From Candidatus Woesearchaeota archaeon (GTDB taxonomy: Archaea; Nanobdellota; Nanobdellia; Pacearchaeales; GW2011-AR1): a stretch of DNA of 25,222 bases. The notes under the pieces are model-generated. The model had not been told where the DNA came from. It was given only the letters and a program-made list of their open reading frames with translations, and searched no databases. Location: assembly GCA_964395155.1 (NCBI GenBank), contig CAYNAC010000001.1:1-25222 (forward strand). The letters are read 5' to 3'. How positions within the stretch are numbered: the first letter of the stretch is position 1; the number at the start of each line of letters is the position of its first letter. Shown here piece by piece: positions 1 through 25,222 of the stretch. The position numbers and the translations under genes are program-made.

Positions 1-2
1 AT

Positions 3-2813
3 TCTTTAAACTATACAAGAAACTCAACAAATTACAATGTCTCTTTATCATTAGCAATGGTAAACGCAACAGACTCACAATCAGGAAACCAAATATCTGC
101 AAACTCTTCGATAATAACAATAGTTATTCCAGCAACTATTGCAAATACAAATTTAACCTTAATAAAAAATGCGCAATTCTTAACAGAAAACAGCACATCA
201 ATAACCTATAACTTAACAGTCACAGCAGTAAACTCTGGAGGAAATGATTTAACATCAATAAATATCTCCGATGCAGATATTTCATTAAATGCTTTAATCA
301 ACTTGAATAGAACACAATATTACTTAACATCTGGATCAAAAACAATAACTAAAATTAGTACCTCTCAAACATATAATTTTCTAAAAGCAAATGCAACACA
401 ATCATCGGATTTATATGAATCAAATCAATTACAAATATTAATCCCTGCATTAGCAACTAACTCATCATTGACATTATCAAAATTAGCATCCCTACATTCT
501 CAAACAAATATAAACATAACTTATAACATAACTCTAAGTCTAGTAAATAGTGGAGGAAGTAATTCTACGAATGCAAATATAACTGATTCTGATTCTGCAA
601 GTTCTCCATATTTACTAAATAATTTAACAGCTGGACAAACAATAATAAGAAGTTATCTTTTTACATTATCTAAATCAGCATCGTCTGTTAATTATGCTTT
701 GGCAAATGCAAGTGCGTATGGAATAGATTCGATAAGTAATAATTTGATAAATGTAAATTCTTCTGAATTGATAGTTAATGTTCCAGCAATAGCTACAAAT
801 GCGTCGCTTATTCTAATCAAAACTCCTGCAGTTAAATCATTGAATGATACCACTATAGTCTACAATATAACTCTAAGTCTAGTAAATAGTGGAGGAAGTA
901 ATTCTACGAATGCAAATATAACTGATTCTGATTCTGCAAGTTCTCCATATTTACTAAATAATTTAACAGCTGGACAAACAATAATAAGAAGTTACTTACT
1001 TAACTTTTCAAGAACAAATTTAACTTCCATAATTGAATTATCTAACTTAACAGCTTATGGAATAGATTCGATAAGTAATAATTTAATCTCATCTTTTGCA
1101 AATAAAATAAATATAACAATACCAAGCAACCTAACATATATTCCATCATCTGCATCACTTAACCTTGATAAAATCGCTAGTGTGTATAACTTTACAAATG
1201 AAACTTTTATTTATAATATAACTTTAAGACTTACAAATAGGGGAGAGAGCAATTCTATAAATACAAATATAACTGATATAAATTATAATAACTCTTATTT
1301 TGAAATAGGAGATGTTTCTGCGGGATCTACAATTAGTAGAAGTTATCTGTTGAACTTTACAAGAAATTCTACTACTTATTATTCTTCTTTAAGCATTGCC
1401 CAAACATTTGGAATTGACACTTATTCAAATTATTTAATAATTGGCAACTCTTCGATAACAAACATCACCATACCTTCAAGTGAAATTGGTCAACAAATTA
1501 CACTTGTCAAGAATGCGTACTTTAACTCTGAAAATTCTACAGCTGTTAATTATACTTTATCTTTAGAAATAGTAAATTCTGGAGGTATGGATCTGAATTC
1601 AATAAATGTGATTGATACAGATTTAAATGTAAATAATAATATTAATTTGAATAGAATCCAAAACTACACATTTTCAGGAACAATTATTGTTTCTAAAGCT
1701 GCATCAAATACTGAAAAAACATTTGTAAAAGCTAGTGCTACTGTTAATTCTATTGCTTACCAATCTAATCAGATTAAAGTAAATATTCCTGGATATGGTG
1801 GTCCAGCAGACACGATTGTTTATGCTCCATCTTCCGTAAACGCTTCAACTAGTTTTGATTCAATAATTCAAATAATAAATCAAAACCCTGACATTGGTCA
1901 GAACTTCATAGTGGACTATTGGATCACAAATGAATCTGAAAATTTCAACTATACATCTGGACAACAAACAATCTATGTTGCATCTCTTGGCACAACTAAT
2001 GTTACTGCAACACTAACCTCTCCATCTGTAAATGGCACTTATCGTTTAAGAGCTCTTGTGAGTTATGTAGGAGGCCCTGATATTGCATTTGATAGTTTTG
2101 AAGTAGGTTCTTCAAATAATTCAAGTTCAGGAGGCGGAAGTAGTGGAGGTTCGGGAAGTAGTTCATCTGGAGGAGGTTCTACATCCGATGGAGGAAATAG
2201 AATAACTGGAAATGTTGTAGACAATATAATATGCAATTCCCCTTATATTAGATATGGTGATGGATGTTGTTTAGATACTAATAACAATAGTGTTTGTGAT
2301 GTAGATGAAAATTTTGAAATTAATAAAAGTCATGAAAACAAAGATATTCAACAAAGTTCAAAAAAAGAGTCTAGATTAATTAAATTTGTGGATAATTTTT
2401 TAAATAAATTTAAAAGCTTATCTCAATCTTTAGAAAATAAAATTTCTGAAGAAAAAAACTATTTAGTAATAAGTTCAATCATTTTGACCATTGTAATTAT
2501 AACGTTTATTTTGTTAAACAAAACTAGAAATTTGAAAAATAAAGAAATTAAAGGATTAAGAGATGTCAGAGGTTTAAGAGTTTACAGCGAAAATGGAAAT
2601 TATATTGGGAAAATAGATGAGATCTATATAGAACAAAAAAAATCTAAAATATATGGTTTGTTGATTAAATTAAGTGGAAAGATTTCTAAAGATTTTGGAA
2701 GTAAAAATGTCTTACTAAGATACAAACATGTAAATTCTATTAAGAATATAATTATCATTGATAAGGCTAGCTCTCAGCATTTAGAAAATAATAAGTATTC
2801 TGATGAAATTTAA
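3..2813 (+). CDS. Large surface glycoprotein/adhesin, 5'-truncated by the window: DUF11-like Ig repeats, Ser/Gly linker, Cys/Ca-binding motif, C-terminal TM helix, cytoplasmic PRC-barrel
   Basis: The frame is open from nt 3 (SLNYTRNSTNYNVSLSLA precedes the listed Met at 57), so the true start lies upstream. It has five ~113-aa repeats (LxLxK...YNxTLxxxNSGG...ITD), many N-x-S/T sequons, a TM helix (YLVISSIILTIVIITFILL) and a PRC-barrel-like tail (GLRVYSENGNYIGKIDEIYIE...IIII). Confidence 0.8.
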   Translation, partial: SLNYTRNSTNYNVSLSLAMVNATDSQSGNQISANSSIITIVIPATIANTNLTLIKNAQFLTENSTSITYNLTVTAVNSGGNDLTSINISDADISLNALINLNRTQYYLTSGSKTITKISTSQTYNFLKANATQSSDLYESNQLQILIPALATNSSLTLSKLASLHSQTNINITYNITLSLVNSGGSNSTNANITDSDSASSPYLLNNLTAGQTIIRSYLFTLSKSASSVNYALANASAYGIDSISNNLINVNSSELIVNVPAIATNASLILIKTPAVKSLNDTTIVYNITLSLVNSGGSNSTNANITDSDSASSPYLLNNLTAGQTIIRSYLLNFSRTNLTSIIELSNLTAYGIDSISNNLISSFANKINITIPSNLTYIPSSASLNLDKIASVYNFTNETFIYNITLRLTNRGESNSINTNITDINYNNSYFEIGDVSAGSTISRSYLLNFTRNSTTYYSSLSIAQTFGIDTYSNYLIIGNSSITNITIPSSEIGQQITLVKNAYFNSENSTAVNYTLSLEIVNSGGMDLNSINVIDTDLNVNNNINLNRIQNYTFSGTIIVSKAASNTEKTFVKASATVNSIAYQSNQIKVNIPGYGGPADTIVYAPSSVNASTSFDSIIQIINQNPDIGQNFIVDYWITNESENFNYTSGQQTIYVASLGTTNVTATLTSPSVNGTYRLRALVSYVGGPDIAFDSFEVGSSNNSSSGGGSSGGSGSSSSGGGSTSDGGNRITGNVVDNIICNSPYIRYGDGCCLDTNNNSVCDVDENFEINKSHENKDIQQSSKKESRLIKFVDNFLNKFKSLSQSLENKISEEKNYLVISSIILTIVIITFILLNKTRNLKNKEIKGLRDVRGLRVYSENGNYIGKIDEIYIEQKKSKIYGLLIKLSGKISKDFGSKNVLLRYKHVNSIKNIIIIDKASSQHLENNKYSDEI
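528..994 (+). repeat. 128-bp perfect direct repeat (528-655 = 867-994) inside the adhesin; a second identical 29-bp patch at 717-745 = 1056-1084
   Basis: Direct base-by-base comparison; both patches have offset 339 bp (113 codons). Confidence 0.95.
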
Positions 2814-2833
2814 AATTGTAATTTTTAGGAATA

Positions 2834-2841
2834 TTTATAAA
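2834..2841 (+). promoter_or_regulatory. Archaeal TATA box (TTTATAAA) for the 2864 gene
   Basis: Lies 22 nt before the ATG at 2864, the same spacing as most other first-in-operon genes here. Confidence 0.6.
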
Positions 2842-2863
2842 CATTGATTAGTTTTTGTTATAG

Positions 2864-3205
2864 ATGAAAGAGGTAAGCGATAAATCTCATAAAGACAATA
2901 GTTGTGGAGTTGTTGCCGTAGTTTTTGGAATATTATCTTTAATATTTATTTTGATTCCATTCATTGGTCTGACCATGGGAATTATAGGAGTTATATTTGC
3001 ATATAAACAGAAAAAGATAATGTTCAATAAGTGGTCTAAGGCAGCTTTGTGGATGTGTTGGATAGGCGTTGTTATTGGAGCGGTATGGTCTGTTTATTAT
3101 GTTAAATTGATGATTAGTGTTGCACAGCAATACTCTCAGTTGGCCCAATTACAAGGAGCTGGTGCTGCTGGAGGAATTGATTTAGCTCAATATGGTGCGA
3201 ATTAA
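2864..3205 (+). CDS. DUF4190-like small membrane protein (2-3 TM)
   Basis: Pattern GVVAVVFGILSLIF...IGLTMGIIGVIFAYKQKK...SKAALWMCWIGVVIG resembles DUF4190. Confidence 0.6.
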   Translation: MKEVSDKSHKDNSCGVVAVVFGILSLIFILIPFIGLTMGIIGVIFAYKQKKIMFNKWSKAALWMCWIGVVIGAVWSVYYVKLMISVAQQYSQLAQLQGAGAAGGIDLAQYGAN

Positions 3206-3785
3206 TAGAGATGGGGCGCTGGAACTTTCTATAGGAACTATTGTTGTAATTGTTATTGGTATGAGTATGTTAATTTTGGGACTCGTTTTGGTTAGAACAA
3301 TATTTACTGGTTCAGTTAGTAGTGTAGATACAATAAACGAACAGGTACAAAATGAAATACAAAATTTATTTGGAGATAGTGCTGGAAATTTAGTTATAAA
3401 ATTAGGTTCTGCGAATAAGGCAAAAGTTAAACCTGGAAGTGACCCATTTGGAGTTGCTATAGGGGCTCAGCATCCTGATGGTGCCGCAATAACGAGAGAC
3501 ACTCTAGAATATAAAATAACTTTAGCAGATGATAGTGACAATAACTGTGTTAGAATTTTAGGTAAACAGAGAGCTGAGGATTTATTTATTACAAGAGTTA
3601 ATACATGGAACAAGTTCGACAAGTTTTCCGGGTCAAATGCTTTCGCGTTGATAGAAATAGAGATTCCAAAAGGAACTTCTAAATGTACTCAAAAAGTTAA
3701 TGTAGATATGAAATTGAAAGATGTTGCTGAGTCTAGTGATGGCGATGCGTTTATTTTAGAAGTATCAAGAGAAGGGATAATTTAG
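3192..3785 (+). CDS. Pilin-like protein with class III-type signal peptide
   Basis: N-terminus NRDG|ALELSIGTIVVIVIGMSMLILGLVLV: short charged leader, Gly cleavage site, hydrophobic helix, then a soluble domain with a Cys pair. The -2 residue (D) is atypical. Confidence 0.65.
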   Translation: MVRINRDGALELSIGTIVVIVIGMSMLILGLVLVRTIFTGSVSSVDTINEQVQNEIQNLFGDSAGNLVIKLGSANKAKVKPGSDPFGVAIGAQHPDGAAITRDTLEYKITLADDSDNNCVRILGKQRAEDLFITRVNTWNKFDKFSGSNAFALIEIEIPKGTSKCTQKVNVDMKLKDVAESSDGDAFILEVSREGII

Positions 3786-3828
3786 ATTTAAACATAATCA
3801 TTTTTTAAGTTCAAAGATAAGCAAAACG

Positions 3829-3836
3829 CATATAAA
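3829..3836 (+). promoter_or_regulatory. TATA-like box (CATATAAA) for lysS
   Basis: Lies 21 nt upstream of ATG 3858, which supports that start over TTG 3852. Confidence 0.5.
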
Positions 3837-3857
3837 TCATAATTATCTTACTTGAGT

Positions 3858-5363
3858 ATGGGAAGAGAAGAATTAATAGTTGGAGAACGTTTAAAGAAAC
3901 TAAACTTATTAAAGAATGAAGGGATAAACCCTTACCCTCAAATTTTTGAGGTTGAAGACTACTCTGAAGATATTCAATTAAAACATAAGTCTTTGAAATC
4001 AGGACTGAAATCTAAAAATAAAGTAAAAATGGCTGGTAGGTTAATGAGCATAAGAGATTTCGGGAAAATAACTTTTGGAGTTTTAAGAGATAGAAAGGGG
4101 TCGATACAAATAACCCTACAGACCGGAGAAACTCCTGAAAAGATAAAAGATTTTTTTAAGAAATACATTGACTCTGGAGATATAATAGGAGTTGAAGGGA
4201 CAATATGGAGAACTGAAAGAGGAGAGTTGTCAGTTGTTGTTAGGAACTTAACTTTGTTAACAAAGTCATTACTTCCTCTTCCGGAAAAATGGCATGGGCT
4301 ACAAGATAAAGAAGAGCGTTATCGTAAAAGATATATAGATTTGATAATGAATCAAGATGTAAAAAAAGTTTTTTTGACCAGGGAGAAAATAGTTTCTGCA
4401 ATAAGAGATTTATTGAGAAAAAAGGAATTTGTAGAAGTTGAGACTCCTACGCTCCAATCAATGTATGGTGGAGCTTCTGCATCTCCGTTTATAACTCACT
4501 TGAATGCCTTAGATATTAACTTATACTTATCAATTTCTCCAGAACTTTATCTAAAACGTTTAGTTGTTGGTGGAATTGATAGAGTGTTTACTATTTGTAA
4601 AAATTTCAGAAATGAAGGAATAGATCATCAACACAATCCAGAATTTACAATGATGGAATATTATTGTGCCTATAAAGATTATAATTATCACATGGATTTT
4701 ACAGAGGAGTTGTTTAATAAAATTAAAAAAGAATTAAATTTATCAGATAGCATAGAATATAGAGGAAACAAGATATCTTTAAAGACTCCTTTCAAGAGAA
4801 TAACTTTTAGAGATTTATTGATAAAAGAAACTGGGATAGATATTAATAAAGCAAATAATTTTAACTTGCTTAAAAAAGCAATACAAGATAAGAAGATACA
4901 TGATATAAATGTCTCTGAATGTCACCACTATGGTTCATTACTGGATGAATTGTATAAAAGAATTGCTCGACCTAGATTAATACAACCAACATTTTTAACT
5001 CATTACCCTGTTGAAATGATTGCCCTTGCAAAAAGAAATGATGAAGATAATACTAAAATAAATTCTGTTCAACTGATTATCGATGGTGCGGAAATAATTA
5101 AAGCATACGATGAATTAAATGACCCTATAGATCAAGAAAAAAGATTAATTGAACAGCAGAAATTTTTAGCTGAGGGAGATGAATCTGCAATGCCCCTAGA
5201 TGAAGATTTTATCACTTCTTTAAAATATGGTATGCCCCCAACTGCTGGATTTGGGATGGGAATAGATAGGTTAGCTATGATTTTAACCGGGCAAGAATCT
5301 CTCAGAGATGTTATTTTATTTCCTTTTATGAAACCTGAAAATAAAGGAGAAGATAAAAAATGA
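3858..5363 (+). CDS. lysS: Lysyl-tRNA synthetase, class II
   Basis: OB-fold anticodon domain (AGRLMSIRDFGKITF...GDIIGVEG), ERYRKRYIDL, motif 2 FRNEGIDHQHNPEFTMME, motif 3 YGMPPTAGFGMGIDRL. Confidence 0.97.
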   Translation: MGREELIVGERLKKLNLLKNEGINPYPQIFEVEDYSEDIQLKHKSLKSGLKSKNKVKMAGRLMSIRDFGKITFGVLRDRKGSIQITLQTGETPEKIKDFFKKYIDSGDIIGVEGTIWRTERGELSVVVRNLTLLTKSLLPLPEKWHGLQDKEERYRKRYIDLIMNQDVKKVFLTREKIVSAIRDLLRKKEFVEVETPTLQSMYGGASASPFITHLNALDINLYLSISPELYLKRLVVGGIDRVFTICKNFRNEGIDHQHNPEFTMMEYYCAYKDYNYHMDFTEELFNKIKKELNLSDSIEYRGNKISLKTPFKRITFRDLLIKETGIDINKANNFNLLKKAIQDKKIHDINVSECHHYGSLLDELYKRIARPRLIQPTFLTHYPVEMIALAKRNDEDNTKINSVQLIIDGAEIIKAYDELNDPIDQEKRLIEQQKFLAEGDESAMPLDEDFITSLKYGMPPTAGFGMGIDRLAMILTGQESLRDVILFPFMKPENKGEDKK

Positions 5364-5569
5364 TAGAAGATGATTCAAAAGATAAGGATAATATAAATTC
5401 AGATTTAGAAATTATAATAAAAAGTAAAATCAAATCTGCAGTTCCTGAACTTAGCGTTGCAGGAGAAGTTTGCGAAGCGTTGAACAAGAAAGTTCTTGAG
5501 ATACTTAATGAAGCATCTAAACGTGCAAAGGCAAACGGCAGAAGAACACTACAAGCAAGAGATTTGTAA
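5360..5569 (+). CDS. Short histone-fold protein (alpha3-truncated type, ending RRTLQARDL) with acidic N-terminal extension
   Basis: IIIKSKIK...VAGEVCEALNKKVLEILNEASKRAKANGRRTLQARDL carries the histone-fold R-x-T-x-x-x-x-D signature. ATGA overlap with lysS and an AAGGAG SD upstream. Confidence 0.85.
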   Translation: MIEDDSKDKDNINSDLEIIIKSKIKSAVPELSVAGEVCEALNKKVLEILNEASKRAKANGRRTLQARDL

Positions 5570-5665
5570 TAAATGAATATAAATCACATTCTAAAAATAT
5601 AACTTTGCGAAAAATAATTATCTCAAAAAAGAAAAATATTTTATAAATTTTAGACTGATAAAGTC

Positions 5666-5673
5666 TTTAAATG
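5666..5673 (+). promoter_or_regulatory. TATA box for the pilin-like operon
   Basis: TTTAAATG 19 nt upstream of ATG 5693. Confidence 0.45.
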
Positions 5674-5692
5674 TATTAAACAAAGATATATT

Positions 5693-6196
5693 ATGAAAAG
5701 AGGAAGCATAGAAATATCATTTGGGATGATTTTCTCAATAATTATTATAATTGCACTTATAGGCGTTGCTGTATATGCAATAACTTCATTTTTAGATTTT
5801 AGTGAATCTGCACAAGTAGGTTTATTTTATGAAGATTTTCAAAAAAATATTGATAGCGTGTGGAGTTCTGCAACAACAAATAGAGTAGTGAGTTTTTCAA
5901 TACCTAATTCAATAAATTTTGTTTGTTTTGGGTCTATATTAAACAATGTTGATTCTGGAAATTATAATCTTCAACTAAAAAAATTGAGGGAAGAATCAAG
6001 TAGATTTGAACAAGAAAACTCAAATGTTTTTTTATATCCCCTTAGTAGCGCGAAAGACTTGGCTTTTAAAAAAATAAATAAAATAGATACTTCCGGACTT
6101 GGTTCATTTAGTTGCTTTGAAGTAAAATCTGGTAAATTAAATATTAGATTATCTAAAGGAGAGTTTGAATCTTTAGTAAAGATTCAAAGAGAGTAA
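5693..6196 (+). CDS. Pilin-like protein, class III signal peptide
   Basis: MKRG|SIEISFGMIFSIIIIIALIGVAVYAI. Confidence 0.75.
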   Translation: MKRGSIEISFGMIFSIIIIIALIGVAVYAITSFLDFSESAQVGLFYEDFQKNIDSVWSSATTNRVVSFSIPNSINFVCFGSILNNVDSGNYNLQLKKLREESSRFEQENSNVFLYPLSSAKDLAFKKINKIDTSGLGSFSCFEVKSGKLNIRLSKGEFESLVKIQRE

Positions 6197-6603
6197 TGAA
6201 AAAGCAAATTTTATTTGTTTGTAAACATAATAGGTTTAGAAGTAAAACTGCCGAGGCTTTTTTTAATAAGTTGAATAAAAATAAGAATTACGCTTGCTTT
6301 AGTGCTGGATTGTTTCCAGGAGAATATCCACTTGATAAAATTCAATCAGAAGTAGCTATTAAGTTTGGAATTAAAATTAGCGGAAAACCTAGATCAATTA
6401 CAACCAAGATACTTAGAAATACTGATATAATAATCATTGTTGCCGATGACGTTCCTGAAGTTTTGTTTAAATATAGGTTATATAAAGGAAAAATAATAGT
6501 TTGGAAAATTAATGATGTTGTCTTACACACTCCTGAAGAAATTAAAGAAATAATTTCTCAAATAGAAAAAAAAGTTATAGAATTTATAGGAGATTTAAAA
6601 TGA
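6196..6603 (+). CDS. Low-molecular-weight protein-tyrosine phosphatase/arsenate-reductase (LMWPc) family protein
   Basis: N-terminal P-loop ILFVCKHNRFRS (C-x5-R-S), followed by SAG, D-I-I-I-I-V and W-x-I-x-D motifs. It lacks the second P-loop Cys. Confidence 0.85.
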   Translation: MKKQILFVCKHNRFRSKTAEAFFNKLNKNKNYACFSAGLFPGEYPLDKIQSEVAIKFGIKISGKPRSITTKILRNTDIIIIVADDVPEVLFKYRLYKGKIIVWKINDVVLHTPEEIKEIISQIEKKVIEFIGDLK

Positions 6604-7550
6604 ATAGAAATGGAGTAGATTTTACTTTTAGTTGGATATTTGCAATTATGGCTGGAGCAGTAATAATTGTTTCTGCAATTTATATCTCTTCTCAGCTAAT
6701 AAATTCTGGAAAAAAACAATCTGACACTTTGGTTGCAGGAGAGCTTGCAAACTTGTTTAACCCTCTTGAGACTAATCTGGAAGATAATAAATATTCAGTA
6801 ATAGAATTTTCACAAGAGACCAGAGTTTATAATGAGTGTTCATTGGATGGTTTTTTTGGCATTCAAAAAATAAGCACATCTTCAAAATCTTCTAAAGGGG
6901 AATGGAGCGAACAAAGTATAAAAAAATCTGTTCAAAATAAATATTTGTTTTCTAGAAATAGAGAAGAAAGTAGTAATAAAAGACTTCATGTTTTAGTTAA
7001 TCCTATAGATTACCCTTTTAAAATTGGAGATGCTATAATGGTATATTCTGGAAATTATTGTTTTGTTAACCCTCCTTCTGATATTGAAGATTTGTTAAAT
7101 GACTTATCGATCGATGGAGAAAAAGACATAGGAATAAATCTTACAAGCAATGTTAATCAATGTCCTTTGAACTATACCAAAGTTTGTTTTAATAGAATAG
7201 GTTGTGATATAAATGTAGATACAAATTCAGAAAGTGTCACTAAATCATCTAAAACATCTTATTATGATGGAGATTCTTTAATGCTTGCAGCAATATTGTC
7301 AGATAATGAAATATATGAATGTCAAATAAAGAGATTAATGAAAAGAGCAAGAGAACTTGGAATAATTTACAATAAGAAATCTATTTTTATTGAAGGAAGT
7401 GGTTGTAGTAATAACTTGGCTAGCGATTTACAAAATTTTGTCGAATATACTAATCTAAATAATTCGAGAGACTTTGCCAGGTTAGTAGTTCCTCTTGCAA
7501 AGGATTTAGAAAGGAGGAATAGTGAACTCGCTTCGTGTAAGGTATTCTAA
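6600..7550 (+). CDS. Pilin-like/minor pilin protein, class III-type signal, Cys-rich C-terminal domain
   Basis: MNRNG|VDFTFSWIFAIMAGAVIIVSAIYI; multiple Cys; ATGA overlap with the phosphatase; GGAGA SD. Confidence 0.65.
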   Translation: MNRNGVDFTFSWIFAIMAGAVIIVSAIYISSQLINSGKKQSDTLVAGELANLFNPLETNLEDNKYSVIEFSQETRVYNECSLDGFFGIQKISTSSKSSKGEWSEQSIKKSVQNKYLFSRNREESSNKRLHVLVNPIDYPFKIGDAIMVYSGNYCFVNPPSDIEDLLNDLSIDGEKDIGINLTSNVNQCPLNYTKVCFNRIGCDINVDTNSESVTKSSKTSYYDGDSLMLAAILSDNEIYECQIKRLMKRARELGIIYNKKSIFIEGSGCSNNLASDLQNFVEYTNLNNSRDFARLVVPLAKDLERRNSELASCKVF

Positions 7551-8040
7551 AGGACAATTTAAAATTCAACAGATGGTCTTTATTTTAGTAGCAATTTTAA
7601 TTTTATTTGGAATAGTTTCTGTTTTTTTTGTGTCTATAAGATTTAGTTCTCTAAAGGGAGAAGTTGAAGATTTAAAAAAAGAGGCGGTCTTTACCCAAGT
7701 TAGAAAAATAGCAGGAACTCCGGAATTTATTTGGATTAAATCAGATGATTGTAGTTCATGTGTAGACATGGACAAAATATTGCTTCTCAAAGATAGAAGT
7801 TCATACAAAGATTTTTGGAATGATGTCTCTTTACTTAAGATTAGTAGAGTTTATCCATTGTATGATTCGAAAGAGTGCAATTCGGCAAATTATCCAGAAT
7901 GTAATAGTATAACTTTGGTAAATGGAGGAGAATTTGAAGCTTACGAATCATTTGTTTCTCTATGTAGATTTGACGATGAGATTAAACAAACTAAATGTGA
8001 GATGGGAAAAATAATAATGGGTTTTGAAGGAGTAAAATGA
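7522..8040 (+). CDS. Pilin-like protein, class III signal peptide (GTG start)
   Basis: SKG|QFKIQQMVFILVAILILFGIVSVFF; strong SD AGGAGG at 7512-7517 just before GTG 7522; six Cys. Confidence 0.7.
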   Translation: MNSLRVRYSKGQFKIQQMVFILVAILILFGIVSVFFVSIRFSSLKGEVEDLKKEAVFTQVRKIAGTPEFIWIKSDDCSSCVDMDKILLLKDRSSYKDFWNDVSLLKISRVYPLYDSKECNSANYPECNSITLVNGGEFEAYESFVSLCRFDDEIKQTKCEMGKIIMGFEGVK

Positions 8041-8543
8041 GTAGAAAAAAAGGACAAGAAGAAATAGTAGGTTTTGTTTTAATTGTAGTAATAATTGCAA
8101 TTGTTTTTGTTATTTTTTTGGGAATAAAATTACGTAGTTCTGAACCAGTTCAAAAAGAAAGCGAAATAATATATCAGTTTGTTGAAAGTTCTATGAGGCA
8201 AACGACAGAGTGTGTGGTTAGACAAAATGGAAGAAATGTAGTACTTAATGAACTCATAAGAGAATGTTATTCTTATGATAACTCTTGTCTAAATGGTGTT
8301 AGTTCTTGTGACGTTGCTAAAAATACAATTATAAATATAATAAATTCTACGTGGAAAGTTGGATCTGAGGAATATTATAAAGGATATGTTGTTGATGTTT
8401 TTTATAGTCAAAATGTATCTCTTGAAAAAAAAGAGATATTCTTAATATCTGAAGGAAATTGTAGCGACTCTTATATTGCAAATTCGTATTTTATCCCTTC
8501 TTTTCCAGGCAGAATTGTCATGGAATTAAAAGTATGTAATTGA
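8037..8543 (+). CDS. Pilin-like protein, class III signal peptide
   Basis: RKKG|QEEIVGFVLIVVIIAIVFVIFLGI; ATGA overlap with the previous gene; GGAG SD. Confidence 0.75.
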   Translation: MSRKKGQEEIVGFVLIVVIIAIVFVIFLGIKLRSSEPVQKESEIIYQFVESSMRQTTECVVRQNGRNVVLNELIRECYSYDNSCLNGVSSCDVAKNTIINIINSTWKVGSEEYYKGYVVDVFYSQNVSLEKKEIFLISEGNCSDSYIANSYFIPSFPGRIVMELKVCN

Positions 8544-8701
8544 ATAAGGACTTATTAATATTCTGAAAATAATTTGTAAGGTTAACAGATAGATGAATTT
8601 GACTGAAAAAAGGTTTATGCTAGAGATCTTAATATTTATTTAAAAAGGTAATGCGTTTGACCCTATTTTGTGTTTAGTTCAAAGCAGACCTAAAAGTAAG
8701 T

Positions 8702-8709
8702 TTTATAAA
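8702..8709 (+). promoter_or_regulatory. TATA box (TTTATAAA) for rps19e
   Basis: Lies 21 nt before ATG 8731, which supports that start rather than TTG 8668. Confidence 0.6.
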
Positions 8710-8730
8710 GCGTCTTTTTTAGTAGTCTCT

Positions 8731-9141
8731 ATGAATGCTGTTAAGTCAATTCAAGCTAGTAAATATAATCTTTTGTTAGCATCCGCTTTAAAAGAATATA
8801 AGGAATTTGAAGCTCCTGAATGGGTAATGTTTGTTAAAAGTGGGAATGGTAAACATAGACCTATTGAAAGCGAGGATTTTTGGCACAATAGGGCTGCAAG
8901 TATTTTGAGACAAATTTATTTGAGAGGAATAGTTGGAGTTCAAAGACTTAGAACTAGATATGGAAACAGAAAAAATAGAGGCAAACAACCTGCACGTTTT
9001 GTTAGGTCTGGCGGAAAAATAATAAGATTGATTCTGCAACAGGCCGAATCTGCTCAATTGCTAGTTAAGTCAGAGACAAATGAAAAAGGAAGAATGTTGA
9101 GTGAAAAAGGTAAGAAATTACTTGAAGGAGTTAAAGAGTAA
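8731..9141 (+). CDS. rps19e: 30S ribosomal protein S19e
   Basis: APEWVMFVKSG...RPIESEDFWHNRAASILRQIY...VGVQRLRTRYGNRKNRG...GGKIIRLILQQAE...GRMLSEKG. Confidence 0.95.
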   Translation: MNAVKSIQASKYNLLLASALKEYKEFEAPEWVMFVKSGNGKHRPIESEDFWHNRAASILRQIYLRGIVGVQRLRTRYGNRKNRGKQPARFVRSGGKIIRLILQQAESAQLLVKSETNEKGRMLSEKGKKLLEGVKE

Positions 9142-9296
9142 CATGACACAAACAAAGTTTGCTTATGATTCAAAACTAAATTGGCATGCCTACACATGCT
9201 ATACTGGAGAGTTTTGAACATGGAAAAAATTGATATTTTTAAATATTTAATTTCCACTAGCTCGTCTTCACTCGTAATAGGGAGAGGAAATTAAAT

Positions 9297-9497
9297 ATGA
9301 CTCAAAGTTATCATAAAAAAATCGTTTTAGGAGTGCACACAAGAAGAACTAAGTGGGCTCCAGTTTGGGCGGTTGTTAGAAGATTTGGGAAGGGTAAAAA
9401 AGTACATCCTTCTGCTATGACTAAGATTCGTAGAAATTGGAGAAGAACTAAATTGAAAATCAAACCTCGCAGGTCTGGTAAGAAACATTTGGGTTAA
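9297..9497 (+). CDS. rpl39e: 50S ribosomal protein L39e (extended variant)
   Basis: KK...WAPVWAVV...HP...RRNWRRTKLK signature; conserved position before L31e; GGAGAGG SD. Confidence 0.88.
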   Translation: MTQSYHKKIVLGVHTRRTKWAPVWAVVRRFGKGKKVHPSAMTKIRRNWRRTKLKIKPRRSGKKHLG

Positions 9498-9498
9498 A

Positions 9499-9816
9499 AT
9501 GAAAATAGAAAGTTATAAGTTTAGAGCAAATAATATTGAAGAGGTTTGTGTGGGAAATACAATAATTCCTAGAGTCTTTAAGGTAATTGAGGGTTCAAGA
9601 GAATTTGAATTAATTGGAAAAAGAGATCAATATAATGGAACTTACCATATTGGAGATGCTACCTTAGTTGTTGAGGTTTCTGATGGGGTTGGAGCGCAAG
9701 GAATGTTTTCTGTTGCTTCAAGAGACAAAAAAAGTTTAGCTAATGCTGTTAGTTCATTAGAAGTAGCTTTGGGTGTAGAATATACATTATCAAAGGATGA
9801 AAAAACATTTGAATAA
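9499..9816 (+). CDS. Hypothetical 105-aa protein inserted in the ribosomal operon
   Basis: Tiles exactly between rpl39e (1-nt gap) and rpl31e ATG 9818 (1-nt gap). No family recognised. Confidence 0.75.
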   Translation: MKIESYKFRANNIEEVCVGNTIIPRVFKVIEGSREFELIGKRDQYNGTYHIGDATLVVEVSDGVGAQGMFSVASRDKKSLANAVSSLEVALGVEYTLSKDEKTFE

Positions 9817-9817
9817 G

Positions 9818-10366
9818 ATGGCTGAAACAAAAAATACAAATATGCTTGAAAGAGAATATGTAATTCCGCTTAGAAAGGAATGGACGAAGGTTCCATCTTA
9901 TAAGAGAACTGCTAAAAGTATTAAGGCGATAAAAGAATTTATTGCTAAACATATGAAAGTTGTAAATAGAGATATTGATAAAGTTAAAATTGATAGTTAT
10001 TTGAATAATGAAGTTTGGTACAGAGGAAGTTCAACTCCTCCGGCTCGTGTTAAAGTTAAAGCCATTAAGTCAGGAGATATTGTTAGAGTCACTTTTGTAA
10101 CTGACCCAGAACATGTTAAATTCGCTCGTGAAAGACATTCTAGAAAACATTTTAAGACTGAAAAGAAAGTGATAGCTCCTGAAGCTAAGAAAGAAGAAAA
10201 AACTGAAGAGCAGAAAAAAGAAGAGTCTGAAAAAGAAAAATCAGCTGCTATTGTTAATGAAAAACTTGCCGAACAACAAGCTAAAAACCAAAAACATGTT
10301 CCAGTAGATAATAAGTCCCATAAGAAAGAACCAATTCAGAGAAGAAGAACGATAGCTTCTAGTTAA
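9818..10366 (+). CDS. rpl31e: 50S ribosomal protein L31e with long Lys/Glu-rich C-terminal tail
   Basis: EREYVIPLRK...VPSYKRTAKSIKAIKEFIAKHMK...VKIDSYLNNEVWYRG...PPARVKVK. Start moved to ATG 9818 (MAETK). Confidence 0.93.
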   Translation: MAETKNTNMLEREYVIPLRKEWTKVPSYKRTAKSIKAIKEFIAKHMKVVNRDIDKVKIDSYLNNEVWYRGSSTPPARVKVKAIKSGDIVRVTFVTDPEHVKFARERHSRKHFKTEKKVIAPEAKKEEKTEEQKKEESEKEKSAAIVNEKLAEQQAKNQKHVPVDNKSHKKEPIQRRRTIASS

Positions 10367-10494
10367 TTTGATAATAAAACCTCTGTAAGTTAGTTAAAGA
10401 TAGGATTTTTAAGCTTTGAAAATTAAGATGGAGAAATAAAATATAAACTCAATTTGATAAAATTATATTTAAATTATTATAAAAGATTTTAATT

Positions 10495-12690
10495 TTATTT
10501 TTGACCTATATTTGTGGCGCTTGCTACTAGTGAGCAGGTGTTTGGTCCTGGTTCATTTCCGAATACATCTCTGCATTTTATATAATAGGCTAGATTAGGC
10601 TTCCATTCTGAATAGTGACTTTTTTTGTTTGATGTTGAGATATACAGCATTTCAATTCCCTCTTCAAAATTGAAATTACAACTATTTAGAGAGTATTTGC
10701 ATTCTGCATCTTCGTTAGTTACTATTTTTAATGCTTCGTTTGAGGAATCTCTGTATGCTCTAGTTACTAAAGGAGAAAAAGTGTCTACGGATACTAAAAA
10801 TACAATTTCTGCTTCTGCAGAATTTCCTCCAAAATCAGAACATCTAATGTAATATTTGTAATCTCCGCTTGTTAAATCTAATCTTTGGGTGTGTTCTACT
10901 GACCTTGTTTCAAACATAGGGATGAAACTATTTGGTAGACCTGTGGAGCTGAAAGCACAAATTGAAACTCCTTCGCTCGCTCCGTCGTCAGTTATAACTT
11001 TAAGATTAACTGGAATTGTATTTGTATTTCCCGTAACTGTTCCATTTGGTCCAACAAAAATTATATTCAGAGGTTGTGAACCAATTAAATCATATTTATA
11101 ACTTACAACATTAACATTTCTTTCCTCTTCTGGTTTTTTAGGTTGGTCCTTACATCTTATGAAGAAATTATTTTCTTTTCTATCTACAATTCCAGTTAGA
11201 TTTGTTTGACAAGTATACAATTCTCTGGCGTTGACTTGAGTTAAAGAAGTTGCGCAAGTCATCGAATTCTCCATTACGTCGTAAGATTTATCTTGAGTGC
11301 TCCATTTACAAGTTGAAGGTTCATTAACATAAAATTGAACTGGAACTGAACCAACTTGGTATTTTACAAAACTACCAGATGGTATTGAAGTGTCTACTAT
11401 TACTGGAGCAGTTGTATCTGGAGATGGGTCGACGCAAAGTTGTATTGCAAATTCATCTACGTTTTCGTTTCCATTTTTATCTCTGCATCTGACAAAGAAA
11501 TCGTATTTTCCATTTGCTTGTAACTCTGGTAACTCGTCATTTAGTGAACCTGGAGAAGGTAGACTAAATTGTTGAGTGTGATTGTATAAATATAAATTTG
11601 TATTTCCGAAAAAGAATTGCATTTCATCGAATGAGTTTTTGTGGTCTAAGTCCATTTTACATTGTGCCGGTTCATTGGTAGTTATTCCAAAAGTTAGAGG
11701 AGTAAATGCTTGTAAACATCCGTTAGTTGCTCCGTTCTTTACTATTTTAGTTCCTAGAGATGTTGGTCTTGTATCATGATTTGTATATCTGTGATTTTCA
11801 GTCAATGGGGTTGTCCAAGGAGTTATTGTAGGAGAAAGTGCGTCGTTTGGATTTACCCATATACATTTTTCTTCTGTGCTACCCACGTTAACTAACTCGC
11901 ACGCTTGTCCTAGCGCTCTACATCGATATTCTGAACATGGTCTATATGGGTCGTTATTACATGCTTCGCAATCTTTTCCTCCGACTGGAGCTTCATATGG
12001 GAGACATTGGAAATTGTATATTTGTTGAGATTCTCCTCTGTATAAAATTAAATAAGTAACTGCGGCGATTCCTATAGTCCATAAAATTGCTCCTCCTCCA
12101 ACTCCAAGACCTGCATTACTTCCAAATCCTAAACCGCTGAAAAATCCTGTACCTCCTTGAGCTTGTAAGAATCCGAATCTTCCTATTGTAGTTCCAATTC
12201 CTAGAGCTGCAGCAGCGGCTTCTTTTTCATTATTATCAAGACCCATATAATCTCCTAGAAGATAAACAACTCCGTAGGCTGTTGCTCCCCAAATTAAACC
12301 TGAGATAAGATTAGTTGTAAAACCGCTTTCCCATCCGAATGGGTTTCTTCCGTAAAATCCTTCTTCTGCTGGGTTTATTTTAGTACTTGCTGGAGGAGTA
12401 GTGGTTGGAGGAGGATTTGCTATATTGGTAGGACTTACTGGTTCATTTAATACTTGGGGAGGAGAAGGAACACTTGGATTTCTAGGTGTAGACGAACCAT
12501 GAGGAGGGTTTCCTTGCGCGTTTACAAAAGAACTTTCTGCAATCAAGAATGTAAAACTAAATAGGCTAAAAATTAAAATAAAGATTTGAGAAATTGCAAA
12601 ACTTTTTACATTGGAAAAAACATTAGGTTTATTTTTAGAAAGCTCAAAATTGCTACGCATTTTGACATCATCATCTCTTCGGAAAAACAT
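10495..12690 (-). CDS. Large exported/membrane protein: N-terminal hydrophobic signal, Pro-rich linker, Gly-rich hydrophobic segments, Cys-rich region, four Ig-like Cys-paired repeats
   Basis: Signal ISQIFILIFSLFSFTFLIAESSFVNA; four repeats of the type T-[ND]-E-x-A-x-C-K...Y-[YF]-[IV]-R-C-x-D-x-x-G-N; TATA 21 nt upstream of ATG 12690. Confidence 0.75.
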   Translation of the reverse strand: MFFRRDDDVKMRSNFELSKNKPNVFSNVKSFAISQIFILIFSLFSFTFLIAESSFVNAQGNPPHGSSTPRNPSVPSPPQVLNEPVSPTNIANPPPTTTPPASTKINPAEEGFYGRNPFGWESGFTTNLISGLIWGATAYGVVYLLGDYMGLDNNEKEAAAAALGIGTTIGRFGFLQAQGGTGFFSGLGFGSNAGLGVGGGAILWTIGIAAVTYLILYRGESQQIYNFQCLPYEAPVGGKDCEACNNDPYRPCSEYRCRALGQACELVNVGSTEEKCIWVNPNDALSPTITPWTTPLTENHRYTNHDTRPTSLGTKIVKNGATNGCLQAFTPLTFGITTNEPAQCKMDLDHKNSFDEMQFFFGNTNLYLYNHTQQFSLPSPGSLNDELPELQANGKYDFFVRCRDKNGNENVDEFAIQLCVDPSPDTTAPVIVDTSIPSGSFVKYQVGSVPVQFYVNEPSTCKWSTQDKSYDVMENSMTCATSLTQVNARELYTCQTNLTGIVDRKENNFFIRCKDQPKKPEEERNVNVVSYKYDLIGSQPLNIIFVGPNGTVTGNTNTIPVNLKVITDDGASEGVSICAFSSTGLPNSFIPMFETRSVEHTQRLDLTSGDYKYYIRCSDFGGNSAEAEIVFLVSVDTFSPLVTRAYRDSSNEALKIVTNEDAECKYSLNSCNFNFEEGIEMLYISTSNKKSHYSEWKPNLAYYIKCRDVFGNEPGPNTCSLVASATNIGQK

Positions 12691-12711
12691 AGATGTTTAA
12701 TGGAATAATTC

Positions 12712-12719
12712 TTTATAAA
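12712..12719 (-). promoter_or_regulatory. TATA box (TTTATAAA) for the 731-aa gene
   Basis: 21-nt gap to the ATG at 12690. Confidence 0.6.
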
Positions 12720-12752
12720 TATTAGCAGAAATAAATTTTATTGAATTAAAGA

Positions 12753-13319
12753 TTATTTGACTTGAATTATGTGTTCTCCTATTTTTGCTCCATCGATGGT
12801 CCAATAAATTTGAAAAATCCCTTTTTTATCAGTAATAATTGAAGTGGTCTGAGGAGTTGAACGATCTAAAGTAATATTTTGTGAACTAATTTCTTCTATT
12901 TGAAAATCAGACATATTTGAAGCATAGGTTTTCAAGGTCTTTCCGCGGTGACCTTCCTGTTCAACTGCATAAGTTATTTTGTCCCCTACATTAAAAACAG
13001 TCTTACCTCTGTCTACTGCTTCTCCTATTGGATAAGGTCTCGGATCTACACACTGATCCTTGTTGAAATCTTCCGTATAACTGCAAATGAAAGGTACTGA
13101 TCTCGTATAGTTATTTTGAACATTAGAATTTTGATAGCCATTTGCTCTTGCGTTTATCAATGCCGCGTCTCTCATTGCTCGAGCATTAATTACTGCTTGA
13201 TGATCTGCCGCGATTAGTGTTGCAAGTGGAACACAACCAGAATTAATTAAAGAAAAAGAAGCGACGGCTCCGCCTAAGAGCACCCCTAACAACCCCGGAT
13301 TTTTAGCCCTAGATGTCAT
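12753..13319 (-). CDS. Putative lipoprotein
   Basis: Basic N-terminus, hydrophobic stretch and lipobox-like INSG|C, followed by a beta-rich C-terminal domain. Confidence 0.6.
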   Translation of the reverse strand: MTSRAKNPGLLGVLLGGAVASFSLINSGCVPLATLIAADHQAVINARAMRDAALINARANGYQNSNVQNNYTRSVPFICSYTEDFNKDQCVDPRPYPIGEAVDRGKTVFNVGDKITYAVEQEGHRGKTLKTYASNMSDFQIEEISSQNITLDRSTPQTTSIITDKKGIFQIYWTIDGAKIGEHIIQVK

Positions 13320-13411
13320 TATTAACGTTATTCATAGATTAAACGAATATTTAAACCTTTTTATTTGAAAAAATCTTGGAATTTAATGATTGAAGCTTGA
13401 CTCCGGAAAAA

Positions 13412-13419
13412 TTTAAATA
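13412..13419 (+). promoter_or_regulatory. TATA box (TTTAAATA) with purine-rich BRE-like element for the acidic microprotein
   Basis: 21 nt upstream of ATG 13441; preceded by CCGGAAAAA. Confidence 0.55.
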
Positions 13420-13440
13420 CTTAATAATAAAAAATGAGGC

Positions 13441-13518
13441 ATGAGAGATGAATACGAAGACGAGGAATTTGAGGAAGAAGAAGACGAAGAAGAGATTGAT
13501 AAAGACGATGAAATTTAA
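13441..13518 (+). CDS. 25-aa ultra-acidic microprotein MRDEYEDEEFEEEEDEEEIDKDDEI (not in the ORF track)
   Basis: ATG...TAA translated by hand; 18/25 residues are D/E with mixed GAA/GAG/GAC/GAT codons; canonical promoter spacing; T6 tract at 13540-13545. Confidence 0.6.
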   Translation: MRDEYEDEEFEEEEDEEEIDKDDEI

Positions 13519-13706
13519 TTGATTCTCTTTGAAAGAAACTTTTTTCCTTAAATTATTAAGTATTTGTTTTTGAAATTTTATTTAAATTGTAGATTGAAAT
13601 ATCATAAAACTCTGACAAGTTTTATACTACACACTAAAGATTTTGGTTCATAAAAATTCAAAGTATTATTGAATGCCCATTATAAGATTAAATATTTTAA
13701 CTAATA

Positions 13707-13982
13707 TTAAAAGTCCATTACTTTGAATTCTTTAAATCCTTGATGTTTTTCCTCTTTTTCTACTACGCTTCTGATCATTGTGTGTTGAGGGCCTGTTTTG
13801 CAAGCTAAAATCATATTGTTAACTTCATTAGTACTCCCTTCTATAAATATCTCTACCAGCCCGTCTTCTTTGTTTCTTATGAATCCTTTTATTCCCAAGT
13901 TGTCTGCGCTTTCTTTAATAAATCTGTTAAAAAAAACTTTTTGTATCGAACCTTGAATCGTGAGCCTTACGCTTTTTTTCAT
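13707..13982 (-). CDS. acyP: Acylphosphatase family protein (phosphate-binding loop divergent)
   Basis: 91 aa; G-x-I-Q-x-V-F-F loop, GFIRNKEDGLVEIFIEG and C-K-x-G-P motifs. Confidence 0.85.
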   Translation of the reverse strand: MKKSVRLTIQGSIQKVFFNRFIKESADNLGIKGFIRNKEDGLVEIFIEGSTNEVNNMILACKTGPQHTMIRSVVEKEEKHQGFKEFKVMDF

Positions 13983-14019
13983 GTTTTAATTTGTTTGTGT
14001 TAACTTAATAATCTTGCTA

Positions 14020-14796
14020 CTATTGAGTTTTGCCTATTAAATTTTCTACTCCTTCCTCTTTAGGAATTTGAGAAAAACTTTCGTCAACTAGTCTTATGTG
14101 AGGAACGCTGTTCCAGTCTAGACCAAATAGTTTGCAAGCTTGTTTATCCATGTCTAGAGGCTTTCCAGTAATTAGAAATCCTTTATCACTAGCATCGATT
14201 ATTGCTAAGTCAGGCATTTTGCACTTTAGGATATCGTGAACTTGATATTTTAGAGGATATTCTCTCAACTTTTTTTTGACATTTGAAAAAAATCCATTAT
14301 ATTTGTGACCTGGAAATGCTCCTAACATGGAATTTAGCGAAGCAGAAAGTCCTAGCTCTTTATGTGCTGTAGCAGGGCTAACGGTTACTACAAAACTATT
14401 TAGTAAGATTTCAGGGTAGAAGATTGATTTAAATCTCAAAAACTCTGGATTTTGAACTTCTACGGACGAAGATTCATTTAAATCTATTATTCCAAGGCTG
14501 TATTTTTCGGCAAGATTTGTTAAACCTCTTTCATCAAATAGATCTCTTGTTTCTGCTCCATCACAACCTTCTGCAATTATAATATCTGAACCCGGACTCT
14601 TATTAGATACGCAAAATTGAATGATTGGTTCTAAAAACTCGAGTTTGGTGGAGTTTTCTGGTTGACCTGGTACTAAATTTACCTTGAAAACTATAGTTTT
14701 ATGTTTTTTTAGTTCATCAGATAACTTAATTAAATTCAAGACTTTTGGAATAGTTTCATCATAAGAAGTTATTTTTACTGCGAGCCCCTTTACCAT
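14020..14796 (-). CDS. DUF362 family protein (no C-terminal ferredoxin)
   Basis: IVFKVNL, IIIAEG, IIDLN, H...LSASLNSMLG and DLAIIDA motifs follow the DUF362 layout. Confidence 0.7.
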   Translation of the reverse strand: MVKGLAVKITSYDETIPKVLNLIKLSDELKKHKTIVFKVNLVPGQPENSTKLEFLEPIIQFCVSNKSPGSDIIIAEGCDGAETRDLFDERGLTNLAEKYSLGIIDLNESSSVEVQNPEFLRFKSIFYPEILLNSFVVTVSPATAHKELGLSASLNSMLGAFPGHKYNGFFSNVKKKLREYPLKYQVHDILKCKMPDLAIIDASDKGFLITGKPLDMDKQACKLFGLDWNSVPHIRLVDESFSQIPKEEGVENLIGKTQ

Positions 14797-14894
14797 TACA
14801 AAACTCTTTGTTTGGAGTTTTTAATCATTATTGTGTTTTGATGTAGATTTTATATTGGTTTTTATAAAATCAAAAAGATTAATTTTTGTTAAAG

Positions 14895-15464
14895 TTAGGA
14901 TTTGCAAAATACAGATAATTTATAAGGCTCTCCTAAAACTCCACCTTGAGTGTCTATTTGCTGACATTCAAAAACACAGCCCATTGTGTTGGAACAAACA
15001 TTTGCAGATTTAGGACAATTATTTTCTAACAATTTAGTACATCTTCTTCCAATAATTGAATATTGTTCTTCGTTCCCATCCCATTTTGCTTTTATATATA
15101 GTTCAGAAGGATTTGGACAGCTACATTTTTTATATTCTTGACATTCTCTTACTACTATTATAGGGTTAGAATCTTCGTCATAGGTTTTGACCTTACAATT
15201 TTTTTGAGTACATGCAAGATTTGTAGAAGTTGAACAATCATTTTCTCCAACTACGACAAATTCATTTTTATCTACTGGGCAAGTGCATAGCGACTCTGAG
15301 CTAGATTGTTGAGATAGAGAAATTTGCTGAATTGTTTCGCTACGCGTTAGATTATTTTCTTGAACTAAAAAGAAAGAGAGAACTCCTAAAAGTAAAAGTA
15401 AAAATATTCCGTTAAGAAAAAATTTACTTTTTTCACTCTTTAAATTATTTCTTTTTTTAGCCAC
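14895..15464 (-). CDS. Membrane-anchored Cys-rich extracellular protein (GTG start)
   Basis: Basic N-terminus, single TM (FFLNGIFLLLLLGVLSFFLV), 14 Cys in two CxCP-initiated modules. Confidence 0.7.
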   Translation of the reverse strand: MAKKRNNLKSEKSKFFLNGIFLLLLLGVLSFFLVQENNLTRSETIQQISLSQQSSSESLCTCPVDKNEFVVVGENDCSTSTNLACTQKNCKVKTYDEDSNPIIVVRECQEYKKCSCPNPSELYIKAKWDGNEEQYSIIGRRCTKLLENNCPKSANVCSNTMGCVFECQQIDTQGGVLGEPYKLSVFCKS

Positions 15465-15533
15465 TTTAATATTATTTAATTTAAACTACTTAAAACTTTA
15501 CAATCTCTAACTATTGGAATTTTAATTATAAAA

Positions 15534-16832
15534 TTAAACAGGCTTCATCGCACCCCATTTATCTAAAGCTTGTCTAAGTTCAATATTGTATTTTGCATGT
15601 TCCTGTAATGTTTCTCCCTCGTGAACTGCATCTATCGCTTGTCTTGCTGCCATTGCTCCTGCACGAGTTCCTTTTGGATGTCCATGAATTCCTCCTGAAA
15701 CAAGAATAACACATTCGTCTCCAAATAGTTTAAGCAAATCTGGGATTAGTCCGGGATGAACTCCTCCTGATGAAACAGGGAATGCTTGTTTTAACCCGTG
15801 CCAATCTTGTAAAAATCTTAAATTTTTTATTTCACTAACTTTTTTCTCTCTGAGAGTATCACTAACATTTTTTACTTCTTGTGCCGTTCCTACAAGTTTT
15901 CCTACTGCAGTTCCAGAATGTATTTGATCCACTCCTATCATCCTCATTAATTTTGCTAGCATGTACATTGACATTCCATGTTTTGGATTTTTGTCAAACA
16001 TTGCATGCATTGCTCTGTGCGCATGAATTGCCATACCATAATCTCCTAATGTTTTACGAAGAGTTTGAACTGAAGAATATCCTGTAACTACAACGTCTAT
16101 CATCGCATGTTTAAATCCATAATTGTGTAATAATTTGGCTCTTCTTTTCATTTCATCGGTTTCGGCAGTAATGTTAATGTATGCGTCCTTGGTATCTCCT
16201 GTTGCTTTTTCTGCTTTATCTCTAAACTTTGCAAGTAATTTTACTCTTTTATCAAAATTATTAAATGAAGTAGAAGTTAAATTTTCGTCGTCTTTTACAA
16301 AATCAAAACCTCCCATCCAAGTCTCATATCCGATTTCTGCGTGTTCAACATCTGAAAAACCTATCTTGGGCTTAGGAACTGCTCCGAGCATAGGCCTGTT
16401 GTAAACATTCATCATTTTTCTTATTCCATTAATTCCATGTCTTGGTCCTGAAAAACTTTTTAGATATTTTTTAGGAAATTTTATATCTAATAGTCTTAAA
16501 TTTTCAAGTGCTTTCATCCCAAAAATATTTCCGCCTATGCCACTTAATAATTGAGGACAATTTCCTTCTTCCCATAAATCATAAGGATATGAAACTTTCA
16601 AAATATTTCCTTCGCGATGATATGCATGAGCTTTTAACTTGTTCATTCGTGGCGGCATTTTAAACAAAGTTGTCCATGTTCCAGTAGAGCTTTCTGAAGC
16701 AATTCTTCCCATTGCTTCATTTACTGAAACTCCTTTAGATGGTTCAAAATAAAATAAAGCAATTAATTCATCTTGGGAGGGTTTGTAAGAGGAATCTACA
16801 AAATCTAAATACCACTCAACTTTTTTTTCCAT
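15534..16832 (-). CDS. rbcL: RuBisCO large subunit, archaeal form III (III-b-like)
   Basis: All active-site motifs present: ESSTGTW, GNIFGMK, PKPKIG, DFVKDDENL (carbamylated Lys), HAHRAMH, HSGT-VGKL, PVSSGG, GGIHGHP. The C-terminus KWGAMKPV resembles Thermococcales form III. Confidence 0.96.
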   Translation of the reverse strand: MEKKVEWYLDFVDSSYKPSQDELIALFYFEPSKGVSVNEAMGRIASESSTGTWTTLFKMPPRMNKLKAHAYHREGNILKVSYPYDLWEEGNCPQLLSGIGGNIFGMKALENLRLLDIKFPKKYLKSFSGPRHGINGIRKMMNVYNRPMLGAVPKPKIGFSDVEHAEIGYETWMGGFDFVKDDENLTSTSFNNFDKRVKLLAKFRDKAEKATGDTKDAYINITAETDEMKRRAKLLHNYGFKHAMIDVVVTGYSSVQTLRKTLGDYGMAIHAHRAMHAMFDKNPKHGMSMYMLAKLMRMIGVDQIHSGTAVGKLVGTAQEVKNVSDTLREKKVSEIKNLRFLQDWHGLKQAFPVSSGGVHPGLIPDLLKLFGDECVILVSGGIHGHPKGTRAGAMAARQAIDAVHEGETLQEHAKYNIELRQALDKWGAMKPV

Positions 16833-16853
16833 ATAATTTAGTAGATATTTTAG

Positions 16854-16874
16854 ATTATAAATCTATAGATTTAT
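16854..16874 (-). promoter_or_regulatory. rbcL TATA box (TTTATAAT, 16854-16861) overlapped by a perfect 18-bp palindrome ATAAATCTATAGATTTAT (16857-16874)
   Basis: TATA is 21 nt from ATG 16832; the palindrome was verified base by base. Confidence 0.55.
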
Positions 16875-16893
16875 TTTATATAATTTTCTTATA

Positions 16894-19800
16894 TTAGTTG
16901 TTTAAATCAATTGGAATGTATTGTCTATCAGCTACTTGGTTTGCGCGCCTTATTGCTATTTGATTTCTTATGGACTTTATGACTAAAAATATTCCTATAG
17001 ATAGAAGAATTACTATTCCTGTCCATGAAACTGTTCTTAAATTATTGTCTGATATTGCAAGTCCAGATATTCCAGCTGAAGATAATTTTATTTTTTGTTC
17101 ATATTTGCTACTTTCTGTTCCGTCTGTTGCCTCAATTAATAAAGTATAGTCTCCTACCGAATTTTTTGGTAGTTCAAATTCAAAAGTTTTTACCACTTTT
17201 TCTTTTGGAGACAAGTTAATATCTTTAACCTCATCTTCTAATATGGTGGTTTGTTTTGAACTTATCATTTTATAATCAAAAGAAATTATCTTATTCTTAT
17301 CTGCGAAATTTTCTAGTGAATATTCTACTCTTAGTTTTGTACCTATCCTTTCAGAATTTAGAATAATCATTTCGAAATCTCCAGAGATTACTGATAAATC
17401 ATATCTTTTTATTATGGATGTCTCTTTACATTTGACGCTTAGTTCTGTAAAGTAATCTCCATTATCTGCATTTATTGGAGTGTTTACGTTGAAAAAATAA
17501 GCTACTTCTTGCCCGGGGCTTAAAGATTCTATCTGACTCATTGAAAACCAAGAAGAAACACCTCCGTTTGCAGAGATTAGACATCCGTTTAAAAATTTGT
17601 TTCCTGTATTTTTTATAATCCATTCAATTGATTCACTCTTTCCCCTACCTATTTTTAATTTATCTAAATCTCCTCCTGTAATTTCAAATATATCTTTTGC
17701 TACAAAGCTACCTCCGCCACCACTTCCTGTTGATGTTCCTCCTGAACTTCCTCCACTGCTAGAACTTGCAGAAACTACAATCTTTAAGCTCGGAGCATTT
17801 TCTGATTCTGCACCTAGAGCATCCTCGAAACTCATAGATGTTGCCTTACAAACAATTTCAATTTTTCCATAATAAGTATTAATTGGAGGGCTGTCTATTG
17901 TTAGAGTCAAATTTTTTGTTTCATTTATTTCTAGGTTGAAATTATTTAGATTGAAACTTCCAAAACCAGTTGTATCGAAACCATCTATTGAAGGAATGCA
18001 GTTTGACAAAGTGAAATTTCCGGTGTTTTTAACTCCCCAAATAAATTCTTTTACTTCATCATTTTTCATAGAATGGACAACATTGCAAATTCCTCCAGAA
18101 CATAAATTCAAAGATGGGATATCTATTGCATCTACATCTCCGCTAGGAGGATCTATACCTATAGTTAAAGGTACTATATACTTCTTACCATCTAAATTTC
18201 TAGTAATTGTTATATTTCCTAAGTAAACAACTCCCTCTATAGTATTTAATGAAGTTTTTATTATGATTTGATTTTTAAATAAATTAGTGTCGTTATAAAC
18301 AGATTTGTTTAAAACCGAGCTATTACTGGAGAAAGTCAAGTTGAAGAACGTTGAATTTAAAGAATAATTAAATGTAAAATTATAATCTTCTAATGAGTTG
18401 TGATACATAGTTAGATTCCATATTAGAGTTTGGTTTTTTGGATCTGGAGTTATTATGTATTCGGAAGGAAAAAATGATAAATCTGCTAAAACTCTAAAAC
18501 TTCCATTTTGATTGGTTTGATTAATTCCATCTGAAGCTATTACACTCCAATTCCAATAACCATATTCATCGATAGTGTAGTTTGTAGAATTCCAAATGCT
18601 ATACCCTCCAAATGAATACTCACTACCTAATAAATTGTCGATAACTCTTGTTCCGTTTGGATTGATTAATGTGAAACTAACTTGAATTGAGTCGTTATCT
18701 GCGTCAGATACATTTGCTTTTATAAAGAAATTTTCTCCGAATAATGGAGTAGAATTTGTATTGTTTATAATTAACAAAACACTATTGATTATTGGAGGAG
18801 AATTACTTGAGTTAGATGTCAAGTTCAAAAATAAGTTTCTTGATAAGTTACTATAATTTTGATTTCCGATTATGTCGAAAGTGTAATTGTAGTATCCTAC
18901 TCCTAGAGTGATGTTTAATCCGTTTTGATTTGTTACATCGACTCCATTTCTGTAGATAGTTAGATTTCCTGCGTTTGTTGAAGCTGTTGCATTGACTTGT
19001 TGAGGATATTGTATTGTTAGATTATTTGTTAAGCCGTTCAAATAATAGTTAAGGTTAGGGATTTGTTTATTTATAGTGTAATATCTCGGAGAAGAGTTGT
19101 TGAAGTTATTACTAGTTCCATTGCCGTATGCCCACCAGTAGTATCTATAAGTTCCAACAGCTAGGTTTGAAATTGAGAAGTTAAATATATTTGAAGTGGA
19201 ATTGTGAATTGTGTAATTTGTCCCATTAAATTCTATTCCTGCAGTTCCATTTGTAGAAATTATGGTTGCATTAAACCTGTAAACTGCTCCTTGCGAGTAA
19301 TTTGTTCCGTTTAAAGGATTTTCTAAAAAGTTTGAGAATGAAGGATGTTCGTTATCTATGATTTGATAAATCAACGTAAAATTAGTATCGTTGTAAGCAT
19401 AGTTACTTGAATTATCGAATGCTATATAGTTCCAATAGAATGTTCCTGAATATGGGAGAACTAAAGATAGATTGCTCAAGTTTGTTAAACCTGAAACTAA
19501 AGAAAAATTAGACAAGACTAAGTTCCCGCTAGAATTCCACATGTGTAACGTTGTATTTTTTAGTTGAATATTATCTGTTAAATTGGCAAGAAAATAATTT
19601 GTATTATTTGTTGTAGTTGTCCCGTTAAATGGAAATATTAACTTAACTCTCGGCGGAAAGGTATCTGGTTCAGATATAACTTCACCATTAATTGTAACGT
19701 TGTCTATTCTGCAGTATTCTGAAACTGCTCCTGCAGTACATTCGAATCTTATTTTAAAATTAGGATTGTTTGATGCGGTTGAAGGTAGAGAAAATATTGT

Positions 19801-20331
19801 GAAATTATAAGATGCGTCATTGGCTGCAGAAGAACCTGTAAAATCTAAAACTGTCCAACCTGTGCCGTTGAACCACATCGATTGAAACTCATCCGCTGAA
19901 TCTAGACCTATTAATTTCTTATAATAACTAAAATTTATATTTTGATAACCTGATGTACTTATGTTTATCTCCATAATACTTGCTGGTTCTGATGTGCTTT
20001 GTGGTTGAGATTGTGCGTGGAAAATTTGTTCAAATGGATCTATATTAGTTACGATCCAATCATTAGCTCCGGAAGCACTTGTTAAATTCCAAGAAACTAA
20101 ACTTCCAGATTCAAATCCGTCTGAAAAAATAACTGACGCATTTACAGATTGAACTAAACTAATTATAAAAAAAATTGAGAAAAATAAACTTAATAGATTT
20201 TTTCCATTTAGTATTTCTTTCATAAATATTTCAATTCTCTTAGATAAAACTATTGCTCTTGCCTTGCAGTACTTCTTAAAATCATTATAAGTCTTAGCCT
20301 CTATCGTTAATGTTACCTTTTTTTTATCCAT
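16894..20331 (-). CDS. 1145-aa surface glycoprotein with N-terminal ribbon-helix-helix domain, signal peptide, jelly-roll-like domain, Ig-like stalk and C-terminal TM anchor
   Basis: aa1-41 RHH pattern (KKVTLTI strand; EAKTYNDFKKYCKAR helix; LSKRIEIFMKEIL helix); aa42-65 signal peptide ending VNA; dense N-x-S/T sequons; Ser/Gly linker; TM VSWTGIVILLSIGIFLVI. Confidence 0.8.
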   Translation of the reverse strand: MDKKKVTLTIEAKTYNDFKKYCKARAIVLSKRIEIFMKEILNGKNLLSLFFSIFFIISLVQSVNASVIFSDGFESGSLVSWNLTSASGANDWIVTNIDPFEQIFHAQSQPQSTSEPASIMEINISTSGYQNINFSYYKKLIGLDSADEFQSMWFNGTGWTVLDFTGSSAANDASYNFTIFSLPSTASNNPNFKIRFECTAGAVSEYCRIDNVTINGEVISEPDTFPPRVKLIFPFNGTTTTNNTNYFLANLTDNIQLKNTTLHMWNSSGNLVLSNFSLVSGLTNLSNLSLVLPYSGTFYWNYIAFDNSSNYAYNDTNFTLIYQIIDNEHPSFSNFLENPLNGTNYSQGAVYRFNATIISTNGTAGIEFNGTNYTIHNSTSNIFNFSISNLAVGTYRYYWWAYGNGTSNNFNNSSPRYYTINKQIPNLNYYLNGLTNNLTIQYPQQVNATASTNAGNLTIYRNGVDVTNQNGLNITLGVGYYNYTFDIIGNQNYSNLSRNLFLNLTSNSSNSPPIINSVLLIINNTNSTPLFGENFFIKANVSDADNDSIQVSFTLINPNGTRVIDNLLGSEYSFGGYSIWNSTNYTIDEYGYWNWSVIASDGINQTNQNGSFRVLADLSFFPSEYIITPDPKNQTLIWNLTMYHNSLEDYNFTFNYSLNSTFFNLTFSSNSSVLNKSVYNDTNLFKNQIIIKTSLNTIEGVVYLGNITITRNLDGKKYIVPLTIGIDPPSGDVDAIDIPSLNLCSGGICNVVHSMKNDEVKEFIWGVKNTGNFTLSNCIPSIDGFDTTGFGSFNLNNFNLEINETKNLTLTIDSPPINTYYGKIEIVCKATSMSFEDALGAESENAPSLKIVVSASSSSGGSSGGTSTGSGGGGSFVAKDIFEITGGDLDKLKIGRGKSESIEWIIKNTGNKFLNGCLISANGGVSSWFSMSQIESLSPGQEVAYFFNVNTPINADNGDYFTELSVKCKETSIIKRYDLSVISGDFEMIILNSERIGTKLRVEYSLENFADKNKIISFDYKMISSKQTTILEDEVKDINLSPKEKVVKTFEFELPKNSVGDYTLLIEATDGTESSKYEQKIKLSSAGISGLAISDNNLRTVSWTGIVILLSIGIFLVIKSIRNQIAIRRANQVADRQYIPIDLNN

Positions 20332-20566
20332 TCAATCAATAGATTTTTATTTATTATAAAGCTTTCTTTTTATGTAAAAAGCTGTATAAATAAATAAAAA
20401 GCTGTATTTAAGAATGAAAGATTAAATAATTTGAGAACAAAACAATAATCATTGACCTGTCAAATTAACGTTGTCTATTCTGCAGTATTCTGAAACTGCT
20501 CCTGCAGTACATTCGAATCTTATTTTAAAATTAGGATTGTTTGATGCAGTTGAAGGTAGAGAAAAT
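19695..20566 (-). repeat. 101-bp direct repeat, 1 mismatch (19695-19795 vs 20466-20566), shared by two adjacent genes
   Basis: Encodes FSLPSTASNNPNFKIRFECTAGAVSEYCRIDNV in both genes; offset 771 bp; the single difference (19777 vs 20548) is synonymous. Confidence 0.95.
20353..20407 (-). promoter_or_regulatory. Promoter of the RHH-surface gene: TATA (20353-20360) plus tandem 13-bp direct repeats TAAAAAGCTGTAT (20375-20387, 20395-20407); candidate RHH operator
   Basis: The repeats are exact with a 20-bp period; a third partial copy (AAAGCT, 20358-20363) is in the same phase and overlaps TATA/BRE; TATA is 21 nt from ATG 20331. Confidence 0.65.
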
Positions 20567-21948
20567 TGTTTGTACTGATAACTTACATCATTGGCTGAAC
20601 TAGATCCAGTTTGTTCAACTATGTTCCAACTAGTTCCGTCAAACCATTTAACTTTAAATTCATCTGCTGAATCTAGACCTATTAACTTCCTATAATAACT
20701 AAATAAGACAGTATTAAATCCAGTTGTACTTATTGTCTTCTCGAGTATGCTTGCTGGTTCTGATGTTGAACGAGGCTGTGATTGAGCATGTTTTGAACCT
20801 TGGAACGGATCTGTAGCAGAGTTTTCCCAATTTAATCCTCCGGAAACGGAAGAAGTAGTCCAACTATTTAGATTACCAGATTCAAAATTATCGTAAAATA
20901 TTTGTTGCGGACCGCTTGGATTAGTTTCATTATCATCCAGATAATTAGTACAACCCAGATCATTCTGATCTATTAAGTTATCTCCGTCGTTATCTATTCC
21001 ATCACTACATTGAGTAAGACCATCATTAATTTCTGAATTGTCTTCACTGGATGAGCAACCGAAATCGTTTGGAAAGTCTATTGAATTATCTCCGTCGTTA
21101 TCTATTCCATCGCTACATTGAGTAATACTATATCCTGGAGGCATAGATATTGGTCTTTTCATGATCCAGTCTACTGCAGTCCATAAAAATGGCCAATCAC
21201 TTCCATCAGGTCCGTCACTTAATTCTTCGGCGAAATTATGAGGTCCGTCTCTTGAACTATCTTCTTCAATTTCTGGATGAGGTCCAACAAGTAAAATCCT
21301 TCCTTGTCCGTAATTAAAACCAATTATCCCTGGTTTTCCATTTACATGAGAATTTGAAGGAACTATCCAAGAAGCAAATGTTTGCATTTCTTGTCCTGAG
21401 TGTGGAACAAAATATGGTTCTCCATAATATAAAACATCTTTCTGTAATGGACTATAAATGTTTGCAGGATGATCTTTGTTAATGTCCATCGTAGTCATTA
21501 CGTAGTTTGGCCAAGGAGCAATTTCAGGAATTGGACCTATACAATCTCCGTTAAACATATCTGAAGGATAGTCGTAACTTCTTCCCTCCCAGATAGTTAT
21601 GTCGCAAGCATAAAATGCTCCAGCACTCATTCCAATATAATGTCCTCCTGAACTAATTAAGTCTCTAATATTTTGATCCCCGCTAGGTTTTATATCTCTA
21701 TTATAATCTCCTGCCCAACCTCCAGGCATAAATATTCCTTTATAATTTAATCTTAAATCCTCTGTGTTTATAATATTTTTATCTACCTCTCTCCAAGTTA
21801 GCCCTTTCCAGTCTAAGAAATTTTCAAAAGCAACAATACTAGGATTCCAAGTTCCACTACCTGTATAAATTGCAAAATCATATTGTTGGGCATAAACTCC
21901 TCCAAAAAGAATTACTGAAAAAAGTAACAATATAAAAAATCTTTTCAT
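20449..21948 (-). CDS. Secreted BPL_N-like class I glutamine-amidotransferase-fold protein, two Ca-binding Cys/Asp repeats, C-terminal jelly-roll-like domain
   Basis: Signal peptide MKRFFILLLFSVILFGGVYA; AIYTGSG, FMPGG, GGHYIGMSAGAFYA and GPHPE motifs; CSDGIDNDGD x2. Confidence 0.75.
   Translation of the reverse strand: MKRFFILLLFSVILFGGVYAQQYDFAIYTGSGTWNPSIVAFENFLDWKGLTWREVDKNIINTEDLRLNYKGIFMPGGWAGDYNRDIKPSGDQNIRDLISSGGHYIGMSAGAFYACDITIWEGRSYDYPSDMFNGDCIGPIPEIAPWPNYVMTTMDINKDHPANIYSPLQKDVLYYGEPYFVPHSGQEMQTFASWIVPSNSHVNGKPGIIGFNYGQGRILLVGPHPEIEEDSSRDGPHNFAEELSDGPDGSDWPFLWTAVDWIMKRPISMPPGYSITQCSDGIDNDGDNSIDFPNDFGCSSSEDNSEINDGLTQCSDGIDNDGDNLIDQNDLGCTNYLDDNETNPSGPQQIFYDNFESGNLNSWTTSSVSGGLNWENSATDPFQGSKHAQSQPRSTSEPASILEKTISTTGFNTVLFSYYRKLIGLDSADEFKVKWFDGTSWNIVEQTGSSSANDVSYQYKQFSLPSTASNNPNFKIRFECTAGAVSEYCRIDNVNLTGQ
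20978..21125 (-). repeat. 40-bp direct repeat, 1 mismatch (20978-21017 vs 21086-21125), encoding TQCSDGIDNDGDN
   Basis: Offset 108 bp (36 aa). Confidence 0.9.
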
Positions 21949-21970
21949 GCAATCTATTAAGACTAAAGAG

Positions 21971-22039
21971 TATTTAAAAATTTATATTGTAAATTTAATA
22001 TTATTTTAAAAAATCTTTTATTTCAAGAATCTTTATAAA
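21971..22039. promoter_or_regulatory. Divergent promoter pair: TTTAAATA (-, 21971-21978) and TTTATAAA (+, 22032-22039)
   Basis: 22 nt from ATG 21948 and 21 nt from ATG 22061 respectively. Confidence 0.6.
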
Positions 22040-22060
22040 CACTTTATCCTCTTATACTTC

Positions 22061-23941
22061 ATGCAAAAAAAGAGTTTAGGAGTATTATTGTTAACTTTGT
22101 TGTTGATTTCATTTGTTTTAGCTCAAAATTCTTCAAGCAATAATTCTTCGAATAATCAAGGAGCTAATTCTCCATCTTCATCTAATGCTGATGTGATTTC
22201 AAAAGCATATCAGTGCTTACAAAATCAAATCGATGCTAAAGATCAAAACTCTATTTCTTTTCAAGAAGCAACTTTTGGGATTTTGGCAATAGGCTCAAAT
22301 TCAAAATTAGTTAAAGTTTTAGAAGATAAAATGAAAACTGAAAACCACTGGCAGGAATCTGCAAATCCTCTAAAAGATACTGCTCAAGGAATGCTAGCCT
22401 ATAATAGAATAAATAAAAATACAGATAAGATAAAAAACTGGATATTATCTAAAAAGCAAGTCGCAACAGACTTGACATGGTATCTGGAGATAGATATAGA
22501 TAATCATCGTAGCGCTTCATGTACTTTATCTTATGGGGGAGAACAGCAACGTCAAATAACTGTTAATGATGATATGACTCTCTCTGGAAATCCAGGTTCT
22601 TGCCTTTCTGTATCTCAAGGAGGTTTTTGGTTAAAAGTAAATAATAATAACAATTGTTTAGATAATAATTATACTATTTCTTGTGACCAGGACTTTACAA
22701 CCTCTACGCTGTATCAGAGAACAAGTTCATCAACAATTTTTGTTTCATCCGTAGCCCACTCCAGTTCTGCACTTGGAAACACTTTAGAAACTATAAAGTC
22801 TAAATGTTTATCATCTTCGTCTAACTCTTGCGATTATGAAGGAACATTATGGGCTGCAATTGTTTTAGATAAGACTGGAAATAAAGTTGATGAATATATC
22901 CCTTACTTACTTGCGCTTTCAGAATCAAATAAAAGGTTTTTACCAAGTAGCTTTATTTATTTGTTGACTGATGGTCAAGACCAATACTCCGAATTAATCC
23001 AATTACAACAACAAAATAAATTCTGGCAAGCTCCTAACACTTTGTACAATAGATATTATGACTCTTCCTTAGCAATGTTATCTTTACAAGGATCTAATTC
23101 TTTAGAAGTTACAAACTCTAAAAGCTATTTTGAGAGCATAACTACTCCTGAAGGATGTTGGAATAATAACAATATTAGAGATACAGGTTTTCTTCTTTAT
23201 GCTGGCTGGCCTAAATTTGTTTCTGGAGGTTCTGGTGGTGGCGGAGGAGGTTCTGCACAAAAATGTGAGTCTGCAGGTAATACTTGTATGTCTTTATTTG
23301 CCTGTAGCGAACTTAACGGAAATCCACTAGAACAATTTAGATGTGATGGGACGAAGGTTTGCTGTTCTGAATCTCCTAAGCTTGAATCTTGTTCTGCTCT
23401 TAGTGGAAGTATTTGCTCTTTAGCTGAATCTTGTTCTGGAAAAGTTATTGATTCAACAGATGGTTCTTGTTGTCTTGGAACTTGCGAGATAATCTCTGGA
23501 TCCGACCAGTGTACTCAGGCAGGGGGAAGTTGTTATGATTCTTGCAATGATGATGAACAAACTCTTTCAGAATCTTGTACTAATACTGCTCAAGTCTGTT
23601 GTAAGAAGATATCAGATTCTTCTGGAGGAAGTAATGTAGGATTATGGATAACTATTTTATTAATTTTGATAGTGTTAATTGTTGTAGCAATTTTAATGCG
23701 TAATAAAATAAAGATGTTAATATTTAAGTCAAAGAATAAACCTGGACCTACGAATTCTCCTAGAGGGCCTATTCCTCCAGGTTCTAGACCTCCATTTCCT
23801 CCATTCAGAGGACCAGTTCCATACCCAAGAGCACAACCTAGGATGGTAGGTCAACAAACTCAAAGTCCAATGAGACAGACCTCTACTAGAGATAAGGAAA
23901 TGGAAGAAACAATGGCTAAGCTCAAAGAAATGAGTAGATAA
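22061..23941 (+). CDS. Type I membrane surface protein: helical (prenyltransferase/terpene-cyclase-like toroid) domain, three Cys-rich modules, TM, Pro-rich cytoplasmic tail
   Basis: Signal peptide; repeated helix pairs (LKDTAQGMLAY, YEGTLWAAIVL, YYDSSLAMLSL, IRDTGFLLYA); CC-containing repeats; TM GLWITILLILIVLIVVAILM; PGPTNSPRGPIPPGSRPPFPPF. The toroid fold is inferred. Confidence 0.7.
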   Translation: MQKKSLGVLLLTLLLISFVLAQNSSSNNSSNNQGANSPSSSNADVISKAYQCLQNQIDAKDQNSISFQEATFGILAIGSNSKLVKVLEDKMKTENHWQESANPLKDTAQGMLAYNRINKNTDKIKNWILSKKQVATDLTWYLEIDIDNHRSASCTLSYGGEQQRQITVNDDMTLSGNPGSCLSVSQGGFWLKVNNNNNCLDNNYTISCDQDFTTSTLYQRTSSSTIFVSSVAHSSSALGNTLETIKSKCLSSSSNSCDYEGTLWAAIVLDKTGNKVDEYIPYLLALSESNKRFLPSSFIYLLTDGQDQYSELIQLQQQNKFWQAPNTLYNRYYDSSLAMLSLQGSNSLEVTNSKSYFESITTPEGCWNNNNIRDTGFLLYAGWPKFVSGGSGGGGGGSAQKCESAGNTCMSLFACSELNGNPLEQFRCDGTKVCCSESPKLESCSALSGSICSLAESCSGKVIDSTDGSCCLGTCEIISGSDQCTQAGGSCYDSCNDDEQTLSESCTNTAQVCCKKISDSSGGSNVGLWITILLILIVLIVVAILMRNKIKMLIFKSKNKPGPTNSPRGPIPPGSRPPFPPFRGPVPYPRAQPRMVGQQTQSPMRQTSTRDKEMEETMAKLKEMSR

Positions 23942-23943
23942 AG

Positions 23944-25134
23944 ATGATAAAGAGTTATCAAATTCTAATTTTCATTATGTTTTTGCCAGTTGTATCTTCG
24001 ATAAGCACTAATATGTTGTCCAGTTATTCTTCTGGAGAAACAATGATAATAGAAATTCAAGGAAATATCTTGCAACCTATCGAGAGAAGCGATATAATTT
24101 TCAAAAGGGCTCACGTCGCTGTAGCAGTAGATTATGATATAAAAAAAATATCCGGTAAATATTATTTGTATGCCCAATTACCTTTGATTCAAAACAACTA
24201 TACTTTATTTATTAATAATGTTGCAACTACAATAAATGGTCAAGTAAGTAAAGTAAACTTTAATCAGAGCTTTGAAGTAACTGGAAATCTAACTGATTAC
24301 TCTGTAAATCCTGGATTTGTTATTGCTAGTCAAAATTTCATTTTAAATATTAAATCTAATTTAGATGATGATTTGACAATAGACTTAGATTTTCCCAATC
24401 CTAGAACTATATCTATTAAACCTGGAATAAACAACGTAGAATTTTTGGTAAACTCATTAAATCAAGGATTTTACTTAGCTAAAATAGGTAAATATTTAGT
24501 ACCTGTACAAATAATCAATCCATTACAAGAAAATAGTTCAAAAAATATTTCCTTGAAGGTCTTTCCAAAATTAATAAGAGAAACGATAGAGACCAATAAA
24601 GAAAAAACTTACAAAATAAATATATCTAACTTAGAATTAGAAGAAATAAAAAATTTAGACTTTGTTTATAATGAAGAAATATTTTCATTAAATAAAAAAA
24701 CTATCTCTGTAGTTAAGAATGGTTCTGTGGAACTAGAGGTTTCATTGAATAAACTAGATGGACAAATTGTCGAGTCTATATTTATTACGCAAGGAGATAC
24801 TTTCATAGAAAGAATAGACTTTGAGATAAATTTCACGAAGAATTCAAGTGAAATAACTAATTCTTCAAAACCTCAATATTATTGTTCTGAATTGAATGGA
24901 AAATTTTGTAGCAAAACTGAAATTTGCTCTAGTAAAATAATTGAGTCTTTGGATGGTTCTTGTTGTACTGGAGAGTGTGAAATTGAAAAGAGCTCGTCTA
25001 CTAATTGGATAGTTTATTTGTTAATAATTTTATTTTTAATAATTTTGTTTGTTATTTATATGAGATACAAAAAAACAAAAATTCCTAAACTTAAAAATAT
25101 GCCCCTTAATTCTGTTTTAAAGAAACCTCTTTAA
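23944..25134 (+). CDS. Type I membrane surface protein with Ig-like region and one Cys-rich module
   Basis: Signal peptide, beta-rich body, YYCSELNGKFCSKTEICSSKIIESLDGSCCTGECE, TM WIVYLLIILFLIILFVIYM and basic tail; 2-nt gap after the previous gene. Confidence 0.75.
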   Translation: MIKSYQILIFIMFLPVVSSISTNMLSSYSSGETMIIEIQGNILQPIERSDIIFKRAHVAVAVDYDIKKISGKYYLYAQLPLIQNNYTLFINNVATTINGQVSKVNFNQSFEVTGNLTDYSVNPGFVIASQNFILNIKSNLDDDLTIDLDFPNPRTISIKPGINNVEFLVNSLNQGFYLAKIGKYLVPVQIINPLQENSSKNISLKVFPKLIRETIETNKEKTYKINISNLELEEIKNLDFVYNEEIFSLNKKTISVVKNGSVELEVSLNKLDGQIVESIFITQGDTFIERIDFEINFTKNSSEITNSSKPQYYCSELNGKFCSKTEICSSKIIESLDGSCCTGECEIEKSSSTNWIVYLLIILFLIILFVIYMRYKKTKIPKLKNMPLNSVLKKPL

Positions 25135-25136
25135 TT

Positions 25137-25220
25137 TTATTTGTCCTTAATCTTTTTTGATTTTTTGTTCTTTTTATCTTTTGCTTCTTCTGGTTGAGAG
25201 ACATCATTTTTGATTGTTGG
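25137..25220 (-). CDS. 3' end of a gene truncated by the window; Lys-rich tail (...PTIKNDVSQPEEAKDKKNKKSKKIKDK*)
   Basis: Open minus frame from the window edge to TAA at 25139-25137, convergent with the 23944 gene. Confidence 0.5.
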   Translation of the reverse strand, partial: PTIKNDVSQPEEAKDKKNKKSKKIKDK

Positions 25221-25222
25221 CG

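Follow-up and report, generated by a model that had tools for sequence, protein, structure and literature searches.

The closest described counterparts of the locus analysed here are cases of gene conversion between paralogues. In Trypanosoma brucei, a GAF-A domain has been transferred between the adjacent genes TbrPDEB1 and TbrPDEB2 (PMC2689650), and in Plasmodium falciparum, conversion has taken place between paralogous merozoite surface antigen genes (PMC10919680). As these two reports outline them, both cases involve neighbouring, diverged paralogues with a sharply bounded homogenised tract that includes synonymous sites, polymorphisms common to both paralogues, and surface or exported products, and the present locus resembles them in these respects, its products being surface or exported proteins by prediction. 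It differs from the cases as outlined there in that the tract is only about 100 nt long, the host is an uncultured DPANN archaeon, and a single module is shared between architectures that are otherwise unrelated. Within the Archaea, gene conversion equalises the genome copies of polyploid Haloferax volcanii (PMC11276520). The likeness, as far as that report describes it, is the efficient non-reciprocal transfer achieved by homologous recombination in an archaeon; the difference is that the partners there are the same locus on different chromosome copies, whereas here they are paralogous modules 771 bp apart.

Genes can also be fused or split by programmed or phase-variable recombination at direct repeats, as when the skin element leaves sigK in Bacillus subtilis or the nifD element is excised in Anabaena. 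As at the present locus, direct repeats there flank a segment whose loss restores or creates a long reading frame, with a circle as the by-product. The skin and nifD elements have a dedicated recombinase and conserved sites, and both of their forms can be demonstrated. Here, in contrast, the ORFs scanned in the window include no recombinase, relatives have not kept the repeat, and k=31 contigs, which are blind to the junction, show no deletion form.

The sequence analysed (the window) is a stretch of 25,222 nt from a contig assembled from metagenomes of low-coverage samples. Its host is an uncultured Pacearchaeota/Woesearchaeota-like DPANN archaeon of wastewater and activated sludge. DPANN archaea live attached to hosts, and this contact is thought to be driven by their surface proteins. 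All read evidence consists of contigs at 2-7x depth (15 runs, Logan k=31 contigs). Features of the locus are collected in Table 1.

Two neighbouring genes and their shared module

The 499-aa protein is probably a hydrolase of the GATase1/BPL_N type with a predicted Ser-His-Glu triad. It matches Pfam PF09825 (E 8e-14; 51.7 bits against a cut-off of 24.2), and Foldseek relates it to HisH (4gud) and to the GH42 trimerisation domain. Of 48 homologues, 31 have Ser and 17 have Cys at position 108, while His224 and Glu226 are invariant. The preliminary description of this DNA had sketched a signal, a hydrolase, Ca repeats, and a jelly-roll, which is largely right: the protein consists of a signal peptide, the probable hydrolase, Cys-bracketed repeats rich in Asp/Asn, and a beta-sandwich. 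The protein has 951 homologues; among the best 120, 116 are 279-565 aa long, and the four longest reach up to 840 aa.

The 1145-aa protein is predicted, from its sequons and transmembrane helix, to be a giant membrane-anchored and heavily glycosylated surface protein. Its body contains 62 N-x-S/T sequons, and the structure model of its first 330 aa has a pLDDT of 57. The stalk drawn in the preliminary description stands as regards the C-terminal transmembrane helix and the large body, but the ribbon-helix-helix (RHH) segment, described there as a separate cassette, is the N-terminus of this same ORF and runs in frame into the signal sequence.

Table 1. Features of the locus (window coordinates; all on the minus strand)
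Feature	Position	Strand	Remarks
1145-aa surface protein (predicted)	16894..20331	-	RHH-like N-terminus, signal/anchor, beta-sandwich, long body, TM helix
C-terminal transmembrane helix, 1145-aa protein	16978-17025	-	
First exported module of 1145-aa protein, aa 67-216	19684..20133	-	CBM/MAM-like beta-sandwich, paralogue of 20455-20907
Patch copy, 1145-aa gene	19695..19795	-	codons ~180-212, FSLPSTASNNPNFKIRFECTAGAVSEYCRIDNV; flanks confirmed by contigs X11 and X23
771-nt unit (one patch copy and all between the copies)	19796..20566	-	deletable or releasable by crossover
Hydrophobic signal/anchor, 1145-aa protein	20137-20199	-	ends VNA|S
RHH-like N-terminus, residues 1-44	20200-20331	-	in frame with signal sequence
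Intergenic region	20332..20448	-	TATA-like box and 13-nt direct repeat
TATA-like box CTTTATAA	20354-20361	-	starts 30 nt before RHH ATG
13-nt direct repeat ATACAGCTTTTTA	20375-20387 and 20395-20407	-	candidate operator
499-aa secreted protein (predicted)	20449..21948	-	signal peptide, BPL_N domain, repeats, beta-sandwich
C-terminal module of 499-aa protein, aa 348-498	20455..20907	-	beta-sandwich, CBM22/CBM61/CBM16, MAM, gingipain cleaved-adhesin type
Patch copy, C-terminal end of 499-aa gene	20466..20566	-	contigs X9, X3, and L021 run across unbroken
Two Cys-bracketed Asp/Asn-rich repeats, 499-aa protein	20914-21120	-	precede beta-sandwich
BPL_N/class-I glutamine-amidotransferase-like domain	about 21163-21882	-	Ser108-His224-Glu226 (predicted triad)
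Signal peptide, 499-aa protein	21889-21948	-	N-terminal

The module shared by the two proteins is predicted with high confidence to be a CBM/MAM-type beta-sandwich, a fold of the sugar-binding type. The AlphaFold model of the copy in the 499-aa protein has a pLDDT of 94-98, and Foldseek retrieves 8xmz_A (E 1e-9, target TM 0.75) together with 4xup, 2xom, 3km5, and meprin MAM. CBM22, CBM61, CBM16, CBM4, meprin MAM, and the gingipain cleaved adhesin have the same fold (Foldseek probability 1.0), and, as in proteins that carry such domains, the module is found attached both to an enzyme and to a surface protein resembling adhesins. It differs from them in sequence, with only 11-21% identity and no Pfam match. 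That the enzyme and the giant surface protein keep the same module end hints at a common ligand.

The two copies align without gaps at 66% amino acid and 71% nucleotide identity overall, which bears out the earlier view that they are colinear paralogues at a constant 771-bp offset. Six DPANN genomes (L001, L004, L005, L007, L008, and L009) likewise have a BPL_N gene whose product carries the module at its end and, downstream of it, a gene that begins with the module; the duplication therefore predates these lineages. Within five of these genomes the copies share 53-71% protein and 61-74% DNA identity, and within L004 they share 26% and 47%. Identical runs between the copies of the relatives are only 5-41 nt long, the longest run per genome being 17-41 nt, and the copy offsets modulo 3 are 0, 0, 1, 0, 1, and 2. 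With such offsets and no long identical runs, neither the repeat nor its frame is conserved in relatives.

The homogenised tract

The patch is a tract in which the two gene copies are identical at 100 of 101 bases, with a longest perfect run of 82 nt. Its sole mismatch, G at 19777 against A at 20548, is synonymous, as had been noted earlier. The copies are 771 bp (3 x 257) apart and are read in one frame, again in agreement with the preliminary description; both genes are encoded on the minus strand. The identity had been placed in the last 101 bp of the domain, but in the 499-aa gene the patch is still followed by five codons (NLTGQ) and the stop codon (20449-20465). Outside the patch, the rest of the module has 64% DNA identity between copies.

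Synonymous sites are homogenised inside the tract relative to the rest of the module. Synonymous differences affect one of 33 codons inside the patch (3%) and 28 of 61 conserved degenerate codons outside it (46%; Fisher p = 5e-6). Shuffling the codon columns 100,000 times produced identical runs of at most 59 nt, as against the 82 nt observed.

An explanation that needs no transfer of DNA is that an invariant protein motif was encoded twice with the one preferred codon per amino acid of an AT-rich genome. The motif FECTAGAVSE[YF]CR[IV]DNV is indeed nearly invariant across the family, and in L005 and L009 it also shows few synonymous differences between copies. However, conserved codons of the very same two genes differ synonymously at 46% outside the tract and at 3% inside it, and in L001, L007, and L017 the same motif has accumulated 6-8 synonymous differences between copies. 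Since the motif in L001 and L007 carries so many, protein constraint alone does not equalise DNA. The tract also extends over the less conserved FSLPSTASNNPN part, and alleles are common to both copies among strains. Independent arrival at the same codons is thus strongly disfavoured and highly improbable. A function of the tract at the RNA level was considered and dropped: an Rfam search matched no RNA family to it and its folding is unremarkable (z = -0.7), so there is no sign of nucleotide-level function. A 40-nt core of the patch had 0 matches in JGI metagenomes.

A chimeric or collapsed repeat, a scenario already raised in the preliminary description, could have made the copies look identical in the assembled contig. 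Mis-joins classically arise at repeats of about 100 nt, and this is a metagenome-assembled contig from low-coverage samples. Each copy is nevertheless confirmed in its own context by independent datasets in which the other copy is uncovered. The copy in the 1145-aa gene is spanned unbroken by the independent k=31 contigs X11 (19684-19894) and X23 (19411-19759), and that in the 499-aa gene by the k=31 contigs X9 (20126-20645) and X3 (20073-21003) as well as by the ENA contig L021, which corresponds to 23644-20035 of the window. In the X1 graph, contigs end precisely k-1 bases into the repeat, and the 82-nt unitig common to both copies is about twice as deep as its flanks (10.7 against 2.9-4.9). 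An assembly artefact is extremely unlikely.

Strains vary within the tract as well. The window has G at position 19777, where X6, X7, X8, X10, and L020 have A; at position 20548 it has A, where L021 and X10 have G. This single polymorphism occurs in three allele combinations (1145-aa gene/499-aa gene): G/A in the window, A/A in X7 and X8, and A/G in X10. Of 14 sites in the two modules that vary among strains, six have a variant that matches the paralogue, compared with a chance expectation of about 10% (P = 0.001).

The 101-nt identity is most probably the product of short-tract, non-reciprocal interlocus gene conversion between old tandem paralogous modules. Recent gene conversion was one of two origins offered in the preliminary description, and it has good support here: an old syntenic pair in which only this tract is homogenised, synonymous sites included, and polymorphisms shared between the copies. 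Weak hints in the sequence favour the 499-aa gene as the putative donor and the copy in the 1145-aa gene as the recipient. Two weakly diagnostic residues, the Pro in F-S-L-P and the Arg in K-I-R-F-E-C, are typical of the enzyme's copy, and wider homologues break both. The strains recovered include none whose tract is clearly unconverted.

In this reading, protein-level constraint is strongest in the last strands of the module (NFKIRFECTAGAVSEYCRIDNV), and DNA identity between the copies is therefore highest there. This retained identity gives misaligned copies enough homology to pair, so that one is copied over the other, and such copying has probably recurred in the population. The enzymology is presumably RadA-type recombination, and a possible benefit is that the same ligand specificity would be kept on the enzyme and on the surface protein. 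Deletions and duplications of 771 bp through the direct repeat would be possible in principle as a by-product, with no indication of their use. Conversion alone leaves two observations unaccounted for, the cyclic contig L020 and the absence from X5 of a stalk-side entry into the repeat. A gene-conversion tract is ordinary biology; the value of this one lies in a clean, population-backed instance of concerted evolution of a putative binding module in DPANN surface genes.

The 771-nt unit and the proposed switch

The other origin offered in the preliminary description is recombinational switching of the enzyme between a free and a cell-displayed form. Crossover at the in-frame repeats would delete the stop codon, promoter, RHH segment, and signal sequence and join the enzyme to the membrane-anchored stalk; the way back would lead through a duplication or the reciprocal circle, so that a cell could toggle between the two forms. 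The geometry is as described: deletion of 771 nt in silico gives one open frame of 1427 aa, the length given in the preliminary description, and the reciprocal 771-nt circle gives a 217-aa ORF.

A single hint of such a circle exists, the cyclic contig L020. Exact look-ups of the window's two proteins gave no match, and a cluster look-up returned P0121 and P0173. P0121 is the predicted 217-aa reciprocal ORF and is encoded by L020, a contig from an independent ENA assembly whose 912 nt comprise the 771-nt cycle and a 141-nt overlap, its ends being identical over exactly 141 nt. Contigs of 771 + 30 nt occur at k=31 in X5 and X6, and run X5 shows the cycle without a stalk-side entry. Another species (L022) has a free-standing 215-aa protein made up of RHH segment, signal sequence, and module. 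MEGAHIT itself would generate such a cycle, of length 771 + k, when a 101-nt repeat is collapsed at k <= 99 and the flanks of low depth are clipped, and would then carry the loop up to k = 141. L020 is ambiguous: it is the predicted circle and equally what an assembler loop would produce.

The comparative evidence speaks against the switch. A fused protein is absent from the 951 homologues, from the six related genomes, all six of which keep two separate genes, and from the two clusters, at 90% identity, to which the window's proteins belong. Neither the repeat nor a compatible frame has been retained in relatives, and a Pfam scan that covered 24 of the larger ORFs in the window (at least 60 aa) found no recombinase, integrase, invertase, or transposase. 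In X1, the flanks and the inter-repeat segment have equal depths (4.4, 4.9, 4.8) and the shared unitig has about twice that depth, so the segment was neither amplified nor lost in that run. None of the 15 runs shows a junction, although a crossover inside the 82-nt identical tract would escape k=31 contigs. Taken as a whole, the switch lacks support and is very unlikely.

There is a slim chance that the 771-nt cycle is real and that some cells excise or duplicate the unit, with its promoter, RHH-signal sequence, and first module, which would yield an enzyme-on-stalk fusion expressed from the enzyme promoter as well as the 217-aa protein of RHH segment, signal sequence, and module; repeated conversion would hold the repeat identical and thereby maintain a recombinase-independent toggle. 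If a deletion or circle of this kind were true, it would amount to simple switching between a secreted and a displayed enzyme and to varied surface display in an episymbiotic archaeon. In the search for an alternative sequence forking at 19357, stalk residues 323-620 had one distant homologous match only, and the fork sequences are absent from the window.

The RHH-like N-terminus and its upstream region

The RHH-like segment that opens the 1145-aa protein scores 22 bits against DUF6364, below the cut-off of 27.3. Among its 36 homologues, 33 match DUF6364 (best E 6e-7) and 18 match RepB-RCR_reg, and a few match RHH_1, RHH_5, RelB, ParG, or CcdA. A PDB profile search gave weak matches to SvtR (2kel, E 0.06) and ParG (E 1.1), and the monomer model is of low confidence. 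A literature search returned nothing specific on RHH-signal-peptide fusion or on gene conversion in DPANN.

Upstream of this segment, a CTTTA[TA]AA box lies at identical spacing from the ATG in L004 and L007, and L022 has the TATA-like sequence ATATTTAAAA at a similar distance. The 13-nt direct repeat could be an operator; its sequence is not conserved in L004 or L007, so this assignment stays tentative. The in-frame fusion of an RHH-like segment, of a putative DNA-binding type, ahead of a signal sequence in giant surface proteins may outlast the repeat in interest. The N-terminal arrangement of RHH segment, signal sequence, and module is conserved in L004 and L007 and in at least 10 proteins of 1007-1465 aa.

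Architecture of the gene pair

The window is an AT-rich (31% GC) chromosomal piece of an archaeon, and its genes include those for ribosomal proteins L31e and S19e, a class II aminoacyl-tRNA synthetase, and a form-III-type RuBisCO. The closest relatives of the proteins studied come from MAGs labelled Pacearchaeota, Woesearchaeota, or Nanoarchaeota (DPANN archaea), and the sequence is present in wastewater and activated-sludge metagenomes. The genes for the 499-aa and 1145-aa proteins lie head to tail with 117 bp between them. Transcribed divergently from the 499-aa gene is a 626-aa ORF that has no Pfam match and probably encodes another surface protein.

Features of the gene pair and its surroundings
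Feature	Position	Strand	Remarks
RuBisCO large-subunit gene, form III-like, 432 aa	15534-16832	minus	directly downstream of 1145-aa gene
1145-aa gene	16894-20331	minus	
RHH-like 44-aa segment and signal/anchor	20137-20331	minus	also L004:9626-9830, L007:11799-12000 (related genomes), proteins P0174-P0230
Shared module, 1145-aa gene	19684-20133		
101-nt tract, 1145-aa gene	19695-19795		
499-aa gene	20449-21948	minus	
Shared module, 499-aa gene	20455-20907		
101-nt tract, 499-aa gene	20466-20566		
55-nt direct repeat	20969-21023 and 21077-21131		within 499-aa gene
Putative triad	21271-21279 and 21625-21627		in BPL_N domain
626-aa ORF	22061-23941	plus	signal peptide, Cys-rich repeats, C-terminal transmembrane helix, Pro-rich tail

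The 499-aa protein consists of a signal peptide, a BPL_N domain (PF09825, 51.7 bits), two Cys-bracketed Asp/Asn-rich repeats, and the module shared with its neighbor. Its AlphaFold model is confident (mean pLDDT 87), and structure comparison of this model groups the BPL_N fold with class-I glutamine amidotransferases such as HisH. The domain contains a putative Ser108-His224-Glu226 triad. Among 48 homologues, 31 have Ser and 17 have Cys as the nucleophile, and the histidine and glutamate are invariant. Taken with the signal peptide, these features make the preliminary description of a secreted hydrolase with a C-terminal module a fair reading of sequence and model. The shared module is a beta-sandwich with structural matches to CBM22, CBM61, CBM16, meprin MAM domains, and gingipain adhesin domains. 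The two Asp/Asn-rich repeats (CSDGIDNDGDN..D..GC) are encoded by a 55-nt direct repeat of 91% identity, with units 108 nt apart, a second case in this gene of repeated units that are highly alike in DNA.

A homogenized tract between paralogous modules

The two modules align without gaps at a constant 771-nt offset, a multiple of three that keeps both copies in the same frame, and are 66% identical in protein and 71% in DNA. At their ends, 100 of 101 bases are identical, and the sole mismatch (G at 19777, A at 20548) is synonymous; alignment thus confirms the colinear paralogues and near-identical patch described earlier. Synonymous differences occur in 28 of 61 conserved degenerate codons outside the patch versus 1 of 33 inside (Fisher p = 5e-6). 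The longest identical run is 82 nt, compared with at most 59 nt in 100,000 codon-column shuffles. No Rfam family was found for the patch and its RNA folding is not unusual, so neither accounts for it.

A collapsed-repeat assembly artefact could also produce such a patch. Independent support was sought in public metagenome runs covering one copy only, using k=31 contigs that cross that copy with its own flanks. Contigs from runs X11 (19684-19894) and X23 (19411-19759) cross the copy in the 1145-aa gene, while those from X9 (20126-20645) and X3 (20073-21003) cross the copy in the 499-aa gene, as does the ENA contig L021, which is 98.9% identical to window 23644-20035. In run X1, the contig breaks fall exactly 30 nt inward from the ends of the repeat, and depth is 10.7 in the shared 82-nt unitig versus 2.9-4.9 in its flanks. 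Each copy is therefore confirmed in its own context, and an artefact is ruled out.

The gene pair is old, since it recurs in six related genomes where a BPL_N gene ending in the module is followed by a gene beginning with it. The second gene comes directly after the first in L004, L005, L007, L008, and L009, and two inserted genes separate them in L001. Copy-versus-copy identity within a genome is 53-71% in protein and 61-74% in DNA in L001, L005, L007, L008, and L009, and 26% and 47%, respectively, in L004. The longest identical runs between copies are 5-41 nt, and the copy offsets modulo three are 0, 0, 1, 0, 1, and 2. The invariant motif FECTAGAVSE[FY]CR[IV]DNV carries many synonymous differences in L001, L007, and the related sequence L017, so protein constraint alone cannot explain the identical DNA in the window.

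Strains across the runs diverge by ~1% from the window and differ at the patch SNP. With the allele of the 1145-aa gene first, this SNP is G/A in the window, X1, X2, and X5, A/A in X7 and X8, and A/G in X10; L021 also has G in the 499-aa gene. At 6 of 14 strain-variable module sites (19777, 19915, 19919, 20052, 20548, and 20888), the variant is the paralogue's base, where ~10% is expected by chance (P = 0.001). Such allele sharing between paralogues is a signature of repeated conversion.

The patch looks like a case of interlocus gene conversion between neighboring paralogous genes, and four of the five defining features of that process are present. Of the two explanations first proposed, conversion between shared modules is the one that the tract excess, the synonymous homogenization, the old pair, and the alleles common to both copies bear out. 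Most likely, the tract was homogenized by recombination between misaligned paralogous modules. Conservation of the protein is highest at the module end, which would therefore retain the most DNA identity between copies; homologous recombination between copies misaligned by 771 bp could then overwrite a short tract of one copy with the sequence of the other, renewing that identity. What we infer concerns the enzymes of conversion, its direction, and any benefit, which could be a ligand specificity common to the enzyme and the surface protein. A Pro in FSLP and an Arg in KIRFEC are weak signs that the 499-aa gene was the donor, a rule that does not hold across wider homologues. Such conversion is described for PDEB1/PDEB2 of T. 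brucei (PMC2689650) and for surface antigens of P. falciparum (PMC10919680), cases that the patch resembles.

Proposed deletion and circle forms

The same repeat could instead serve as a recombinational switch, in which a 771-bp deletion converts a free enzyme into a cell-displayed one. In silico, deletion of one 771-nt unit does leave an open 1427-aa frame, as the preliminary description stated, and the reciprocal circle carries a 217-aa frame. The closest database relative of the 1145-aa N-terminus, P0121, is a 217-aa protein of 97% identity that ends in ...IDNVNLTGQ*, the tail of the 499-aa protein. The contig encoding P0121, L020 (ENA ERZ27258568, k141_2395345), is 912 nt long and has identical first and last 141 nt, which makes it a closed 771-nt cycle (window 19695-20465 joined end to end). 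Runs X5 and X6 likewise yield k=31 contigs of 771 + 30 nt.

A 771-nt cyclic contig matching the proposed circle therefore exists, but it is not proof of one, as L020 may derive from a genuine circle or duplication or from a loop made by the assembler. In a de Bruijn graph, a 101-nt repeat is collapsed whenever k is 99 or less; if the low-depth flanks are then clipped as tips, the leftover loop is output as a cycle, and MEGAHIT carries such loops up the k ladder. Against a switch, L021 from a sister sample has the parental order, depths indicate two copies with neither amplification nor loss, no recombinase was found by Pfam in 24 of the window's larger ORFs, and neither the repeat nor its frame is conserved in relatives. 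Among the best 120 of 951 detectable members of the 499-aa family, 116 are 279-565 aa, the four longest are 655-840 aa, and no fused ~1400-aa form is seen. The two 90%-identity clusters with the window's proteins contain only these proteins, a 499-aa ENA variant, and P0121. A programmed excision switch has three defining features, and two of them are absent here. A switch is thus very improbable, and it keeps its small probability because the k=31 contigs, which report no joint in any run, are blind to the junction.

The N-terminus and body of the 1145-aa protein

The 1145-aa protein begins with ~44 residues resembling ribbon-helix-helix (RHH) proteins. This segment matches DUF6364 in 33 and RepB-RCR_reg in 18 of 36 homologues and has weak PDB matches to SvtR and ParG. 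Directly behind it lies a hydrophobic segment that ends in VNA|S. The remainder comprises, in order, the shared module, a long body containing 62 N-x-S/T sequons, and a transmembrane helix at the C-terminus. The RHH-like residues sit in frame within the large ORF and do not form the separate cassette first proposed. The signal peptide behind them is probably cleavable, and a DNA-binding-type domain in this position could be an export-coupled feedback regulator. A literature search found no description of an RHH fused ahead of a signal/anchor sequence.

A TATA-like CTTTATAA box begins 30 nt upstream of the RHH ATG. The same box lies at the same distance in L004 and L007, which fits a leaderless mRNA beginning at this ATG, and a similar one is found in L022. 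The same RHH N-terminus occurs on at least 10 other proteins (1007-1465 aa, 36-59% identity), and the segment has many free 45-85-aa homologues. Orthologues in L001, L005, L008, and L009 lack it and have an ordinary signal peptide in its place. L022, a non-cyclic 902-nt Logan contig (SRR22388054) from another species with unrelated flanks, encodes a free-standing 215-aa protein (54% identity) with RHH, signal, beta-sandwich, and its own stop; the short architecture is therefore natural.

Parts of the 1145-aa gene vary between runs. In X5 and X24, no contig is at least 80% alike over 19358-19746 (aa 196-325 of the protein), with both sides covered 4-7x, and a strain carrying another module there may be present in these runs. 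In several runs, 18900-19357 has 2-3 times the neighboring depth, and branch points in the contigs at 19028, 19207, and 19357 lead into sequences that the window lacks (after 19357, for example, GCCTCTTCAGTAACATTAACAAAATAAGTA). Other segments of the gene thus seem to have near-identical counterparts at loci elsewhere or in other strains, which suggests a mosaic, recombining family of surface-protein genes.

What the first reader, a model, noticed from the sequence alone, without database searches (positions are those of the whole stretch)
20137..20407. RHH transcription-factor domain fused in front of the signal peptide of a giant surface protein, with a candidate operator in its own promoter
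Seen: the 1145-aa ORF starts MDKKKVTLTIEAKTYNDFKKYCKARAIVLSKRIEIFMKEIL and continues in frame into a signal peptide (aa42-65), an exported stalk and a C-terminal TM. A TATA box sits 21 nt before this ATG, the same spacing as eight other promoters here (21-22 nt), so the RHH Met is the likely start. Two exact 13-bp direct repeats plus a partial third, at a 20-bp period, abut BRE/TATA. Known: RHH proteins (CopG, Arc, MetJ) are small cytoplasmic dimers that bind tandem boxes and often autoregulate. Inference: the RHH stays cytoplasmic, tethered to the cleaved signal peptide or released by intramembrane proteolysis, so output of the surface protein would be counted 1:1 and fed back on its own promoter. 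I know of no described system with this export-coupled autoregulation.
Basis: partly seen in the sequence, partly recalled or inferred. Interest (0 to 1): 0.85.

Follow-up and report, generated by a model that had tools for sequence, protein, structure and literature searches.

The report
DNA-binding domain fused before signal peptide
A giant surface-protein gene of a tiny DPANN archaeon really does begin with a small repressor-type DNA-binding domain placed directly in front of its export signal, an arrangement that recurs in many related genomes, has its own conserved operator-like repeats, and appears not to have been described.

Summary
ORF 16894-20331(-) encodes a 45-residue RHH-like domain, then a Sec-type signal peptide (VNA|S at residue 65), about 1040 exported residues and a C-terminal anchor. 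A TTTATAA box lies 22 nt before the RHH ATG, as at other promoters here, which fits a leaderless mRNA.

It is not a frameshift artefact. An independent assembly has the same A6 junction. An exhaustive search found 16 of 85 homologue clusters with the same RHH-plus-signal-peptide fusion, on proteins up to 1465 aa. Seven of 39 GTDB DPANN loci are also fused.

The other 29 RHH genes with a downstream ORF are free, 44-144 aa; 24 are followed by a gene for a signal-peptide or membrane protein, and 21 overlap or abut it. So the fusion is a recurrent merger of a conserved regulator-then-surface-gene pair.

The repeats are credible operators. Family promoters carry TATACTTC units (26/39 versus 0/49 control promoters). 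Relatives with N or T at strand residue 9, including this window, carry ATACAGY units instead.

Binding, signal-peptide cleavage and "1:1 export counting" are untested, and the fold prediction was inconclusive. This looks like an undescribed variant of known parts.

The parts
16894..20331 (-). Whole fused ORF, 1145 aa: RHH, signal peptide, exported region rich in N-x-S/T sequons, C-terminal TM anchor, basic tail.
   Evidence: Full-length homologues keep the same order: P0083 aligns over residues 1-494 (49%) and 384-1137 (40%); P0048 aligns at 56% over 510-1145.
20197..20331 (-). RHH-like domain, aa 1-45. Strand KVTLTIE, helix A AKTYNDFKKYCKA, turn, helix B LSKRIEIFMKEILNG.
   Evidence: Exhaustive phmmer gave 85 homologues. 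All 62 sampled members hit Pfam DUF6364, 41 hit RepB-RCR_reg, and 2 each hit CcdA and RHH_3. Top PDB profile hits are the RHH proteins SvtR 2kel and E73 4aai, at weak E-values. All family-invariant residues K5 V6 T7 L8 Y15 C22 A26 L29 S30 E34 are present.
20137..20196 (-). Sec-type signal peptide core, aa 46-65: h-region LLSLFFSIFFIISLV, c-region QSVNA, predicted cleavage before S66. The Lys-rich end of helix B (NGKN) serves as the n-region.
   Evidence: Read directly. Mean Kyte-Doolittle hydropathy is 2.78 over 15 residues. The same pattern with an AxA-like site directly before the conserved IF.DGFESG domain occurs in P0011, P0015, P0028, P0032, P0083, L007, L009, L012 and L029.
20198..20203 (-). 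A6 run at the RHH/signal-peptide junction, the site of the suspected frameshift.
   Evidence: Identical CTAAATGGAAAAAATCTATT in contig L045, from another sample, which differs from the window by SNPs elsewhere.
20354..20367 (-). BRE-like AGAAAGC plus TATA box TTTATAA, 22 nt upstream of the ATG. This fits a promoter for a leaderless mRNA.
   Evidence: Same spacing (20-23 nt) at other window genes and at fused and free homologues.
20395..20407 (-). Distal operator-like repeat ATACAGCTTTTTA.
   Evidence: The ATACAGY core is shared with L046, L053 and L055.
20375..20387 (-). Middle operator-like repeat ATACAGCTTTTTA, 20 bp from the first.
20355..20367 (-). Proximal degenerate copy AGAAAGCTTTATA (10/13), in phase (20 bp) and overlapping BRE/TATA. 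It contains the palindrome AAAGCTTT.
   Evidence: Partly explained by the BRE/TATA consensus itself, so it is weaker evidence than the two exact copies.
16975..17022 (-). C-terminal transmembrane anchor WTGIVILLSIGIFLVI (aa 1104-1119), followed by a basic cytoplasmic tail (16897-16974).
   Evidence: Conserved in P0048, P0083, P0028, P0011 and P0032.
20449..21948 (-). Upstream neighbour, a 499-aa secreted protein (BPL_N domain). Its C-terminal domain is a paralogous copy of the first exported domain of the fused protein. This neighbour is conserved at homologous loci.
   Evidence: 300 nt at 80% identity, 19695-19994 versus 20466-20765. Synteny: BPL_N gene upstream in L048/L049, and the same C-terminal ...RVDNV... 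ending upstream in L007 and L012.

Best explanation
Shown or well supported:
- The locus is a genuine, evolutionarily maintained fusion of two genes that are normally adjacent in Nanoarchaeota-type DPANN archaea.
- The first gene is a 45-residue RHH 'leader' gene with its own TATA box placed for a leaderless mRNA.
- The second is the signal-peptide surface or secreted-protein gene that usually overlaps the RHH stop codon.
- Promoters of this RHH family carry family-specific repeat units next to or over the BRE/TATA and start site.
- Those units change together with beta-strand residue 9. The window (Thr9) has three ATACAGC-type units, 20 bp apart, the last over BRE/TATA.

Inferred mechanism:
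- Translation starts at the RHH Met.
- The RHH emerges first, stays in the cytoplasm (Lys-rich, positive-inside) and dimerises.
- The following h-region targets the chain to Sec, and signal peptidase cuts after VNA65.
- This leaves a roughly 65-residue RHH-signal-peptide stub anchored N-in. The stub is either used as such or freed or degraded by signal-peptide proteases.
- RHH dimers bind the repeats cooperatively on one DNA face and block TBP/TFB, repressing their own gene.
- Each precursor would then deliver exactly one repressor subunit. In the split operons, translational coupling achieves this only approximately.
- In cells a few hundred nanometres across, a membrane tether need not prevent access to DNA. 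That would explain why fused and split forms interconvert so readily.
For: - Fusion is real: identical junction in an independent contig. Sixteen of 85 clusters at 50% identity or less have RHH followed within 3-11 residues by a hydrophobic segment and an AxA-like site. Seven of 39 GTDB loci are fused, at 1287-1574 aa for the five complete ORFs; two more run off their contigs at 545 and 1710 aa or more. P0048, P0083 and P0011 were each found on three contigs from different samples. Orthologues at 40-56% identity keep the frame.
- RHH under selection in fused forms: all family-invariant residues are retained. The RHH part is about as conserved (about 49-66% identity) as the rest (38-56%).
- Start site: TATA-to-ATG spacing of 22-24 nt in the window and seven fused loci.
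- Split module: 24 of 29 free RHH genes are followed by a protein with an N-terminal hydrophobic segment, and 21 overlap or abut. Background is 61/145, Fisher 7e-5.
- Operator, Ser9 type: TATACTTC-type units at 10.3/kb upstream of RHH genes versus 0.18/kb elsewhere; 26/39 promoters versus 0/49 control promoters, Fisher 5.6e-13. L020 has a perfect 20-bp palindrome and L009 a 20-bp-period direct repeat.
- Operator, Asn9/Thr9 type: the four Asn9/Thr9 promoters have 9 ATACAGY units and 0 ATAYTTC. The 39 Ser9 promoters have 1 and 61.
- RHH assignment.
Against: - No experiment or transcript or proteome data were available. DNA binding, the start codon, cleavage and the fate of the stub are all inferred.
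- The AlphaFold monomer model shows a coil plus one unbroken helix (12-43) instead of a helix-turn-helix hairpin. Foldseek found nothing significant. The single-chain tandem model was low confidence.
- Individual Pfam and PDB matches are below the curated or significance thresholds.
- The family motif was defined after looking at the same promoters, so its P-values are optimistic.
- The third repeat overlaps sequence that is BRE/TATA anyway.
- There is almost no linker between helix B and the membrane segment. This could hinder DNA binding by a tethered dimer.
- A free paralogue elsewhere in the genome could be the real ligand of the repeats.
Confidence: 0.6

Rival explanations
1. Sequencing or assembly frameshift. 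The true sequence would have A7 at 20198-20203, giving a free RHH gene and a separate MEKNLLSL... surface-protein gene.
For: A single extra A would create a textbook signal peptide, MEKNLLSLFF.... Split RHH-plus-surface-gene pairs are the commoner arrangement in relatives.
Against: - An independent contig from another sample, with SNPs elsewhere, has the same A6.
- Many homologous in-frame fusions exist with unrelated junction sequences, one without any A-run.
- With A7 the RHH would gain a 14-residue, largely hydrophobic tail (KSIKFIFLNFFYN). It would also overlap the next gene by about 50 nt. Free family members have short hydrophilic tails and overlaps of about 4 nt.
- The out-of-frame ATG comes from conserved Asn-Gly codons.
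Confidence: 0.03
2. The ORF is fused, but the working products are separate. The surface protein would be made mainly from the in-frame Met37 (MKEILNGKNLLSL...). Alternatively, a free RHH would be made by slippage on A_AAA_AAT. In either case the RHH-precursor chimera would be minor.
For: Met37 gives a normal-looking signal peptide. GGA AAA AAT contains a canonical slippery heptamer, and the -1 frame stops after 14 codons. Most fused junctions are A-rich.
Against: - Met37 is a conserved core residue of free RHH proteins too.
- Met37 is replaced by Ile in P0032, P0062, L007 and L009. P0032 and P0062 then have no Met between residue 28 and the h-region.
- No Shine-Dalgarno-like motif precedes Met37, whereas internal genes of this window have GGAG(G).
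- The promoter is positioned for the first ATG.
- L006 has no A-run, and early out-of-frame stops are expected by chance at 31% GC.
Confidence: 0.12
3. The fused RHH no longer regulates. It would be a long n-region with another role (targeting delay, dimerisation of precursors) or none. A free RHH paralogue encoded elsewhere would bind the promoter repeats in trans.
For: Genomes can carry several RHH loci: two in MAG YT3_932, L022 and L028. There is virtually no linker between helix B and the h-region. Operators are shared across paralogous operons, so cross-regulation is plausible.
Against: - Every family-invariant residue, including the strand residues, is kept in fused proteins that have diverged to 40-50% identity.
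- The window's repeat type matches its own unusual strand residue, Thr9.
- No second RHH is present in the 25-kb window, although the rest of the genome is unseen.
Confidence: 0.15
4. The hydrophobic segment is an uncleaved signal anchor. The protein would be a ToxR-like membrane-bound one-component regulator with both ends in the cytoplasm, whose huge extracellular part senses host or surface contact and modulates RHH activity.
For: The architecture is cytoplasmic DNA-binding domain, TM segment, large external domain, second TM. DPANN surface proteins are presumed to mediate host contact (established view, not tested here).
Against: - Small residues at -1 and -3 directly before the start of a conserved exported domain are kept across homologues. 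That is the hallmark of a cleaved signal peptide.
- In split operons the same exported proteins carry ordinary short signal peptides.
- No sensor-type domain was detected.
Confidence: 0.1

Closest known systems
CopG / RepB-RCR_reg plasmid copy-number repressors, and the archaeal-virus RHH repressors SvtR (PDB 2kel) and E73 (4aai)
   Same: About 45 residues with the same strand, helix A and helix B sequence pattern. CopG is exactly 45 aa and has ...GLSKS... where this protein has ...VLSKR.... They are the first gene of their transcript and autoregulate through repeats at their own promoter (established for CopG and SvtR, from my own knowledge). Forty-one of 62 family members hit Pfam RepB-RCR_reg. 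SvtR and E73 are the best PDB profile hits.
   Different: The matches are weak (hhalign probability 16%, PDB E-values 0.28-0.43). Those proteins are free and cytoplasmic. Here the domain is covalently followed by a signal peptide and about 1080 further residues.
ToxR/CadC/TcpP-type membrane-bound one-component transcription regulators
   Same: N-terminal cytoplasmic DNA-binding domain, one membrane segment, extracytoplasmic domain. Regulation takes place from the membrane.
   Different: Those use an OmpR-type winged helix, have a linker, are bacterial, are not cleaved by signal peptidase, and have a small sensor domain rather than a giant glycosylated adhesin-like protein (my own knowledge, not tested here).
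Bioactive long signal peptides of retroviral Env/Rem (MMTV p14, HERV-K(HML-2) SP)
   Same: A signal peptide with a long N-terminal extension that has a function of its own in nucleic-acid-related regulation. It is released after it has targeted the precursor (PMC2649029).
   Different: These are eukaryotic and viral. The extension is not a folded DNA-binding domain acting on its own promoter, and there is no evolutionary relationship.
PutA (RHH fused to proline-utilisation enzymes)
   Same: An RHH at the N-terminus of a protein of more than 1000 residues, which represses its own operon. Its repressor activity is switched by membrane association (my own knowledge).
   Different: PutA is a peripheral, reversibly membrane-bound enzyme. 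It has no signal peptide and is not exported.
Controller (C) proteins of restriction-modification systems and other small leader-gene autoregulators
   Same: A small DNA-binding protein encoded first and overlapping the downstream gene, autoregulating through repeats at the promoter. One member of this very RHH family (P0022) sits with a 4-nt overlap in front of two DNA methyltransferase genes.
   Different: C proteins are helix-turn-helix proteins and are not fused to the product they control.

Membership tests
Ribbon-helix-helix (MetJ/Arc/CopG) superfamily | Sequence signature of about 45 aa: basic N-terminus, beta-strand with alternating hydrophobic residues, helix A, short turn with a Ser/Thr N-cap, helix B. 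Detectable similarity to RHH families. | tested here: met
   All 62 members hit DUF6364, 41 hit RepB-RCR_reg, 2 hit CcdA and 2 hit RHH_3. PDB profile top hits are SvtR and E73, in the correct register. Alignment to verified CopG is in register. All individual scores are weak. That DUF6364 and RepB-RCR_reg belong to the RHH clan is from memory.
Ribbon-helix-helix (MetJ/Arc/CopG) superfamily | Three-dimensional fold: an intertwined dimer with a two-stranded antiparallel sheet and helix-turn-helix packing. | tested here: inconclusive
   The AF2 monomer with a 62-sequence alignment gave a coil at 1-11 and a single helix at 12-43, pLDDT 81.6, pTM 0.36. A natural tandem-RHH protein modelled without an alignment gave pLDDT 53. 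Foldseek gave E of 8 or more. No multimer prediction was available.
Ribbon-helix-helix (MetJ/Arc/CopG) superfamily | Binds tandem or inverted repeats, typically in its own promoter. | tested here: inconclusive
   Comparative evidence is strong: promoter-specific units (26/39 versus 0/49) and covariation with strand residue 9. Physical binding was not testable.
Pfam PF19891 (DUF6364) | Score at or above the curated gathering threshold of 27.3 bits. | tested here: not met
   The window's domain scores 22.0-22.7 bits, E 1.4e-4 to 2.3e-4. Some relatives carry a precomputed PF19891 hit. It is a divergent relative rather than a scored member.
Sec-type (class I) cleavable signal peptide | Positively charged n-region, hydrophobic h-region of 10-20 residues, small residues at -1 and -3. 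| tested here: met
   K44, then LLSLFFSIFFIISLV, then V-N-A|S. The same pattern directly precedes the conserved exported domain in at least 10 homologues. No dedicated predictor was available.
Sec-type (class I) cleavable signal peptide | Located at the extreme N-terminus (h-region within about the first 30 residues). | tested here: not met
   The h-region starts at residue 46, after a conserved domain. This is the unusual feature.
ToxR-like membrane-bound transcription regulators | OmpR-type winged-helix DNA-binding domain and an uncleaved single TM segment. | tested here: not met
   No winged-helix family was hit and the domain is RHH-like. The conserved AxA-like site argues for cleavage, although cleavage itself is untested.
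RHH antitoxin of a toxin-antitoxin pair | Followed by, or paired with, a small toxin gene (RelE, PIN, CcdB and the like). | tested here: not met
   The downstream partner is a surface, secreted or membrane protein in 24 of 29 split loci, and is the fused surface protein here. No toxin family was hit.
Bioactive long signal peptides (NtraC-type, for example MMTV p14) | Signal peptide longer than 40 aa with a separable N-terminal functional module, cleaved by signal peptidase and then acting elsewhere. | not testable with these tools
   The architecture fits: a 65-aa presequence with an N-terminal module conserved as a free protein elsewhere. Cleavage and later action cannot be tested computationally here.

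The most novel reading that the evidence does not exclude
This would be a signal-peptide-borne transcription factor. The cleaved 65-residue presequence of a giant archaeal surface protein would be a membrane-anchored (or protease-released) RHH repressor of its own promoter. Each exported molecule would then leave one repressor subunit behind, giving stoichiometric, export-coupled feedback. The same operator family at many paralogous surface-protein operons could also let these stubs cross-repress one another and set which surface proteins a DPANN cell displays.
Probability: 0.3. Interest if true: 0.85.

Novelty: new variant of a known kind. Interest (0 to 1): 0.72.

Why it matters
DPANN archaea depend on contact with host cells. 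Their huge surface proteins are the presumed contact organs, and almost nothing is known about how those proteins are regulated.

This work points to a widespread and apparently undescribed regulatory module. Three full-text searches found no description, and database names for these proteins are 'hypothetical protein'. The module consists of:
- a 45-residue RHH leader gene;
- a recognisable operator code, with a specificity switch at one strand residue;
- a coupled surface-protein gene.

In roughly a fifth of cases the two genes are fused, so that a DNA-binding domain sits in front of a Sec signal peptide.

If the fused form works as inferred, it would be a prokaryotic example of a signal peptide with a second life as a transcription factor. 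It would also be a very simple way to tie gene expression to protein export.

The predictions are directly testable with small recombinant pieces, without culturing the organism.

Tried and rejected
- Exact-product look-ups of the 1145-aa, 1109-aa (from Met37) and 499-aa proteins found nothing on record.
- An exact or gapped DNA pattern across the junction found nothing in GTDB genomes.
- The word-indexed protein search with aa 1-83 found nothing. The exhaustive search was needed.
- The search for related loci with the whole protein only recovered middle-domain relatives, with no information on the N-terminus.
- Alignment A1 was too diverse for locus search. A narrower alignment, A2, worked but is biased to the AIMLSKKI subfamily.
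- PDB phmmer with the single domain gave no hit. NCBIfam gave none.
- Structure route: the monomer model lacked a hairpin, the tandem-RHH single-sequence model was low confidence, and Foldseek was uninformative.
- The sigma-70 and terminator scan is irrelevant to an archaeon and was at chance level.
- Rejected, 91-aa ORF at 13707-13982: it starts MKKSVRLTIQ and looked like a second RHH, but it is an acylphosphatase.
- Rejected, out-of-frame ATG: it is not a relic start. It follows from the Asn-Gly codons.
- Rejected, conserved slippery site or conserved internal Met as a general feature of fused genes.
- Rejected, internal TATA box ahead of Met37: only a poor TTTTATC is present, encoded by conserved residues (reading).
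- No further RHH copy is present in the window. No RNA families or tRNAs were found.
Full report
**1. What is in the sequence**

On the minus strand, ORF 16894..20331 (1145 aa) begins MDKKKVTLTIEAKTYNDFKKYCKARAIVLSKRIEIFMKEILNGKN. It continues without a stop into LLSLFFSIFFIISLVQSVNA|SVIFSDGFESG.

The rest of the protein is a long Asn-X-Ser/Thr-rich region, a Gly/Ser linker and a C-terminal hydrophobic segment (aa 1104-1119) with a basic tail.

At the junction, the A6 run is at 20198-20203. An out-of-frame ATG lies at 20207 and the in-frame Met37 at 20223.

The 117-nt intergenic region holds TTTATAA at 20354-20360, 22 nt before the ATG. It also holds two exact copies of ATACAGCTTTTTA (20395-20407 and 20375-20387), 20 bp apart. 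A third in-phase copy (20355-20367) matches 10/13 and overlaps BRE/TATA.

The window has 31% GC. It carries a class II aminoacyl-tRNA synthetase of the Asp/Lys/Asn type, ribosomal protein L31e, a RuBisCO large subunit and several other secreted proteins. Relatives of the surface protein are in Nanoarchaeota, Pacearchaeota and Woesearchaeota MAGs. The source is therefore a DPANN archaeon.

**2. Is it more than chance?**

- The same TATA-to-ATG spacing (20-23 nt) precedes about eight other genes in the window. Genes inside operons instead have GGAG(G) motifs. This fits leaderless first genes.
- The 13-mer occurs exactly only at these two places in the window.
- An exact direct repeat of at least 13 nt arose in 10 of 5000 dinucleotide-preserving shuffles of the intergenic region.
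- Only 0.04% of all 13-mers in the window match the repeat at 10/13 or better. A match at the one in-phase position is therefore unlikely by chance, although that position is also BRE/TATA.

**3. Artefact or real fusion?**

Three lines of evidence go against it.

- *Independent assembly.* A 912-nt contig from another sample (L045, ENA ERZ27258568) differs from the window by several SNPs. It has the identical junction CTAAATGGAAAAAATCTATT and the identical promoter. That contig is itself a collapse of the repeated domain described in section 8, but the junction lies outside the collapse.
- *Homologous fusions.* An exhaustive phmmer search of 1.84 billion representatives with aa 1-45 gave 85 hits at E of 0.001 or less.
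  - In 16 of them the RHH, at or near residue 1, is followed within 3-11 residues by a strongly hydrophobic segment and an AxA-like site.
  - These include proteins of 1007-1465 aa: P0011, P0028, P0032, P0048, P0062 and P0083.
  - In GTDB species genomes, 7 of 39 loci found through the motif AIMLSKKI are fused. Five are complete ORFs of 1287-1574 aa, and two more (L006, L012) run off their contigs at 545 and 1710 aa or more.
  - Fused proteins P0048, P0083 and P0011 are each on record on three contigs from different samples.
  - P0083 aligns with the window's protein from residue 1 to the end at 40-49% identity, and P0048 at 56% over the C-terminal 640 residues. The reading frame has therefore been kept over long divergence.
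  - Junction DNA differs between loci, and L006 has no A-run.
- *The hypothetical A7 split does not fit the family.* It would give an RHH with a 14-residue, largely hydrophobic tail and an overlap of about 50 nt. Free members end in short Lys/Glu-rich tails and overlap the next gene by about 4 nt. The out-of-frame ATG is explained by the Asn-Gly codons AAT-GGA that cap helix B; L009 has the same AAATGGAAA.

**4. What the domain is**

- Pfam gives only a sub-threshold hit to DUF6364 (22-23 bits; threshold 27.3).
- Across 62 family members, all hit DUF6364, 41 hit RepB-RCR_reg, 2 hit CcdA and 2 hit RHH_3.
- A family profile searched against PDB sequences ranks the archaeal-virus RHH proteins SvtR (2kel) first and E73 (4aai) third, in the correct register, at E-values of 0.28-0.43.
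- Alignment to CopG is in register but weak. I verified the CopG sequence against 1b01/2cpg.
- The family consensus is xxKKKVTLSIDSKxYxxFQKYCEENAIMLSKKIELFMK. Invariant residues are K5 V6 T7 L8 Y15 C22 A26 L29 S30 E34, and all are present in the window's protein.
- The fold itself could not be confirmed.
  - The AlphaFold monomer gave an extended N-terminus and one unbroken helix. This may reflect modelling an obligate dimer as a monomer.
  - A natural tandem-RHH protein, run without an alignment, was low confidence.
  - Foldseek was uninformative.
- I treat RHH as likely (about 85%) but not proven.

**5. The wider module**

Most family members are free proteins of 43-80 aa, named 'hypothetical protein' where the source gives any name. 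There were 738 hits in the 5.8-billion-protein collection.

Of the 29 free-RHH loci that have a downstream ORF:
- 21 have the next gene overlapping or abutting the RHH stop, often by the 4-nt ATGA overlap;
- 24 have a next protein with an N-terminal signal peptide, class III (pilin-like) signal or TM segment.

Several of these downstream proteins are giants of 1000-1660 aa. The background for flanking ORFs is 61 of 145 (Fisher 7e-5).

The same kinds of exported N-terminal domain occur behind fused and split RHH genes:
- The IF.DGFESG domain is fused in the window, P0011, P0015, P0083, L007, L009, L012 and L029. It is split, in a divergent form (YNGFETDEQGW), in L043.
- The laminin-G-type ...DF..GTY... 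domain is fused in P0008, P0048, L006 and L008. It is split in L023, L026 and L032.
- A third class (DDFECGG...) is seen fused in P0012, P0027 and P0045.

So the fusion is best read as a recurrent merger, or fission, within a conserved two-gene unit.

The association is not exclusive. P0022 precedes two DNA methyltransferase genes, and a few loci precede cytoplasmic proteins.

**6. The repeats as operators**

Promoters of the Ser9 subfamily (strand KVTLSID) carry arrays of a roughly 10-bp unit, TATACTTCTA or TATATTTCTA, in direct or inverted orientation just upstream of the TATA box. Often AGAAGTAT follows directly after it.
- L020 has the perfect palindrome TATACTTCTATAGAAGTATA.
- L009, a fused gene, has a 23-nt direct repeat with a 20-bp period, like the window.

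The unit T[AG]TA[CT]TTC[TC] occurs at 10.3 per kb in the 130 nt upstream of RHH genes, versus 0.18 per kb elsewhere in the same loci. It is present in 26 of 39 RHH promoters and in none of 49 other TATA-bearing promoters of those loci (Fisher 5.6e-13). The motif was defined after inspection, so this P-value is optimistic.

The window's RHH has Thr at strand position 9, and its repeats have a different core, ATACAGC. Three relatives with Asn9 show the same core:
- The fused P0048 locus L046 has a 22-nt inverted repeat containing TATACAGCAAT...ATTGCTGTATA directly before the TATA box.
- The free P0022 (L053) and P0035 (L055) have ATACAGT, ATACAGC and GCTGTAT units between the TATA box and the start codon.

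| Promoters | ATACAGY units | ATAYTTC units |
|---|---|---|
| Four Asn9/Thr9 promoters | 9 | 0 |
| 39 Ser9 promoters | 1 | 61 |

Background for ATACAGY is 0.3 per kb. This covariation between a DNA-facing strand residue and the repeat core is the strongest available argument on two points. First, the repeats are the RHH's own operators. Second, the fused RHH is still a DNA-binding protein.

**7. How it most likely works, and what is inferred**

Shown or well supported:
- a real, conserved fusion;
- a promoter placed for the RHH ATG;
- an RHH-like domain under purifying selection;
- operator-like repeats matched to the RHH subtype;
- a signal peptide with a conserved cleavage-type site directly before a conserved exported domain.

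Inferred:
- The RHH remains cytoplasmic as the n-region of the presequence and dimerises.
- After signal-peptidase cleavage it persists as a 65-residue N-in stub, or is released or degraded. Archaea have SPase I, SppA and presenilin/SPP-type proteases (PMC4343526), but none was examined in this genome.
- It represses its own promoter by occupying three sites on one DNA face, the last over BRE/TATA.

The '1:1 counting' idea follows logically from the architecture but has no direct support.

Rivals are scored in the report sections. They are internal initiation or slippage, a non-regulatory RHH with a trans-acting paralogue, and an uncleaved ToxR-like anchor.

**8. Comparison with known systems and novelty**

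The parts are known:
- CopG/SvtR-type RHH autorepressors;
- leader-gene autoregulators translationally coupled to their targets (C proteins);
- membrane-bound transcription factors (ToxR);
- RHH fused to a large membrane-associating protein (PutA);
- long signal peptides with a second function (MMTV p14, HERV-K SP; PMC2649029).

I found no description of an RHH, or any DNA-binding domain, placed in front of a Sec signal peptide. I also found none of the RHH-then-surface-gene module in DPANN archaea. This rests on three full-text searches; a fourth, for DUF6364, gave zero papers. That is absence of evidence in an incomplete library.

I rate it a new variant of known kinds, with a real chance (about 0.3) of being a new mechanism.

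**9. Verdict**

The artefact explanation is essentially excluded. Interest is 0.72.

Noticed in passing
window 19695-19994 and 20466-20765: The first exported domain of the fused protein and the C-terminal domain of the upstream 499-aa BPL_N-domain protein are paralogous copies. They share 300 nt at 80% identity, with near-identical stretches. This repeat caused a 912-nt 'circular-looking' collapsed contig in another assembly (L045), where the gene appears as a 217-aa chimera (P0001).
   Followed up: partly
L053 269-1716 (P0022 locus): A free member of the same RHH family overlaps by 4 nt the first of two N6/N4 DNA methyltransferase genes, with ATACAGY units between the TATA box and the start codon. 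This is a controller-protein-like use of the family outside surface-protein operons.
   Followed up: partly
L011 (about 5001 onward), L018 1257-1691, L032 2594-3025, L043 2740-3144: A third architecture: an extra N-terminal domain of roughly 55-95 aa (...CPDFI...V.VELET.SNF..H.H...DEIIC...) precedes the RHH. In L011 this is followed in frame by a signal peptide and a giant surface protein (1453 aa in total). The extra domain was not identified. It may be nuclease-like, but that is only an impression.
   Followed up: no
P0002 (108 aa), P0003 (103 aa), P0023 (88 aa): Single chains with two RHH repeats of this family joined by a basic linker. They are possible covalent pseudo-dimers and would be good targets for structure determination of the fold.
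   Followed up: partly
P0056 (59 aa) and P0020 (72 aa): Two family members end in short, odd tails (for example ...KNKKVYVFHWDVFAFGERGDDSF) that look like frameshifted signal peptides. They may be genuine broken fusions or sequencing errors, and could show the fused-to-split transition in progress.
   Followed up: no
window 15534-16832 (-): A RuBisCO large-subunit gene (both Pfam domains, E 1e-83 and 7e-39) lies immediately downstream of the surface-protein gene. From my own knowledge it is probably a form III type, which is common in DPANN nucleotide salvage.
   Followed up: no
L048 1730-2327 and 7240-7494: In the P0083 locus the fused surface gene is flanked by a MazE/PemK toxin-antitoxin pair and a HicB-like antitoxin gene, and a BPL_N-domain protein lies upstream as in the window. 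The region behaves like a variable island around a conserved gene pair.
   Followed up: no
window 8544-9498: A stretch of about 950 nt has only a doubtful TTG-initiated ORF (8668-9141) and no Rfam or tRNA hit. Its content is unexplained.
   Followed up: no
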